64,000 nt of DNA. It comes from an uncultured archaeon. GTDB lineage: Archaea > Thermoproteota > Nitrososphaeria > Nitrososphaerales > Gagatemarchaeaceae. The position numbers and the translations under genes were made by a program. Positions 1-64,000 of the stretch are shown in pieces. The stretch spans positions 384,001-448,000 of the forward strand of contig CAWFOU010000007.1 in NCBI GenBank assembly GCA_963817525.1, written 5' to 3'. Within the stretch, counting starts at the first letter, position 1. Every line of letters begins with the position of its first letter. The notes below the pieces were generated by a model. That model did not search any database. It was not told the origin of the DNA and saw only the letters and a program-made list of their open reading frames with translations.

Positions 1-287
1 CGTCTTCGGCCACCGTCACCGTCGGCCCCGTCACCTATCTGCAAAGCGCGCTAGAGCGCTAGTCATCAAACCTCTCTGGTCTTGAGGTCTGCCAGGATGC
101 TCCCCGCCGTGCATTCATCGTGTGGAATTGAGGGGCGTCGACCACTTTGAACTAGAGGCGCCACAAGGGAATTCGCACGAAGGCGCGACGTCGCCGGCCA
201 GAGTTCTATGGGCGCTTAAAAGAAAAGCCAGGCTTGGTGGCCATGCCAACACAGCAAGGCATCCACCATCTCTGCGAGGCGTAGAGG

Positions 288-2579
288 ATGCGCGGGTGGA
301 TACTCGACCTCTACACCGAGAGCCCCGGGAAGATGGTCGTGTGGCTCAAGCTCGAGGGGGGCGAGACCAGGAGGCTCGTCGACAGGTGGGCGCCCTCGAT
401 CTTCGTCGCCTCCGACAGCGGGCAGGACCTGGCCGACCTCGAGAAGGGGAGGGGGCGGGAGTTCTCGTGGTCGAGGAGGGTGATGAAGCTCGAGAGGGCA
501 ACGGACGTGCGGGAGAGCGAGGTCCTCGAGCTGGTGGTGGACGACGCGAAGAAGCTCGCCCCGCTCGCGGAGGCCGTCGAGCGCTCGAGGCCGTTCGGGG
601 CCTACAGGCTCTACAACGTCGACGTCCCCCCGGAGCAGATGTACCTCTACGAGAACGACCTCTTCCCCCTCGCATACTGCGAGGTCTCGGAGACCCGCGA
701 CGGGCTGAGCTGGGAGCTCCTCGACGACGTCTGGGCGTGCCAGTACGCCCTGCCGGAGCTGCGCTCTGTGGACATCGAGGTGGAGGTGAGCAAGTCCGGG
801 AAGATGGCGAAGGTCTCCGACCCAATACAGTCGATCACGCTGAGGAGCGGCGACGGCTCGGTCTCGCGCATGGACGGCGGGACCGAGGGGGGCAAGATCC
901 TCGGCCTGGTCGAGGAGGTGAGGAGGGTCGACCCCGACCTGATATTCACGAGCGACGGCGACGCGTTCGTCCTCCCCTACCTCGTCGCGCGGGCGGCGGC
1001 CAACGGGATCTCGGAGAGGCTCAGGATAGACAGGGACGGGGGCGTCCTCGAGGCCCCGGCGAAGAAGGGGTCGTCCTACTTCAGCTACGGCAAGATTCTG
1101 TTCAAGCCTTCGGCGATGAAGCTCCGTGGGAGGGTCCACCTCGACAAGACGAGCTCCTTCGTCCACAAGGAAACTGGGCTCGACGGCTTCTATGAGGTGA
1201 GCAGGGTGTGCAGGCTCCCACTCCACATCTCCAGTAGGGCGAGCATAGGCAAGGCGCTCTCGAGCCTCCAGTTCTACCATGCGACCAAGGACGGGATTCT
1301 TATCCCATGGAAGCCCACCATGGCCGAGAGCTTCAAGAGCAGAGCTGAGCTTCTCGTCGCCGACCGCGGAGGTTTCATCTTCGAGCCAGAGCTAGGGATG
1401 CACGAGGGGATTGGAGAGCTAGACTTCAGTTCGCTTTACCCCAGCATCATGATGAAGAAGAACATCTCGCCAGAGACTGTGAGATGCGAGTGTTGCCTTG
1501 ACTCCGCGAACAGGGTCCCGGAGCTCGACTGGAACGTTTGCGAGAGAAGGCCTGAGGGGATAGTCTCGAAGGCCGTGAAAATCATAGTCGAGAAGAGGAT
1601 GAAGTACAAGAGGCTGGAGAAGACCACAGAGGGCGAGGAGCGGGCGCGCTACGAGGCCCGGAGGGACGCCCTCAAGTGGGTTGGGGTCGCTTGTTTTGGC
1701 TACCTCAGCCATGCCAACGCGAGGTTCGGGCGCATCGACGCGCACATCGCCGTCTGCGCCTGGGACAGGAAGGTGCTCATGGACGCGGCGAGGGTGGCTG
1801 AACGGAGGGGATTCCGGGTGATCCACGGGATAGTCGACTCGCTCTGGCTGAAGAAGGAGGGCGCGGGCGAGGAGGAGTTCGAGAGGCTCCGGAGGGAGAT
1901 AGAGGCGGAGACGAAGTTCGCGATCTCCTTCGAGGGCGTCTACAAGTGGATCGCGTTCCTCCCATCGAAGGTGGACGCGGGGGTCCCGGTCCTCAACCAG
2001 TACTTCGGCGCGTACAGGGACGGGAGGCTCAAGGTCCGCGGGATAGAGGCGAGGAGGCACGACACGCCGGCGTTCTTCTCAGCGTGCCAGCTGGAGATCC
2101 TCGAGCTGCTCGCTAAGGCCAGGACGGTCGAGGAGGCGAGGGGGATGGTCGACGAGTGTGTGTGGGTGTTCCTCAAGCACGCGAGGACACTCCTCGAGCA
2201 CCGCGCGCCCGTCGCGGGGCTCGTCTTCACGAGGAACCTGTCGAAGAAGCCCGGGGAGTACGTGAACCGGTCGCTGACGTCCTCGGTCGCCGACCAGCTG
2301 GTGCGCGAGGGCGTGGAGCTCCACGCCGGGGAGGCGGTCCAGTACGTCATAACGGACTACCGGTCCAAGTCGCCGGGGAGGAGGGCGGTCCCGTTCGAGC
2401 TGGCGGACGAGAAGACCGTCTACGACGCGGAGAGGTACGTGGAGCTCCTCGCGGAGACGTGCTCTACCGTCCTGCGGCCCTTCCGGGAGGAGTGCAGCGC
2501 CGAGTGGCTGCTGCGCGTCGTGAAGGGGTCGTTGCACGGGGGGATGACCGCGGATGAAGCCTCACCGTTCCCGGGCTAG
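288..2579 (+). CDS. polB2: Family B DNA polymerase, archaeal PolB2 (Dpo2-like)
   Basis: Motif A ELDFSSLYPSIM; PolB2-type motif B KWVGVACFGY; motif C HGIVDS instead of YGDTDS; KVRGIEARRHD. Confidence 0.9.
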   Translation: MRGWILDLYTESPGKMVVWLKLEGGETRRLVDRWAPSIFVASDSGQDLADLEKGRGREFSWSRRVMKLERATDVRESEVLELVVDDAKKLAPLAEAVERSRPFGAYRLYNVDVPPEQMYLYENDLFPLAYCEVSETRDGLSWELLDDVWACQYALPELRSVDIEVEVSKSGKMAKVSDPIQSITLRSGDGSVSRMDGGTEGGKILGLVEEVRRVDPDLIFTSDGDAFVLPYLVARAAANGISERLRIDRDGGVLEAPAKKGSSYFSYGKILFKPSAMKLRGRVHLDKTSSFVHKETGLDGFYEVSRVCRLPLHISSRASIGKALSSLQFYHATKDGILIPWKPTMAESFKSRAELLVADRGGFIFEPELGMHEGIGELDFSSLYPSIMMKKNISPETVRCECCLDSANRVPELDWNVCERRPEGIVSKAVKIIVEKRMKYKRLEKTTEGEERARYEARRDALKWVGVACFGYLSHANARFGRIDAHIAVCAWDRKVLMDAARVAERRGFRVIHGIVDSLWLKKEGAGEEEFERLRREIEAETKFAISFEGVYKWIAFLPSKVDAGVPVLNQYFGAYRDGRLKVRGIEARRHDTPAFFSACQLEILELLAKARTVEEARGMVDECVWVFLKHARTLLEHRAPVAGLVFTRNLSKKPGEYVNRSLTSSVADQLVREGVELHAGEAVQYVITDYRSKSPGRRAVPFELADEKTVYDAERYVELLAETCSTVLRPFREECSAEWLLRVVKGSLHGGMTADEASPFPG

Positions 2580-3385
2580 GCCTTGCGCATGTACGCCCGC
2601 AGCGTCAGCGGGGCGAACACGAGCACGATGACTATCGAGCCTATGAGGGACAGCCAAAAGTCGGTCCCGACGGTCCCCTGCGTGAAGAGCTGCCGGACCG
2701 CGCTCACCACGTAGGTCAGCGGGTTGACGTTGACAAAGTCCTGGAGCCACGACGGCAGGGTCTTGGTCGGGACGAAGGCGCCCGAGAGGAAGCTCAGCGG
2801 GAAGAGGATGGCCGCCGAGATGCCCTGAACTGCCTGCGCGGACTTCATGACGACCCCGAGGAGGGCGAAGACCCAGCTGAGGCACCAGGCCGCGAAGACC
2901 GAGAGGAATCCCGCCAAGAGCAAGCCATCGGTGCTGACCCACCTGAACCCGAGGATGAAGCCCATCACCAGGGTGAGCCCGGTCGCGATGGAGTACCGCA
3001 CGATGTCCGCGAGGAGCGGTCCCGCGAGTGCGGCCATGCGCGCAATCGGCATCGACTTGAAGCGGTAGAAGACCCCCTTGTCCATGTCCTCGCGGAGCTG
3101 GACGCCCGTCCCCATCGACGCCGTGATGGCGGTCTGGGCGAGGATCCCCGGGATGATTATGGGCAGGTATCCCGCCACGCTCCCCGAGATCGCCCCCCCG
3201 AAGAGGAACGAGAACATCAGCGTGAAGAGGATGGGCTGGATGGTCACGTCGAACAGCTGCTGGGGGTTCCTGCGGATGAGGAGGAGGGTCCTGTAGGCCA
3301 TGGTCAGCGAGTTGCTGATGGTCGTCTGGATGGAGATCCGGTTCTTCAGCTTCCGCTCGGCCCCGGGGACTATCTGGGCGCTCAT
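2576..3385 (-). CDS. ABC-2 type exporter permease (DrrB-like)
   Basis: Multiple TM segments, LSGAFVP...LP.WLQ...VNPLTY signature; follows the ATPase gene. Confidence 0.9.
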   Translation of the reverse strand: MSAQIVPGAERKLKNRISIQTTISNSLTMAYRTLLLIRRNPQQLFDVTIQPILFTLMFSFLFGGAISGSVAGYLPIIIPGILAQTAITASMGTGVQLREDMDKGVFYRFKSMPIARMAALAGPLLADIVRYSIATGLTLVMGFILGFRWVSTDGLLLAGFLSVFAAWCLSWVFALLGVVMKSAQAVQGISAAILFPLSFLSGAFVPTKTLPSWLQDFVNVNPLTYVVSAVRQLFTQGTVGTDFWLSLIGSIVIVLVFAPLTLRAYMRKA

Positions 3386-4392
3386 GCCTTTGCTCCTCCT
3401 GTCTGAGCGTCCTTGTCGCCCCCGGTTAGGGCGATGAAGACCTCGTCGAGGGTGGGCTCCTGGACGCTGACCGTGGCGAGCTGGATCTTCGCGTTCCGTA
3501 GGGCGACCAGCAGGTCGGTCACGCTGTCAGGGTTCGACATCGGCGCGGTCACGAGGTTCGCTTCGGGCTGGGATGTCTTCACGCCGAGCACGTCCTCCGC
3601 GATCCGTGCCGCCTCCGGCGCTTCCTTCTCGTCGGCGAGACTGAGGTTGAGCGTCGCCTTTCCGACCGCGGCCTTGAGCTCGCGCGGGGTGCCTTCTGCC
3701 ACGACGCGGCCGTGGTCGATCACCGCTATCCTGTCAGCGAGCTGGTCGGCCTCGTCGAGGTACTGGGTGGTCAAGAGGATGGTCGAGCCGGAGGCGACCA
3801 TCCGCCTGATCGACTCCCACATCTGGATCCTCGTGCGCGGGTCGAGCCCGGTGGTGGGCTCGTCGAGGAAGACGAGAGGCGCCTGGATGATGAGGCTCGC
3901 GGCAAGGTCGAGCCGGCGGCGCATCCCTCCCGAGAACTTCTCGAGCGTCCGCTTGGCTGCCTCTTCTAGCCCGAACTCGACAAGGAGCTCGGCGGCCCTC
4001 TTGCTCGCCTGCGACTTGCTGAGACCCAGGAGCATCCCGAAGATCGTCAGGTTCTCCGTCGCGGAGAGCCTCTCGTCGACGGCCGCGCTCTGGCCGGTCA
4101 CGCTGATGAGCTGGCGGACGACCTGGGTCTCCCTCGCCACGTCGTGCCCGAATATCTTGGCGCTCCCGCCGTCAGGCTTGAGGAGGGTCGTGAGCATGTT
4201 GATGATCGTCGTCTTGCCCGCCCCGTTCGGCCCGAGCAGGGCGTAGATGGACCCGGTGCGTATTGAGAGGTCCACCCCGTCGACGGCCCGGTTGTCCCCG
4301 AATACCTTGACGAGCCCGTGCGCCTCTATGGCGAAGCCGGCCTGGCTGCCCGCGCTCCGGTCGCCGCCCTGGACTCCAGTCTGCTGCATCAT
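3382..4392 (-). CDS. ABC exporter ATP-binding protein (DrrA-like)
   Basis: Walker A GPNGAGKTT, FSGGMRRR, FLDEPTTGLDP; ATG at 4392 overlaps the PadR stop (ATGA). Confidence 0.92.
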   Translation of the reverse strand: MMQQTGVQGGDRSAGSQAGFAIEAHGLVKVFGDNRAVDGVDLSIRTGSIYALLGPNGAGKTTIINMLTTLLKPDGGSAKIFGHDVARETQVVRQLISVTGQSAAVDERLSATENLTIFGMLLGLSKSQASKRAAELLVEFGLEEAAKRTLEKFSGGMRRRLDLAASLIIQAPLVFLDEPTTGLDPRTRIQMWESIRRMVASGSTILLTTQYLDEADQLADRIAVIDHGRVVAEGTPRELKAAVGKATLNLSLADEKEAPEAARIAEDVLGVKTSQPEANLVTAPMSNPDSVTDLLVALRNAKIQLATVSVQEPTLDEVFIALTGGDKDAQTGGAKA

Positions 4393-4904
4393 GACTGACC
4401 ACTCCCCGACTGCAGCGCGCCGCTGAGGTTCTCCAGCCTCTTCGCCAGCTTGTCGATCCTGTCGGAGCACTTGGCGACGCGCGCCGCGTCGGTCCTTTGG
4501 AGGTCCTCCAGGTACGAGGCGTTACTCTCGAGTGCGGAGAAGGCGGCCACGAGGTCGTCCCCGACGCCCGACTGCCGTGCGAAGGCCTGGGTGAGCTCGA
4601 ACTTGCCCTCCTTGTTCTTCGCTATCAGCCCCTCCCCCTCGAGCTGCTCAAGGAGCGGGTAGATCGAGCCGGGGCTCGGCCGATACCAGCCGTGGCTCAT
4701 CTCCTGGAGGCGGTTCATGATGTCGACCCCGTTCATCGGCCCCTGCTCGAAGAGCTCGATTACCTGGGGGCGCAAGTGGCCCCGCTGCCCGAACCGAATC
4801 CGCTGGAGCTCGTGCATTCCCTCCAGCTTCTCCCTGAGGCGGTCGTTCCGCCGCCGGTTCCTCCCTCTTGAATCGTCTTGGTTGTCTTTATTGTCTTGGC
4901 TCAT
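4389..4904 (-). CDS. PadR family transcriptional regulator
   Basis: WYRPSPGSIYPLLEQLEGEGLI motif; first gene of the ABC operon. Confidence 0.88.
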   Translation of the reverse strand: MSQDNKDNQDDSRGRNRRRNDRLREKLEGMHELQRIRFGQRGHLRPQVIELFEQGPMNGVDIMNRLQEMSHGWYRPSPGSIYPLLEQLEGEGLIAKNKEGKFELTQAFARQSGVGDDLVAAFSALESNASYLEDLQRTDAARVAKCSDRIDKLAKRLENLSGALQSGSGQS

Positions 4905-4915
4905 GTCGATTTACC

Positions 4916-4960
4916 GATATCTTATATCAGATATCGACTATTCGATATCGGGGTATTAAA
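4916..4960 (-). promoter_or_regulatory. Putative PadR operator (three GATATC at 14-bp spacing) and TATA box
   Basis: GATATC at 4916, 4930 and 4944, between TTTAATAC (minus strand, 4953-4960) and the padR start. Confidence 0.55.
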
Positions 4961-4971
4961 GGCTTATGGAA

Positions 4972-5514
4972 TTAGGCGCTGTCGCGGGCGTCCGCGCCCA
5001 CCACGTAGAGACGGACGTTCTCACGCGACTCGGCGGGCTTCCAGTCAGGGAAGCGGTGGTCGACGGAGGCCACCAGCGCGCCCGCGGGCATCTCCCTCCC
5101 CACCTTCTCCTGCAGCTTCCTCATCAGGAGGGGGGAGAGGAAGAAGAAGACCTTCCTAGAGTCGCGCAGGTCTACATCCAGTAGGTTCTTCCTGAGCACC
5201 GAGACCCTCGAGGACAGGCCCTGCCTGCGGATCCTCCACAGAGAGACCGCCCTGCGCAACGGGTCGACCTCGGCCCCGACCGCATGGACGCGATACTCCT
5301 TTGCGAAGAAGATGAGCGCCCCGCCGAAGCCCGAGCCGAGGTCGTACACGGTGTCTCCTTCCACGAGCTGGAGGAGCGCCGCGGCGGCCGCGAGCTGCCT
5401 CCTCGATGTGGGGGAGTAGCCCGCGCCCCAGACCAGGCTGAATAGGAAGAGGTAGACCAAAAAGGCGGCGAAGGCCCAAAGGATCCAGGCCTCCAGGATG
5501 TGGGCGGGGACCAC
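4972..5514 (-). CDS. Class I SAM-dependent methyltransferase with N-terminal TM helix
   Basis: YDLGSGFG motif I, GAEVDP; N-terminal hydrophobic segment. Confidence 0.8.
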   Translation of the reverse strand: MVPAHILEAWILWAFAAFLVYLFLFSLVWGAGYSPTSRRQLAAAAALLQLVEGDTVYDLGSGFGGALIFFAKEYRVHAVGAEVDPLRRAVSLWRIRRQGLSSRVSVLRKNLLDVDLRDSRKVFFFLSPLLMRKLQEKVGREMPAGALVASVDHRFPDWKPAESRENVRLYVVGADARDSA

Positions 5515-5661
5515 GCCGGGGCAGGAGTCCGCGGCGTATATGGGCTCGGCCTGAGGCCTTAAAACGAATCAGGGGCTTCGGGGCCCAGGAATGCGGGGCA
5601 GAGCGGCTTTGGGCCGGGCTTCGAGGCCGCGGGTTCCAGGCTCTACAGGCTGGAGTACGCC

Positions 5662-5982
5662 GTGGCGACGCTGGCCATCCTCGCGTACCTGATCTTCAGG
5701 TGGCAGCACCTGGGAGGCCTCGACTGGCCGGCCACCGTGTTCTGGATAGTCTTCCCGGACCTGGCCGCCTTCATACCCATCGGGCTCACATCGAAGAGGA
5801 GAGAGTGGCCAGCGTGGGGAAGCCATCTCTACAACGCGTTTCACAGCGCCATCGTGTGGGGCCTAGCGTTTGGCGCGCTCTGGCTGGCCACGGGGACCCC
5901 CTACTGGCCTATCCTTGGTTGGCCGGGGCACATAGCGGCCGACAGGACGGTGGGCTACGGGCTACGCTCCACCTCGAGGTGA
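5662..5982 (+). CDS. DUF4260-like membrane protein (true start uncertain)
   Basis: PDL...LYNAFH...HIAADRTVGYGLR pattern; in-frame RLEY upstream of the GTG. Confidence 0.65.
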   Translation: MATLAILAYLIFRWQHLGGLDWPATVFWIVFPDLAAFIPIGLTSKRREWPAWGSHLYNAFHSAIVWGLAFGALWLATGTPYWPILGWPGHIAADRTVGYGLRSTSR

Positions 5983-5985
5983 CCG

Positions 5986-6474
5986 TTAGCCCGTCGTCGC
6001 GCTCGGCACCACGTATAGGTAGATGGAGTGGGGCTTCTTCCAGCCAGCCGGGATGACCTCTATCTCCCTCGTGGCCTTCCAGTCCGGTATGGGGTAGTCG
6101 AAGTTCACCACCCTCACTCCGGGCCTCAGCTCCCTGTTGAACTTCGGGGTGAGGAGGTTCAGCGTGTAGCTCGAGAGGTAGGTGCAGAGGACGTCGACCT
6201 TGCGCATGCTGACCTTCTTGAAATTACGGCAGATGATCTTGGCCTGGTCGGAGAGCCCCAGCTCGCGGATCCTCTTGCGGGAGGCCTTCACCAGCCGCTT
6301 CCGGGTCTCGACGCCGACGGCCCTGGCGCGGAAGTCCTTCGCAGCCGCTATCACTATCCTCGCGTCGCCCGAGCCCAGGTCGAATACCGCCTCGCCCGGC
6401 TTCACGGAGGCGAGGGAGAGCATCGTGGGGATTATGTCCTCGGGGGTAGGGACGTGGGGCTCTGTGTAGTTCAT
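5986..6474 (-). CDS. Class I SAM-dependent methyltransferase
   Basis: PHVPTP, FDLGSGDARI, ELRPGVRVV motifs. Confidence 0.85.
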   Translation of the reverse strand: MNYTEPHVPTPEDIIPTMLSLASVKPGEAVFDLGSGDARIVIAAAKDFRARAVGVETRKRLVKASRKRIRELGLSDQAKIICRNFKKVSMRKVDVLCTYLSSYTLNLLTPKFNRELRPGVRVVNFDYPIPDWKATREIEVIPAGWKKPHSIYLYVVPSATTG

Positions 6475-6588
6475 CCTAGCGGACCGGCTTCGCGCCTTAG
6501 ATAAGCGTCGAGCGCGGTCGCAGTACTACGACTGCATATCTTTTTTTAAGAGGCGCCGTCATCAGGAAACTCAGGATGAGCCGAGCCT

Positions 6589-6969
6589 ATGCCTAGAGGA
6601 AGCTCGCTATTCAGCGACAAGTCTGGCCTCGACGACAAGCGGGGCTCGTCGAGCAACCAGACGGTCTTGCAGTGCGTGGAAAAGGCCCTGCTCGACACCC
6701 TCGGCGAGTCCGCAGAGGCGGCGACGCTCTATTTCATAGAGACCAAGGGCGGGGTGAAGCTCAGCAAGGTGTCTCTCGACCCCGAGGGCTTCGTGCAGGC
6801 ACTGCGGGCGATCTTCGGCGCGGGGAGCGCGGAGCTGATGAAGGCGATCTTGAGGGAGGTCCGATCCAAGGAGGCGGAGCTGGGGCAGGACAAGCACGTG
6901 CGGGGGTTCGCCGCGGCCATGGAGCGGGCGCTGGAGTCGGACGGGCTCGGACGGCCGGGGAAGACGTGA
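6589..6969 (+). CDS. Hypothetical protein, DUF3227/NitrOD5-like
   Basis: LGES...YF...PEGF..ALRAIFG pattern. Confidence 0.5.
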   Translation: MPRGSSLFSDKSGLDDKRGSSSNQTVLQCVEKALLDTLGESAEAATLYFIETKGGVKLSKVSLDPEGFVQALRAIFGAGSAELMKAILREVRSKEAELGQDKHVRGFAAAMERALESDGLGRPGKT

Positions 6970-6973
6970 GAGC

Positions 6974-7348
6974 ATGGAGACCAACCGGTCCATCTTCGGG
7001 ACGAAGGCGAACCAGATCTTGTCGTTCGACAGGAACATCAGGTCCGTCGTCCTACTGACCTCGGAAGGGAAGATGATAGCGGACGTTAGCAGGCCAGGGA
7101 CGACCTCCCTCGAGCCGCCGAGCGAGACCGAGACGATGTACATGAAGGCGACGATCGCCATCAGCATGACCGCGCCCATGGACAAGTACCACGGTCGCAT
7201 AAAGACCGCCATCCTGGTCAAGGAGAAGGTGACGGTCATCGGCTTCAACCTCATGGCGAAGATCATGCTGATAATGGCCGACCCCGGGTTCAAGCTGAGT
7301 CGAGTCGACGAGCTCGGCCAGCTGATCGACCAGCTGAACCTAGGCTGA
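6974..7348 (+). CDS. Roadblock/LC7-like (DUF6659-like) protein
   Basis: ILSFDRNIR...EGKMI...RPG pattern typical of Nitrososphaeria proteins; coupled to the upstream gene. Confidence 0.55.
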   Translation: METNRSIFGTKANQILSFDRNIRSVVLLTSEGKMIADVSRPGTTSLEPPSETETMYMKATIAISMTAPMDKYHGRIKTAILVKEKVTVIGFNLMAKIMLIMADPGFKLSRVDELGQLIDQLNLG

Positions 7349-7378
7349 TCGCTCGCGCCCAACGGACCTCAGGTGCGA

Positions 7379-7666
7379 CTAGGTCCAGAGCACAGGGGAG
7401 CCTCTGTAGGCTTCGGAAGAGTAGTCGAGCTCCGAAAAGTCCACGCCTTCCAGCGCCTTGACCATCGCAGGCCTTGCCGCCAGCCAGTCTTCCTTGCTGT
7501 CCCAGAGGGCGGTCCCGATCAAGGAGCCTGACTCTTCGTCTTTCCACGCGAACACGAAGAGGAGGCCCTTGTGCCCACGCTGCGCTTCCCCGAACTTCTT
7601 CATGGCCTCGAGGAGTCGCTCCTCCTTCCCGGGCTTTGGATGGTGGACGCCTATTATCACGTACAT
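7379..7666 (-). CDS. Antibiotic biosynthesis monooxygenase (ABM) family protein
   Basis: PKPGKEE...WDSKEDW pattern, 95 aa. Confidence 0.7.
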   Translation of the reverse strand: MYVIIGVHHPKPGKEERLLEAMKKFGEAQRGHKGLLFVFAWKDEESGSLIGTALWDSKEDWLAARPAMVKALEGVDFSELDYSSEAYRGSPVLWT

Positions 7667-7702
7667 GCGCGAAGAGGCGTCATGGAGTTTACTTAAGTTC
7701 CG

Positions 7703-7918
7703 TCACATTGCTGCCGGGACCTGCGGCTTCGGCTTCAACACGGCCCCGTAGGCGACCAGCCCTATCCCGAGGACAGCGATGATGCCGCCCAGGAGGACGA
7801 ATGTTGTGTTGTTGTCCATCAGGCTGCTTCCCCCGATGACCCCCGCTCCTTGGGCCGCCCATCCGATCCCTACCAGCAGAAGGACTACACCGATGATGAC
7901 TGGGATTATCTTCCTCAA
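7703..7918 (-). CDS. Small two-TM membrane protein
   Basis: Two hydrophobic helices, WAAQGAGVIGGSSLM. Confidence 0.65.
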   Translation of the reverse strand: MRKIIPVIIGVVLLLVGIGWAAQGAGVIGGSSLMDNNTTFVLLGGIIAVLGIGLVAYGAVLKPKPQVPAAM

Positions 7919-8008
7919 GTCTCTTCGCCTTCAAGGAGGCTGGCGGATATTTTAGCGTTGTTCGGAATCTCAGAGCGAAGGGGCGGACAGCTCACGCTGT
8001 GATGGTGG

Positions 8009-8069
8009 ATGGTGCGGGAGGTGGGATTCGAACCCACGAACCCCTAAGGGATTGGAGCCTCAGTCCAAC
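8009..8069 (-). repeat. att-like duplication of the 3' 61 bp of tRNA-Leu(GAG)
   Basis: Matches 9426-9486 with one mismatch; covers anticodon arm to CCA but lacks the 5' acceptor strand and D-arm. Confidence 0.92.
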
Positions 8070-9310
8070 TGGGCTATTCGTTGTCTGGGAACCTCTAAAA
8101 TGATGCTTCTAACGGAGCTATCTCGCTCGAGACAAGTAAGAATGGCGTACCCTCTTCTCATTTGGTCTTGGTTTGCATAGTCCTCCTGTAATTTCCTGAC
8201 AAGACTGAGCAAGACACCCTGAATGGTCAAGTCTCTTGTAGTCTCGTCCAGATTCACAAGAAATCTGGTTTGGATGGAGACTGCATTGTCTAGAGTGTAA
8301 AGGTCTCTCCCACCAGCAGATGGCTCCTGAATTACCACGTTTTGTAGTCTGAACTTCTGTGGCAATCATGTATGCAATCTCTGCACCTAATCTTCCAACG
8401 TCGTATTCAAATCGGCGGCCAAGGATGTTCCTTTCAAGATTTCTGAGAAGAGCTATGCTGTCGATTCGGAAAGCCGATGAATGTCTCCCTTCCAGCTGTA
8501 GAAGATAATGCCCTGAGAATGGTTTCATATCGGCCAAGGCATAGATTTCGCTGCTTGGTGCTTTGAGATATATTGTCGCCGCGAAGTTGCCTGATGAATA
8601 GAGGACTGACAACCTGAATCCATCGAAAGAAATTAGGTTTGCTTTGTAAAACGAACCCCTTCTGAGAATTTGCAGGGTTGGCGAGCTGAACCCGTCGAAC
8701 TGAATTCGCAGTTCGCTCATTCTGCCTATGTAATCCGATACCCTGAACTGGAGAAAGATGCCGCCGTACCGAGGGCTCGAGCCTGGGAAGCGGCTTACAG
8801 TCCCTTTAACCCGAAACTCACCGATGTCGTTGAAGGGACAGTCCTGAAGAACATCGATGGTCAATTCGTCACCAACGAGTGAAGTGCCGCTAACTATTGC
8901 CTCGTTGGCGAGCCAATTCAAATTGCCTACATTTGTCATCTGGAATCTCGGAATGCTCTTGATGAACGACTCCATAGGTAAAAGGTCGAACGAGACAGGA
9001 AGTACGTCTCCTCCACGGGCATGTTTCTTAGGAAGCGTAGGTCCGAGGCCTGACCTCCATTGTAAAGATGATAGCTCTTAAGGAGCTCGTTTTTGCGATG
9101 AATCACAACCGCGAGAGCCTGCACCTTTCCCGGTATGAACCCCGGAATCACGTCTTGTAGAAACTCTCGTCTTAGGTTGTGGTTCTTATCGATGCCTTCG
9201 CGTAAAGATACACCTCTGTCATCCCGGGCGATGTAAACTCTGATTATTGGTCTGGTGGCTGAGACAGGGCGGTCCAAATACCGTTTCAGCATCAACTGAG
9301 CTATAAGCAC
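8060..9310 (-). pseudogene. Probable single hypothetical gene broken by two frameshifts
   Basis: Overlapping ORFs 8936-9310, 8118-8975 and 8060-8365 on the same strand in shifted frames. Confidence 0.5.
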
Positions 9311-9425
9311 CTATGAATCAAATATCGGAGCAATGATCGCTCGGAAGGCCACGACAACCATGTCATGTCTTCCTGCTTTCTAATTTGATGTCGAGACCAC
9401 TGAGGTAATGGACAAGAGAAGTGAA
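8070..9425. mobile_element. Small genomic islet integrated at tRNA-Leu
   Basis: Bounded by the tRNA and its 3' duplication; visibly AT-richer than flanks; no integrase inside. Confidence 0.8.
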
Positions 9426-9426
9426 A

Positions 9427-9514
9427 TGGTGCGGGCGGTGGGATTCGAACCCACGAACCCCTAAGGGATTGGAGCCTCAGTCCAACGCCGTTGGCCATAC
9501 TGGGCGACGCCCGC
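9427..9514 (-). tRNA. tRNA-Leu(GAG), CCA encoded
   Basis: GCGGGCG acceptor, TTGGA-CTGAGGC-TCCAA anticodon arm, long variable arm, GTTCGAATCC T-loop, ACCA end. Confidence 0.96.
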
Positions 9515-9599
9515 TCGTGCGTCGCCCTGACAGGGTAACTCTAAAATGCTTTCGAGATATTATATGGAGAAGGTTAAGTCAATAGGTACGACTCAAGAA

Positions 9600-9958
9600 C
9601 AAGCCGTGGGCGTCGCCGCGCTGACGACCGACGCAGCGGGGAACCCCTCACGCCCTGGGAGGTCAAGCTTCAGGCCAAGACGGAGAGGCTGCTTTTCAAG
9701 TGGGGCGGCTACGGGAGCGTCAGGCGCTTCATGAGGAAGATCTCCAAGCCGGCGACCAGGCACGCGTACCTGAGCATGCTGAACCAGTACATGGTGTGGC
9801 TCCGTGAGGCGAAGCAGGTGACCATGGACCCGGACGAGCTGATCCAGGACAACCTGGTCTGCGTCTACGACTCGTCGCCCACGGACGTCAAGACCAAAAG
9901 GAGGCACACGGACTGGCTGGACAAGTACCCCGTCGGGCCCGCCACCAATACTCCCTAG
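9600..9958 (+). pseudogene. Truncated N-terminal fragment of a tyrosine integrase-like gene
   Basis: SVRRFMRKISKPATRHAYL...Y..WL...MDPDELI resembles the SAM-like N-domain of archaeal integrases; no catalytic domain. Confidence 0.45.
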
Positions 9959-10098
9959 TGTTGAACTTGAACTCTTCGAATGACTACTGTTGATGCGCGA
10001 GGGCCTTTGCCCTCTAGCGAAGCCAGAAAGTCTGACGTAGCCCAAGCGACCTAGTTTACTGCGTTACCGTTTTCCATGAATCCGAAGGCTATTTATGT

Positions 10099-10686
10099 AT
10101 GAATGTTCTATTACGAGATTTTGGCTTGCAGAGAAAGTTCGTCCACGTTAGCTTCAGAATTCCGGTAGAGGCGAAGGCTGGACTTGAAAAAGAGGCAGAT
10201 CGGCGGGGAATCAACGTTAATGCTTTGGTCAGTGAGATATTTGTGAAGTATACTACTTTTGATAGAATTGTTGATTACTTAGAGGTAATACCCCTAAACA
10301 AGCTCCTTCTTACCCGGACCCTTGACAAAGTCGACGCCGAGGATATGGAAAGGCTTGGCAAAGAACTCGGCCCCAAGGCAATCAAGCGGGCGTTTGAGTT
10401 TCTCGGTCTCGAGTTCAGCCTGAACGGCATCATCGAACACTATTTCCGACCGCTCGCGACATATTCTAGATGGTACAGTTTCAACGTGACTTGGGGCGAA
10501 ATGGAGCAGAGACTCTTGTTTGAGCACCACTATGGCGCAAAGTGGTCCGCCTTTCTGGGACATTACATCGCGGAAATCGTGAAGTCGGCGACTGGAAGCG
10601 AACCTAGAATTACCGTAGATGATGAACTGGTCGTCATCTCTTGCCAAGTTAAGCGTATGCTGTTAGAGACATTCTTTCCGGCATGA
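10099..10686 (+). CDS. Hypothetical protein with N-terminal ribbon-helix-helix-like segment
   Basis: VSFRIP...LEKEADRRGINVNALVSEI; HHYGAKWSAFL C-terminal domain. Confidence 0.65.
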   Translation: MNVLLRDFGLQRKFVHVSFRIPVEAKAGLEKEADRRGINVNALVSEIFVKYTTFDRIVDYLEVIPLNKLLLTRTLDKVDAEDMERLGKELGPKAIKRAFEFLGLEFSLNGIIEHYFRPLATYSRWYSFNVTWGEMEQRLLFEHHYGAKWSAFLGHYIAEIVKSATGSEPRITVDDELVVISCQVKRMLLETFFPA

Positions 10687-10882
10687 CTGTGCCGCAATCG
10701 AGAGATAGGAAAAGGTGGCGTAAGGAGTAGGTCTCGTTTTGAGATTGGTTACTAAAGAAGTTAGTCGGTCAGAAGCTGCCCTGATTGGACTCTGCTCGTA
10801 GCCCAACACGCCAGACGACGTTCAACTTTGGGAGTCCTGACCTCGCGGTCGAGGACGCACCGCCTTACCTACGGCACTTTTG

Positions 10883-11365
10883 TCAGGGATAAAAAGTGGT
10901 TACAGAAACAAGGAAATAGACCGTCCCATTTGAGGGAACCATCAGAACTCCTGCTTGAGGATTGACATGGCTCGTGAGTTGAATTGATACGGGTGGAGTC
11001 GGACCTTCGATGCAGGTAGACAAGCTCTCTGTGGAGCCGTCAGGGAAGGCGATGGCGACATGGGCGCCACCGCTTCCTAGGGAGTAGCACGTTCCACCGT
11101 AGCTCAAAGTTATGTTGGCCGTAATGACGAATTTGACATCGAGGATGCTGAAAGTGTTTGGAGTCGAACTATTCCATTCGCTGTATGTGTACATGGTTCC
11201 TCCTATACGGAGGACGGGAAGTGTACCTGGGATTGACGATGTCTGAGTCGATGTCTTTGTACTCGTTTTGGCACTGCTCAGCTGGACATATTCGAAAGCT
11301 GACAGCGCGGCGAATGCTATCGTGAGGATTACGAATAGTGCGAGTGCCATCTTGGTGAGTTGCAT
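10883..11365 (-). CDS. Membrane-anchored/secreted hypothetical protein
   Basis: N-terminal TM helix, Ser/Thr linker, Cys pair. Confidence 0.65.
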   Translation of the reverse strand: MQLTKMALALFVILTIAFAALSAFEYVQLSSAKTSTKTSTQTSSIPGTLPVLRIGGTMYTYSEWNSSTPNTFSILDVKFVITANITLSYGGTCYSLGSGGAHVAIAFPDGSTESLSTCIEGPTPPVSIQLTSHVNPQAGVLMVPSNGTVYFLVSVTTFYP

Positions 11366-12433
11366 TGATGACCATGACCTCAGTAAGGCCCTCGATGATT
11401 AAAACCTATGTCCGGCACGGCGTAAAACGACCGACGAACTATGTGGACAGTCCCTGTCTGCCCTAACGTGAGCGAAAATGGCGCCTATAGGCACAATCAA
11501 GGTAACCAAGACTATGCGGTGAACGACGCGATTTGCACGGCAGTCTGGATTCCTGCAAACTGTTTTCTAGCATGAGAATGTCTGGTCAGCGTACCCAGAG
11601 TACAATGTTATCGAACTGTAAGCACAGTTCGACTTCTCACCTGTGTACGCGTAAGGGCCCGTATCGGCAATGTTGCTTTGATAGTAGACGAGATATCCGC
11701 TACCTGCAGTAAAGTTTGTAGTGCAAGAACTAGAGCTACAGACCAAGTTCTCCTCCCATCCGTTTATTGCGTAAGTTGGAGAACCCGAGGGCATGGGGTA
11801 GGTGTACACCCAGTAGTTTCCGTTATTGAGGTCTACAATCTCGTCGTTAGCCGCCGTCGGGTGGCCTCCGCTACTCAGCGTATAGTAGGTGTTAAAGTTA
11901 ATCTTAGCGACATTCAAGTTAGTCCCTGTGAGAATATAGTAAGTCGTGGCGCTCCCTACGGGGGTCCCGCAAGGGCTTTGGTTCAACCATTGCACCCCGA
12001 ATTGATTGTTGTAGCCGTTTGTGTAGGTTCCGACCACCATGACATCTTGATAGGTCATGTAAGAGGATCCACAAACCGTGGCGACTGCGTTATCCTGGAC
12101 ACTCCAATACGCAGTGTTGGGCGCCATTGTAGTTGATATGCCTACGTCGGTGTCGGTGCAGTAAACAGAGCTGCAACTCCCTGAAGTCCAGTACATCAGG
12201 TAATTATTATTGCCACTTGCGGTCAACGCGTGAACTCCTCCACTAGGGGTGGTCGTGACGATAGGAGCGTCGCTGCAGATGTAATGTTTCGCGGTGGCAG
12301 CAGTCCCATTCGGAAGAGCTATGGGGATTGGTCCCACGTAGTTGCACGATCCAGATGCCGTTGTTGCACTGCCGCTTTGAGAGTCTGCCGCGGCGTAACC
12401 AGAAGTGCTTAGTAGGACGATTAGAAGCGCCAA

Positions 12434-13468
12434 ACTGTGTCGAATAACTAACTCCTCTGTCAAGCTTCTTTCATCCGCTCTCTCATGGGATTGAGAGAAT
12501 CCAACTCTCTCATGCCCGAGAAGAAGAAGCGCAACTGGAAGGAGTACAACGAGTCGCTCGTGAGGAGGGGAGAGCTCCTCTTCGACACCGATTTTTTATC
12601 TGGATGGAGCAGAGAACTAGGGAAGCTCAACGAGGGGAAGGAGGGCGCAAGATACCGCTATCCCGCCTCATTAATGAGTATGCTCGCGGCCATCCACGTG
12701 TACCTGCTCCCGTACCGGGAGCTGGAAGGGTTCCTCCGGATGTTCGCGGGGCACGTAGAAGGCCTCAAGGTCCCAGACTACACCACGATGTGGTGGAGGA
12801 TATCGCGAGTAAAGATCGAGCTCGACCCGGACGTAGACCCAGAAAAGGACGTCACCATAGCGGTTGACTCCACTGGCATCAAGGTCTCGAACCGCGGGGA
12901 GTGGATACGGCAGAAGTGGGCGGTGAAGAGGGGGTTCATCAAGGCCCACCTCGCCGTCGATGTGAAGACGGGGAAGATACTCTCGATGGAGGTGACCAAG
13001 GAGGACGTCCCTGATGGGAGGATGCTCGTCCCTCTGGTGGAGGGGGCGTCGTCGAGCGCGAACGTCACGAGGGCGATGGGTGACGGCGCGTACGACTCGA
13101 GGGAGATCTTCAGGTACCTCGACCGCAAGGGGATAGAGCCCGTCATCAAGGTAAGGAAGAACGCCTCGATGCACGCGCACGGGTGCATGCCCAGGAAGCT
13201 CGTAGCGATGGAGCAGCTGAGAGACTACGAGAGATGGAAGACGAGGCGCGGGTACGGGAACAGGGCGAGGGTCGAGTCCGCGATATCGTCCTTCAAGAGG
13301 ACGTTCGGGGAGCACATAACGTCCGTGAAGTGGAGCAGCATAGTGAACGAGCTGCTCCTCAAGGCGTCCGTCTACAACCTGTTCGTGGGGATGAACCCGT
13401 AGCGAGGACGCAGGCCAGAAAGACCTGGAGGCGAGAAATGGCGCATCGTCGGGTTATTCGACACGCCT
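12434..13468 (+). mobile_element. IS5-family insertion sequence (IS903-like ends)
   Basis: Terminal IR core GTGTCGAATAAC at both ends; 9-bp direct repeat AAGCGCCAA at 12425-12433 and 13469-13477. Confidence 0.9.
12512..13402 (+). CDS. IS5 family DDE transposase
   Basis: RNWKEYNESLVRRGE, AVDSTGIK, GDGAYDS, GYGNRARVESAIS motifs. Confidence 0.93.
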   Translation: MPEKKKRNWKEYNESLVRRGELLFDTDFLSGWSRELGKLNEGKEGARYRYPASLMSMLAAIHVYLLPYRELEGFLRMFAGHVEGLKVPDYTTMWWRISRVKIELDPDVDPEKDVTIAVDSTGIKVSNRGEWIRQKWAVKRGFIKAHLAVDVKTGKILSMEVTKEDVPDGRMLVPLVEGASSSANVTRAMGDGAYDSREIFRYLDRKGIEPVIKVRKNASMHAHGCMPRKLVAMEQLRDYERWKTRRGYGNRARVESAISSFKRTFGEHITSVKWSSIVNELLLKASVYNLFVGMNP

Positions 13469-13690
13469 AAGCGCCAAGAAAGTTAAAATCCGAGAGAATG
13501 TGACTGCGCTTCGATATTGGGCATTCATGGTATGGTACAGGATCCTTCAGATAGATAAGTGCCAGTGCCACAAAGTGCCATGGTGTGGCACAAGCGATGA
13601 TGGTAATAGAGTTCGCTTGGGCAGACAAAGTTTGCTGCATCTCTAGACGCTTCATAGGGAAACATAATGGAATCCAAGCGTCGGAAGAAT

Positions 13691-13731
13691 TCAGGTTCCG
13701 AACCCCCGGGGGGGCGAATCCCTTCAGGCCC
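13691..13731 (+). other. Degenerate tRNA-Arg(CCG)-like 3' fragment (possible att scar)
   Basis: TCAGG-TTCCGAA-CC anticodon-like arm followed by CGAATCCCTTCAGGCCC. Confidence 0.4.
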
Positions 13732-13886
13732 CCTCCTTTTGGCTCATAATCGCTTTGGACCCAAGAATGTGGTTTACACCCTTAAACATTCTAGCACCAT
13801 GATGCTTACGGTGAAGATAGAGCAGAAACTGTCTCACCAGTGGAGGCCGAGGGTCAGATCGTCATTTCGTCCCCAATCTTTCGAAT

Positions 13887-14288
13887 TCAGAGCCGTTTCA
13901 AAGTCTCCGAAACTGACAGAATCTCGATTTTCCTAAAATTCTTCAGAGCGAGAAGCTTCTTGTCACGTGTGGCAATTATGTCGGCGCGTCCATCATGAGC
14001 TGTGTTAAGAATCATGTCGTCGTCCGGGTCGTTCTTGACCACCTTGAATTTCGACTCCACTCTGACGACTTCGCTCGACTGCATCAGAGCCAAGACTATC
14101 ATGTTTGTCTCCTCTTCGCTGGTCTTGAATTGCGGCCGACCCAATACCGAAACGATTTCCTTCAAAATATAGTCCGACGTCACCATTGAAAATTGGTTCT
14201 CAATCCCTCTGTTCAACAATTCCCGTGGTTTACCTTTTGAGATTACAGCACTGACAACGACGTTGGTGTCGAGGACGACTCGCAGCAT
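13887..14288 (-). CDS. PIN-domain (VapC-like) toxin
   Basis: VVLDTNVVVSA, DPDDDMIL, IATRDKKLL. Confidence 0.9.
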   Translation of the reverse strand: MLRVVLDTNVVVSAVISKGKPRELLNRGIENQFSMVTSDYILKEIVSVLGRPQFKTSEEETNMIVLALMQSSEVVRVESKFKVVKNDPDDDMILNTAHDGRADIIATRDKKLLALKNFRKIEILSVSETLKRL

Positions 14289-14300
14289 CCAATCATCTTG

Positions 14301-14576
14301 TTACTTTGCCCGCCGTCTCTCACTTCGGACAGCCGATATTTCATCCTGAACCTCCTTCTCGGAAAGTTTCAGCCCCTTCTCGTCCATCATCTTGAATATC
14401 TTTTCCCATTCTTTCTTGACATCGGGCAGCTCCAGCCTCTTCATTATCACGGTGTCTCCCCTGCCGAAGACCAAGAACTTCGTCCTCGGTTTGATTCCTA
14501 GCGCCTTTCTGAGCGACTGAGGTATGACTACCTGGCCCTTCGCGCTTATCGTGGTGACTTCCGGTTCCTGTGTCAT
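14301..14576 (-). CDS. AbrB/MazE/SpoVT family antitoxin
   Basis: TISAKGQVVIPQSLRKALGIKP. Confidence 0.9.
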   Translation of the reverse strand: MTQEPEVTTISAKGQVVIPQSLRKALGIKPRTKFLVFGRGDTVIMKRLELPDVKKEWEKIFKMMDEKGLKLSEKEVQDEISAVRSERRRAK

Positions 14577-14858
14577 GTCTTACCAGTACGAATGTTTTAC
14601 TTTCCTACAATAAATAGTCTTCTGGGGGTCTCGTTCGCCTAGGGCAAATTCGGATTAGTATCCACCGATTGTGAGATGGCCTCAGTCATGCGCGGAATCC
14701 GGCTCCGGAGGAGTTGCGAAGTCGACCGACGTATCCCCTTAAATATTCTGGCACAATAATGCTTGTGCTCTTTCAAGAGCCAGGCGGCGCGATTCGGGAG
14801 CAGTCGAAAGGCGTATGAAGACAACGTATGTGCTGAAACCTATGAGGGAGTTGGGAGA

Positions 14859-15329
14859 ATGTCAAACGAAGCAAATGCCGCTGCAGGACTTTCCTTGGCG
14901 CTGCTCATTTCTGGCGCCATAGGGGCGAAGATCCTTGCCTCGGACGAGTTTCTCTGGACCGCGGCGCCCACCCACGCCGAGGGACTGGTCGCATTCGTCG
15001 TGCTGGACGTCGTGCTCGCCTTCATGGTCTTACGAGTGCTCAAGCTCACTGAAACAGGGGCGGCCGTTCTGTCCCTAATCCAGTTCGTAGCCATGGCAAC
15101 CGACCTGACGATATACACACCAGCCGGCGTGCCCGCCCAGATCTTCCGCAGCTACCTGCAGGGCGACGGCCTGTTCGTGGCTCTGCTGGCGATACAGCCG
15201 GTGATTGCGTGCATTGGGATCTGCGCCAGGCGGTGGGCGAGTCCGCAAGGACCCAAGACCGCGGTCTCCTCCCACGGGAGGCTCGCGACGCTGTGGCGCT
15301 CCGCGTCTCGGAGTTCCGCGCTGGTCTAG
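14859..15329 (+). CDS. Hypothetical membrane protein
   Basis: About four hydrophobic helices; start chosen at MSNE. Confidence 0.6.
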   Translation: MSNEANAAAGLSLALLISGAIGAKILASDEFLWTAAPTHAEGLVAFVVLDVVLAFMVLRVLKLTETGAAVLSLIQFVAMATDLTIYTPAGVPAQIFRSYLQGDGLFVALLAIQPVIACIGICARRWASPQGPKTAVSSHGRLATLWRSASRSSALV

Positions 15330-15727
15330 GTCGAGACGGCCTCTATCCCGCACTCGTGGTCCTGGTCTGACGACGCGCCGCTCACCCCGACCGCGCCGAC
15401 GATGTCTTCGCCCTTCTTTGCGAGCACCCCGCCAGGGAGGAAGACTACCCTGTTCCCGCTCGCCTGCGTGAGGCCGAGCGCGGCGGCCGGCCTGTCCTTC
15501 ATCCTCTCGGTGATGTCCTTGGAGTGGCTCTTGAACGCTATCGCGGTGAACGCCTTCGCCCTCGCGATGTCGGGTGTGAGGATACCCGCCCCGTCCATCC
15601 TTGCGAAGGCCACCGGGTTCCCCCCGGAGTCGACGACGTAGACGGAGACCTTCACGCCTAGCTGCGTCGCTTTGGCGCTCGCCTTCTTGATCCATGCTTC
15701 GGCCTGCTCCAATGTTAGGTTGGTCAC
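15326..15727 (-). CDS. GlcG/HbpS family heme-binding protein
   Basis: VVDSGG...RMDGA...KAFTA...GAVGVSG...QDHECG. Confidence 0.9.
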   Translation of the reverse strand: MTNLTLEQAEAWIKKASAKATQLGVKVSVYVVDSGGNPVAFARMDGAGILTPDIARAKAFTAIAFKSHSKDITERMKDRPAAALGLTQASGNRVVFLPGGVLAKKGEDIVGAVGVSGASSDQDHECGIEAVST

Positions 15728-15788
15728 TTCTGTGGCCGACCCTCCCTTGGCGACCTCGATTATATAGCCAGGGGCCGAAAACGCCCGC

Positions 15789-16763
15789 GTGTCGAGGACG
15801 CGAATCGTGACGGACGTGGGCGCCTACGAGGTCGACGCCGACTGGGCGAGAGTGCCCCACGGGTGGTCGTTCGGGGAGGTCGCCGGCGTCGCCACAGACT
15901 CGCGCTCGCGCGTCTACGTCTTCAGCAGGGGCGAGCACCCTATGATGGTCTTCGACCGCGAAGGCGAGTTCATCGCCTCCTGGGGGGAGGGCATGTTCAC
16001 AAAGGCCCACAACGTCAGGGTCTCCCCGGACGGCTTCGTCTTCTGCTCGGACCTTCTCGATCACACCGTGCGCAAGTTCACGCCCGAGGGAAGGCTTCTG
16101 ATGACGCTAGGTACGAAGGACAGGGCCTCGGACACCGGCGGCGACGGGAGGGAAGTCAAGATCAAGAGGTCGGCCGGTCCGTTCAACGGCCCCACGGACG
16201 TCGCGTTCGGGCCGAGGGGAGAGCTGTTCGTCACTGACGGATACGCCAACGCCCGCGTGCACAGGTTCTCGGCTGAAGGGAGGCTCCTCGAGTCGTGGGG
16301 CGCGCCGGGGAACGAGCCGGGAGAGTTCAACCTCCCTCACAACGCGCTCATCGTCGGCGGGACGACCCTATACGTCGCCGATAGGGAGAACAACAGGGTC
16401 CAGGTATTCGACCTGAAGGGCGAACCCCTCGCCCAGTGGACCGACTTCGCGGGGCCGACGGGCCTTTCTGTGGCCCCCGACGGGACCATCTTCGTCTCTG
16501 AGTTCGGCTACGACCCGGCGGTCAAGACCAGGTACGCGGTCCCCGCCCACGGCACGAGGATACTCCCTCGGGTGACCATGCGCTCGCAGGAGGGGGAGCT
16601 CCTGGGGAGGATCGAGGGCGAGGACAAGTGCGCTCCCGGGAGCTTCTTCGCGCCCCACTCGGTCTGCGTCGACCGGAGCGGGGACATCTACGTGGGCGAG
16701 GTCCCCATCACTCGGCGGGCTCCAGGCCCGTGCCACACCCTGCAGAAGCTCGTGAGGCTGTAG
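15789..16763 (+). CDS. NHL-repeat beta-propeller (peptidyl-alpha-hydroxyglycine lyase-like)
   Basis: FNGPTDVA, VTDGYANARVH, FNLPH, VADRENNRVQ repeats. Confidence 0.85.
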   Translation: MSRTRIVTDVGAYEVDADWARVPHGWSFGEVAGVATDSRSRVYVFSRGEHPMMVFDREGEFIASWGEGMFTKAHNVRVSPDGFVFCSDLLDHTVRKFTPEGRLLMTLGTKDRASDTGGDGREVKIKRSAGPFNGPTDVAFGPRGELFVTDGYANARVHRFSAEGRLLESWGAPGNEPGEFNLPHNALIVGGTTLYVADRENNRVQVFDLKGEPLAQWTDFAGPTGLSVAPDGTIFVSEFGYDPAVKTRYAVPAHGTRILPRVTMRSQEGELLGRIEGEDKCAPGSFFAPHSVCVDRSGDIYVGEVPITRRAPGPCHTLQKLVRL

Positions 16764-16797
16764 TTGGGGCTTATATCCCAGAAGTAGCTTGTGGTGC

Positions 16798-17436
16798 ATG
16801 TCTGGTCCTTCCAAATCTGAAAGAACCTCAGAATTTATAGGCGCCATTCTTGGAGACGGAAACATCTACGACAGACGCCCTTACTATGTCGAGATGTGCG
16901 GCAACCCTATCAACGACCTTGACTATTACAAGCAAGTCCTGCTACCTATCGTGAGTAACGAGCTCGGAAAGAATCCAAGGCTCTATCTGAGGGATGGAGG
17001 ATTGCGTTTCAGGATTAACCAGAAGTCATTTGTAAAATGGCTAAAGGAGATAGGTCTGCCAGCGGGTGAAGCTAAGGGATCTGCTACAATCCCCAATTTC
17101 ATAGCTTCGAGCAGAAAGCTCCTCGCTCGCTGTATTAGGGGACTCTACGACACCGATGGCAGCGTGTATTTTGACAGGCGACATGCCTACCTCAAGCCGT
17201 ATCCCCGAACCGAACTGCAGATGACTAACGAAGCTCTATTGGAGCAGGTGGACCGAGTTCTAGACCAAATGGAAATCAGGCATTCCCTTGTAAGGCGTAG
17301 GGCGTCCTTGTCCTTGGAAACTGCCGGCGTCGAGTCGCTTGGCCGTTACTTGCAAACCATTGGATTTTCCAATCCATATCACCTTGGCAGGATAAGAGCC
17401 GAGTATCCAGAATTAGTCAGGCTCAATTGCGCCTGA
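16798..17436 (+). CDS. Free-standing double-motif LAGLIDADG homing endonuclease
   Basis: Motifs FIGAILGDGN and IRGLYDTDGS, both with acidic residues; own TATA-like CTTATAT at ~16770; no intein splicing blocks. Confidence 0.85.
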   Translation: MSGPSKSERTSEFIGAILGDGNIYDRRPYYVEMCGNPINDLDYYKQVLLPIVSNELGKNPRLYLRDGGLRFRINQKSFVKWLKEIGLPAGEAKGSATIPNFIASSRKLLARCIRGLYDTDGSVYFDRRHAYLKPYPRTELQMTNEALLEQVDRVLDQMEIRHSLVRRRASLSLETAGVESLGRYLQTIGFSNPYHLGRIRAEYPELVRLNCA

Positions 17437-17510
17437 CCCGGAATCGATTTGCCGAATGCTCAGTAATGATTTCAGTCTTTAAAAGTGTCAACTAAATGAG
17501 GTCGGGCTGT

Positions 17511-17603
17511 GCCGACGTAGCTCAGCCTGGCAGAGCGAACCACTATCGTGGGCTCAAGTCTCTCGTAAGGACTAGGCCGAGGGCTCAAATCCCTCCGTCG
17601 GCT
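17511..17603 (+). tRNA. tRNA-Thr(CGT) with a 19-nt non-canonical intron at 27/28 (17539-17557)
   Basis: GCCGACG/CGTCGGC acceptor; BHB-like GAGC-GAA-CCAC(TATC)GTGG-GCTC-AAG; splicing gives AGTCT-CTCGTAA-GGACT arm; TTTAAAA upstream. Confidence 0.88.
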
Positions 17604-17612
17604 CTTCCTATC

Positions 17613-18305
17613 TCAAGCTGGGCTCATGCTGATGTAGGGTGCCATCGAGCGGAGGACCTTCCCCTCCGCCTTCCTCAGGTGCTCTTCGTAGGTGGTCCTC
17701 GGGAGCTTGAGCTTGCTGGCCATCTCCTCGGTCGTGACCTTCTTCGGGACCTGGTAGTAGCCGTTCTCGAGCGCGAAGATCAGGGCCTGGATCTGCTTCC
17801 TCGTGAGGCCGCCGAAGAGGGCGTTCGTGGAGACGAGCATGGTCTCCTTGACGGCGCCCGACCTGATGACACGCCGGGAGATCATCTCGACCTCGCAGTA
17901 CTTCTCGAGCATGGAGAAGACGCTCCTGGCGTCCCTCTCGCTGAAGGAAATCATCCTGTAGTACTCCCAGCCCCCCTTGTAGACGCAGGGCTGGAGCTCG
18001 AGGCAGTGGTTCTTCTCGAAGACAGGGCTCACGGGGGCGGGGATGGTGTAGCAGCCGCAGTTGTGGACGACGACCTGGAGGTCCCGCCCGCTCCTCGACG
18101 TGCGGAGTGGCTTCACCCTCAGCTTCCGCCACATCGACTTTATGTCATCCTGGAGCTGGTCGATCTCCGCGCCCTCCTTGGAGATCTCGATGACGTCTGT
18201 GTCCGCGTTGCACCAGGAGGACATCACAAGCTCAGGGTGCTGCTTGGAGAGGTCGTTCATAGGGCAATCGTGCTGGAGCCTGAAGGAGGTCTCGTAGAGC
18301 GTCAT
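17613..18305 (-). CDS. Bat-type (HTH_10) transcriptional regulator
   Basis: HDCP N-terminus; LTRKQ...ALENGYYQVPK...EEHLRKAE. Confidence 0.88.
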   Translation of the reverse strand: MTLYETSFRLQHDCPMNDLSKQHPELVMSSWCNADTDVIEISKEGAEIDQLQDDIKSMWRKLRVKPLRTSRSGRDLQVVVHNCGCYTIPAPVSPVFEKNHCLELQPCVYKGGWEYYRMISFSERDARSVFSMLEKYCEVEMISRRVIRSGAVKETMLVSTNALFGGLTRKQIQALIFALENGYYQVPKKVTTEEMASKLKLPRTTYEEHLRKAEGKVLRSMAPYISMSPA

Positions 18306-18330
18306 CGATTCCGGAAGCGGGGGAGGCCAC

Positions 18331-18360
18331 TATAAGTAAAGTGCCGTCGTACGACGGCAC
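18331..18360 (-). promoter_or_regulatory. Perfect 20-bp palindrome adjacent to a TATA box
   Basis: GTGCCGTCGTACGACGGCAC (18341-18360) abutting TTTACTTATA on the minus strand. Confidence 0.6.
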
Positions 18361-18546
18361 TCCGAGCGCCGTCCAAGCATTGCCCGCTATGGTGGCCACA
18401 TTCTGACAATAGACTAGGTCGAGAGGCGAGAAATACCCCCGCGATGCCGCCGGGCAGGGCACAAGAGTTTGGCTTCAGAATCCCGTCGTAGCGTGGTGCC
18501 AAGGCTAAGCCGCAGGCCACGCATGGAAGGCCCTAGGAGAAGCCCG

Positions 18547-18918
18547 ATGAGCAAGGGGAAACTGCGGCTGGTGATCAGGAGCAAGAAGACTGCCAGGATC
18601 ATAGAGTTCGAGGTCCCCCTCATGACGCGGTATGGAAAAGTGGGCGTCTCGAGGAGGCGGGCCATAGTCTACGACTACGTCCTAGACCAGAGGCAGGCGC
18701 GCGCTCTGAAAGAGGCGCGGGAGCTGGCCGAGAGGACCGGGTTCGCCCTCGAGGTCACCGACCTCTCGCGCCAGGGCCTTCTGGGTAGAATCCTAAGGCG
18801 CGACTGGGGCGACACCGAAGGCGGGGAGACGACCCAACCCGGGTCTTCGTCCCGCCCGGAGGATGCGCCTGAGCCTCAGGAAAGGGACGTCGTCATGCCA
18901 CCGGTCTCCCTGCCTTGA
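18547..18918 (+). CDS. Hypothetical protein
   Basis: ORF with GC-rich codon usage; no recognised motif. Confidence 0.5.
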   Translation: MSKGKLRLVIRSKKTARIIEFEVPLMTRYGKVGVSRRRAIVYDYVLDQRQARALKEARELAERTGFALEVTDLSRQGLLGRILRRDWGDTEGGETTQPGSSSRPEDAPEPQERDVVMPPVSLP

Positions 18919-19351
18919 AGTCCGCCTCGAGGGCCTTTTTGAATATCTTCCATTCCTTGACCCCGCCCGCCTCCCACTCGTCCTTGTCCTCGACGTCGGC
19001 TTTGCTGTCGTAGGTCACTGCGAACTTCATGTCGAGCCTGGTCTTCTTCTTGCCCAGCGCCTTTAGCTTGTACTCGCCGACCTCCCTCCCGTCCCCGCAG
19101 GTGTCGAGCGTCCACGAGCCGGGCGGGTGGAGCCAGACCGCCCTCACGCCCTCTGCGTAGTCCTTGCCGTCCTTGTAGCGGACCCGCCAGATGACGCGCT
19201 CCGGGCTCTTCTCGAGGATCTTCCTCTCGGTCTTTGAGCCGATCAGCTTGTTGTCGTCCTCGCGGAAGTCGGTGCACCACTTGAAGACGTAGTCGAGGGG
19301 GGCGTCGAACGTGGCGGAAAGCTTGTACTTTTGTTTGATCGGTCTGGGCAT
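18893..19351 (-). CDS. Hypothetical protein, SRPBCC/polyketide-cyclase-like
   Basis: ATFDAPLDYVFKWCTDF N-terminus, C-terminal helix. Confidence 0.55.
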   Translation of the reverse strand: MPRPIKQKYKLSATFDAPLDYVFKWCTDFREDDNKLIGSKTERKILEKSPERVIWRVRYKDGKDYAEGVRAVWLHPPGSWTLDTCGDGREVGEYKLKALGKKKTRLDMKFAVTYDSKADVEDKDEWEAGGVKEWKIFKKALEADFKAGRPVA

Positions 19352-19445
19352 GGATAAGTCGGCGAGAGTCCGGACGCTGCAGAGTTAAGCGTTTCCGGGC
19401 CGCGCTGAAAACTTAAGTGAGCATGGACGGGGAGCGGAAGTCCGT

Positions 19446-19557
19446 GCCAAGGTAGCTCAGAAGCTTCTGAAAGCTGGGCAGCCTGGGAGAGCACTCGACA
19501 CGAAAGTGAGTGAGGCTGAAGACCGAGCTGTCGCAGGTCCAAATCCTGCCCTTGGCA
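19446..19557 (+). tRNA. tRNA-Phe(GAA) with two non-canonical introns (15/16: 19461-19481; 30/31: 19498-19514)
   Basis: GCCAAGG/CCTTGGC acceptor; two BHB-like motifs; splicing restores GCTCAGCCTGGGAGAGC D-arm and CTCGG-CTGAAGA-CCGAG arm. Confidence 0.88.
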
Positions 19558-19856
19558 CTCTTTTACCATGCCAAGGTTACACGCTATCGCGTCGTTCCCA
19601 TCCGCCAAGGTTCAACAAGTTCAAGGTCTTCATTAAGCCTCTCCTGGCCGGGAACGGTTTCGGAAATTACTGAGGCACAGTGGACTAACAAGAACGCAGA
19701 CCGCAGCTCAGATGGGGTCCGCCTCCACGCACGGTCCGATGGTATAGACCGTCCTAGAGCTTCTTGTCGTTCTTGGCTTCACGTGCCTCTGTAGGGAGGC
19801 CTTACTTTTGCTCGTCTTTTCGCGACACCAAGGCCTAACCCTTGGGTCTCGGCCAG

Positions 19857-20342
19857 TCAGTTCGTCGCGCTGCTGCCTCTCCCCGATTCGTGCTCGTCTT
19901 CTTGCGGCTCCTCCTTTTCCTCCAGAAGGCCCTTTGCCCTCCCGATGAACTTCTCTGCATCCCGCACCACCCTCACCGCCCCCTCCTCCGAAGACGTCAT
20001 GGCATAGTCTGCCTCCTCTCTCAGGCTCATAGCATTGTCAAAGTCGTCGAGCGAGGCCTCATCCAGTTTCCCAGGCTTGGCATAGAGCTCCTTCAGCGCG
20101 GTGAGAAGAGCGGCGTGACTCTTCTCGCGGTACCCTGCGCGATACAGCAGAGCCCTTCCAGCGTGGAACATCGAGTAGTAGGCCTTGACCGTTGCCCACT
20201 TGAAATCGGCCTCTTCTAGAGAAGTCTTGGCCCTCAGGAGGTCGTATTCAGCGCCGTCGAGCTCAGTCTTGATCGCCTCGTCTCCTAGCGCGGCCCTGAG
20301 CAGCCTCCTCTGCTCGAGCAGACGCTTGAGGGTGGTGCTCAC
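19857..20342 (-). CDS. HEPN domain protein (UPF0332-like)
   Basis: AYYSMFHAGRALL, KSH, LREEADY. Confidence 0.88.
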   Translation of the reverse strand: MSTTLKRLLEQRRLLRAALGDEAIKTELDGAEYDLLRAKTSLEEADFKWATVKAYYSMFHAGRALLYRAGYREKSHAALLTALKELYAKPGKLDEASLDDFDNAMSLREEADYAMTSSEEGAVRVVRDAEKFIGRAKGLLEEKEEPQEDEHESGRGSSATN

Positions 20343-20887
20343 TCTTCCGGCTCCCACAGCGTTATCCCCTTGTTCACCTGCTCGTAGAAGGCCTGGTCCT
20401 TTTCTTTCAGTCCGCTGAACTCCAGTGGCGTGAGGATGACCGGCGATATCTTCCTTCTCGTCCCGCTTTCTGCCTTTCGGACGGTCTTCTCCGCCGCCGC
20501 CTTGTCACCGGCGACGACGAGGATGTCTATGTCGCTCTCCCTGGAGTCGGTCCCTTCGGCACAGCTGCCGAAGAGTATGACCTTGCTGCTGAGGCCTCTG
20601 AGCCTCCGCCGCAGCCCCTCCACCTCCGAGAGGTTGAAGAAGATCTTCAGGTAGCGGGCCGGAGGACTGCCTAGATTGTAGCTGTAGAGGTCGACATTTC
20701 CCCTGCGCTCCCTTGATAGCAACTCGTCCTTCTCCAAGCGGCGCAGAACCTGGTTTGTCTTGCCGACGCTCACGCCCGCGATCCTCGCCACCTCTCTCTG
20801 GTAGTAGCTTCTCAGGGGCTCCGAAGCGAGCAGTCTAAGGATGGCCATCGAGAACCTGTCGATCTGGGTCAGGTCGTCGCTAAGCAT
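20339..20887 (-). CDS. HTH + minimal nucleotidyltransferase (MNT) antitoxin
   Basis: N-terminal HTH; ILFGSCAEG...SDIDILVV; upstream palindrome ATGTGAAC-N4-GTTCATGT (20894-20913). Confidence 0.88.
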   Translation of the reverse strand: MLSDDLTQIDRFSMAILRLLASEPLRSYYQREVARIAGVSVGKTNQVLRRLEKDELLSRERRGNVDLYSYNLGSPPARYLKIFFNLSEVEGLRRRLRGLSSKVILFGSCAEGTDSRESDIDILVVAGDKAAAEKTVRKAESGTRRKISPVILTPLEFSGLKEKDQAFYEQVNKGITLWEPEE

Positions 20888-21056
20888 TCACCCATGTGAA
20901 CGAATGTTCATGTATATGAATATTCAAAACGGGTGATGGTTTCCGAGCGTCCACAGGCAGACGTTGCTGTCCTGCTCGATGGCTCTCGGGTCTGCCCACC
21001 ACGTGTTGCTCTCGAACAGCTCCGGGGGTACTCAACGCAATCGGATATGTGATTGA

Positions 21057-22109
21057 CCCGCGGCCGCGAACATGGACCCGAGGTAGAGGAAGGGCTTGAC
21101 GCCGTACTTGGATCAAGGACCCGACGGTCAGGGCCACGGGAAGGACCACCACGGCGAGCGGCAGTAGGTAGAATCCGACCTGGGTGAGGCTCATCCCGAA
21201 CCCGCTGGGGGGAGGGAGCTCGAGCGCGTAGACCAAGGTCTGGAACGCGATCCCGAGGGAGAGCCCGTAGGGGATGATGATGAGGTTCGCCGCCAGCACG
21301 TTCCTCTGCGAGAGGAGCTTCAGGTCCAGGACCGGCTCGGGGATGCGCCTCTCGTAGAACGCTAGGGGTACCAACATCACAGGCCCAAGAACCAGCAGGC
21401 CGAGGATGGTTGGCGAGGTCCAGCCCCAGCTCGTCCCCTCCGAGAGCCCGAGGACTATCGCGATGAGGCAGGCCCCGAGCCACGCCGCGCCGACGATGTC
21501 GAGCCTGATGCCGGGCTTTCGGTTGGGGGACTCGCGGACGATGAAGAAGACCGCCGCGGTCAGCGCCGCGATCACCGGGATGGCGAGGTGGTAGTTGGCC
21601 TGCCAGCCGTAGGCGCTGGTGACAAAGGCCCCTCCGACGAGGCCGACCGCCCCGCCGGCAACCTGCACCGCGCTGATGACGCCCTGGGCTCGGGGGACCA
21701 GCTCGCGGGGGAACTCCTCCCGGGCGAGGCTGAAGCAGAGGGCGAAGACCCCCAGCCCCACGCCCTGAACCAACCTCGACGCGAGGATGAGGTCGAAGCT
21801 CGGGGCGAGCGAGGTGCAAGTGGCCGCTGCGAGGTAGACCAGTAGGATGCACATCATCACCCGCTTCTTCCCATAGATGTCGCCGAGCTTCCCGAAGACA
21901 GGAGTGACCGCGACCCCGGCGGCGGTGTAGAGGGAGATGAGCAGGCTCGCCTGGTCGATGCTCACCCCGTACTCGGCGACTATCTTCGGGAGCGCCGGGG
22001 TCAGCATGATGTCGACGTAGATGATGAACGCCGCGACCGTCGAGAGGAGGATGAGCGCCCTGTTGGCGTAGCCTCTGTCGAAGGTCTGGGCGACCGCGAT
22101 TTCGGTCAT
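21057..22109 (-). pseudogene. MFS drug-efflux-type transporter, frameshifted and 3'-truncated
   Basis: GKLGDIYGKKR motif A, RLVQGVG; frameshift near 21110 (KYGVKP...LGSMFAAAG in other frames) and loss of C-terminal helices. Confidence 0.75.
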
Positions 22110-22190
22110 CGTCGGAGTAGTGGGACGGGTTTGGATTAGGCTGGTGCCTCATATGGCAGGCTTTTTGGCCTACCCCGTCCACGCCCCGCC

Positions 22191-22847
22191 GTGCGCAGGC
22201 TGGTAATCGAGCTCTACGGCAAGGAGCTCCTGAGGAGGATCGAGGGGACGCCCTTCCCGATGCTCGAGTCGGGGGAGCTGGTCCACACGCTGAGGAACGA
22301 CCAGAACGAGCACACTGGAATCTGGAGGATGGTGCCCCGGCTCCCATGGGAGGAGGTCGAGGCGTGCTTCAAGCGCGACCCGTTCACCCGGGAGATCCAG
22401 GTGCTGGAGCGCGAGGGCGGAGGCGCCTTCCTGGTCCTGTTGCGGAGGACGTCGAGGCCGGGGCTACTCTTGGCGCACGGCTCGAGGCCCGGCAGCGGCT
22501 ACCTCGAGGGGCCGCTAGGGTACAAGGACGGGAGGCTCCGGTTCAGCTTCGTCGGAAACCAAAAGCAGGTGAGGGAGATCCTCGAGGGAGCCGAGGCGAG
22601 GGGCTTCACCTACAGGGTGGTCTCGATGACGGACGCCGACTTTGCCGAGGACTCGCTCCTCAACCTTCTCACAGAGAAGCAGCGCAAGATACTGATTACC
22701 GCGTACTCCCTCGGCTACTACAACGTCCCCAAGAGGATTAACTCGGACGAGTTGGGGTCGAGGCTGCACCTGTCGGGCTCGACCGTGGTCGAGCACCTAA
22801 ACAAGGCTGAGCGCAGGCTTTTGGGGGGCATCATAGGCGAGGCCTAG
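22191..22847 (+). CDS. Bat-type (HTH_10) transcriptional regulator
   Basis: LTEKQRKIL..AYSLGYYNVPKR...EHLNKAERRLL; divergent from the MFS. Confidence 0.88.
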   Translation: MRRLVIELYGKELLRRIEGTPFPMLESGELVHTLRNDQNEHTGIWRMVPRLPWEEVEACFKRDPFTREIQVLEREGGGAFLVLLRRTSRPGLLLAHGSRPGSGYLEGPLGYKDGRLRFSFVGNQKQVREILEGAEARGFTYRVVSMTDADFAEDSLLNLLTEKQRKILITAYSLGYYNVPKRINSDELGSRLHLSGSTVVEHLNKAERRLLGGIIGEA

Positions 22848-22899
22848 CACACGGATGGATTTGACGCGCCCCGAGAAAGGATCCGAGTCTGCCGGGCCT

Positions 22900-22918
22900 A
22901 ATCCTGCCCTTGGCGCTC
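22900..22918 (+). repeat. Copy of the tRNA-Phe 3' end (att-like)
   Basis: 18/19 identity to 19542-19560, with weaker similarity extending upstream (CCGAG-CTG). Confidence 0.7.
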
Positions 22919-22986
22919 CAATTCTCCTCCACCATAGGACTCTATGGGTAAGCGCGGTGGCTAGAAGCCGCACCTGGTTTCTTTTG

Positions 22987-25900
22987 TTACGAGACAGGGG
23001 CGACGCCCTTACGGTCCTTCCTCTTCTGCACGACCACGAAAGCGAGCCCAGCAATCAGGGCGGCCCCAGCGGGGGCTGCCACCTGCGCCGTGATTGGGTT
23101 GTTGCCGTGGACCACAAAGAGCTCGAACGTCCCCGTGCTACTGCTGTGACCGGCGGTCCCTGCATAGACGAGCTGAACCGTCCATATTCCGGCAGAGCCC
23201 GCGGTGAACTGCGCTTGGCACTGAATCTGCCCCTGCCCGTTGGGGTTGTTGCACTGCTCCTGAGTTAGAGACCCCCCGCCCGACACCGACCAGGTCACGG
23301 GGCCCGACGACGCTCTCCCGTCCGCGCTGGATATCGTAGCCTGGCAGTTAACGTTCTGGCCGACCTGGAGGTATGGGTTGCCGCCGCACGTCATCACCGT
23401 GCTCGTAACCGGCGAGCCTGCAAGGCCGCCGACGAAGACCAGGAACGACGCCGAGCTGGGAGAGTGGTAAACGTCTCCAGAGTATGATTCCCCAATCGTC
23501 TGGACGCCGCCACTCGTCGCCTTGTACTGGGCCTGGCACTGGATCTGCCCCTGCCCGTTGGGGTTGTTGCACTGCTCTTGCGAGAACGTGCCTCCGCCGC
23601 TTGTAGTCCACGTCACAGTCCCCGTTTCTAGGCCCTCGTCAGCCGGAGATATCGTCGCCTGGCAGTTGATGCTCTGCCCGACCTGGAGATACGGGCTGCC
23701 GCCGCACGTTAGGGAGTTGCCGGTTGGCACTTTGACCGTCGTCGTCGTGGTCGTGGGTGTGGTGACAGTAGAGGTCTGGGTGGTGGTGGAAGTGGTGGTC
23801 TCGGTCTGAGTCGTGGTGCTGGTGACTGGCGGGATCGTGACCGTCGTCGTCGTGGTCGTCGTCGAAGTCGTTGGTGAGGTGACGGTGGAGGTTTCTGTCT
23901 GAGTTGTGGTGGAAGTACTGGTCTCGGTCGTAGTCGTGGGTGTGGTGACGGTGGACGTAGAGGTCTGAGTGGTCGTCTCGGTCTGAGTCGTGGTGCTGGT
24001 GACTGGCGGGAGAGTAGTGGTAGTGGTCGCGGTAGTGGTAGAGGTGGTCGTCGGTCCTGTGACCGTAGTCGTGGTCGTCTGAGTGGTAGTGCTCGTGACA
24101 GGTGGGGGCGTCGAGGTCGTCGTCGAAACCGAAGTCACGGTCGAGGTGCTTGTGGACACGCTGGTCGTCGTCGAAGTGACCGTCTGCGTCGACGTCGTTG
24201 TCACAGCTGGGGCCGGACCTCCAGCCGCGATTACCGAGACTGTTGTGGCGTCGTCGTTGGCGGCGAAGACTTCGTTCATCGCCGGGTCGTAGCACAGGCC
24301 GTCAGGAGTCTCCCCTACGACCACAGGTTGATAGACGACGGTGTCCGTCGCGTCTGAGATGATCGAGACCGTGTTGTCGCCAGAGTTGCTCACGAAGATC
24401 TCGTTCGCGTTGGGGTCATATACGAGTCCCTGAGGCATGTTCCCGACCGGGATGGTCGTGAACACTTCGCCTGTCGCGGCGTTGAAGACGTCGACTTCGC
24501 CGGCGTTTTCGAGAGCCACGAATATCTGGCCGGTGTTCGGGTCGTAGGCCAGCTGGTGGGGCTCACTTGACACGGACCCAACGGTTATCGTGTTGACCAC
24601 GGTGTCGCTCGAGTCAGATATCACCGAGACCGTTCCCACTCCGTAGTCCGGAGTGAAGAGCTCGTTCAGGGCTGCGACGTAGATGATCGAGTGAGGCTCC
24701 GTTCCGACAGGTATGGATGACCCGACCACGGCGTTGGTAGCCGGGTTGATTATCTGCACGTCGCTGGCGCCGTAGTTTGCCACGAAGATCTGGTTGGTGC
24801 CAGAGTCGTAGGCTAGACCCCTTGGGCCGGTGTCAGTCGGGATGGTAGCGACCACGGTGTTCGTGGCGTCAGAAATCACGGAGACAGTGTTAGAGTCATA
24901 GTTGGCCACGAATATCTCGTTCAGCAAGGGGTCGTAGGCGAAGGCGCGGTCCTCCTCTCCTACGGAGATCGTCGCGACCGAGGCGTCGTTCGCGTCGCAG
25001 AAGACAGAGACAGTGTCAGAACCAAGGTTGGCCGAGAAGATCTCGTTCGTACCCGGGTCATAGATTACAGCGTGGGGGTCGGTCCCCACTGTGACGGTGT
25101 TCACCACGCTCGGAGGACCCGACAATGGCTCGGGCGAAGTCGGGGCGCTGCAAGTTGGGGTCGTGGTCGTTGATGTGGTAGACGTCGTGGTGGTAGTGGT
25201 GGAGGTGGTCGAAGTCGTCGAGGTCGTCGTCGTCGTGGTTCCGCCCGTGCCATCGGAGATGACATAGACCTCGCCTAGTCCAGTGCCGCCACTCTGCGTG
25301 ACGTAGACGTTGCCCACGCCGGGGTCATAAGTTATCGCATCGTCACTTGAGCCGACTGTCAACGTGTCGACCACGGCGTTCGTCGCGGCGTCGATGACTG
25401 AGACGGTGCCCGCGTTGTCGTTGGCGACATAGACATCGCCCGTGCCCGTGTCGTAGACCGCGCCATCGGGCTCGCTGCCGACCGGTATGGGTGAGCCCAC
25501 CACGGTGTTGGTCGCATCAGAGATGACGGTGACGCTGCTCTGGGATGACTCTGAGTTGGAGACGAAGACCTCACCCAGAACGGGGTCGTAGGCTATTCCT
25601 TCGGGGGCATCCGAACTGCCACCAGGCAACGCTATTGTCGCGACCACCGTGTCTGTGGCGTCGGAGATTACAGAGACGGTTCCCGAGCCAGTATTGCTCA
25701 CGAAGATCTCGTCCTTACCGGAATCGAAGACCATGTTACGGGGCTGAGTTCCCACCGTTATCGCTGAGCCGACCAACGAGTTCGTCGCGCCCGAGATGAC
25801 ATAGACCGCGGCGTTCTTGTAAGAGGCAACGAAGACTTGGTTCGTGTTGGAGTCGTAGGTCTCTCCTCGGGGCTCAGGCTCGGTTCCCGGAAGAGTTATG

Positions 25901-26319
25901 CTCGTGACCACGGCGTCGGAGGAGTCAGAGATGACGGAGACCGTGGTGCTGCCGTAGTTGGACACAAACACCTCGTTGTTGACCTGGTCGTAGGCATCTC
26001 CGCGGGGCTCATTGAACGCGGACGAAGTTATGGTATCCACCACAGTGTTGGAGGAGTCAGAGATGACGGAGACCTCAGGAACGCCAGGGGCGCCATCGCC
26101 AGCGTAGTCGGCCGCGAAGATCTGGTTGGTGCCAGAGTCGTATACAAGGGATTGAGGCTGTTCCGCCGTTCCTATCACGATGGGGGTCGGGTCCACCGTC
26201 TGGGCGTGTACGGCAGACCCTTCAGAAATCAGCGGAAGCACAAAAGCTGCGAACAGCGCGAGTGCTAAGATCTTAGATTGAACGCTTCGTTTCTTGATGG
26301 ACTGTCTAGTTAGCTCCAC
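22987..26319 (-). CDS. Large surface protein: two YVTN beta-propellers, Thr-rich stalk, two Cys-containing Ig-like repeats, C-terminal TM anchor
   Basis: Repeated P..AYDP...IFVAN..S.TVSVI units; poly-Thr tracts; duplicated QEQCNNPNGQGQIQCQAQ; TM + basic tail. Confidence 0.88.
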   Translation of the reverse strand: MELTRQSIKKRSVQSKILALALFAAFVLPLISEGSAVHAQTVDPTPIVIGTAEQPQSLVYDSGTNQIFAADYAGDGAPGVPEVSVISDSSNTVVDTITSSAFNEPRGDAYDQVNNEVFVSNYGSTTVSVISDSSDAVVTSITLPGTEPEPRGETYDSNTNQVFVASYKNAAVYVISGATNSLVGSAITVGTQPRNMVFDSGKDEIFVSNTGSGTVSVISDATDTVVATIALPGGSSDAPEGIAYDPVLGEVFVSNSESSQSSVTVISDATNTVVGSPIPVGSEPDGAVYDTGTGDVYVANDNAGTVSVIDAATNAVVDTLTVGSSDDAITYDPGVGNVYVTQSGGTGLGEVYVISDGTGGTTTTTTSTTSTTSTTTTTTSTTSTTTTPTCSAPTSPEPLSGPPSVVNTVTVGTDPHAVIYDPGTNEIFSANLGSDTVSVFCDANDASVATISVGEEDRAFAYDPLLNEIFVANYDSNTVSVISDATNTVVATIPTDTGPRGLAYDSGTNQIFVANYGASDVQIINPATNAVVGSSIPVGTEPHSIIYVAALNELFTPDYGVGTVSVISDSSDTVVNTITVGSVSSEPHQLAYDPNTGQIFVALENAGEVDVFNAATGEVFTTIPVGNMPQGLVYDPNANEIFVSNSGDNTVSIISDATDTVVYQPVVVGETPDGLCYDPAMNEVFAANDDATTVSVIAAGGPAPAVTTTSTQTVTSTTTSVSTSTSTVTSVSTTTSTPPPVTSTTTQTTTTTVTGPTTTSTTTATTTTTLPPVTSTTTQTETTTQTSTSTVTTPTTTTETSTSTTTQTETSTVTSPTTSTTTTTTTVTIPPVTSTTTQTETTTSTTTQTSTVTTPTTTTTTVKVPTGNSLTCGGSPYLQVGQSINCQATISPADEGLETGTVTWTTSGGGTFSQEQCNNPNGQGQIQCQAQYKATSGGVQTIGESYSGDVYHSPSSASFLVFVGGLAGSPVTSTVMTCGGNPYLQVGQNVNCQATISSADGRASSGPVTWSVSGGGSLTQEQCNNPNGQGQIQCQAQFTAGSAGIWTVQLVYAGTAGHSSSTGTFELFVVHGNNPITAQVAAPAGAALIAGLAFVVVQKRKDRKGVAPVS

Positions 26320-26423
26320 GGCACGGCTTGGGGGCCGAAAATTATTTCTTGCTTCTCGAAGGTATCCTGGGTCGCATCGGAAGGCCGACGTCGGCTATAG
26401 GTTCGCTAGAGAAACTCATGAGG

Positions 26424-26569
26424 GCTTACGCGCTCGGCTAGTTCGACGTCCCCAAGAAGGTCAAGTCGGACGAGTAGGGGCGGGGCTCACCTGGCTGGGT
26501 CGACCGTGGTCGAGCACCTCAACAAGCCGAGCCGTGGCTGTTGGAAGGGTTCATCGGCGAGGCCTAGCA
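26424..26569 (+). pseudogene. Degenerate copy of the 3' end of the HTH_10 gene (22701-22849)
   Basis: Shared TCGACCGTGGTCGAGCACCT and GGCGAGGCCTAGCA; contains stops and indels. Confidence 0.8.
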
Positions 26570-26658
26570 AGGCATAGGTGCCAGGAAAGCGCCGTGAAAT
26601 GCACCAGCCGACGCGAGTGTTTTCACCGGGGCTCCCTGCGTGGTGAGTTTTGACAAAA

Positions 26659-27599
26659 TCAGGGGGTTTCTGATTTCTGCGAATCTTTGGACCTTACCTG
26701 AACCGGAATCAGTTGCTTGTCAAGATGGTCCGCCTCATTCAGTATCAGTGTTGTCAGGTTCCCTTCTGGCACGATGATCTTTGCGTTGTTCATGACCGAC
26801 TCTATCGCCTCGAGTTTCTTGAAGACCACCGCGTTATCTTTGAAGTAGGTCGTCAACGCTTCGTTCCTCAGCTTCGTGGCCTCCGCGTCCCCTTGCGCGA
26901 TGGATACGGTCGCCAGCTTGTGGCCTTCCGCCTGCAGAATCTCCGCCTGCTTCAGTCCCTCTGCCTGGGCGATTGCGGCGCGTTTCTGGCCGTCGGCCTG
27001 GGCGGCCACCGCATCCGCCTGGTTGACCGCTGACCTCTTGGTGTTCTCGGACTCGATGATCTTGTTCATCGACTCCTGTATGTTTTGCGGTGGTCTCAGG
27101 TCTTTGCCCGCACTATGTTGATTCCCCAGACGTCCGTCTGGGCCTTTAGCTTTGCGAGGAGCTGCTGGTTGATGATATCTCTCCCTTGGTTTGCCTCCTC
27201 ATAGGTCATGGAACCGAGGATGTCCCTAAGGGTCACATGACCGAGCACGTCGATCTGCTGCTTGTAGTTGTTTACGCTGTACTCGCTGGCCTTGACGGAA
27301 GCCTCGTCCGTCTTTACCTTGTAGGAGACCACCATGTTGATCGTGAGGTTGAGCCTGTCCCTGGTGATGATCACCTGAGGTTCAGGTTCGGTGATCTGCT
27401 CGGTGATGTTTATCTTGATAAGTCGATCCACGAGCGGAATCAGGAAGGTGAGGCCGGTGTCCACGAAGTGATTGTAGCGGCCATTCCTCTCAACTAGTCC
27501 CCTCTGAGTAGGCCGGACTATGTGCAGCGACCTCGCGATGATTGCTATCAAGATCACTCCCACTATCAGGACCTCAGCGAGGAGGGTCTCGTCTACCAT
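26659..27599 (-). pseudogene. SPFH/band-7 (stomatin-like) protein split by a frameshift near 27100
   Basis: N-part QRGLVER.G.Y...LRDILGSM...WGINIVRA continues in another frame as KDLRPPQNIQESMN...AEG. Confidence 0.8.
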
Positions 27600-27895
27600 G
27601 TTTCCGTGTCTCTTGACGAGTGAAGCTCGCTCGTCCGATTTAAGCTGATTGCGACCGCCGCAGCCAAGTTCATGTAAAGAGAATTACCAGGAGGATGGCT
27701 ATGATGACCAAGAGGATGGCTATGATGAGAGCGGGATGAGCAATGCCACGCCTGGGCACCATAGCTTGATGGTTAGTGCTCCGCCTTATAGGATTATTCG
27801 AATTTTTATGTCGACTTCCTAGTTGACTGCCGTTCGCGGGCGAGACGAGGCGGAGAAGCGGGGTCGAGGTCTCCATCGTGGACAGCGCGGGTTAA

Positions 27896-28242
27896 GTCAT
27901 CCACAGAGGCGTGCCGGCTAGCGAGGTCGACGTCCAACTGAGGACGCCTGGTCCGCTGGTACACGGACAACAGGGAGAGATACCCCGTTCGTTCTCGCAG
28001 CGGTAGTGCACAATCAGTTCGAGACTATTCATCCCTTCCAAGACGGCAACGGCAGGGTCGGCAGGCTACTGCTGATCATCGTCCTGATTAAGCACAGACT
28101 GCCTCCGTTGAACATCGAGCTGAAGAACAGGCAGCAGTATTATGAGGCTCTCAGACAATACCAGACAATGGGTAACCTACGCCCTACGCTCGACCTGATG
28201 ATGAAAGAGTACAGGCGGCTCAAGGCCGCTCTCAGAGGGTGA
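27896..28242 (+). pseudogene. Fic-domain protein remnant
   Basis: HPFQDGNGRVGR motif; upstream part frameshifted, N-terminus missing. Confidence 0.8.
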
Positions 28243-28328
28243 CTACAAGTGTGAGATGTGTAGTCGCCTAAGGCACCCTCCTTGGGCGGCCTGCCGGCTG
28301 ACCTGTTAAAAGAGAGTTCGATGCAAAA

Positions 28329-28655
28329 ATGACTATGAGACTCGAGGAAATGCGGCGGGTGCTAGTGGGGGCCGCCGCCGAGCGGAAGACGGTTACTTAC
28401 GGCCAGCTCATGAAGAAGTTCGGCCTGTCTCGCGGCTCGGGGCGAGGGAACACGGTCGTGGGGGCCTTGGACGAGATCGACGGCGCGGAGCGCGCCGCGG
28501 GCGCCCCCGGCTTCGCGGCCATAGTTGTGAGGAAGGATACCGGCTACCCTGGCCGGGGCTTCTTCGCCGGGGACGGGGGCTCGCGCCTCACCCCCTCGGA
28601 GAAGGAACTCGCCGACAAGGAGCGGGAGAGAATCTGGAGCTACTATCGGCGCTAA
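28329..28655 (+). CDS. Hypothetical protein (helix-turn-helix-like)
   Basis: TVTYGQL...AIVVRKDTGYPGRGFF. Confidence 0.65.
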   Translation: MTMRLEEMRRVLVGAAAERKTVTYGQLMKKFGLSRGSGRGNTVVGALDEIDGAERAAGAPGFAAIVVRKDTGYPGRGFFAGDGGSRLTPSEKELADKERERIWSYYRR

Positions 28656-28710
28656 CGCTAATTACGTTCGGCGGCGTGGATGAGAGCCAGCCGCGTGAGT
28701 GAATCATTCC

Positions 28711-29166
28711 ATGGAAATCAAGGTCGACGACTTGACGGGCCCGGAAATCCAGCGGATGCTTAGAGAGCACCTGGAGGACATGGCGCGGCACTCTCCGCCG
28801 GAGAGCATGCACGCGTTGGACCTCGAAGGACTGCGCAAACCCGAGATCACCTTCTGGAGCGCGTGGGAGGACGGCGAGCTGTTTGGATGCGGTGCTCTGA
28901 AGGAATTGACCCCGAAGCACGGGGAGGTCAAGTCCATGCGCACGGCCCCGGCGCATCGTGGTAGAGGTGTAGCGTCGACGATGCTCAAACAAATCCTGAA
29001 AGAGGCCAAAAGGCGAGGCTACGACAGGGTGAGCCTAGAAACCGGCTCGATGGCCGCCTTCGCTCCCGCCCGCGGATTATACGCTAAATTTGGTTTTGAA
29101 GGGTGTGGGCCGTTCGCGGGTTATGTCGAGGACCCGAACAGCGTGTTCATGACAAAGAGACTGTGA
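28711..29166 (+). CDS. GNAT family N-acetyltransferase (YedL-like)
   Basis: GCGALKEL, EVKSMRT..HRGRGVA, SLETGS. Confidence 0.9.
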   Translation: MEIKVDDLTGPEIQRMLREHLEDMARHSPPESMHALDLEGLRKPEITFWSAWEDGELFGCGALKELTPKHGEVKSMRTAPAHRGRGVASTMLKQILKEAKRRGYDRVSLETGSMAAFAPARGLYAKFGFEGCGPFAGYVEDPNSVFMTKRL

Positions 29167-29288
29167 GACGCGAGCCACGCATTTTGTTCAAGGAAGCGGC
29201 TGATTTGTTGCGATATTTGCCGTTCAAGACGGTGAAACGGGTGTTCAAAACCGCTCTATGATAACCCGAAGGGCCTGATACCTGGCAC

Positions 29289-30545
29289 ATGAGCAGCAGA
29301 AACCAGGTGGTCATGGCCGGCGTCTTCGCGGTGGCCATAGCGCTAGCCGCGATCGTCGGAGCGGTCTATCTTCTTCCAAGTCCGAATCAAAACGGCGCGA
29401 CTTCTACGAATTCGGGCGGCCTAACATCGACGTCCACGGGCGCCCAGTCGCAGGGCAGCACCTCCGCCAAGGACCAAGGCACGCTTTCGATACTCCTGAC
29501 GGACCCGCCCACCGTCCCTGCGGGGGTCACCGCGATCTACGTCACCTACAGTAACGTGGCGGTCCACATAGGCAAGGCGGGGAACCAGACGGGCTGGACC
29601 AACGCGAACACGACGGGGACCATTAACCTCATGCAGATGGTGAACGTAAGCTCGACCATAGCGACCGTGAAGGTCAGCACTGGCGTATACAACGCGCTGA
29701 GGTTCAACGTCTCCTCTGCTCTAGTCACCTTCAATGGCGGTAACTACACGGCCTTCGTCCCGAAGGCGGAGCTCACCGTCATAATCCCAGGAGGGATTGA
29801 GGTCAACTCGACTTCGACCGCCGGGGCGATCATAGACATGCACCCCACGGTGCTCAACATCGGGAGCAAGTCGACCCCCGAATTCATAGTAGACACGGCC
29901 GCATCCGTGTTCGGCCTCCCGCAGGGCGTGATAACCAAGGCGGTCGAGCACGTGGGGACCGTCATGAGGATCGACAACCAGACGTGGTGGCAGCACATCA
30001 ACGAGCAGTACACCGCGAACATCCAGATAACGGCCGCGAGCGTCTCGAACGACTCGCTCTCGGTGACGATCAACAACACCGGGACCCAGCCCGTGACGCT
30101 CGGTACGATAACCGTGGCGCCCCTGGGCAGCGAGTGCGCGACGCCAGCGTCGACGTCCCAGAACCATAGGGCCGTGCCTCCCTGCTTCACAGGGGCCGCG
30201 GTCTTCCTCGTGCAGAACGACAGCAGCCTAAAGTCGTTCTCCTCGTTCATCCTCCCGAACTTCTTCGGGGGCTTTGGCAACGGGCAGCACGGCAACAGGC
30301 AGTCAAACAGCAGCTCGACGTCCACCACAACCTCCACCACGACCTCTCAATCCGGAGCATATCCAGGGAGCACCGGCTACACGCTGGCGCCGGGGCAGAG
30401 TGTGACCCTGACCTATTCAGGGAGCATAAGCTTCGGGTTCGCCTTCGGCGGTAGGACCGCGCCAGGGGTGGTATCGGGCGACCAGTACCAGATCACCGCG
30501 CTGGGGCAGGAAGCTCTCGCACAGACAGTAGTGGTGGCCGGCTAG
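29289..30545 (+). CDS. DUF4382-like secreted/surface protein
   Basis: N-terminal TM; LLTDPPTVPAGVTAIYVTYS motif; many N-x-S/T sites. Confidence 0.7.
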   Translation: MSSRNQVVMAGVFAVAIALAAIVGAVYLLPSPNQNGATSTNSGGLTSTSTGAQSQGSTSAKDQGTLSILLTDPPTVPAGVTAIYVTYSNVAVHIGKAGNQTGWTNANTTGTINLMQMVNVSSTIATVKVSTGVYNALRFNVSSALVTFNGGNYTAFVPKAELTVIIPGGIEVNSTSTAGAIIDMHPTVLNIGSKSTPEFIVDTAASVFGLPQGVITKAVEHVGTVMRIDNQTWWQHINEQYTANIQITAASVSNDSLSVTINNTGTQPVTLGTITVAPLGSECATPASTSQNHRAVPPCFTGAAVFLVQNDSSLKSFSSFILPNFFGGFGNGQHGNRQSNSSSTSTTTSTTTSQSGAYPGSTGYTLAPGQSVTLTYSGSISFGFAFGGRTAPGVVSGDQYQITALGQEALAQTVVVAG

Positions 30546-30649
30546 GCCACCGCCTGCCTCCGTCTCTGGCTCGCTATCATAGATTCATCACTCTTTTCTA
30601 GAAGCAGCCGGGGACCCGCCCTACGAAGTCCATCGCGCCCAGCGCGGAG

Positions 30650-31054
30650 CTGAAGGGCAACACCCTGAAGGTCTACGTCTACGTCCTCAAGCACGGCGAC
30701 GTAGGCGTGAGGGAAGTCCAGCGCGCACTGAGGCTCTCGAACCCCTCGCTGGCCCAGTATCACCTCAACAAGCTGAGGGACATGGGGCTGGTGATGGAGG
30801 TCGGCGGCGCGTATCAGGTGTGTGCGGAGGTGAGGGTCGACGCGCTGAGGGGCCTCCTCCGGATAGGCACCCTCCTCGTCCCGAGGTTCGTGTTCTACGC
30901 GGTCCTCTTGACGGTGCTCGGGGGTTACTTCATCGTCGCTTCGATCCCCTACTTGTCGGTGTACCCGCTCATCGAGGTCTCCTACGCGCTCGTGGTCTTC
31001 GCCTCGGCGGCGTTCTGGTTCGAGTCCTTCCACGCCTGGAAGTCGGCCCCCTGA
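30650..31054 (+). CDS. Membrane-tethered winged-helix protein (start uncertain)
   Basis: LKGNTLKVY...GVREVQRAL.LS.PSLAQYHLNKL followed by two TM helices. Confidence 0.75.
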   Translation: MKGNTLKVYVYVLKHGDVGVREVQRALRLSNPSLAQYHLNKLRDMGLVMEVGGAYQVCAEVRVDALRGLLRIGTLLVPRFVFYAVLLTVLGGYFIVASIPYLSVYPLIEVSYALVVFASAAFWFESFHAWKSAP

Positions 31055-31104
31055 CTCCTTCGCCAGGCGCCAAGGAATATATCGAAGGTTCCGTCAAGGC
31101 GGCC

Positions 31105-31815
31105 ATGGCAAAATCCTCGCCGAAGAAGGTCGTCGTCTCCAAGGACGGCCCGTACAAGGTCTCGGGCGACGTCCCCCTCAGCATGCAGATAATCAACCCG
31201 AACAAGGAGGGCCTCTCCTGGGACTGGAAGAAGGCGAAGGACTTCAAGACCGAGGAGGAGTACGACCTCTGCAGGTGCGGCCACTCCAAGACCAAGCCCT
31301 TCTGCGACGGCTCCCACGCCAAGGTCGGGTTCGACGGCACGGAGACCGCGACCCGGAAGCCGTACGTCAGGCAGGCTGAGGTCTTCGAGGGGCCGAGCCT
31401 CCTCCTGAGCGACGCCGAGGACCTCTGCGCGTTCGCGCGCTTCTGCGACCCCCAGGGCAAGATATGGAGCGTCGTCGAGCAGCCCGGCGCCGAGGCGAGG
31501 AAGCTGGCGATACGCGAGGCGAACCACTGCCCGGGGGGCAGGCTGGTCGTCCACGACAAGAAGACCGGCAAGGTCATCGAGGAGGAGCTCCCTCAGTCGA
31601 TCGGGGTGGTCGAGGACCCGGCCCTTGGCTGCAGCGGGCCGCTCTGGATCAGGGGCGGGATCACGATAGAGTCGGAGAACGGGAACACCTACGAGACGAG
31701 AAACCGGGTGGCGCTCTGCCGCTGCGGCGCGTCGGCGAACAAGCCCTTCTGCAACGGGAGCCACGCCAGCATCAAGTTCAGGGACGGCCTCGTAGAGTTC
31801 GTCAAGCTAGAGTGA
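31105..31815 (+). CDS. CDGSH iron-sulfur domain protein
   Basis: LCRCGHSKTKPFCDGSH and LCRCGASANKPFCNGSH with a central Cys-containing domain. Confidence 0.92.
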   Translation: MAKSSPKKVVVSKDGPYKVSGDVPLSMQIINPNKEGLSWDWKKAKDFKTEEEYDLCRCGHSKTKPFCDGSHAKVGFDGTETATRKPYVRQAEVFEGPSLLLSDAEDLCAFARFCDPQGKIWSVVEQPGAEARKLAIREANHCPGGRLVVHDKKTGKVIEEELPQSIGVVEDPALGCSGPLWIRGGITIESENGNTYETRNRVALCRCGASANKPFCNGSHASIKFRDGLVEFVKLE

Positions 31816-32316
31816 GCGGTCAGGGGGGTTTGTCTGGCCGATCCCCTGCGCCCCCCACCTTCTCCTCATCCTCGAGAAGCGGAAGATCTGGTACACGGTC
31901 AGGGCCATCCAGAGGACGAGGAGGCCCACGACCACGAGGCTCAGGTCCAGGCTGCGCACGAAGAGGATGTTGGTCAGGGCGAGCAGGACGGCGGCGACCC
32001 CGACCACCATCCTCGCGATCCTGATCGTCAGCATCGACCCCCTCGCCCCCCAGCCGCCGTTTCCGGCCCCCCAGCCACCGGCCATCCTCTCCTCTCTGAC
32101 CTGCTTCAGCTTGGCCTCGTCCAGGTAGTATTTCCCTCCGACCTCGACGAATATGCCTCTGGCGCCGAGGCGCCTCTTCATGGCCTCCTCGAATCTGGGC
32201 GGGAGCCCCAGCTCCTGGGCGGTCATGGCCTTGTCGGGGCTGGTCGCGCCCTTCTCCCTGAACGCGTCGACGAGCCTACGAATCCAGCGCCCGCCTCCTC
32301 TGCCAGGCCCCATCAT
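31807..32316 (-). CDS. Hypothetical membrane protein
   Basis: FREKGATSP..A...GKYYLDE domain plus two TM helices. Confidence 0.65.
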   Translation of the reverse strand: MMGPGRGGGRWIRRLVDAFREKGATSPDKAMTAQELGLPPRFEEAMKRRLGARGIFVEVGGKYYLDEAKLKQVREERMAGGWGAGNGGWGARGSMLTIRIARMVVGVAAVLLALTNILFVRSLDLSLVVVGLLVLWMALTVYQIFRFSRMRRRWGAQGIGQTNPPDRSL

Positions 32317-32399
32317 GCCCGCGTCGTGAGGGGCCGCGCCCTTAATTCTTTCCTGCCCCGTCTCAAAGGATAAGACTCTCGCCGTTCCCACCCCCGCTC

Positions 32400-33824
32400 G
32401 TGCGTAGGGGAGTAGTGCTTGCGGCGGCGGTCGCGGTCCTCCTGATAATCGCAGGGGCGATCTTCGTCGTCGGTCCCCCGCTACTGAAGGGCTCGTCGAG
32501 CTCGACCGGGCCCGCCTCGACCCTGGGCGCCGGGAGCTCGACCAGTTCGCAGGGCTCGGCCGCAGGGGAGGACTGGACGACTTACCACGGGAACAACGCC
32601 CGGACGGGATACGAGCAGGTCGCCAACTTCACCTCGGTGACGAGGGACTGGAACTCTACCCCCCTTGACGGTATCGTCTTCGCGGAGCCCTTGGTCTACG
32701 CGGGCGAGGTCTTCGTCGCCACAGAGAACAATTCGGTCTACGCCCTGAGCGCGCAGACGGGCAACATTGTGTGGCATACCAACCTCGGCGAGCCGGTTAA
32801 CTCAACCCCAGCGGCGGGGATACTGCCGTGCGGGGACATCTACCCCGTGTCCGGGATAACGGGGACGCCGGTAATCGACCCCTCGACGGGGATCCTCTAC
32901 GTCGTCTCATACAGGGGGGTGACCGTCACGCATGTGCTCTCCGCGATCAACCTCACCACGGGCGCCGTCCTGTGGCAGCGGGGAGCCGACCCGCCTGGCT
33001 CGGTGGTCACGGCGCAGCAGGAGAGGTCGGCCCTCTCCCTCGCGAACGGGATGGTCTACGTCCCCTACGGTGGCCTGGCCGGCGACTGCGCCCAGTATTG
33101 GGGGTGGGTGGTGGGCATCCCCGCGAACGGGACGGGGAGCATGGTGGTCTACAAGGTCCCGACGACCAGGGAGGGAGGTATCTGGGCGCCGTCGGGGCTC
33201 GCGATAGACTCCTCGGGCAACGTCTACGCCGCGACGGGCAACGGGGCGTCCATCACGACCTACGACCACGGGGACAGCGTGATCAAGCTCTCGCCCACGC
33301 TCACGGAGGAGGGGTACTTCGCCCCCACGAACTGGTCGGTGCTGAACCAGAACGACGCCGACGTGGGCTCCCTCGGCCCGGCCATAGTCGGGCCGAACCT
33401 CCTATTCCAGATAGGGAAGGAGGGGGTGGGATACATCCTGAACGCCAGCCAGTTGGGCGGGATTGGGGGACAGATGTACTCGAGCAGCATATGCGACGAG
33501 AGCTTCGGGGGGACCGCGTTCTCTAGCCCGTTGATCTTCGTCCCCTGCATCAACGGCCTCGTCATCCTCCAGCTCGGGAACGCCAACTTCACGCAGAAGC
33601 TGCTGATTACCGGCCTCAACGCTGGGCCGCCCACGGTCACCGACGGGATAGTCTGGACGATAGACTCGAACACGGGGCTGCTCTACGGGTTCAGCACCAG
33701 CAACGGCCACCAGGACTACACGTTCTCGCTCGGCCCTGTCGAGCACTTCACCAGCTCCGCGGCGGGCGACGGGCGGCTCTTCGTGGCCGCCACCAACATA
33801 GTGGAGTCTTTCTCGCTCGGATAG
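32400..33824 (+). CDS. Secreted PQQ-binding-like beta-propeller protein
   Basis: DWTTYHGNNARTG, VATENNSVYAL, G.VLW repeats. Confidence 0.8.
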   Translation: MRRGVVLAAAVAVLLIIAGAIFVVGPPLLKGSSSSTGPASTLGAGSSTSSQGSAAGEDWTTYHGNNARTGYEQVANFTSVTRDWNSTPLDGIVFAEPLVYAGEVFVATENNSVYALSAQTGNIVWHTNLGEPVNSTPAAGILPCGDIYPVSGITGTPVIDPSTGILYVVSYRGVTVTHVLSAINLTTGAVLWQRGADPPGSVVTAQQERSALSLANGMVYVPYGGLAGDCAQYWGWVVGIPANGTGSMVVYKVPTTREGGIWAPSGLAIDSSGNVYAATGNGASITTYDHGDSVIKLSPTLTEEGYFAPTNWSVLNQNDADVGSLGPAIVGPNLLFQIGKEGVGYILNASQLGGIGGQMYSSSICDESFGGTAFSSPLIFVPCINGLVILQLGNANFTQKLLITGLNAGPPTVTDGIVWTIDSNTGLLYGFSTSNGHQDYTFSLGPVEHFTSSAAGDGRLFVAATNIVESFSLG

Positions 33825-33833
33825 TCGGGCGCC

Positions 33834-34547
33834 CTACGAGGCATCGACGAGCTCGTTCAGGATTCTCTCGGGGTCCTTCGCCTTTGTAAAGGCCGAGGAG
33901 ACGCCCCAGCCGTCGGCCCCCAGCTCGATGGACTTTTTCACGTCGACCGCGCTGCTGATGCCCGCTCCGACGAGGCGCCTGACGGTCGGCTTCACCTTCT
34001 TGACAAAGTCCGTGATCTGGGAGGGCTTGGCCGTGGAGACGGATATGCCGGTGCCCACCAGCTCCGGGGGCTCGTAGGCTATCATGTCGGGGGCGAAGGC
34101 CTCTAGCTTCACGCTCTGCCTGATGCTGTCGGCGAAGACCAGCGTCATCAGGCCGTGGGCCTTCGCGGCCGCGACCCTCTTCCCGACCTCCACCGTCGAG
34201 AGGGGGCGCTCCGAGTGGTTGAGCAGCGTGCCGACCGCGCCTGCCTCCTTGACCGCGAGCGGGGAGACCGAGCCGGTGAACTTGCCTATCCCGTCGTCGA
34301 TGTGCTGGGCGAAGACGGGCGTGTAGGGGGAGGCCTCCTTCGCAATCCTGTAGATGTCGGTGAACTGCGGCGAGATGATTATGCGCTTCCTGTGCCTCAT
34401 GGCCACGCTCCTGCATATCCGGGCCAGCCTAAGCGCGTGGTCGCCGGTCGCCTCCTCGTAGGTCTTGAAGTTGATTATGATAATCGGGAGGTGCGCCAAC
34501 AGCAGGCGGTTGGAGTCGGGACTCTTGTCGCTCATTGTCTGGAGCAT
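33834..34547 (-). CDS. tpiA: Triosephosphate isomerase, archaeal type (start uncertain)
   Basis: IINFKTY, GTLLNHSER, AYEPPELVGTG, GAGIS. Confidence 0.92.
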   Translation of the reverse strand: MLQTMSDKSPDSNRLLLAHLPIIIINFKTYEEATGDHALRLARICRSVAMRHRKRIIISPQFTDIYRIAKEASPYTPVFAQHIDDGIGKFTGSVSPLAVKEAGAVGTLLNHSERPLSTVEVGKRVAAAKAHGLMTLVFADSIRQSVKLEAFAPDMIAYEPPELVGTGISVSTAKPSQITDFVKKVKPTVRRLVGAGISSAVDVKKSIELGADGWGVSSAFTKAKDPERILNELVDAS

Positions 34548-34597
34548 GGCCGCCGACACGCGGCTAAATCCATTTCCCAGCCCGCCGGGGCGCGGGG

Positions 34598-34852
34598 TCA
34601 CCTGCCGGGGTTCTGCTCGACCACCCTCGCGACGACGTACGTCCTGACGAGGGTGGTCCCGGCCGAGAGCATCACGAACCCGATGACCGCGGAGAGGAGG
34701 GCGGCCACGACAGCCTGGTCTGGGGGAGAGATGAGGGTGACGGCGGCGAGGAAGAAGTAGATGGACACCGCTATCAGGGCGATCCCGACCCAGAGCGAGG
34801 CCACAGCGAACCGCCTCGGAGTGCCAGCGCCCGTCCCGCTAGTCGCCATCAC
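34598..34852 (-). CDS. Small membrane protein
   Basis: Two TM helices. Confidence 0.6.
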   Translation of the reverse strand: MMATSGTGAGTPRRFAVASLWVGIALIAVSIYFFLAAVTLISPPDQAVVAALLSAVIGFVMLSAGTTLVRTYVVARVVEQNPGR

Positions 34853-34911
34853 GCATCTCCCTCGGTTCTGATTTCGGGGCCTTTCAGGCTATAAAAAGTG
34901 GGCGCGGCCAA

Positions 34912-35970
34912 TCAACCCCAAAATATCTGGATGATCTCGCGGATATAGTCCTGCGACTGGGCGAAGAGGATGTCGACCTTCACCACGGCGCTCTGGGTGG
35001 CGGTCTGAAAGAGGGCCTCCGCCGGCGACGGGATGGGCGGCCTGAGGGTCAGCGCGCCGATGAGGTCACGGTAGAACTCCCCGCGCGGCAGGAAGAACGC
35101 GAGTGCCGCGGCGACCCCCCAGCAGTAAGCGATGGCAAGGATGGCCCAGCTGAGCCCCCGGGAGGGCCTGTATCGGGTGATCTTCCTGACGGACTTGGTC
35201 GTCGGCTCGATCTCTGAGAGGAGCTCCTTCCTCGCGTCGCCCGGGGTGAGCGTGAAGTGGAGTATCACGGGCTCGACGAACTGGCGCATCACCCAGATCG
35301 CGGCCCCCGCGACGAGGAGGGTCGTGAAGACGATGCCGATGCGGGTCTGAAGGTAGAGCGAGACGAGGCTCGATAGGGGCTCGGGGAGGAGGGAGGACTG
35401 CGCCTGGAAGTCTCTCACCACGGCCTCCACGAGGACCACGAGCCCGAGGGCGACGGCGAGCGGGACGGCGGACTCGAGCGCGACCCCGAAGGCGTTGTAG
35501 CCGAGGGGCCCAGAGGAGGTGATGTCGGGGCGGCGCCCGGAGAGGAGCTTGAGGCCGCGCGCGTAGTTGAACCCTGCGAGCGCGAGGAAGGTGGCCGCTA
35601 TCACGAGGACGACCGTCGCCCCGAGGTCGAGCTGGACGCCGGGTAGGCTGATGCCGTTCGCGACGGTCACGGCCACGAAGAAGGTGGCGATGAGGAGGGC
35701 GACGAGGAGCGAGGGCCGGAAGGAGAAGACGGCGTAGGCCGACCCCGCGAGGACGAAGAGCGGGAGGAGCCTGGCGAGGACGGAGACGGCGGGGCCGTAG
35801 GACGCGGACTGCGAGACGAGGTCCCCGGGGGTCGAGGCGATGGCGACCGAGAAGACGAGGGCCGCGACCACGGCGGGGAGGACTAGTACGTAGAAGACGG
35901 CGGCGTCCCTGCTCGCGTACCTGGCCGCGAGGGAGGGGGCGTCGGGCGCCTCGGGGGATGCTGGCGTCAA
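34912..35970 (-). CDS. Multi-pass membrane protein of the MoxR cluster
   Basis: Several TM helices; overlaps the DUF58 stop. Confidence 0.7.
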   Translation of the reverse strand: MTPASPEAPDAPSLAARYASRDAAVFYVLVLPAVVAALVFSVAIASTPGDLVSQSASYGPAVSVLARLLPLFVLAGSAYAVFSFRPSLLVALLIATFFVAVTVANGISLPGVQLDLGATVVLVIAATFLALAGFNYARGLKLLSGRRPDITSSGPLGYNAFGVALESAVPLAVALGLVVLVEAVVRDFQAQSSLLPEPLSSLVSLYLQTRIGIVFTTLLVAGAAIWVMRQFVEPVILHFTLTPGDARKELLSEIEPTTKSVRKITRYRPSRGLSWAILAIAYCWGVAAALAFFLPRGEFYRDLIGALTLRPPIPSPAEALFQTATQSAVVKVDILFAQSQDYIREIIQIFWG

Positions 35971-37304
35971 GAGCCCCCCTTCCTCCGCAGCTCCTCCACC
36001 TGCGTGACCAGCTTCGCGAAGAGGTCGTCCGGGCCGACGTCTATGACGGGGATGCCCAGCGCGAGGGCCTGGTGGAGGAGGCTCTTGCGGGTCCTCACCT
36101 CGTGCGTCGTCCTGATGGAGTAGACCGTCTTGTCGAGCCCCTCGAGGCCGTGGGCCTCGAAGAGGGGCGTGTAGGGCGAGACCACTATCACCTCGTGGTC
36201 GATCTCTAGGAGCTGCCTCAGCGGGTGGAGGTCGCGCTCAAAGTCGAGGTCGGTGATCACGAAGAAGAGGGTCTTCCCCTTCACCCCGCCCACCGCGAGG
36301 CACCTGCTCACCGCGCTCCGCAGGGCGTTGGCAGGGGAGACCTCGGGGCGCAGGCCGCCGAGCGCGGTGAGGAGCTTGTTTGCCTGGATGCCACCCCTGG
36401 CGAGCGGGATGACGGCGGCCGGCTTGTCGCCCTGCACTATGGTCATCCCGACAAAGTCCCCGCGCCTGGAGAGGTAGCTCACCAGCGAGGCCACGGCCCT
36501 CGCCGCGTAGTCGAGCTTCGTCCTCCCCGCCTCGCCGTAGGCCATGCTCTCCGTGGAGTCGAGTATCACCATCACGTTGAGCTGCGTCTCCGCGTTGAGC
36601 TCCCTCACCATGAGCCGGTTTGTCCTCGCGGTCGCGTGCCACTCTATCCGCTTGTAGGGGTCGCCCGGCTCGTAGCGCCTGATGTCCGCGAACTCGAGGC
36701 CCTCGCCCTTGCGTCTCGAGGTCAGGCTCCCGCCGTAGGTCGACATCGCCACCGCCGTGAGGACCCCCTTGGTGAGCTCCCTACCCCCGGGCGTGACCTC
36801 GACCACGTTCGGGACCGTCTCTGTGACGCTCCTCTCGTAGAAGAAGAGCCCCGCGATGTCCCGGGTGACGAGCCTCAGGGGCCCGAAGGCGTTGGACCCG
36901 ATCGACGTCGGCTTGATCTTGTAGCGGAGCTCCGCGAAGCCCTTGGCGGGGACGTTCACCATCGCCGCGTTGGCGCCCGACCTTATCCTGAAGAACGGCG
37001 GGTAGGAGTCCAGGAGCTCGAGGGGGAGCCTCACGAAGGTCCTGTTCACGAGCTCGAGCTCCACCGCAAGGGGGGAGCCCTCGTCGACCCTGGGGGAGAA
37101 CTTCCGCCGAATCTCCAGCGAGTCGAGGGCCTTCACCTTCAGTTGGAGGAGCAGTTTCGACGCGTAGTAGAATAGGAAGAGCGCGACGCCCGCGTACAGC
37201 AGGAAGGCCTGCGACTGGAGCGTCCCCACTATCCCGAGGGACACGAGCACAGCCGAGAGGAGGAGGACGGTGCTCCCCCTTGGGGACCTCCGGAAGACGG
37301 CCAA
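35967..37304 (-). CDS. DUF58 (vWA-like) protein
   Basis: GLEFADIRRYEPGDPYKRIEWHATAR; LDSTESM MIDAS-like motif. Confidence 0.9.
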   Translation of the reverse strand: MAVFRRSPRGSTVLLLSAVLVSLGIVGTLQSQAFLLYAGVALFLFYYASKLLLQLKVKALDSLEIRRKFSPRVDEGSPLAVELELVNRTFVRLPLELLDSYPPFFRIRSGANAAMVNVPAKGFAELRYKIKPTSIGSNAFGPLRLVTRDIAGLFFYERSVTETVPNVVEVTPGGRELTKGVLTAVAMSTYGGSLTSRRKGEGLEFADIRRYEPGDPYKRIEWHATARTNRLMVRELNAETQLNVMVILDSTESMAYGEAGRTKLDYAARAVASLVSYLSRRGDFVGMTIVQGDKPAAVIPLARGGIQANKLLTALGGLRPEVSPANALRSAVSRCLAVGGVKGKTLFFVITDLDFERDLHPLRQLLEIDHEVIVVSPYTPLFEAHGLEGLDKTVYSIRTTHEVRTRKSLLHQALALGIPVIDVGPDDLFAKLVTQVEELRRKGGS

Positions 37305-37306
37305 CG

Positions 37307-38254
37307 CTAAGGGACCTTCGTGGACTGGAGGACCTGGGTCACAATCGTGGACTGCGTGACGCCGTCCAGGACGGCCTCCTGCCTGAGGACGAGCCTGTGC
37401 GCCAGGACGAACGGGGCGACCCGCTTCACGTCGTCGGGTATCACGTAGCTCCTGCCCTCGATCGCCGCGAGGCCTGACGACCCGACGAGGAGGGAGGTGG
37501 CGGCCCTCGGAGACCCTCCGAGCCTGACCGCGGGGTGCGACCTTGTCGCCTCCACGATGTCCGTGATGTAGCCCCGGATGGTGTCGTCGACGTTCTCGCT
37601 CCAGATGGCGGAGGGTATGAGGGCCTGGAGGGTCTTCTCGTCGGCGACGGGCATCACCTTGGTCTCGGTGATGCCTCTCAGGTTCTTCAGCATGAGCATG
37701 GTCTCCGCCCTGGTGGGGTAGCCTATCTGCACCCTCATCAGGAACCTGTCGATCTGCGCCTCGGGGAGCGGGTAGGTCCCCTCGAACTCGATGGGGTTCT
37801 GGGTGGCGAGGACCAGGAAGGGCGACGGGAGGGGGATGGTGGTGCCCTCGATGGTTACCTGCCGCTCCTGCATGGCCTCGAGGAGGGCGGACTGCGTCTT
37901 GGGGGAGGCTCGGTTTATCTCGTCGGCGAGGATGATGTTCCCGAAGACAGGCCCCTGCCTGATCCTAAAGTCGGAGACCTTCTGGTCGAAGACGTAGGTC
38001 CCGACGATGTCGGAGGGGAGGAGATCGGGCGTGAACTGGATTCGGTCGAACTTCAGGCCCAGGGAGCTCGCCAGGGCCTTCGCTATGGTGGTCTTGGCGA
38101 CGCCTGGGACGCCCTCGAGGAGGACGTGGCCCCCCGCGAAGAGGCAGGCCTCGATGAGCTTGAGCTCCTCCGTCTTCCCAACTATGACCTTGGAGACCTC
38201 CGCGAGGATCTTGTCGGAGAGGGCCTTCACCTGCGCGGCCGGGGTGGTGCTCAT
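37307..38254 (-). CDS. moxR: MoxR family AAA+ ATPase
   Basis: [43 protein letters not shown]. Confidence 0.95.
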
Positions 38255-38289
38255 CTAGTCGGCGCCCCGCCATGGACCCTGGTCGGCAG

Positions 38290-39753
38290 TTAAGCTCTCA
38301 CCTTCTCTCCCGCGAGCGCCTGCGGCTCCTCCTCCTCACCGGCGATGGACATCCCAAGCCTGTTGAGGAAGGCCTCGGCCTCCCCGGTGGTCCTCGCGGT
38401 CAGCGCGCGCCAGCGTAGGACGGGCGGGAAGAGGAACCTCGTCTCCCCCGTGGCGTAGTCGTGGAACTTCGAGAGCGTGAGGAAGAGCTCCTTCGCGCGC
38501 GCGGCCTCGTCCGCGCCCACCTTCGCGGCGAGGGCGCCCTCGTCCACCGAGGAGATCCCCGCCCCGAACTCGCCGAGGACGATGGAGTCCATGACATCGT
38601 AGAGCTGGCTGAGGGCGGCCACGTATCCCGCCTTTGAGCGGGACGTCTCGAGGAACTCCGCCCTCGCTTGTGACTCTGCGACTATCGTCCGCTCCACGCT
38701 GGGCTGGGGCTGGTCGTCCTTCCCTTTCTTCTCGGGGGCGAACCACCTCGTCACGGCCCCGTAGACCGAGAGCAGGATGATCAGCGCCACGATCGCGGTC
38801 GCGAGGCCCAGAGACACGTGAATCCCAAAGCCGCCGAGGAAGCCGCTCACCTGGGAGGGGAAGCTCGCGTAGTAGCCGTTGAGGCTCGTGAGGGACTGCT
38901 CTATCGCGTATACCACCAGCGGCCCCACGGGGAGGCCCATCTGGAAGCTCGGGGCCTTGGGCGGGTTGTAGTTCGAGGCGTCGAGGAGGATCGGTGCGGC
39001 CTTGCCGGGGTCGACGTAGCTCACCATGGCCGCCACGAAGGCCTTCTCGTCGATTCCCCCCTGAGTGTAGTTGAACAGGAAGTTCGTGAACGGGGCGGAG
39101 TCGGTGATGACGAGTGCCCGGGCGCCCGACTCCGTCGTCCCTGCGCCGATGACGGTCCTCGGGCCTGTGGTCGAGTTGTCCAAGGCGTAGGAGGACGGCG
39201 GGGTCACCGCCACGGGATGGAGGGGCGAGCCGGGTTCGATGAGCAGCGGTGCGGCGACATCGTCCACCCCCGTGACGGTGGTCGAGCCCAGCGCGAGGTT
39301 CACCGTGAACACCTGTTCGTCTTGGAAGGTTGAGGCCGGGTCCACTATGGCGCGCGGGCCAACCCGTGCCTCGAAGGTCGCGACCAGGGCTGCGTTGTGC
39401 GTGTCGTTCCCTTCCGCGATCAGCGCGGAGAACTCTCCGTTGTTGTAACCGAACTGGAAGGCCTGGAGCTCCTTGGTGGGGAGGGCGTTGTCTGCCCCGA
39501 TGAGGATGTACACGAGCTTCACGTGGTCTTGCAGGTTATTCTGGGCCTCTATCGACGTGTTCGCGACGATGACCTTGTACCCCGCCTGGTGGAGGTAGGC
39601 GAGGAACATCGACGTACCGGAGGCGGAGGTGTCGGTGGGGGCGGTCCCCCCGTCGCCGCCGGGTGAGGCCGAGAACCCTATCGTGGAGGGCGAGTAGATT
39701 ACCGCTACAAGGGCGACGACGCCCATTATCGAAAGGAATTGGCGGAGCTTCAA
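38290..39753 (-). CDS. DUF4350-like membrane/secreted protein
   Basis: SGTSMF..YL, ITDSAPFTN; TM helices; TTG start overlapping the upstream stop. Confidence 0.6.
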   Translation of the reverse strand: MKLRQFLSIMGVVALVAVIYSPSTIGFSASPGGDGGTAPTDTSASGTSMFLAYLHQAGYKVIVANTSIEAQNNLQDHVKLVYILIGADNALPTKELQAFQFGYNNGEFSALIAEGNDTHNAALVATFEARVGPRAIVDPASTFQDEQVFTVNLALGSTTVTGVDDVAAPLLIEPGSPLHPVAVTPPSSYALDNSTTGPRTVIGAGTTESGARALVITDSAPFTNFLFNYTQGGIDEKAFVAAMVSYVDPGKAAPILLDASNYNPPKAPSFQMGLPVGPLVVYAIEQSLTSLNGYYASFPSQVSGFLGGFGIHVSLGLATAIVALIILLSVYGAVTRWFAPEKKGKDDQPQPSVERTIVAESQARAEFLETSRSKAGYVAALSQLYDVMDSIVLGEFGAGISSVDEGALAAKVGADEAARAKELFLTLSKFHDYATGETRFLFPPVLRWRALTARTTGEAEAFLNRLGMSIAGEEEEPQALAGEKVRA

Positions 39754-40889
39754 TGCTCCTGCTTCTCCATCTCCGTGAAGGAGGACGCGGCCAGGCTCGC
39801 GTCGGCGCTCCCGACCTCCTGCCCGGAGAACTTCGCCTTCTCGTAGAGCGAGGAGATGGTGCCCACCTGCCGCCCCTCGGGCGCTTGCTCGCACTTGGAG
39901 GAGAACTCGCGGTGGGTCTCCGACTCGAGCTTCGCCACCCCCCTCCGCGACATCAGGCTCACGGCCCTCCCGAAGTAGTACTCGATCCTCGCGCGGGCGT
40001 CGGCGGGGACGGGCCCGGCCTCCTCGGCCTTGCTCGCCCTGAGGAGGGGGATCGCCGGGAGGCTCTGCGACCCGACGAGCCTGACTATCCTACCCCTGGA
40101 GAAGTAGAGGGCGACGACCGCCACGACGGCGGCCAGCGTCGCCGCGAGCGCGGCGAGGGGGATCGCCGGGACTCCGCCCGACGGGGTCCCCACGGAGAGG
40201 GAGGGCGTGCCGATGGAGGGCATCGAGAGGCCCGAGAACCCGGACACGCCAGGTAGGGCGATGGGGGCGGCCGCCGCGGACCCGCTGCTCCCCGCGAAGG
40301 CGTTCTGGCTCAGGAGGTCGGAGTTCTGGAGGAGCTGGCTCGCGAGGGTGGAGTTAGCGTACTGCATGAGGCTGGCAAGGCTCTGCATGTCCAGCGAGAG
40401 GTCCTGCTGGGACTTGGCGGAGGCGCCCGAGGCGGAGGTGTTGTTGAGGAGGCTCGCCAGGGTGTTGGCGTTGACCGTCGCGCCGCCCGGCCCCACGCTG
40501 AGGCTCTGGATGAGGGCGTTGAGCGCCGGCGAGACGTCGGGGTTGTTCTGGGAGAGGCCCTGGAGCTGGACCAGGGTCGAAGCCGCCCCGGAGTAGTCGC
40601 CGTTGTTGAGCTCCGACTGGAACTGGGAGAGGAGCTGCTGAATCTGCGAGTCGTTGTTCCCCTGCTCGAGGGTGCTCAGCGCCGAGCCCAGCTGCTGGGG
40701 GGTGACCGTCGGGACCTCCGTGAGCTGCCCCGCGTTGGAGTCGTCCGCGGCGTGGGCGGGGACGGCGAGGGCCCCGATGAAAGAGATTAGCAAGAAAGCG
40801 GCAAGGAGCGAGAAGGCGACTCTCCGGCCCCGTTGACCGATAGCCCTTGCTGAGGCTGACAAGGCGGACTTGCGGGACTCCGGATTCAT
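39750..40889 (-). CDS. DUF4129 domain membrane protein
   Basis: C-terminal ETHREF...LYEKAKFS motif; signal sequence and TM. Confidence 0.75.
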   Translation of the reverse strand: MNPESRKSALSASARAIGQRGRRVAFSLLAAFLLISFIGALAVPAHAADDSNAGQLTEVPTVTPQQLGSALSTLEQGNNDSQIQQLLSQFQSELNNGDYSGAASTLVQLQGLSQNNPDVSPALNALIQSLSVGPGGATVNANTLASLLNNTSASGASAKSQQDLSLDMQSLASLMQYANSTLASQLLQNSDLLSQNAFAGSSGSAAAAPIALPGVSGFSGLSMPSIGTPSLSVGTPSGGVPAIPLAALAATLAAVVAVVALYFSRGRIVRLVGSQSLPAIPLLRASKAEEAGPVPADARARIEYYFGRAVSLMSRRGVAKLESETHREFSSKCEQAPEGRQVGTISSLYEKAKFSGQEVGSADASLAASSFTEMEKQEH

Positions 40890-40937
40890 ATAACCTTGAA
40901 GTATTGCTGGTCTACATTCCCAGAGCGGGGAGGTCGG

Positions 40938-42107
40938 CTAACCCAGCGCCTGCTCCAGGTCGGCGCGGAGGTCGTCCACGTCCTCGAGGCCCATAGCGAG
41001 CCTGAGGAGGTTCTCGGTTATCCCCAGCTCCTTCCTCACGGCGGGCGAGATCGTCTTCGAGGCGCTCGTGATCGGGTAGTTGAGGAGGGACTCGGTCCCG
41101 CCCAGGCTGGGGGAGGGCTTGATCAGCTTGATCTTCCTAAGGACCTCGATGGCCTTGGCCTTACCTCCCTTCACCTTGAAGCTCAGGACGCCGCCGTAGA
41201 CCCCCTTCTCGAGGAAGAGCCGCCCCGCGGTCTTGTGGTACGGGCTGTCCTTGAGGCCCGGGTAGTAGACCGCGTCCACCAGGGGGTGGTCCTCGAGGAA
41301 CTCCGCGAGGGCGAGCGCGCTCCTGCACTGGGCCTCGAAGCGCACCTTGAGGGTCGCGACTCCCCGGAGGGCGAGGAAGGCCTCGAAGGGGCCCATTATC
41401 GAGCCCAGCCTCCTCCTGAACTCCCAGAGCTCGACGAGGTCGAGCGGGTCGTCGAGGGCGACCGCGCCTCCGACGATGTCGTTGTGCCCCCCGATGTACT
41501 TGGTGACGCTGTGGACCGAGAGCCAGGCCCCTCGGTCGAGCGGCCGGTAGAGCAGGGGCGTGGCGAAGGTGTTGTCGACGACGAGCCTCGCGCCCACCTC
41601 CTTGCACCTCTTGGTGATCGCGGGGATGTCGACCACCCTCACGAGCGGGTTGGTGATCGTCTCGATGAGGACGAGCGAGACCCCCGGCTTGATCTTCTGG
41701 AGGAAGTCCTCCGTGTCGGGGCCCGCGAGGACGGTCTTCACCCCGAACTTGGCCAGGTTGAGCGCGAGGTCCTGGGTGGTCCCGTAGGACTCCTTGGTAA
41801 TCACGACCGTGTCTCCCTTGCTGAGGGTGGAGAGGTAGACCGCCGCTATCCCGCCCATCCCGCTGCTGAAGGCGAGGGACTCCTTTGCGTGCTCTAGCTT
41901 GGCGACGACCTTCTCGAAGCCCCGGACGGTGGGGTTCTCCTCCCTGGAGTACTTCTGCTCGAATCCCCTGTCGCTCTTCCTCGACTCCCCCGTCCTCCGG
42001 TCGGGGTGCTCGAAGACGGTCGAGAGGTAGAGCGGGACGCGAAAGGCCCCGGTCTCGACGTCGTAGTAGTCGTGGCCGTGGACGCTGTCGGTGGAGGGCT
42101 TAGGCAA
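40938..42107 (-). CDS. Cys/Met metabolism PLP-dependent enzyme (cystathionine gamma-synthase/lyase family)
   Basis: YSREENPT, FSSGMGGI, VDNTFATP, HSVTKYIGGHND, SLGGTESL. Confidence 0.92.
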   Translation of the reverse strand: MPKPSTDSVHGHDYYDVETGAFRVPLYLSTVFEHPDRRTGESRKSDRGFEQKYSREENPTVRGFEKVVAKLEHAKESLAFSSGMGGIAAVYLSTLSKGDTVVITKESYGTTQDLALNLAKFGVKTVLAGPDTEDFLQKIKPGVSLVLIETITNPLVRVVDIPAITKRCKEVGARLVVDNTFATPLLYRPLDRGAWLSVHSVTKYIGGHNDIVGGAVALDDPLDLVELWEFRRRLGSIMGPFEAFLALRGVATLKVRFEAQCRSALALAEFLEDHPLVDAVYYPGLKDSPYHKTAGRLFLEKGVYGGVLSFKVKGGKAKAIEVLRKIKLIKPSPSLGGTESLLNYPITSASKTISPAVRKELGITENLLRLAMGLEDVDDLRADLEQALG

Positions 42108-42255
42108 GGCTACTGACTGCCGATGCGTGCCGGAATCGGATTCATAAGCTTGCCGATGCGCAAAGTCAGATAGGAATAATCGGATGGGCCGTGCGGAAGG
42201 CGCAGTATACCGCATACGTATACGCTTAAGTATCATCCCGTGCTCTTAGTCCCGT

Positions 42256-42483
42256 TTGGCTAGGTCGAAGGTCACCGCGAAATATCAGGTTACGATACCG
42301 AGGGAGATCAGGGAGAAGATTGAGGTCAGACCTGGCGAGATCGTGACGGTCGAGGCAGTCTCGCGTGACGAAATCCTGCTCAGACGCTATTCGCGGACCA
42401 AGGATCCGCTGGCCACTCTGATCGGGAAGACAACACGCGGCACGGTGGCCATCGAGGAGCTCGAGAAGATGGAGTCCAGGTAG
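42256..42483 (+). CDS. AbrB/MazE family antitoxin
   Basis: SKVTAKYQVTIPREIRE; upstream GTATAC-N7-GTATAC (42205-42223). Confidence 0.88.
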   Translation: MARSKVTAKYQVTIPREIREKIEVRPGEIVTVEAVSRDEILLRRYSRTKDPLATLIGKTTRGTVAIEELEKMESR

Positions 42484-42486
42484 GAC

Positions 42487-42906
42487 TTGCCAAAGCGATA
42501 CGTGGACAGCAACGTCTTCTTCTATGCCAAGATCCAGGACGGGGTCTACGGAGAGTCGTGCTCGCAGGTGCTGCGAATGATCGCGTCTGACGAGCTTGAC
42601 GCGGCGACTTCCGTGCTCGTACCCATAGAAGTGGCAAACGCCATGCGCAAGTACGGTATGGCGGCGGAAGTCGCTGCCGAAATCCGCGCGATCTTCTCGT
42701 CGAGAATTGACGTATACAGCGTCGACGGGTCAGACGCTCAAGAGGCGGCAGAGATTTTCGGCGGAGCGAGGATAAACCCCTACGACTGCCTTCACGCTGC
42801 TGTGATGAAGAGGATGGGCTTGGACGAGATAATATCGGCTGACAAGGAGTTTGACAAGCTGCGCTGGATCACTCGCATCGACCCAAAGTCAATGAAAGAC
42901 GCGTGA
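42487..42906 (+). CDS. vapC: VapC/PIN toxin
   Basis: YVDSNVF, YDCLHAA, ISADKEFD. Confidence 0.88.
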   Translation: MPKRYVDSNVFFYAKIQDGVYGESCSQVLRMIASDELDAATSVLVPIEVANAMRKYGMAAEVAAEIRAIFSSRIDVYSVDGSDAQEAAEIFGGARINPYDCLHAAVMKRMGLDEIISADKEFDKLRWITRIDPKSMKDA

Positions 42907-42983
42907 GGCATCCTCGAGGTTTGGACGCCGCCAAAAGCGGAGGGTTTGTCCGAAGGCGGCTGCCGCGTGTGCTGGGAACCCGA

Positions 42984-43982
42984 TCATGACTCGCGCTGGC
43001 TGGCCGGCGGCAAGAGCGGGCCGCCCTTCCTCCGCGCCTTGATGTCGTCGAAGCGGTCGGGGTCGAGGGCAAGCATGGAGACGAGGACCTTGACCCTGTT
43101 CCTGATCGTGACGTTGGTCACCCCCGCGACCATCGCGAGGTGGGTCTTGGTGCTCCGCTCCCCCTCGAGGACCGAGGCGATGTAGAGCGAGGCCGCCGCG
43201 GAGCCCATGGGGGAGTTGCCTGTGAGGGCGCCCTCCTTGTCGGCGGTCCTCAGGATCTCCAGGCCCTTCCTCTCGACCTTGGTGGAGAGCCCCGCGCCGT
43301 AGGCTATCCGCGAGACGCTCTTCCCCGGGTCGTCCACGGGCTGGGGCATGTCGTTCTCGGTGACGAGGAGGCGGTAACTCCTCGCGATGTCCAGCCTGTC
43401 CAAGTTGGCGGCCTCCCCGATGTCCTTGAGGGTGCGGGGCGTCCGGGTGCTCCTGCAGGCGGCGTAGAGCGAGGCCGCCACCAGGGTGGTGATCGACCTC
43501 CGGCGAGCTGAGATGAGCGGGATGGACTTCCTGTAGATGTAGGCCGCCTTCTCGACGACCGAGTCGGGGACCACCACCTTCTCCGAGAGTCTCTCGAGCT
43601 CCCCCATCGCGCGCTTTAGGTTTCGGTCGGCGCCGGTGTGGAGCTGGCTCCTGTGATCCCATAGCCTGAGCCTCTCGAGCGATGGCCGGATCCCCCCGGG
43701 GATGGCCCTGCCGGAGCCGTCCACGTTGAGGTGCCCTATCACGGTGGCGAGGCCCATGTCGGACTTAGTGATCGAGAACGCGGTGGGGTCGTCCCTCGCA
43801 TCGGAAGGGCCGGTCGAGCGGCCGAGCTCCTCGGTCTTGTCGGCGACGACGAGGCCGCAGCCGCCGCAAATGACCTGGCCGCCTATCCTGTCGGTGACGA
43901 AGTTGTTGCGCCTTCCGCACCATGGGCACTGGCGCCCGGCCTCGAGGACCGGGTTCAAGCGCCTCCCTCCGACGCTGGGCAC
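42984..43982 (-). CDS. tfb: Transcription initiation factor IIB paralogue
   Basis: Zn ribbon CPWCG...CGGCG; cyclin repeats AASLYAACR...PRTLKDI; GVTNVTIRNR. Confidence 0.88.
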   Translation of the reverse strand: MPSVGGRRLNPVLEAGRQCPWCGRRNNFVTDRIGGQVICGGCGLVVADKTEELGRSTGPSDARDDPTAFSITKSDMGLATVIGHLNVDGSGRAIPGGIRPSLERLRLWDHRSQLHTGADRNLKRAMGELERLSEKVVVPDSVVEKAAYIYRKSIPLISARRRSITTLVAASLYAACRSTRTPRTLKDIGEAANLDRLDIARSYRLLVTENDMPQPVDDPGKSVSRIAYGAGLSTKVERKGLEILRTADKEGALTGNSPMGSAAASLYIASVLEGERSTKTHLAMVAGVTNVTIRNRVKVLVSMLALDPDRFDDIKARRKGGPLLPPASQRES

Positions 43983-44077
43983 GTCCAGGAAGCAGATTGG
44001 CTCGATATTTGATGGAGTCTGTGCACTTTACCATGAATCGGTAGGGTTTATGTGCAACTGCCCACGCACGCGGGCAC

Positions 44078-44692
44078 ATGGCGAGGACGAACATATCTAT
44101 AGACGAGGAGGTAGCCGCCTCGCTCTCCGACGAGGCGACCAGGGAGAACAAGACGATGTACGCCCTCTCCAACGAGTCTCTGAAGGTCATGCTCCACATC
44201 TGCAGGAGCGGCGGGAGGCCGGAGGACGTCTATACCTCCTGGATGTTCACGCGCATCCTGAATGACCTCGACGCGGTCCCCACCCCGGGCGACCTGGTCG
44301 AGAAGCTCCTGAAGAAGCTCTACGAGGTGGACAAGGACTGGCTCCTGCGCACCTGGTTCGAAGAAGGCCAGAGGATAGGGTCGTACCTGCGCCTCTCCTC
44401 TCCGAGCATGCAAGACCTCTCCGACGAGGCGAAGAACATTTCTAAGCTCGGGCTCCTTCCGGTCAAGAGGCTGGAGCTGGAGAACGATGGCGAGACCGAG
44501 TTCACGATAAGGGTCGTGGGCGCGGGGCTCTCGGAGGAGTCGACGAGCTGCGCCGAGCAGCTCTTCAGGGGGATAATCTCCTCGTACTCACTCCACGTCA
44601 TCGGCAGCAAGATGTCGGAGGGCATCATCATGCTCCGGGTGTCCAACAAGGGAGAGCCGCTGCCCGTCCAGCACCCGCGGCCCCGACCCTGA
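44078..44692 (+). CDS. Hypothetical protein with RHH-like N-terminus
   Basis: RTNISIDEEVA..L..EA...NKTMY. Confidence 0.65.
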   Translation: MARTNISIDEEVAASLSDEATRENKTMYALSNESLKVMLHICRSGGRPEDVYTSWMFTRILNDLDAVPTPGDLVEKLLKKLYEVDKDWLLRTWFEEGQRIGSYLRLSSPSMQDLSDEAKNISKLGLLPVKRLELENDGETEFTIRVVGAGLSEESTSCAEQLFRGIISSYSLHVIGSKMSEGIIMLRVSNKGEPLPVQHPRPRP

Positions 44693-44727
44693 CTTTCTGG
44701 ACGAGTGCCAGCTACTAGCCGTCGGCA

Positions 44728-45480
44728 TTAGATCGCAGACGGCCTTCTCGACCTGAGCCTAAGAGCCGTGATGGCGAAGACGCCGAACAGGAAGGCATAG
44801 ACCGATGCGGCGATGTACGGCCCCGCGTGCCACTCGAAGCTCTTCTCGGAGACGAGGTTCGGGTTCCCTCCCTTCAGCTCATAGCCCCACTGCGGAAACG
44901 TCGTCGGGGTCCCGAGCTCTGCAGTTAGGAGGGAGGAGTAAAACAGAGTGTAGGCCCAGTTCTCCTTGGAGATCTGCCAACCCCCATTCCCCCAATTCCA
45001 CTCTTGGCTGACCTCGATTGCGGCGTTGAGCACCCCTGCGACCGTGCTGTTTGCGTGCAAGGCGAGGTTGAAGGTCGTGTTCACGTTAGTGGGGCTGAAC
45101 ACGTCTTGTGCGTAGTTGCTCGCGTTCGCCTCCATCTGGGTCGTCTTGCCGACAGAGGCGCCGTAGAGCAGCCTGATGTTTTGGCTGCCGGAATATATCC
45201 CCTGCAGGCCGCCCAGCTCGCCCGACCAGTGGACGACGGAGTTTGAGTTGTAGAAGTTTACCAGACCATCGACGCTCCTGTTGTTTATGTCTTGGACGTA
45301 TTCGTCCACCGCGCCCTGGACTGGGGTCGGGGCCGAGGACGAGCCCAGAGCGGAGGTCGAGGGAGGAGACGTAGACCTGCTTGATAGGAAGACGTAAGCG
45401 CCGGCAGCGAGAATGATGACAATGAGCACGACCAATGGGGCTAACTTGGAGATTCCAGCCCTTGCACGCGTCCAGCGCAT
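44728..45480 (-). CDS. Membrane-anchored NTF2/SnoaL-like protein
   Basis: FY..NSVVHWSG..GGLQGIYSG...IR; WQISKENW. Confidence 0.6.
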   Translation of the reverse strand: MRWTRARAGISKLAPLVVLIVIILAAGAYVFLSSRSTSPPSTSALGSSSAPTPVQGAVDEYVQDINNRSVDGLVNFYNSNSVVHWSGELGGLQGIYSGSQNIRLLYGASVGKTTQMEANASNYAQDVFSPTNVNTTFNLALHANSTVAGVLNAAIEVSQEWNWGNGGWQISKENWAYTLFYSSLLTAELGTPTTFPQWGYELKGGNPNLVSEKSFEWHAGPYIAASVYAFLFGVFAITALRLRSRRPSAI

Positions 45481-45526
45481 GATTGCGTTGTGCTTGCCGC
45501 TCGTATTTGAGGCTGCAGGGGCGCAG

Positions 45527-46969
45527 CTAGTAGGTCGGCAGCTCTGGGTGGACCTCGGAGACCCAGGCCCTAATACCGCCCTTCAGGTTCTTTGCTTTCT
45601 TGAAGCCCATGCTGTTGAGGAAGCGCGTGGCCTGGGTGGACCTCTGGCCCGAGAGGCAGTTGACCACGATGTCGTCGGCCGTGCTCAGCTCGTTGACCCT
45701 CTTCGGGAGCTCGTCGAGTGGGATGAGCCTGGCCCCCTCGATGTGGTTGATCTCGTACTCCCACGGCTCCCTGACGTCCACCACCACGACGCTCCTGCCT
45801 GCGGCCATCAGGGCGGCGAGCTGCTTGGGCGTCACCTCCAGGTCGGCGGTGAGCTTCTCCTCGACGCCGCAGAACGCCTCGTAGTCTATGAGCTCCTTCA
45901 CGGTCGGGTTGGGCCCGCAGATCGAGCAGTCGGGGTTCTTGCGCAGCTTCAGCTCCTTGAAGGTCATGTCTAGCGCGTCGAAGAGGAGGAGCCTCCCGAT
46001 GAGCGGCCGCCCCTTCCCCAGTATCAGGTCTATGGTCTCGGCCGCCTGGATGCTCCCCATTATCCCGGGGAGGACACCGAGCACCCCTCCCTCGGCGCAG
46101 GAGGGGACCAGTCCGGGCGGCGGGGGCTCCGGGTAGAGGCAGCGGTAGCACGGCCCCTCCCTCGCGTAGAAGACTGAGGCCTGCCCCTCGAACCTGAATA
46201 TGCTCGCGTAGACGTTGGGCTTGCCCAGGAGGACGCACGCGTCGTTGACCAGGTAGCGCGTCGGGAAGTTGTCGGTCCCGTCCAGGATTATGTCGTAGGC
46301 GCCGAATATCTCGAGTGCGTTGGAGGAGTCGAGCCTGACCTTGTGCACCTCCACGCTGACGTTCGGGTTTATCTCCAGGAGCCTCTTCCTCGCGACCTCG
46401 GCCTTGCTCTTGCCCACGTCGGCCTCCGAGTAGAGGACCTGCCTGTGGAGGTTGCTCTTCTCGATGACGTCATAGTCGAGTATCCCGATGCGCCCCACGC
46501 CCGCGGCGGCGAGGTAGGTCGCCGAGGGGGTGCCCAGGCCGCCTGCGCCCACTATCAGGACGCTCGCCTGCTTCAGCTTGCCCTGGCCCTCGAGCCCGAC
46601 CTCGGGCATGATCAGGTGGCGGCTGTAGCGCGCGAACTCGCCGCTGGAGAAGGACACCTTCTGGGTGCGGTCCTCGTCTTCCACCGAGTCGTGCGCCCCT
46701 CCCGCGATGGCGGGGACGATCATCAGCGTGTCCCCGTCCTTCAGCGCGGTGCCCTCGCCCTCCTTGTACCTGATGTCCTCCTCGTTGAGGTAGATGTTGA
46801 TGAAGTTCCTGAGGCGCCCGTTCTCCGAGTAGAGCTGCCTCCTCAGCTTGGGGAAGGCGGTCACTAGCTGCTTGAGGGCGTCGCTGACCGTCCTCGCGTT
46901 GAGCTTGAGCTCGTCCTCGTCGTCGGTGTGCTGCCTCAGCGCCGTCGGGATGATTATGGTGACCGTCAT
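45527..46969 (-). CDS. moeB: MoaD/ThiS-like Ubl + MoeB/E1 + rhodanese fusion
   Basis: IPTALR...VPAIAGG; RYSRH, GAGGLG, DGTDNF, CYRC; DVREPWE...CLSGQRS. Confidence 0.9.
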   Translation of the reverse strand: MTVTIIIPTALRQHTDDEDELKLNARTVSDALKQLVTAFPKLRRQLYSENGRLRNFINIYLNEEDIRYKEGEGTALKDGDTLMIVPAIAGGAHDSVEDEDRTQKVSFSSGEFARYSRHLIMPEVGLEGQGKLKQASVLIVGAGGLGTPSATYLAAAGVGRIGILDYDVIEKSNLHRQVLYSEADVGKSKAEVARKRLLEINPNVSVEVHKVRLDSSNALEIFGAYDIILDGTDNFPTRYLVNDACVLLGKPNVYASIFRFEGQASVFYAREGPCYRCLYPEPPPPGLVPSCAEGGVLGVLPGIMGSIQAAETIDLILGKGRPLIGRLLLFDALDMTFKELKLRKNPDCSICGPNPTVKELIDYEAFCGVEEKLTADLEVTPKQLAALMAAGRSVVVVDVREPWEYEINHIEGARLIPLDELPKRVNELSTADDIVVNCLSGQRSTQATRFLNSMGFKKAKNLKGGIRAWVSEVHPELPTY

Positions 46970-47421
46970 GCCTTCTGGCCCGCCCCCTTCGCCTCGGCCG
47001 CGCCGTCGCGTATCTCTATCGTCTCCTCGGTGACCGAGCTGTGGTCCTGGCTCGGGAGCCATGACCTGGTGTCCCCCGCATCCCCCTTCGGGACGGAGAC
47101 CACGACGTAGGAGTACCAGGGGAAGGAGTGCTCGAGGTCGAACTTGGATAGCGTGGCGGGATAGTCCGGATGGGAGTGGTAGATCCCGGCGATTGCCAGG
47201 CCCTTCTTAGCGACCTCCCTGTCGGCCTTGAAGAGCTCCATGGGGTCGATGTGATACCTGTCGTGCTTCGGCCCCGAGAAGGAGTTCCTCATCTTGACGG
47301 ATTCCACGACGTCCTTGCTCCCCGACCTCGCGATGAGCAGGCCGCAGCACTCGTCGGGGTAGGTGGACTCGGCGTGAGAATGGATGTCCTCGAGCGTCCG
47401 CCTCTCCATCTTGATCACCAT
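46966..47421 (-). CDS. JAB/Mov34 (M67, Mec-like) metallopeptidase
   Basis: YPDECCGLL, IYHSHPD...SKFD. Confidence 0.9.
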   Translation of the reverse strand: MVIKMERRTLEDIHSHAESTYPDECCGLLIARSGSKDVVESVKMRNSFSGPKHDRYHIDPMELFKADREVAKKGLAIAGIYHSHPDYPATLSKFDLEHSFPWYSYVVVSVPKGDAGDTRSWLPSQDHSSVTEETIEIRDGAAEAKGAGQKA

Positions 47422-47604
47422 GCCCCCTTCGTCATGCCTCCATCCGCGCCCGTGGCCGGTGCGCTGGCGCAAGAAAAACGCTCTGATAGGTGGCGCGCCG
47501 TCATCGCTACGACGCGGGCTTCGCCCGCTAGCCGGTTCATAAATGTGGCGGTCAGGTATTCCTATCAGAATTACCTTGGATAGGTGGTTTGGTACGGGTG
47601 GCCC

Positions 47605-49257
47605 TTACATTCCGGGCATGCCGCCCATTCCGCCCATCCCGCCCATGCCTCCGCCGCCCGCTCCGGGCGGTGGGGCCGACATCTTGCTGGACGCGATGAC
47701 GTCGTCGATCCTCAGGAGCATCGACGAGGCCTCGGTGGCGGCCTTTAGGATCTGGAGCTTGACCGCGAGGGGCTCGACCACGCCCTTCTGGAACATGTTC
47801 CCCACCTTGCCGTTGATGGCGTCGACTCCCGCCCACTTCTCGCCCTTGCCGTGCCTGGCCCTGAGCTCGACCTGCGTGTCGATTGGGTCCATGCCCGCGT
47901 TCTCCGCGAGGATGATGGGTATCACCTCGATGGCCTCGGCGAACTTCAGCGCCGCGAGCTGCTCGCGGCCGGTGAGCTTCTGCGCCCACTCCCTGACCTG
48001 GTAGGATACCTCGACCTCGGGCGCACCGCCTCCCGCCACGACGGCGGGGTTCTCGATGACGTCCTTGGTCACCATGATCGCGTCGTGCATCGACCGCTCG
48101 GCCTCGTCGACCACCCTCTGGGAGCCTCCGCGGACCAGGAGCGTCACTGCCTTCGGGTTCTTAGCGCCTTCGATGAAGACCCACTTGTCCTCCTCGACCT
48201 TCCTCTCCTCGGCGATCTTCGCGTGCCCAAGGTCCTTCGCAGAAAGGTCGTCAAGGTTGGTGACTATCCTCGCGCCGGTCGCCTTTGATATCTTGGTCAT
48301 GTCGCTCTCCTTCACGCGCCTCACGGCCAGGACCCCCGCCCTCGCGAGGTACTGCTGGGCGCTGTCGTCGATGCCCTTCTGGCAGACGAGCACGTTCGCC
48401 CCGGCGTCGACTATCTTCTGGACCATCCCCTTCAGGATGTTGCTCTCCTCGTCGAGGAACTCCTGCATCTGGCTTGGGTCGTTGATCCTGATCTCCGCAC
48501 TGAACTCGGTCTTCTCGATCTCGATGGGCGAGTTGATGAGTGCGATCTTCGCGCCTTCGATCTTCTTCGGCATCGCCGAGTGGACCACTTCCTTGTCGAG
48601 CGCGACTCCCGAGATGAGCTTGGTGTCCAGCATCGAGCCGCCGGGCTTCTTCTCTACCTTGATGTTGTCGATGTCCACCCTGTAGGTGCCGTCGGCCTGC
48701 TTCTCAGCGACCTGCGAGACCGCGTCTACGACGAGGCCCGCGAGGAACGGCGCGTCGTCAGAGACCAGCTTGGTCTGCATGCTGGTCGTCGCGACCTTGA
48801 TGAGGTCGGCGCGCGAGGTGGGGTCGATCTTCTCGGCGATCTTGTTGAGGACCTGCTCGGCCTTCTCGAGGGCCTTCATGTAGCCGTCCACTACCACGGT
48901 GGGGTGGACGTCCTGGTTGATGAGCTCCTCGGCCCTCTCGAGCAGGGAGCCGGCCAGGATGACACCGGAGGTGGTTCCGTCGCCCACTTCGTTATCGGTG
49001 GCCTTGCTAATCTCCACCATCATCTTGGCGGCGGGGTGCTGCACGTCGATCTCCTTGAGCATCGTCGCGCCGTCGTTGGTTATCGTGACGTCGCCGAGCG
49101 AGTCGACGAGCATCTTGTCCATGCCCCTTGGGCCTAAGGACGTCTTCACGAGCTCAGCAATGAGCTTCGCCGCCTGGATGTTGTTGCGCTGGGCGTCCCT
49201 TCCCTTGGACTCGGAGCTTCCTTCTTTTAGTATGATGTACTGAGGACCGTTCGACAT
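47605..49257 (-). CDS. ths: Thermosome (group II chaperonin) subunit
   Basis: SLGPRGMDKM, TNDGAT, GDGTTS, GGM tail. Confidence 0.97.
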   Translation of the reverse strand: MSNGPQYIILKEGSSESKGRDAQRNNIQAAKLIAELVKTSLGPRGMDKMLVDSLGDVTITNDGATMLKEIDVQHPAAKMMVEISKATDNEVGDGTTSGVILAGSLLERAEELINQDVHPTVVVDGYMKALEKAEQVLNKIAEKIDPTSRADLIKVATTSMQTKLVSDDAPFLAGLVVDAVSQVAEKQADGTYRVDIDNIKVEKKPGGSMLDTKLISGVALDKEVVHSAMPKKIEGAKIALINSPIEIEKTEFSAEIRINDPSQMQEFLDEESNILKGMVQKIVDAGANVLVCQKGIDDSAQQYLARAGVLAVRRVKESDMTKISKATGARIVTNLDDLSAKDLGHAKIAEERKVEEDKWVFIEGAKNPKAVTLLVRGGSQRVVDEAERSMHDAIMVTKDVIENPAVVAGGGAPEVEVSYQVREWAQKLTGREQLAALKFAEAIEVIPIILAENAGMDPIDTQVELRARHGKGEKWAGVDAINGKVGNMFQKGVVEPLAVKLQILKAATEASSMLLRIDDVIASSKMSAPPPGAGGGGMGGMGGMGGMPGM

Positions 49258-49283
49258 CTAATAATTCACTGACGCTATACAAC

Positions 49284-49727
49284 TTGGCGTTGTATATAAT
49301 CGTTGTGCGGGAACACCGAGGCGGGCCTTTTGCTTATCAACGGCCTGATTCTCGGTGGACGACGTTGGGTCTCTCGATTCCGGGGCTGGTCGAGGTGCGG
49401 CCCTGCTCGCACGGGAGGGGACTCTTCGCCTGCAGGGATTTCGGGGCCGGCAGCGTGATACGCGACTTCGAGGACATCGTCCTGACCGCTCGGTCGGGGA
49501 GGTACGCCCTGCAAATAGGTGAAAACGAATACTGGGACGGGTTTCCAAGGGGGAGCCGGGACTATTGGTCGAACTTCATCGACCACAGCGACCAGCCCAA
49601 CGCAGCCTTCGTCTTCGACGAAGAGAAGACCAAGGCCTGGCTCAACGCGGTGCGCCGGATACGGAAGGGGAGTGAGATCTTCATCAATTACGGGGACTAT
49701 CATCGCACGAACCCTACCACCTTCTGA
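49284..49727 (+). CDS. SET domain protein (start uncertain)
   Basis: HGRGLFA, NFIDHSDQPN, GSEIFINYG. Confidence 0.8.
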   Translation: MALYIIVVREHRGGPFAYQRPDSRWTTLGLSIPGLVEVRPCSHGRGLFACRDFGAGSVIRDFEDIVLTARSGRYALQIGENEYWDGFPRGSRDYWSNFIDHSDQPNAAFVFDEEKTKAWLNAVRRIRKGSEIFINYGDYHRTNPTTF

Positions 49728-49738
49728 GAGTACCGTGC

Positions 49739-50206
49739 TCAGGTCTCGTCGGACTTGGACATGAACGCGACGAAGGTCATGATGTAGTTGAAGCAATACA
49801 GCGAGATGCAGACTACGCAGTACACCCCGCCCAGGAGCCGGATTTCGATGTCCCAGGGATACAGGGTGAATATGTTCCCGACCATGAGGAAGGGGACAAG
49901 GACAGACCCGCGGGGGTTCCCGTACTTGCGTATCGCCCAGATGCCCACCACGAGACAGAGGGGGAACCAGACGACCCCATAGACCCAGAAGCTTATGCCC
50001 TCGTGCAAGCCCGGAATCGAGCCGGCGGGGGGGAACGTCGTATAGCCGCTCGCGAAGACGCTCGTGCAACTGAATGTGTGGTTGAAGCTGCAACTTCTAA
50101 GGCCGTTGATCGAGAACGTTAGTTCCCCGTAGGCGTGGTAGAACGCCACGGCGATGCCCATGACGGACAGCGCGATGAAGGACCTGGAGCGCCAATCGTA
50201 GGCCAA
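49739..50206 (-). CDS. VKOR family protein
   Basis: CSFNHTFSC..VFAS loop and CVVC motif; four TM helices. Confidence 0.85.
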   Translation of the reverse strand: MAYDWRSRSFIALSVMGIAVAFYHAYGELTFSINGLRSCSFNHTFSCTSVFASGYTTFPPAGSIPGLHEGISFWVYGVVWFPLCLVVGIWAIRKYGNPRGSVLVPFLMVGNIFTLYPWDIEIRLLGGVYCVVCISLYCFNYIMTFVAFMSKSDET

Positions 50207-50218
50207 CCTGGTAGTCGC

Positions 50219-51169
50219 CTACGTCCGCGTGTAGGGGTGGTCGGGGGCGAGCCTCGCCGTCTCTGGGGAGGCGGCGACGCCGAGGACCGAGTCCGAGGCG
50301 AGCTGGGAGGCGCCCGACGGCAAGGTCTTGGCGTAGCTCAAAGGGATGGCGGCAAAGCTCTGGGTGCACACGCTGGATGGCGCGCCGCCGTCAATCTTGC
50401 ATATGGCGCTGATAAAGTGGTTGGCGACCCCGTCGACGTTCTGGGCGATGACGCTGCTCTCGTTGTTGAGCTGGGAGGCTATCTGCGTCCAGTTGTAGGG
50501 AGCAGCGTCCTCGTTCTGATCGACCCTCAGGACCGCGGGGTTGTATGAGGCGCCGGATATGACGTAGGAGTTCCCAAAGTCTACGAACGGGATTCCCCCG
50601 GCGCTGTCGTAGGTGGTCAGCAGCGAAGTCTCCTGCGTGGTGGCCGTCTGCAGTGGGTTCTCGTTCCGGTCCTCCTGCTCGACCGTCACGAAGGCGATGT
50701 ACTTGCTCGTGTAGTTCGCGTTGACGAAGGTGAACGTCGGAGTGCTCGAGTAGACGTCAGTCGACGAGGACTGCATATACTCTATCCCGGTGAAGTTGCC
50801 GAACTTGTCCAGGGCGACTATCATCGCCCAGCGCTCCGCCCCGCAGTAGGGGCAGTATTCGGCCCCCATGTAGAGCACCTCGGGCTTGCCGTTGAGCGTG
50901 AGTTTCGTCCCGGCGGGGGTGATGGCCTTGGGCGGGGTAATAACCCCGGCTGGGCCCCCGCCGACCGCGTTGAGAGTGCTGGCGGACACTCCGGCCAGGT
51001 CGCTGAGCACGACCGGGGAGACCTGCGTGTTGTCCAGCGGGCTGCCAGCGGCCCCCACCGATTGGGTGAAAATGTAATACGCCACGACCGCGACGAGGAC
51101 CACGAGGGCTATGAATCCCCAGAGCCTGTAGTTCCGCTTGGAGCCGGGCCTCCTAGCCTTGCGACTCAT
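50219..51169 (-). CDS. DUF929 family thioredoxin-like membrane-anchored protein
   Basis: [21 protein letters not shown]; [10 protein letters not shown]. Confidence 0.85.
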
Positions 51170-51227
51170 CTTTCTACGCCACCTTCTCCACGGCGTAATA
51201 TAACTTGTGGACGGGTCGGCTATGACG

Positions 51228-51785
51228 CTAGCGTCGGCGCGAGGGGCCCTTCGCGACGAGCACGTCCGTGGACTTTACGATCGCCTCCACATCGTCGCCC
51301 TCCTTCAGCGAGAGGTCCTCGACGGCATCGTTGGTGATTATCGATGTCACCGTGTTGGCCGAGACCAGGCGCATCTTCACCTGGGACGTAACCGCGCCCT
51401 GCTTCACCTCCACGACCTTCGCCCGCAGCCTGTTTCGGGCGCTCAGCCTGTAGCCGACGTCCTCCCAGGCCTCCCTGTCGTCGAGGACATCGAAGAGGAG
51501 CTTCCTCGTCTTCCTGAACTCCTTCAACAGCCCGGTCCCTTCCGCGGTCAGGGTGGCGCCGCCGCCGGTCTTGCCCCCTACTTTGGTCTCAACGAGGCGC
51601 CGGTGCAGCTTCTCCTCCATCACCTTCACGCGGTCCCAGGCGTTCCTGTACGAGATGCCGACGGCCTTGGCCGCCTCCGTGAGGGAGTGCGTCTCGCCGA
51701 TCCTCCTGAGGAGGAAGGCGTCGGTCTGGTCGAACATCACCTCCTTCTTGTCGTCTTCCATCCAGAGGCGGAAGGCGGGCTTCAA
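51228..51785 (-). CDS. modE: ModE-like regulator (HTH + TOBE/Mop)
   Basis: [34 protein letters not shown]. Confidence 0.88.
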
Positions 51786-51852
51786 GTCTCCGGCGCTACT
51801 CGGCGTGGCCCCGCACCATCGCTCACGAGACTGGCCGGCTCGGTATAAACCG

Positions 51853-52365
51853 TTACGGCGGACAGAAATCGCTCGGGAACTGGATGGCGACGTCTGTGCC
51901 GTCCATCGTGACCGCCCCCGAGGCGTTCGAGCCTCCGACTCCGGCCGGGATCATGGTGTAGTTGTAGACGCCATCGGTCAGCAGGAACGTAATCGTCGCC
52001 AAGCTCGCGTTGTAGGTTGTCCCCGCGTCCTCGCCGGGAGTCATCGATTCGATCTCGTGGAGGCCGTTCGGCGGCTCGACCTCAGTCTCGTTCCAAGTCT
52101 GATTCTGAACGGTCACCGCCCACGGCGACCGGACGAACCCGCACGGAATCTCCTCCTGATGAAATATGAGAAACGAGCTACCCGCGAGGGAGCTGCTCGA
52201 AGTAACCTCGACGGTCTTGGTCTCGGTGGGCGTCGAAGTCGAGGCCGGACGCGAGTTCAGACTCTGCGCTTGAGAGTATTCGAGGGCCGCAACCGCCGCG
52301 AGGACCAGCGCCAGGGCTGAAAGAGCGACGGTCTGTTTCGCTATAGCGCTCCTCCGAGTCCTCAT
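51853..52365 (-). CDS. Secreted hypothetical protein
   Basis: N-terminal TM, Ser/Thr linker. Confidence 0.6.
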   Translation of the reverse strand: MRTRRSAIAKQTVALSALALVLAAVAALEYSQAQSLNSRPASTSTPTETKTVEVTSSSSLAGSSFLIFHQEEIPCGFVRSPWAVTVQNQTWNETEVEPPNGLHEIESMTPGEDAGTTYNASLATITFLLTDGVYNYTMIPAGVGGSNASGAVTMDGTDVAIQFPSDFCPP

Positions 52366-52420
52366 TTTGCCTAGAGAATCGAGCGCTCGCTCGCGCCTAA
52401 TAATCCCAGCGAAAGGTCGG

Positions 52421-53194
52421 CTATCTCCTCCTGATGTAGTGCCCCGCGAGAGCGATGGGCAGGGAGACGAGGATCATCACTGCGGAGGCGGTGACGGCCG
52501 CGTCGAGGCCTCCGGGGACAGCCCCGCTGAAGAGGGCGTAGATGGTGACCGAGGCCGGGCTCACGCCGTAGAACGGGTATTGGAGCACGTAGTATGCGAT
52601 TATCGAGATGGAGCCGAACTCGCTGAGCGCCCTGCTCATAGCGATGAAGGACGCGCTCTCGACCCCGGGGGCGGAGCTGGGGAGGACGACCGAGAGGAGC
52701 GTCCGGAAGCGGGAGGCGCCCATGCCCATGGCAAAGTCCTCCGGCCCGGGGTCCTTCGCCTCGAAGTACGGCTGCATCGCCTTCACGTAGATGGGCGCGG
52801 ACATGATGACCAGCGCGACCACCAGCCCGAGGACGGTGTTGTAGAAGTCAATCCCGAGGGCGTTCAGGAAAACCCCGGTCGGGGTGCGCGGGCTGTCGAG
52901 GATGACCAGGGCTACCCCGACGATGGGGTGGGGGATGCTGACGGGGACGTCAACGAGGGTCTCGGCGAGCCTGTCTCGCCCCCGCGCGAGGTAGTAGGCG
53001 AGCGGGGTGAAGAGCACGACGTCCACCAGCGCCGCGGTGGCCGACGAGACGAGGGTGAGCGCTATCGAGCGCAGGACGGCGTCGCTGTATCCAGCGGGGC
53101 TCCGCAGCGGCCCGAGGCCGTAGTAGAGGAGCACCACGACCGGGATGAGGAGGAGGAAGAGGGACGCCAGGGAGACGGCCCTTAGCCAGTTCAT
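52421..53194 (-). CDS. Molybdate/tungstate ABC permease (ModB/WtpB-like)
   Basis: PH.IVGVAL, MGASRFRT, RALSEFGS. Confidence 0.88.
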   Translation of the reverse strand: MNWLRAVSLASLFLLLIPVVVLLYYGLGPLRSPAGYSDAVLRSIALTLVSSATAALVDVVLFTPLAYYLARGRDRLAETLVDVPVSIPHPIVGVALVILDSPRTPTGVFLNALGIDFYNTVLGLVVALVIMSAPIYVKAMQPYFEAKDPGPEDFAMGMGASRFRTLLSVVLPSSAPGVESASFIAMSRALSEFGSISIIAYYVLQYPFYGVSPASVTIYALFSGAVPGGLDAAVTASAVMILVSLPIALAGHYIRRR

Positions 53195-53230
53195 CGCGAG
53201 GTCTGTGGGAGTGCCCCACTAAAGCCTAGT

Positions 53231-54346
53231 CTACGGTAGCGTCCCGCCGCTGACCACCACCCCTTGCGTGACCAGCTGCTGGATCGCTGCCGGCGGCGAC
53301 GCGCTTTCGTAGATCACGCACGGGCTCAGAGGCACAACGCCGAAGGTTGAGAGCGACTTTGCGTTCTGGACCACGTACTGGACGAACTCAAGGGCCTCGG
53401 CCGTGTTGACCGCGCTCTTCGGGATGGTGACCGATATGACTATCGCCGCCCCCTTGGTCGTCCCCGCGGAGTCCGTGTAGGAGAACTTGGCGTAGAGAGG
53501 GGCGAGGCTGGCGGTGCCCAGGTTCACGTGCGGGTCCAGGGTGATGTAGGGCAGGTCGCTGGAGACGGCGGCGGACTTGTAGGTGAACAGGAACTGTATG
53601 TCCCCGGCCTGGAGGGGCGCGACGAGGTCGGCCGCGCTCGCCGCAGTGACGTTGTCATGGTCGCTCAGGAGGATGCTTGTGTAGGCGCTCGAGTTGCCTC
53701 CCGAGTACAGGGATCCCGCAAGCTCGAGGGCGAGCCAGCCGCGGAGTCCGCCAGGATCTTGGCTCGGGTCCGAGATGCCCACCTTGACCGTGCCGGAGAC
53801 CAGGGCCGTGTAGAAGCTATTCCAGTCCGAGGTCGCGTTGGACTTTTCCGCCGTGTTCCCCAGGCTGATAATGTTGTTCGTGGCCGCGGTCTGAGTTGTC
53901 GAGTTCGAGTATGCAACGACCATCTGGTCCGTCGCGAACCCTATCGTCCAGCCGGCCGTGAGGTTGCCGAGGTACGCGGAAGAGGTGGCTGCGAGCGAGG
54001 AGGAGACAAAGACGTCGTCCGGAGCCCCAGCCTCTATCGATGACGCGTCCGCCGTGGAGCCTCCCGACTTGAGGGGGGCGACCTGCACTCCCGTAGTAGA
54101 GCCAAAGCCGTTTAGAAGGGAAGTGACCTCGGGCGCGTAGGCGTCCGCTGACCAGCTAATCAGGGGCCCCTCTGTGCTCGTGGAGGACGACATCATGGTG
54201 GACGAGGCGGTTATGCTCGTGGACGTGCTCTTGGGCGAGGTCACCAGGACGACGGCCCCGATCGCAGCCACCACGATGGCCACGGCGACGCAGGCCACCG
54301 CGATGTTGGTCGTGGTGCTCGAGACTCCCCTTCTTTGCATCTTCAT
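53231..54346 (-). CDS. Molybdate/tungstate ABC substrate-binding protein (WtpA/ModA-like)
   Basis: GGS, DVFVS, SDPSQDPGGLRG, YKSAA. Confidence 0.8.
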   Translation of the reverse strand: MKMQRRGVSSTTTNIAVACVAVAIVVAAIGAVVLVTSPKSTSTSITASSTMMSSSTSTEGPLISWSADAYAPEVTSLLNGFGSTTGVQVAPLKSGGSTADASSIEAGAPDDVFVSSSLAATSSAYLGNLTAGWTIGFATDQMVVAYSNSTTQTAATNNIISLGNTAEKSNATSDWNSFYTALVSGTVKVGISDPSQDPGGLRGWLALELAGSLYSGGNSSAYTSILLSDHDNVTAASAADLVAPLQAGDIQFLFTYKSAAVSSDLPYITLDPHVNLGTASLAPLYAKFSYTDSAGTTKGAAIVISVTIPKSAVNTAEALEFVQYVVQNAKSLSTFGVVPLSPCVIYESASPPAAIQQLVTQGVVVSGGTLP

Positions 54347-54353
54347 GATGAAT

Positions 54354-54377
54354 CGATATGCACACCTTTGCATAACG
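54354..54377. promoter_or_regulatory. Putative ModE box
   Basis: CGATATGCA-N6-TGCATAACG near-palindrome between divergent transporter genes. Confidence 0.65.
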
Positions 54378-54411
54378 CTATTTATCCTTTGGGAGAGGTA
54401 GTGCCGGGAGC

Positions 54412-55017
54412 ATGATCGACGCCGCTGTCAGGAAGAGCTACGGCGACTTTTCGCTCGACGCGGCGTTGAGCGACGGCGGCTTCATCTGCCTCGCGGGGAG
54501 GAACGGGGCGGGCAAGACGACGCTCTTGAAGATCGTCGCGGGCCTGGCCAAGCCCGACGGCGGGCACGTCAAGGTCGGCGGGAGGGACGTCACGGGCTTG
54601 GCGGTGGAGGACAGGGGCGTCGTGATGGTGACGCCTGGGTCGTCGATCCCCAGCCTGACGGTGGACGACCACCTGCGGTGGGGCGCCAGGCTGAAGGGGA
54701 TGGAGATAGGGGAGGAGAGGCTGGACGAGGTCAAGCGGGCTCTAGGGATCGACTTCCAGGGTCGGGCGGACCAGCTGAGCCTCGGCATGCGCGAGCGCGT
54801 ATCCCTCTCGACTGCCCTGCTCTCGATGCCGGCGGCGATCCTGGTGGACGAGGCCTTCTCCAACCTGCACGAGCGGGAGGGGTTCGTCTCGGCCTATCGC
54901 GAGCTGGCCGCCGAGGCGGGGATAGACGTGGTCTTCTCCACGCAGGACGAGTCGGACGGGAAGCCGGCCCAGCACCTATACTGGCTGGAGGAGGGAAAGG
55001 CGACTAGGAGGTTCTGA
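54412..55017 (+). CDS. ABC ATPase (ModC/WtpC-like)
   Basis: GRNGAGKTT, LSLGMRER, LVDEAFSNL. Confidence 0.85.
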   Translation: MIDAAVRKSYGDFSLDAALSDGGFICLAGRNGAGKTTLLKIVAGLAKPDGGHVKVGGRDVTGLAVEDRGVVMVTPGSSIPSLTVDDHLRWGARLKGMEIGEERLDEVKRALGIDFQGRADQLSLGMRERVSLSTALLSMPAAILVDEAFSNLHEREGFVSAYRELAAEAGIDVVFSTQDESDGKPAQHLYWLEEGKATRRF

Positions 55018-55022
55018 GGCGC

Positions 55023-55220
55023 TCAGACCTTTTGGGTCTGGGGCCTGAACTCGAAGCCGCACCTTATGCAGACGCGCCTTCCCGGGGCGTCGGAGACTAT
55101 CTGCTTGGTACCGCACTTCGGGCACTCCATCGGCGTCTGTGCAGGGGCGATTGAGACGCTGTGCTGTTCTCGCACCTTGTCTATTGCCTTTGCGTAAGCA
55201 TCACGGTGAGACCTTGGCAT
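55023..55220 (-). CDS. Small Zn-ribbon protein
   Basis: CPKCG...CIRCG. Confidence 0.7.
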   Translation of the reverse strand: MPRSHRDAYAKAIDKVREQHSVSIAPAQTPMECPKCGTKQIVSDAPGRRVCIRCGFEFRPQTQKV

Positions 55221-55294
55221 TCGATTACCTGAATCTGGCCCTTTTCCGCCCTGCTATAAGGCATCTGCATCGGCTCCGGTGGCCGCTGGTGGCT

Positions 55295-55984
55295 CTAGAT
55301 CCGGGCGAGCTCGGCGGGGGATATGTAGTCGAGCTCCCTCTCCCTCTGCTTGTAGTCGGGGCAGACCCTGGCGAGTTTCCTCTTGAATGCGGGCGAGTGG
55401 TTGAACTCCTCGAGGTGTGTCAGCTCGTGGAGGACGACGTACTCGCGCAGCCGCTCGGGGAGCGCGATCAGCTGCCAGCTGAAGGAAAGCCTACCACTCC
55501 TCGTGCAGTAGCCCCAGTTCTTGATCTCCCTGACGTCGGCCATCTTGTAGGCGGCGGGGAGTGTGGGGGCCAGCTCGGAGAGCTTCTTCATGACGTACCT
55601 GGAGGTCTCCCTCAGGAACCACCTCCTCACGAGCTCCCTCACCCTCGACCTCTCGCCTGCGCGGACCACTACCTTCCCTCCCTGCGTGTCGGGGAGTATC
55701 TCCTCCTTGTCGTACGCCTTCTCGTAGACTATCTCCAGGAACGCGCCTTCGAACATGACCCTTTGGTCGTCGAGGATCCTCTTCGTCTTCTGCATCTCCT
55801 CGTATTTCTTGAGAATCCAGTCCTGCCTCTGGCTTATCGCGGTGCTCGCGTCTCCCAGCCTCCCCCGCGGGAGGACGACCTCGAGGGTGAGGTCGGGCCT
55901 GAACCTGAAGTAGGTGTAGCGCCTGCTGGCGCCCCGCAGCACGAGGTACTCGATCCTCTTTCCGCCTATCTCCAGCGCCGGCAC
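55295..55984 (-). CDS. YgjP/DUF45-like zinc metallohydrolase
   Basis: WGYC, YVVLHELTHL..NHS..F. Confidence 0.88.
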   Translation of the reverse strand: MPALEIGGKRIEYLVLRGASRRYTYFRFRPDLTLEVVLPRGRLGDASTAISQRQDWILKKYEEMQKTKRILDDQRVMFEGAFLEIVYEKAYDKEEILPDTQGGKVVVRAGERSRVRELVRRWFLRETSRYVMKKLSELAPTLPAAYKMADVREIKNWGYCTRSGRLSFSWQLIALPERLREYVVLHELTHLEEFNHSPAFKRKLARVCPDYKQRERELDYISPAELARI

Positions 55985-56077
55985 GAAACCCTCGCAGTCG
56001 ACGGGGGAGTTTCATTTTAAGGCTGCGGCTCGGAATCCGTAAATCCAGGGCCGGGGCTCCAGACCGTCGGATTCTGA

Positions 56078-56671
56078 ATGAGTCCCAGGAGGGTCCTCCT
56101 CAGCATCGGTGTCGCCTGCCTCCTCGTGGGAGCGCTTGCGGGCTTTCTCTACGGCGTCGATTCGACGCCGACAAGGATTTCGACCTCGATCTCCACGACG
56201 AGGGTGACCGTGCCAGTGGTCCCGGACGCCTTTGGCCAAGTCGCCAGCAGCTACACAAACCATCTTCTCCTCCTCGACTCCAAGAACGCGTCGGCGCTCA
56301 CAGCGGGCTATGAGAGCAACGCGACAGTCGAGTGGAAGGGATATTCCGGTGGTTGCGATGGCAATTACACCGGACTGGAAGACGTTGATGGGTTGCTGGG
56401 CACGTTGGTTCGCGCAAACTATCTTCTCGTTTCTAACGAGACTCAGAACATAATGGCGGAAGGAAGCCATTGGGTCGTGACCTCAGAATTTGCCTTTGGC
56501 GGAAACGGTAGCGCGTCTGGCCCCTTTGAAGGAAACTTCCAAGGGACGATATCGGCGCAGGACTCTTACGTCCACGTGGGCAGCGTGTGGCTCATAGCAA
56601 GTGAAACATGGGATTTCACCTACTTCGTCTCTTCATTCATTGAGCAGGGAGGTTTCCCACCCGAATGCTAG
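56078..56671 (+). CDS. Membrane-anchored NTF2-like hypothetical protein
   Basis: Paralogue of 57340-57960 (YGVDSTPT, NATVEW, AQDSY, ETWDF). Confidence 0.7.
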   Translation: MSPRRVLLSIGVACLLVGALAGFLYGVDSTPTRISTSISTTRVTVPVVPDAFGQVASSYTNHLLLLDSKNASALTAGYESNATVEWKGYSGGCDGNYTGLEDVDGLLGTLVRANYLLVSNETQNIMAEGSHWVVTSEFAFGGNGSASGPFEGNFQGTISAQDSYVHVGSVWLIASETWDFTYFVSSFIEQGGFPPEC

Positions 56672-56826
56672 AGCCCACGAGCCTCGCGGAATCGAGCCGG
56701 ATTGAGACGGCCCACCGTGGCAAATCGGTGTGCATAACGCTACTAGGTGCGGTCTGTAAGACCTACTTGGTAAGTAAAAACTACTAGGTTTATATGCGGT
56801 ACTGGCACAGTAGTTGATGACAGAAA

Positions 56827-57243
56827 ATGACCGCAATCCTGGATCCTTTACTTCCGTACACCGGATACCTGGCACTGATACTGAGGGTGTGGGTCGGAGC
56901 GAACTTCGTCATCCACGCGCGCCCGAAGCTCAGTGGCATGCCGCAGACAATCCAGAGCATGAAGGGCCTCGGGGTTCCCGCCGGAGCGACATACGCCGCC
57001 ACCGCGCTGGAGCTCGTAGGAGGCGTGGCCCTCATCTTGGGGCTGCTGGTCCCCATAGTGGGCGGGCTCTTCGTCGTCTTCATGGTGGCGCTGTCCGTCA
57101 TGAAGAAGAGGAAGATGCACGCAGACTACATCGCCGTGGGAAAGCCGTCGTATGAGATCGACGCCCTCTACCTCGCCCTCGCTCTCGCCCTGGTGTTCCT
57201 CGGCGCCGGTGTGTTCTCCCTCGACGGGGCTCTTGGAATCTAA
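56827..57243 (+). CDS. DoxX family membrane protein
   Basis: LILRVWVG...H, ELVGG..LILGL, GAGVFSLD. Confidence 0.88.
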   Translation: MTAILDPLLPYTGYLALILRVWVGANFVIHARPKLSGMPQTIQSMKGLGVPAGATYAATALELVGGVALILGLLVPIVGGLFVVFMVALSVMKKRKMHADYIAVGKPSYEIDALYLALALALVFLGAGVFSLDGALGI

Positions 57244-57288
57244 GGCCGGGGTCTCCGGCCTTGGGCCTCGTCGAGGACCCATTTTTTT
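57242..57288 (+). terminator. Two hairpins followed by a T-tract after doxX
   Basis: AAGGCCGG-N5-CCGGCCTT, a second GC-rich stem, then T7. Confidence 0.55.
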
Positions 57289-57339
57289 ACAATCCGCGTG
57301 CTGCCGCGGGCATGTTTCGGCGTTCGATGCATCCGCTGT

Positions 57340-57960
57340 CTAGCCGCCGGTCGTTGGGGTCGGATACTGAAATTTGACGTTGAGGAAGTTCCACGTCTCC
57401 GTCGAGATTAGCCAAGCGCTCTGGGACACGGAATGTGTGTAGAAGTCCTGAGCGGAAACAGTGCCGTTGAAGCTGGTGGTGGGGTAATAACCAAAGTTGT
57501 ACATCAGTCCAGAGATTTCGAAGCTTGAATTAACTACTGCCGAATCAGCCGACACAACCACTACGGCGTTGGTTACGTTTCCGATGCTGAATGAGCCCGC
57601 TTGACCTATGAAGCTGGCATTAATCAGAAGGAAGATGACCCCTGTCCCATTGTAGAAGCCTTGAAGACCACCAATGTTTCCCGTCCATGTGACGGTCGCG
57701 TTTTCCTCATACTGGCTCACAATTGCGAAAGGGTTCCTCTCGGAGATGAGGAGCATGTGACTAGCAAAGCTGTTGGAGACTTGCTCGTAGGCATCAAGGG
57801 AGGTCGACGGCGCCGTGAGTGTGGAGGTGACAGTGGTTGTTGTTATTGACACTGCCGTCGTCTTCGTCGGCGTCGAATTGACTCCGTATAGGTATCCCAC
57901 CGCAGCCCCTGCCAACAATAAGAAGACGCAGGCGCTTAACAGAACCGCCCTAGAGTCCAT
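57340..57960 (-). CDS. Membrane-anchored NTF2-like hypothetical protein
   Basis: YGVNSTPT, NATVTWTGNIGGLQGFYNG, WLISTETWNF. Confidence 0.7.
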   Translation of the reverse strand: MDSRAVLLSACVFLLLAGAAVGYLYGVNSTPTKTTAVSITTTTVTSTLTAPSTSLDAYEQVSNSFASHMLLISERNPFAIVSQYEENATVTWTGNIGGLQGFYNGTGVIFLLINASFIGQAGSFSIGNVTNAVVVVSADSAVVNSSFEISGLMYNFGYYPTTSFNGTVSAQDFYTHSVSQSAWLISTETWNFLNVKFQYPTPTTGG

Positions 57961-58311
57961 TTCGATGCTGACTTTTTTCGTGCCGCCAGATTTACGGCTT
58001 TTGCATTAAGAATGGGTTCCTGCTCCGTAAGCATGGGGATTCAATTCGCCGCTCCACTTGGGGGGATGGATACTAACCTGTGCCTTGACCATGCACCCAA
58101 GGGTGCAAAAGTATGAGAATGAACCCGGCATATGCCAATAACCCAATTGCAAGAATGAGGTAGCGCCTCTCCATGCGGATTCAAGCCGCCTACTTCCTTG
58201 GTCTGGCTTAAGGTGTTCGTCAGGAGCGCAAGCCACTTGTTTCCGCCTTCCTCGATTCGGATTCCCGCGAGGGGAGCGTAGCCGCGAATGCGAAGGAAGT
58301 ATTCGGATAGG

Positions 58312-59436
58312 CTAGTGCGAGAACTCCATGCGCTGCGGGATGGCTGGTTTGCTCGCCCTCGGGGTGGTCGGGTACGTCATCTCGATAATCCGATTCTTTA
58401 GCTGGCGCAGCCCGTCGCCCCTCACGGCGGAGATCTTCATGACGGAGAACCCGGCGAAGAGGTCGTCCTCCTCTACCTGGCGTAGGGCGGCGCCCTCGAG
58501 GCGGTCTATCTTGTTGAGGACCAGGATGACCTTCTTCGGGTCGACGCCAAGCTGGTCGAGGGTCTGGTCGCAGCTCCTGAGCTTGATCGTCATGCTCTCC
58601 CTCTCCTCGCTCGCGTCGACCATGAGGAGCACGAGGTCGGCATAGGTCAGCTCCTCTAGCGTCGACTTGAAGGACTCCACCATGTATGTGGGGATGCGCG
58701 AGATGAAGCCGACGGTGTCCGAGAGCATTATCCTCTTCCGCTCGTCGCCGAAGCTCACGGCCCGCATGGTGGTGGTGAGGGTCGTGAAGAGGTCCGGCGA
58801 CTCCTCCCTGGACTCGTCGGCGAGCTTGTTGAACAGCGTGGTCTTCCCGCTGCTCGTGTAGCCGGCGAGCGAGACGAAGGGCAGCCCAAGCTTCCTCCTC
58901 TCCGAACGGTGGAGGTTGCGGTTCGCCTGGGCCTTCTCCAGCCTCTGGTTGATGAAATTCATCCGCTTCTTCAAGGCCCTGAACTTGATGTCTACCATGG
59001 TCTCTCCCATCCCCATGAAGCCAGCCCTCTCACCGTTGACGGAGTAACGGACGGCGTCCCTCGCCCGGGGCATCTCGTACTTCAGCTCCGCGAGCTGGAC
59101 CTGGAGCTTAGCCTCGGTCGTGGTCGCCCTTCGAGCGAAGATGTTGAGGATGAGCCTGTCGCGGTCGACTATCTCGCAGCGTGTGACCGTCGCGAGCTTG
59201 TTCGCTTGCGACGAGGTGACCTCCTCGTCGATGATCAGGGTCTTCGAGCCGTTCTTGCCGACCATGTCGCGGAGCTCCTCGGCCTTGCCCACGCCGACTC
59301 CATACTGAGACTTTACCACGCGTTTTTGGGTGATCATGCCCACGACGGTGTAGCCGGCCCGCAGAGCCAGCTCCTTGATCTCCTCCTTGGAGAACTCGTC
59401 AGGGTAGGTCACTATGGTGGCCTTTTCAGCGGGCAT
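58312..59436 (-). CDS. hflX: GTPase HflX
   Basis: ILNIFARRATTTEAKLQVQLAEL, GYTSSGKTT, DTVGFI, NKID. Confidence 0.95.
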   Translation of the reverse strand: MPAEKATIVTYPDEFSKEEIKELALRAGYTVVGMITQKRVVKSQYGVGVGKAEELRDMVGKNGSKTLIIDEEVTSSQANKLATVTRCEIVDRDRLILNIFARRATTTEAKLQVQLAELKYEMPRARDAVRYSVNGERAGFMGMGETMVDIKFRALKKRMNFINQRLEKAQANRNLHRSERRKLGLPFVSLAGYTSSGKTTLFNKLADESREESPDLFTTLTTTMRAVSFGDERKRIMLSDTVGFISRIPTYMVESFKSTLEELTYADLVLLMVDASEERESMTIKLRSCDQTLDQLGVDPKKVILVLNKIDRLEGAALRQVEEDDLFAGFSVMKISAVRGDGLRQLKNRIIEMTYPTTPRASKPAIPQRMEFSH

Positions 59437-59480
59437 AGAGGTGGTCGTCCTCCTCGCGGGCTATAAAGGGTGGTGCAGGC

Positions 59481-60083
59481 TCACAGGACAGGGACGTCGG
59501 GGGGCGTGTCGGTGACCTGCTCCTTCCCCGCCATGATGCCGTTGTACCTCTTGATCACCCGGACGTTTCTTCCCACCAGCAGCCCCACTCCCAAACAGAG
59601 GAGGAGGTCGGTCGCGATTCCTGCGTCTATCGCAGTCGAGGACAGCGTGGGTTGCGCCCCGCCGAGAGAGAAGCTGAAGGCAGCAGGCCCGATGAAGACG
59701 AGGTCGATCGCTATCCTTGCGATGAGCCCCACGATGTAGATCAGGTAGACGACGATCGCCCCCTTGTACCAGATGGACCCGTCCGGGCCCTTCCAGAAGC
59801 CTATCCTCGAGTTGGAGACGACGTACGAGGCGTAGGCGCCTATCGCCCCGACCAGCGCGTAGAGTACCAGGTCGACGGCGCCTACGCCGCCCGAGATCAC
59901 GGAGACGGCGATGAGGAGGCCGGCGAACCCGAGATAGTAGACGGAGAAGAGCAGCGTCCTACCCAGGCTTACCTTGGACCCGCGCATGACCCTGGAGAAC
60001 CGCCGGATGACCAGGAGGATGAGGATGCCCAGGACGATGTAGATCGTGCTGCTGTTTCCCCCTGCCCCTGCGCCGGAACTCAT
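59481..60083 (-). CDS. Multi-pass membrane protein (CcdC/DUF1453-like)
   Basis: Five or six TM helices. Confidence 0.6.
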   Translation of the reverse strand: MSSGAGAGGNSSTIYIVLGILILLVIRRFSRVMRGSKVSLGRTLLFSVYYLGFAGLLIAVSVISGGVGAVDLVLYALVGAIGAYASYVVSNSRIGFWKGPDGSIWYKGAIVVYLIYIVGLIARIAIDLVFIGPAAFSFSLGGAQPTLSSTAIDAGIATDLLLCLGVGLLVGRNVRVIKRYNGIMAGKEQVTDTPPDVPVL

Positions 60084-60130
60084 CGGCGGCCCTAAGAAAG
60101 CAACAGAAATGAATCTTTTCGTCGGCAGGC

Positions 60131-60424
60131 CTAGGGGCCGAAGGCAGCGAGGAAGCCCTTCATCTTCCAGTAGGTGTCGAGGAACTCGAGCCCCCTCGGC
60201 GTGACGGCGTAATAGTAGACGCCCGCCTCGTCCCCTTCCTCGTCCCCTGCGGCTATCTTCCTCACCAGGCCGTTCGCGGAGAGGCCCTCGACCATGACCT
60301 TGAGCCGGTCGACGGGGACGCCGACCCCGTAGGATATCCTCGTGATCCTCCCGCCCTCCGGGTAGCGGCGGACGACCTCGAGGATGGTCGCGTAGAGGTC
60401 GACCTTGGACCTTTTCCCCTTCAT
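60131..60424 (-). CDS. Winged-helix DNA-binding protein
   Basis: KRSKVDLYATIL...TRISY...YAVTPRGLEFL. Confidence 0.8.
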   Translation of the reverse strand: MKGKRSKVDLYATILEVVRRYPEGGRITRISYGVGVPVDRLKVMVEGLSANGLVRKIAAGDEEGDEAGVYYYAVTPRGLEFLDTYWKMKGFLAAFGP

Positions 60425-60452
60425 TGCGCTCTCTCCATTCTCGCTTCCCACC

Positions 60453-61703
60453 TCAGAGCGGGAACGGCGGCAGGGCGTCCACCTTCTCTGGAGGACGGGT
60501 GAAGAAGGTGCGGCCGCTCGGTGCCCGGAACTCGTCTGTGTAGGAGACTTGCTCCGCGGTGCAGCCCTCCGAGACCTCCACCCTGTTGGCGAATATCCTC
60601 CCGCATCTGGAGTTCTTCCCCAGGACGACCTCCCGGCCGTAGATGTCCTCGGCATTCGTCATGCGTCCGATGGCCCTGATCCGCAGGGACTGCCCCGCCC
60701 AGGACGCGCCCCAGTTTGCGAAGCTTGACAGGCTCTTTCCCAGCTCTACGCGCTCCGCAACAATCGGGCCCCTGCACGTTGTGCCGCTCCCGACCGTCAC
60801 GGACTTGGCCTTCAGCCCCTGCTGCGTCTCGAGGAGCTCGCCGGCTATCTCCGCGCTATTGGTGAGGAGGATCTTCCTGGCCCTGAACCTCCCTCCCGTT
60901 CTCAGGTCTGCCCCCCTCACCTCGTCCCGGATTTCGCCTTGGCCGCTCGTTTCCAGGGCCCCCGAGACTGCGAGGGAGCCGTTGACCTTGAGCCACCCGT
61001 TCACCGCGATCTTTTCAGCGCTGAAGTCGCCTTGGACCTCCGTGAAGCCTTCCACCTTGACCTCCTCGCACGCAAGGGCTCCTGCGACAGAGAGCTTGCC
61101 GAAGGTGGACATCTTCTGCCCCTTGCAGCCAGCGGGGAGGGTGCACTTGCCGTAGACCTGCAGGTCTCCGAACTCCAGCGGCCTGCTGCTCGCGAAGACG
61201 CCCTTCACCCGGACGTGGCCAGAGATGCTCCCGCCGCCCACCTCCGCCTTCCCTCCGACGTCGAGGTCAGTGATCTTGACGACGCCGCGGACCGAGACCT
61301 TCCCACCCACGTCGACGGACGCGGCCTCGAGCGTGCCGGCGACCTCCACGATGCCCCCGACACGGACTGCGCCTCCGCAGGAGACCGAGCCCGCGAACAT
61401 CCTCCCGCCTACCTCTATGCTCTGTGCGCTGACCTTTCCCTCGACCCTCAGGGTGTGGGCGACGTCCGCCCCTCCGTTGACGATGAGGTCCCCGGTCGAC
61501 CTGAGCGTCCCGCGCTCCACGGTGAGGGAGTCGCACCGGAAGTCGCAGTCTATCTCAGCGTTGCTCTCGAAGTAGGCGCTCCCGCTGACCGTGACGATGC
61601 TCCCCTTCGCAGTGGTGATCCTGGCGTTGCTCGAGACCCTGAGGTCTCCCTCGACGCGGTCGAGCCTGGCGGTGCTGCCCTTCTCTACGCGGAGTTCGGA
61701 CAT
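60453..61703 (-). CDS. Beta-helix/bactofilin-like (polymer-forming cytoskeletal) repeat protein
   Basis: Long run of V.G.L.V.G-type 5-6 aa repeats. Confidence 0.6.
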   Translation of the reverse strand: MSELRVEKGSTARLDRVEGDLRVSSNARITTAKGSIVTVSGSAYFESNAEIDCDFRCDSLTVERGTLRSTGDLIVNGGADVAHTLRVEGKVSAQSIEVGGRMFAGSVSCGGAVRVGGIVEVAGTLEAASVDVGGKVSVRGVVKITDLDVGGKAEVGGGSISGHVRVKGVFASSRPLEFGDLQVYGKCTLPAGCKGQKMSTFGKLSVAGALACEEVKVEGFTEVQGDFSAEKIAVNGWLKVNGSLAVSGALETSGQGEIRDEVRGADLRTGGRFRARKILLTNSAEIAGELLETQQGLKAKSVTVGSGTTCRGPIVAERVELGKSLSSFANWGASWAGQSLRIRAIGRMTNAEDIYGREVVLGKNSRCGRIFANRVEVSEGCTAEQVSYTDEFRAPSGRTFFTRPPEKVDALPPFPL

Positions 61704-61713
61704 TTCATCCGAC

Positions 61714-62580
61714 CTACTCGGGCCTCATCGCCCGGGTCGCGGCCAGGTACCCCAGGATGGTCATGGCGATGACGAACCCCACGAGGTAGAGCACGTCTCC
61801 CGTGAAGGTGCCCATCTGCCCGCTGGCCGCGGGGTTCCCGTTGATGATGAGGATCCTCGCGGCCTCGCACGCCTTGGAGATGGGGTTGACCCCTGAGATG
61901 GCCTTCAGCCAGCTCGGGAAGGAGGACGACGGGAAGAGGGCGTTGCTCATGAATATCAGGGGCAGGTTGATGAAGTTCACAATGGCCACGAGCGAGTCGA
62001 TGCTCCTCAGGATGAGGGCGAGGGCGGTGAAGACGCAGGAGAGCCCGAACCCCAGCATTGCGAAGATCGCGAACGCGCCGACGAACTCGAGCGGGCCGAA
62101 GCTCGAGGTCAGCTTCAGGCCGTCCGGCACCAAGAGGGCGACGATGAACGTGAGGACGGCCAGGAGCATGGCCTTGGCCAGGTTCTGCAGGACGCCCGAG
62201 AAGAAGATGGAGGCCCTGGGGATGGGGGAAGTCAGAAGGGTGTTGAAGTATCCCAGCTGCCTGTCGAGGACGATGTCTATCCCGCCGAAGGACATGTTGA
62301 AGACGACGATGAGGCAGATCACTCCCGCGGTCAGGTAGGTGATGTAGTTGGCGGCGCCCCCGAAGGTCGTCGCGAAGATTGCGGCCTTTATCTGGGCGAC
62401 TACGGCAGCAGGTATCGAGACGCCGCTGGAAGACGTGGGGATGAAGTTCGTCGGGTTGACGGAGTTCCCGAAGAGCGCGATGTAGAACGCGGCAGTGAAG
62501 AGGCCTGGGAGGACCGAGGCGGGGTTCCTGATCCACTTCTTCAGGGCCCTGTTGGTCAGCGCAAGGGTCTCGTCTATCAT
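61714..62580 (-). CDS. ABC-2 type permease
   Basis: DRQLGYF..LL.SP, FMSNALFP...P.WL...NP. Confidence 0.88.
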   Translation of the reverse strand: MIDETLALTNRALKKWIRNPASVLPGLFTAAFYIALFGNSVNPTNFIPTSSSGVSIPAAVVAQIKAAIFATTFGGAANYITYLTAGVICLIVVFNMSFGGIDIVLDRQLGYFNTLLTSPIPRASIFFSGVLQNLAKAMLLAVLTFIVALLVPDGLKLTSSFGPLEFVGAFAIFAMLGFGLSCVFTALALILRSIDSLVAIVNFINLPLIFMSNALFPSSSFPSWLKAISGVNPISKACEAARILIINGNPAASGQMGTFTGDVLYLVGFVIAMTILGYLAATRAMRPE

Positions 62581-62581
62581 C

Positions 62582-63583
62582 TCAGTTCATCCTCTCCGCC
62601 ATGACGTTCTGGACCCACGACTCGCTCTCGCCGCTGTCCTCGTCGCGCATTGACTTGCCCGTCACGTCGAGGAAGACCTCGTCGAGCGTGGGCTTGGTGA
62701 AGGAGATCTCCTTGATCTCCAGGCCCTGCCTGCCCACCCCCTCCACTATCGCGGGGAGCGCCTTCTCGGCCCTCGGGAGCTTGATGCGGTAGACCTGGTC
62801 GTTCCTGGTCACGTCGGAGACGTCCGGGAGTCCCTTCAGGAAGGCCGTGATGTCGGGGCCCTGCGTCAGCTCCATGGTGAGGACGTCGCCCCCGACCCTC
62901 TGCTTCAGCTCGGCGGGGGAGCCTGAGACCTTGATGACGCCGTGGTCGATGATCGCCACCCTGTTGCAGAGGCCGTCCGCCTCCTCGAGGTAGTGGGTCG
63001 TCATGAAGATCGTCAGGCCGCTGTCCTTGTTGAGCTTGCCCATGTACTCCCACATCTTCGTCCTCGTCTGGATGTCCAGGCCCAGGGTGGGCTCGTCGAG
63101 GAAGAGTATCTTCGGGGTGTGGATGAGGCCGATGGCGAGCTGGAGGCGCCTCCGCATCCCTCCCGAGTAGGTCTTGACGCGCCGCTCGGCCGAGTTCTCG
63201 AGGTCGACGAGGGCGAGGAGCTCCTTAGCCCTCTTGCGTGCCTCGCCGCTCGGGACGTGGTGGAGCCTCGCGGAGAGCAGGAGGTTCTCGATGCCCTTCA
63301 GCTCGTCGTCAGCGGTGAGCTCCTGCGGGACGACCCCGATGACGTCCCGGACGGCCGCGGGATACTTGCTGACGTCCTTGCCGTCCACGACCGCCTTGCC
63401 CTCCGTGATGGAGGCGAGCGTGTTCAGCATCTTGATGGTGGTGCTCTTGCCGGCCCCGTTGGGGCCCAGGAACCCGTAGATCTCCCCCTCCTCGACGTAG
63501 AAGGAGATGTGGTCCACAGCCTTGACCTTGCCCTTGTAGACCTTGGTGAGGTTCTCGGCCTCGATGATCCTTGTCTTCGACAT
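62582..63583 (-). CDS. ABC exporter ATP-binding protein (DrrA-like)
   Basis: GPNGAGKST, YSGGMRRR, FLDEPTLGLD. Confidence 0.92.
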   Translation of the reverse strand: MSKTRIIEAENLTKVYKGKVKAVDHISFYVEEGEIYGFLGPNGAGKSTTIKMLNTLASITEGKAVVDGKDVSKYPAAVRDVIGVVPQELTADDELKGIENLLLSARLHHVPSGEARKRAKELLALVDLENSAERRVKTYSGGMRRRLQLAIGLIHTPKILFLDEPTLGLDIQTRTKMWEYMGKLNKDSGLTIFMTTHYLEEADGLCNRVAIIDHGVIKVSGSPAELKQRVGGDVLTMELTQGPDITAFLKGLPDVSDVTRNDQVYRIKLPRAEKALPAIVEGVGRQGLEIKEISFTKPTLDEVFLDVTGKSMRDEDSGESESWVQNVMAERMN

Positions 63584-63812
63584 CTTCCACTCTCACTCCG
63601 TGGCCCGTTCTTATCCTTGCACAGCTCGCTTGTCCCCGCTTGGGAACAGGCCCTTGCCGACGCACGCGTAGAGTGAGGTGCATGGTCTCTCGAATTTCTG
63701 GTCTTTCTGCGTTCTTCTTCCGGACATTTTGCTTCTAGGAGGGCCGAGGGCTCCTACCGCGTATATACTCGGCGCACTGGTTGTAATCACATTACGTTAG
63801 TGCCCGCTTGGG

Positions 63813-64000
63813 CTACGGCCGCTTGATGTTGGTGACCAAGAGCCTGAACTGCAGGGTCTTGCCCGCCATCTGGTGACTCCCGGTCTTCCCGTACGCTTTC
63901 TCCGGGGGTATGGTGACCTCCTTGGTCTCGTTCATCTTCATGCCCACGAGCGCCTCCTCGAAGCCCGGGATCACCTGGTGCGCCCCGAGGACGACCTGGA
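63813..64000 (-). CDS. FKBP-type peptidyl-prolyl isomerase, partial (C-terminal part)
   Basis: Manual translation: LGAHQVIPGFEEALVGMKMNETKEVTIPPEKAYG...AGKTLQF. Confidence 0.85.
   Translation of the reverse strand, partial: QVVLGAHQVIPGFEEALVGMKMNETKEVTIPPEKAYGKTGSHQMAGKTLQFRLLVTNIKRP

Follow-up and report, generated by a model that had tools for sequence, protein, structure and literature searches.

A free-standing LAGLIDADG gene docked beside tRNA-Thr(CGT) in an uncultured Nitrososphaerales archaeon, a probable homing cassette of a tRNA-associated family

Introduction

A layout matching the one analysed here has been published for tRNA-Thr(GGU) of Caldiarchaeum subterraneum (Sugahara et al., 2012, PMC3293823). 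There, a 5' tRNA-Thr fragment precedes an insertion of 1,868 bp, which contains an ORF of 813 bp, and an intact tRNA follows, the first 27 positions and the new intron of which belong to the insertion. The ORF (about 270 aa) has a predicted DNA-binding or recombination function, the composition is foreign, and the element occurs a second time next to tRNA-Thr(CGU). The locus was attributed to a pNOB8-like plasmid that entered by integrase-mediated site-specific recombination; neither LAGLIDADG nor homing is mentioned in the paper (Sugahara et al., 2012, PMC3293823), and its ORF 'b' is compared here by published description only. More generally, the origin of archaeal non-canonical introns, split genes and orphan tRNA halves is a long-standing question, for which the published model invokes the integrases of plasmids and viruses.

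In phage T4, SegB is encoded by a free-standing gene among tRNA genes, recognises the T-psi-C motif and drives the inheritance of itself together with neighbouring tRNA markers, an instance of the intron-free spread of free-standing homing endonucleases known from phages (Brok-Volchanskaya et al., 2008, PMC2330249). The gene described below is likewise a free-standing, putative homing endonuclease gene located at a tRNA gene. It differs from segB, a phage gene whose GIY-YIG product acts in mixed infections, in that it encodes a LAGLIDADG protein in archaeal chromosomes, with one tRNA per clade and with partial tRNA duplications. The archaeal enzymes I-Tsp061I and I-DmoI share with the present protein a single-chain fold of two domains, in which each motif contributes one acidic residue, as well as an association with stable-RNA genes, at a sequence identity of 16–20%. 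However, they are encoded within bulge-helix-bulge (BHB) introns of rRNA, whereas the present gene is free-standing beside a tRNA with a non-coding 19-nt intron.

Collaborative homing, in which a free-standing endonuclease and a nearby intron move together, is said to operate at psbA in a cyanophage. It is also documented in phage for mobE with the I-TevIII intron, where a free-standing endonuclease lies beside a gene whose intron has no working endonuclease, making immunity and movement in trans possible (PMC2790892). The arrangement here is similar, as the gene adjoins, at 74 nt, a tRNA whose 19-nt intron codes for no endonuclease; unlike the self-splicing group I introns of the phage systems, this intron would be protein-spliced and is widespread without the endonuclease.

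We found no description of free-standing LAGLIDADG genes beside archaeal tRNA genes in the open-access literature. Here, we analyse such a gene in a window of 64,000 nt from a soil archaeon of the Gagatemarchaeaceae (contig CAWFOU010000007.1, positions 384,001 to 448,000; assembly GCA_963817525.1, hereafter G000), for which a preliminary description had proposed collaborative homing of endonuclease and intron.

The endonuclease gene and its product

All features given below lie on the forward strand of the window. The open-reading-frame list gives the endonuclease frame from a TTG (16789..17436, 215 aa), and from the ATG the free-standing LAGLIDADG homing endonuclease gene covers 16798..17436 (212 aa plus stop). 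A TATA-like element, TTATAT at 16771..16776, was recognised from the sequence 22 nt 5' of the ATG, which fits a leaderless transcript. Between the stop codon and the tRNA lies a 74-nt spacer (17437..17510) that carries a predicted new tRNA promoter, TTTAAAA at 17478..17484, about 30 nt 5' of tRNA position 1. A weak SNORD47-like match here scored 23 bits (E 0.31), below the cut-off of 50, and was attributed to chance.

Pfam LAGLIDADG_3 (PF14528) matched residues 110–189 above its cut-off (E 4.6e-7), and a WhiA-like Pfam match was weak and below the cut-off; NCBIfam returned only sub-threshold partial matches to intein-bearing proteins, and a PDB sequence search returned no match at E up to 1. 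The AlphaFold model, computed from 20 homologues, has a pLDDT of 94.9 and a pTM of 0.91, and the duplicated alpha-beta-beta-alpha-beta-beta-alpha fold is present in the predicted structure according to AF2, Foldseek and Pfam. The closest solved fold in Foldseek was I-Tsp061I (2dch; TM 0.73–0.75, E 4e-12), followed by I-DmoI (TM about 0.6–0.7), with the bI3 maturase and WhiA also similar and ranked lower. The motifs GAILGDG (D20) and GLYDTDG (D120), identified in the translation, are placed by the AF2 model at the C-terminal ends of helices 8–20 and 106–120. D120 is invariant across the 20 close homologues and the GDG of the first motif is retained in all 17 that span it, the other three beginning beyond it. 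The protein is under purifying selection (dN/dS 0.12 between the G000 gene and its orthologue in G018), its two-domain fold is complete and both catalytic aspartates are present.

The composition of the gene sets it apart from its surroundings, with a GC content of 0.48–0.52 over the ORF vs. 0.62–0.69 in the flanks and a GC3 of 0.54 vs. 0.90–0.93 for the two neighbouring genes. The same holds in three hosts, whose endonuclease genes have a GC3 of 0.49–0.63 and their neighbours 0.81–0.93. G000 was found to contain a single copy of the Thr(CGT)-clade endonuclease.

tRNA-Thr(CGT) and its intron

Rfam RF00005 matches 17511–17603 at 42.1 bits and has 34 nt where the model has 15, therefore leaving 19 extra nt in the anticodon region. 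A hand parse combined with Rfam assigns positions 1–27 of tRNA-Thr(CGT) to a 5' exon at 17511..17538 and positions 28–73 to a 3' exon at 17558..17603, and the hand parse places between them a 19-nt intron at 27/28 (17539..17557) with a relaxed BHB motif. The intron's GCTC (17552–17555) pairs with GAGC of the D stem (17533–17536) in a 4-bp helix, with the 3-nt bulges GAA and AAG on either side and the inner hairpin CCAC/GTGG closing the intron; cuts made behind the second base of each bulge would place the intron at 27/28, and deletion of 17539–17557, the predicted splicing event, leaves a 5-bp anticodon stem and a 7-nt loop. Applied to the divergent alleles L003, L027 and L047, the same cutting rule gives perfect anticodon stems, with base 27 co-varying with base 43. 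The inner intron helix also co-varies (CCAC/GTGG vs. CCC/GGG), and the intron is conserved in 12 or more distinct alleles. The motif is classed as relaxed because the outer exon-exon helix of the BHB is nearly missing.

ARAGORN called this tRNA Asp(atc), which we rejected, since its anticodon loop, CTCGTAA, reads by hand as Thr(CGT); the anticodons that ARAGORN assigns to intron-bearing tRNAs were unreliable in general, with Thr(CGT) genes called Asp, Lys, Pro or '???'. The tRNA-Thr(CGT) pattern matches G000 once, at 17511–17603 only. The preliminary description had reported an AT-richer, free-standing gene of about 212 aa with two LAGLIDADG motifs, intact acidic residues and its own TATA-like element, ending 74 bp before a tRNA-Thr(CGT) with a 19-nt BHB intron at 27/28, and it is accurate in all details that could be checked.

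Comparison with relatives lacking the endonuclease

Using the downstream HTH gene as an anchor for syntenic comparison, we found that G022 and G006 keep the NHL-repeat gene, tRNA-Thr(CGT) and the HTH gene in the absence of the endonuclease, the distance from the NHL stop codon to the tRNA being 53 nt in both vs. 747 nt in G000. Judged by this alignment of loci, the endonuclease gene is an AT-richer insertion of about 700 bp relative to congeners with the same flanking genes. Its occurrence at this otherwise conserved NHL-tRNA-HTH locus is patchy among close relatives: close orthologues are present in 2 of 22 congeners (G018, 76% identity; G010, 59%), thus in 3/23 genomes of the genus with G000 included, and another 24 genomes, drawn from the family or the order, yielded none at a threshold of E 1e-20. 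In addition, the spacer before the tRNA is common to the endonuclease-bearing G000, G018 and L051 and unlike the 53-nt spacer of G022, G006, G020 and G019, and therefore it appears that the insertion brought its own tRNA promoter. In the insert of G020 (L021), which is about 900 nt long, tblastn detected no remnant of the second endonuclease of G018.

The distribution of the intron was followed by scanning the order for the tRNA-Thr(CGT) pattern, which turned up in 67 of 151 genomes. Within the family, 10 of the 20 matching genomes, G000 among them, have the 27/28 intron and the other 10 are intron-less, and genus g20 is similarly mixed, with eight intron-bearing vs. seven intron-less genomes. 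G007, which belongs to the same genus as G000, has an intron-less tRNA-Thr(CGT), and in the stretch compared the intron-less alleles of G098 and G060 equal the spliced form of intron-bearing ones. The preliminary description counted the same intron in relatives without the endonuclease as evidence against its proposal, and 14 such genomes do carry it: G022, G006, G020 and G019 at the syntenic locus, nine further genomes of the family, and G040. Conversely, at tRNA-Thr(CGT) the endonuclease of this clade was never found without an intron: in 18/18 of these tRNA genes beside clade members, inserted sequence separates the D stem from the anticodon stem. These patterns, which come from genome comparison, fit a homing cycle with frequent endonuclease loss and fit equally an old intron with later arrival of the endonuclease.

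Docking on tRNA genes across the family

A metagenome scan returned 317 relatives of the endonuclease, the best 80 of which were kept, and 100 loci in all were examined with a custom T-arm/acceptor finder, which mislabels some multi-intron tRNAs, together with ARAGORN. A tRNA adjoins the endonuclease relative in 88/100 of these loci, which include near-duplicates and are not independent, and the density of tRNAs falls from 1.03 per kb inside 650 nt to 0.11 per kb farther out. The enrichment of homologues beside tRNA genes, which the preliminary description had anticipated, is therefore evident, and the loci examined indicate that docking on tRNA genes is a property of the whole family and more general than was first described.

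The most common geometry is a same-strand tRNA starting −10 to +100 nt past the match (61/100 loci). A convergent tRNA within 100 nt was seen in three loci, a tRNA ending within 160 nt upstream in five, and a tRNA 400–620 nt upstream of the match in 32; in these 32 the true gap would be near 100 nt, because the proteins have an N-terminal extension of about 100–125 aa. Twelve loci gave no tRNA call. Among them, L043 has the gene between two tRNA halves and is the sole candidate of that kind, L072 has a tRNA 123 nt off, and L028 proved later to have a multi-intron tRNA-Thr(CGT) at 3 nt. L051, L082 and L090 end at contig edges, with L051 still retaining the 5' part of tRNA-Thr(CGT), and three more are partial matches.

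The loci with at least 41% identity (G000, L025–L029 and L045–L057) all adjoin tRNA-Thr (19/19), of the CGT type in 18 and of the TGT type in one, the latter being the intron-less tRNA of L029 at 41% identity. Within this Thr clade the gene lies on either side of tRNA-Thr and in either orientation; in G010, L045 and L046 it is convergent and 3' of the tRNA. Other sub-groups each keep to one tRNA as well (Gln-TTG, Val-GAC, Thr-TGT or Ser, with others at Tyr or His), a pairing read from the locus table. A large sub-group at 27–31% identity is located 10–19 nt 5' of tRNA-Gln(TTG), and the reading frame of L092 reaches 15 nt into its tRNA. The wider family provides 56 distinct downstream tRNAs, of which 23 measure at most 78 nt, 10 are 79–90 nt and 23 are longer. 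The 23 short ones are therefore intron-less, and an intron is not a general partner of the endonuclease family.

A similar association is found within G000 itself. Its 31 PF14528 matches lie mostly in long, intein-like frames, and 8/9 of its small LAGLIDADG frames (169–280 aa) adjoin a tRNA with gaps of 0–110 nt, about 1% of the genome lying so near to any of its 51 tRNA calls. The lineage of the endonuclease is that of Nitrososphaerota, with distant relatives in Aenigmatarchaeota, Micrarchaeota, Pace-, Woese- and Nanoarchaeota and in one CPR bacterium; a search of viral contigs returned no relative.

Orphan tRNA pieces and decayed copies

Several copies of the gene are bracketed by partial duplicates of the adjoining tRNA. 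On the upstream side, L050 has a 26-nt copy of tRNA positions 1–26 (E 2e-8) followed by a decayed intron, and L047 and L048 have 13-nt 5' copies (tRNA positions 1–13) followed by decayed D-arm or intron sequence. In L048 the orphan continues from positions 1–13 into CTTGGGGCTCAAA, and L051 has the remnant TCGTGGCGCT at the same place. Orphan pieces also occur at other tRNAs, as L098 (Gln) has both 5' and 3' tRNA copies, and L009 and L010 have a 5' piece of tRNA-Leu. On the 3' side, the orphan 3' end of a tRNA-Thr lies beyond the 3'-side gene in G010 and beyond the second LAGLIDADG gene (331 aa) of G018. The G018 orphan equals the T arm and acceptor strand of a G000-type allele, and the working tRNA of G018 has a foreign acceptor stem and T arm. 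A stringent search for endonuclease genes inside a tRNA returned the orphan arrangements of G018 and G010 only.

In G000, the candidate for such a remnant is TTGGGGCT at 16764..16771, right behind the stop codon of the upstream NHL-repeat gene, which resembles the intron's GTGGGCTC and is placed like the longer remnants of L048, L050 and L051. It is possibly what is left of an orphan tRNA-intron copy, specifically of its 3' half, but is a weak candidate given its eight bases. The layout of intron remnant, T/A-rich box and ORF recurs in G018, L051, L048 and L050. Decayed copies of the gene exist as well (L004, with three TGA stops, and L007, which is split), and they fit what selfish genes would show.

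Proposed origin and movement of the gene

Taken together, these comparisons place the endonuclease in a tRNA-Thr(CGT)-specific clade within a large family of tRNA-docked, free-standing LAGLIDADG genes with insertion scars. We propose, with a probability of roughly 60%, that the ORF is a selfish, active-looking homing endonuclease in a mobile cassette that uses tRNA-Thr(CGT) as its landing site and homology arm, a reading that the comparison with related loci supports well at that level of confidence. The mobile unit would consist of the gene's own promoter, the endonuclease gene, and then a replacement promoter with the front part of the tRNA. The enzyme would cut tRNA-Thr(CGT) loci without the endonuclease, and the break would be repaired from an endonuclease-bearing copy, with tRNA sequence, the orphan piece included, serving as homology arms, such that repair would copy in the gene plus the adjoining part of the tRNA. 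A conserved tRNA would offer a target present in many species, and docking beside rather than inside it would keep the tRNA working. Two observations would bear on whether flanking markers are co-converted with the gene: the cassette has a different tRNA promoter, and the G018 tRNA has the foreign acceptor stem and T arm, with the resident-type 3' end left as an orphan. Both the intron at 27/28 and base changes are candidates for how the resident tRNA might escape cutting.

Several observations count against a mobile cassette. The functional tRNA beside the gene is intact, for which the cassette would need a means of self-immunity. The copies of G000 and G018, at 76% identity, are arranged alike, and therefore long vertical inheritance may apply; decay would be expected of a purely selfish gene. 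The orphan remnant of G000 is only 8 nt long. The lack of any viral relative among the contigs searched leaves no known vector for transfer. Finally, no contig skipping the endonuclease gene was found in four soil runs, represented by contigs only and at low depth, and thus no presence/absence polymorphism was seen within the population.

In the collaborative homing of the preliminary description, the enzyme would recognise the uninterrupted exon junction of an intron-less tRNA-Thr(CGT), and the 19-nt intron at 27/28 would split the site and immunise its carrier, with repair copying in the intron and, more rarely, the endonuclease gene, which lies farther away. What survives of this partnership is its fit within the clade: the insert in 18/18 adjacent tRNA-Thr(CGT) genes, the intron-less alleles in the same family (10/20 matching genomes) and genus (G007), the identity of the G098 and G060 alleles with the spliced form in the stretch compared, and the upstream orphans of L050, L048 and L047, which consist of 5' exon plus intron remnant and end where the 3' exon would start, the pieces ending at about position 26/27. 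In C. subterraneum, too, the inserted DNA reaches as far as tRNA position 27 and introduces a new intron (PMC3293823). Moreover, with this layout repair from the closest homology arm would transfer just the intron, in keeping with an intron far commoner than the endonuclease. However, the 14 endonuclease-less genomes with the intron do not fit the partnership as it was first framed, although a homing cycle with endonuclease loss would give the same picture. Across the wider family intron-less downstream tRNAs are common (23/56), the tRNA-Thr(TGT) beside L029 is intron-less too, and an adjacent intron is weak evidence in G000 because about two thirds of its tRNA calls are of intron length (33/51 over 90 nt). 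We regard collaborative homing as only partly supported and, with the intron as the immunity partner of the endonuclease in the Thr(CGT) clade, as possible but unlikely. A domesticated LAGLIDADG protein, acting on the adjacent tRNA as a DNA- or RNA-binding factor in transcription or as a splicing aid for the relaxed BHB intron, much like maturases or WhiA, would explain the low dN/dS (0.12), the stable arrangement in G000, G018 and L051, the lower-ranking likeness of the fold to the bI3 maturase and WhiA, and the weak sub-cut-off WhiA-like match in Pfam. Yet such a factor would hardly be confined to 3/23 genomes of the genus and 0/24 further relatives that share the tRNA and, in many cases, the intron, and retention of both catalytic aspartates, the foreign codon composition, and the existence of orphan tRNA pieces and decayed copies make domestication quite improbable.

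The gene could also be a leftover passenger of a plasmid or virus that integrated into the tRNA and left fragments and an intron behind, as Sugahara et al. (2012) modelled it. Integration into tRNA genes is known and the partial tRNA duplications look like att sites, and the C. subterraneum locus, of the same layout, was so interpreted (PMC3293823). However, the 747-nt insertion contains the LAGLIDADG ORF alone, with no recombinase gene, and this minimal unit is found again in many lineages and beside many tRNAs; in G018 and G010 the orphan sequence deviates from the functional copy where att repeats should be identical, and the search for viral relatives found none. An integrase scar is accordingly very improbable.

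The mobile homing cassette thus proposed would have implications beyond this locus, since tRNA-docked endonuclease genes may help explain the interruption and fragmentation of archaeal tRNA genes. If small LAGLIDADG cassettes target tRNA genes and bring replacement tRNA parts, sometimes with an intron, the question of how such genes are disrupted could be addressed directly, using a single protein and a small set of DNA substrates, and a large, cross-phylum class of free-standing LAGLIDADG enzymes would have natural, highly conserved targets. Much more tentatively, tRNA-docked LAGLIDADG cassettes might be an engine of archaeal tRNA gene disruption, cutting near the junction of D-arm and anticodon stem and entering with a spare promoter, a 5' exon and a shielding mini-intron, while the old 5' part would be left as a fragment. 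Since the cassette itself would contain the closest homology arm, the mini-intron would then spread far more often than the endonuclease gene. If true, this would explain the patchy distribution of non-canonical introns inside genera, the orphan halves of tRNAs, and tRNA sets as rich in introns as that of G000, with its 33/51 tRNA calls over 90 nt and its eight docked LAGLIDADG genes.

Occurrence in sequencing runs

The sequencing runs that contain the locus are four soil DNA runs of one study, with no RNA run listed. In run X4, one low-depth contig has the tRNA, altered at three positions of the intron loop, preceded by upstream sequence of the endonuclease-less type, and it most likely belongs to a co-occurring relative.

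Endonuclease genes within and beside RNA genes

At locus L043 of an uncultured archaeon, a LAGLIDADG ORF (2501-3130) is enclosed by two parts of a class-II-like tRNA (2440-3256), with the tRNA 5′ end at 2440 and the T arm and 3′ end at 3256. An intact copy of this tRNA is absent from the vicinity. In the MFE fold, the two tRNA sides are joined by long-range helices of 7 bp and 6 bp (z -4.8). L043 may be a tRNA intron that codes for its own endonuclease. A LAGLIDADG ORF (247-aa frame) also lies within the 23S rRNA gene of the congener G021 (locus L008), a position that corresponds to the classical rRNA-intron setting. Further afield, a relative with 29% identity is located 31 nt upstream of tRNA-Ser(CGA) in a CPR bacterium (L040, a Magasanikbacteria MAG).

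At the tRNA-Thr(CGT) of the congener G018 (locus L002), we found a second two-motif LAGLIDADG gene of 331 aa (2274-3266, minus strand), which is unrelated to the first endonuclease of this genome and is convergent with the tRNA on its 3′ side, so that two endonuclease genes flank this tRNA. The 331-aa gene is followed by an orphan T arm and acceptor strand (~3352-3377), a partial tRNA duplicate identical to the G000-type allele, that is, to tRNA-Thr(CGT) as in the window.

Inserts in tRNA-Thr(CGT) of other genomes

The syntenic tRNA-Thr(CGT) of the congener G019 (L018, ~1355-1470) carries the 27/28 intron together with another insert in the T loop, and the gene was detected neither by Rfam nor by ARAGORN. 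In an Aenigmatarchaeota (DPANN) locus, L028, tRNA-Thr(CGT) (3125-3277) adjoins an endonuclease with 46% identity and has an insert, GGCTGA...GCC, 3′ of the D stem. Since the same insert type is common to L028 and several Nitrososphaerota families without the endonuclease (G025, G033, G037, and G142 in the pattern scan of the order), the sequences hint that this tRNA or its intron might have moved across phyla.

Other LAGLIDADG genes and the surroundings of the window locus

Seven more small LAGLIDADG frames of other sub-families adjoin tRNA genes in G000, the genome of the window, in every orientation (C7:848k, C7:269k, C7:814k, C7:1045k, C1:676k, C1:83k, and C1:706k), one of them overlapping its neighboring tRNA. 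Our own tRNA finder identified these neighbors as Ser, a 117-nt tRNA with an ambiguous anticodon, one of 150 nt, Ala/Ile, Val, a tRNA resembling the initiator, and Pro. Genome-wide, most of the 31 matches to PF14528 (LAGLIDADG_3) fall within open frames of 400-1800 aa, suggesting that many endonuclease domains in G000 are intein-borne.

In the window, the spacer from the endonuclease gene to the tRNA contains a match to the C/D-box snoRNA model SNORD47 (17435-17503), which is weak (23 bits vs. a cut-off of 50, E 0.31) and probably due to chance. A tRNA-Leu(GAG) gene (9427-9514, minus strand) is situated 7 kb from the endonuclease/tRNA-Thr locus; in the congener G010 and at loci L027, L046, L047, and L048, tRNA-Leu(GAG) is found ~150-320 nt from the endonuclease gene or tRNA-Thr.
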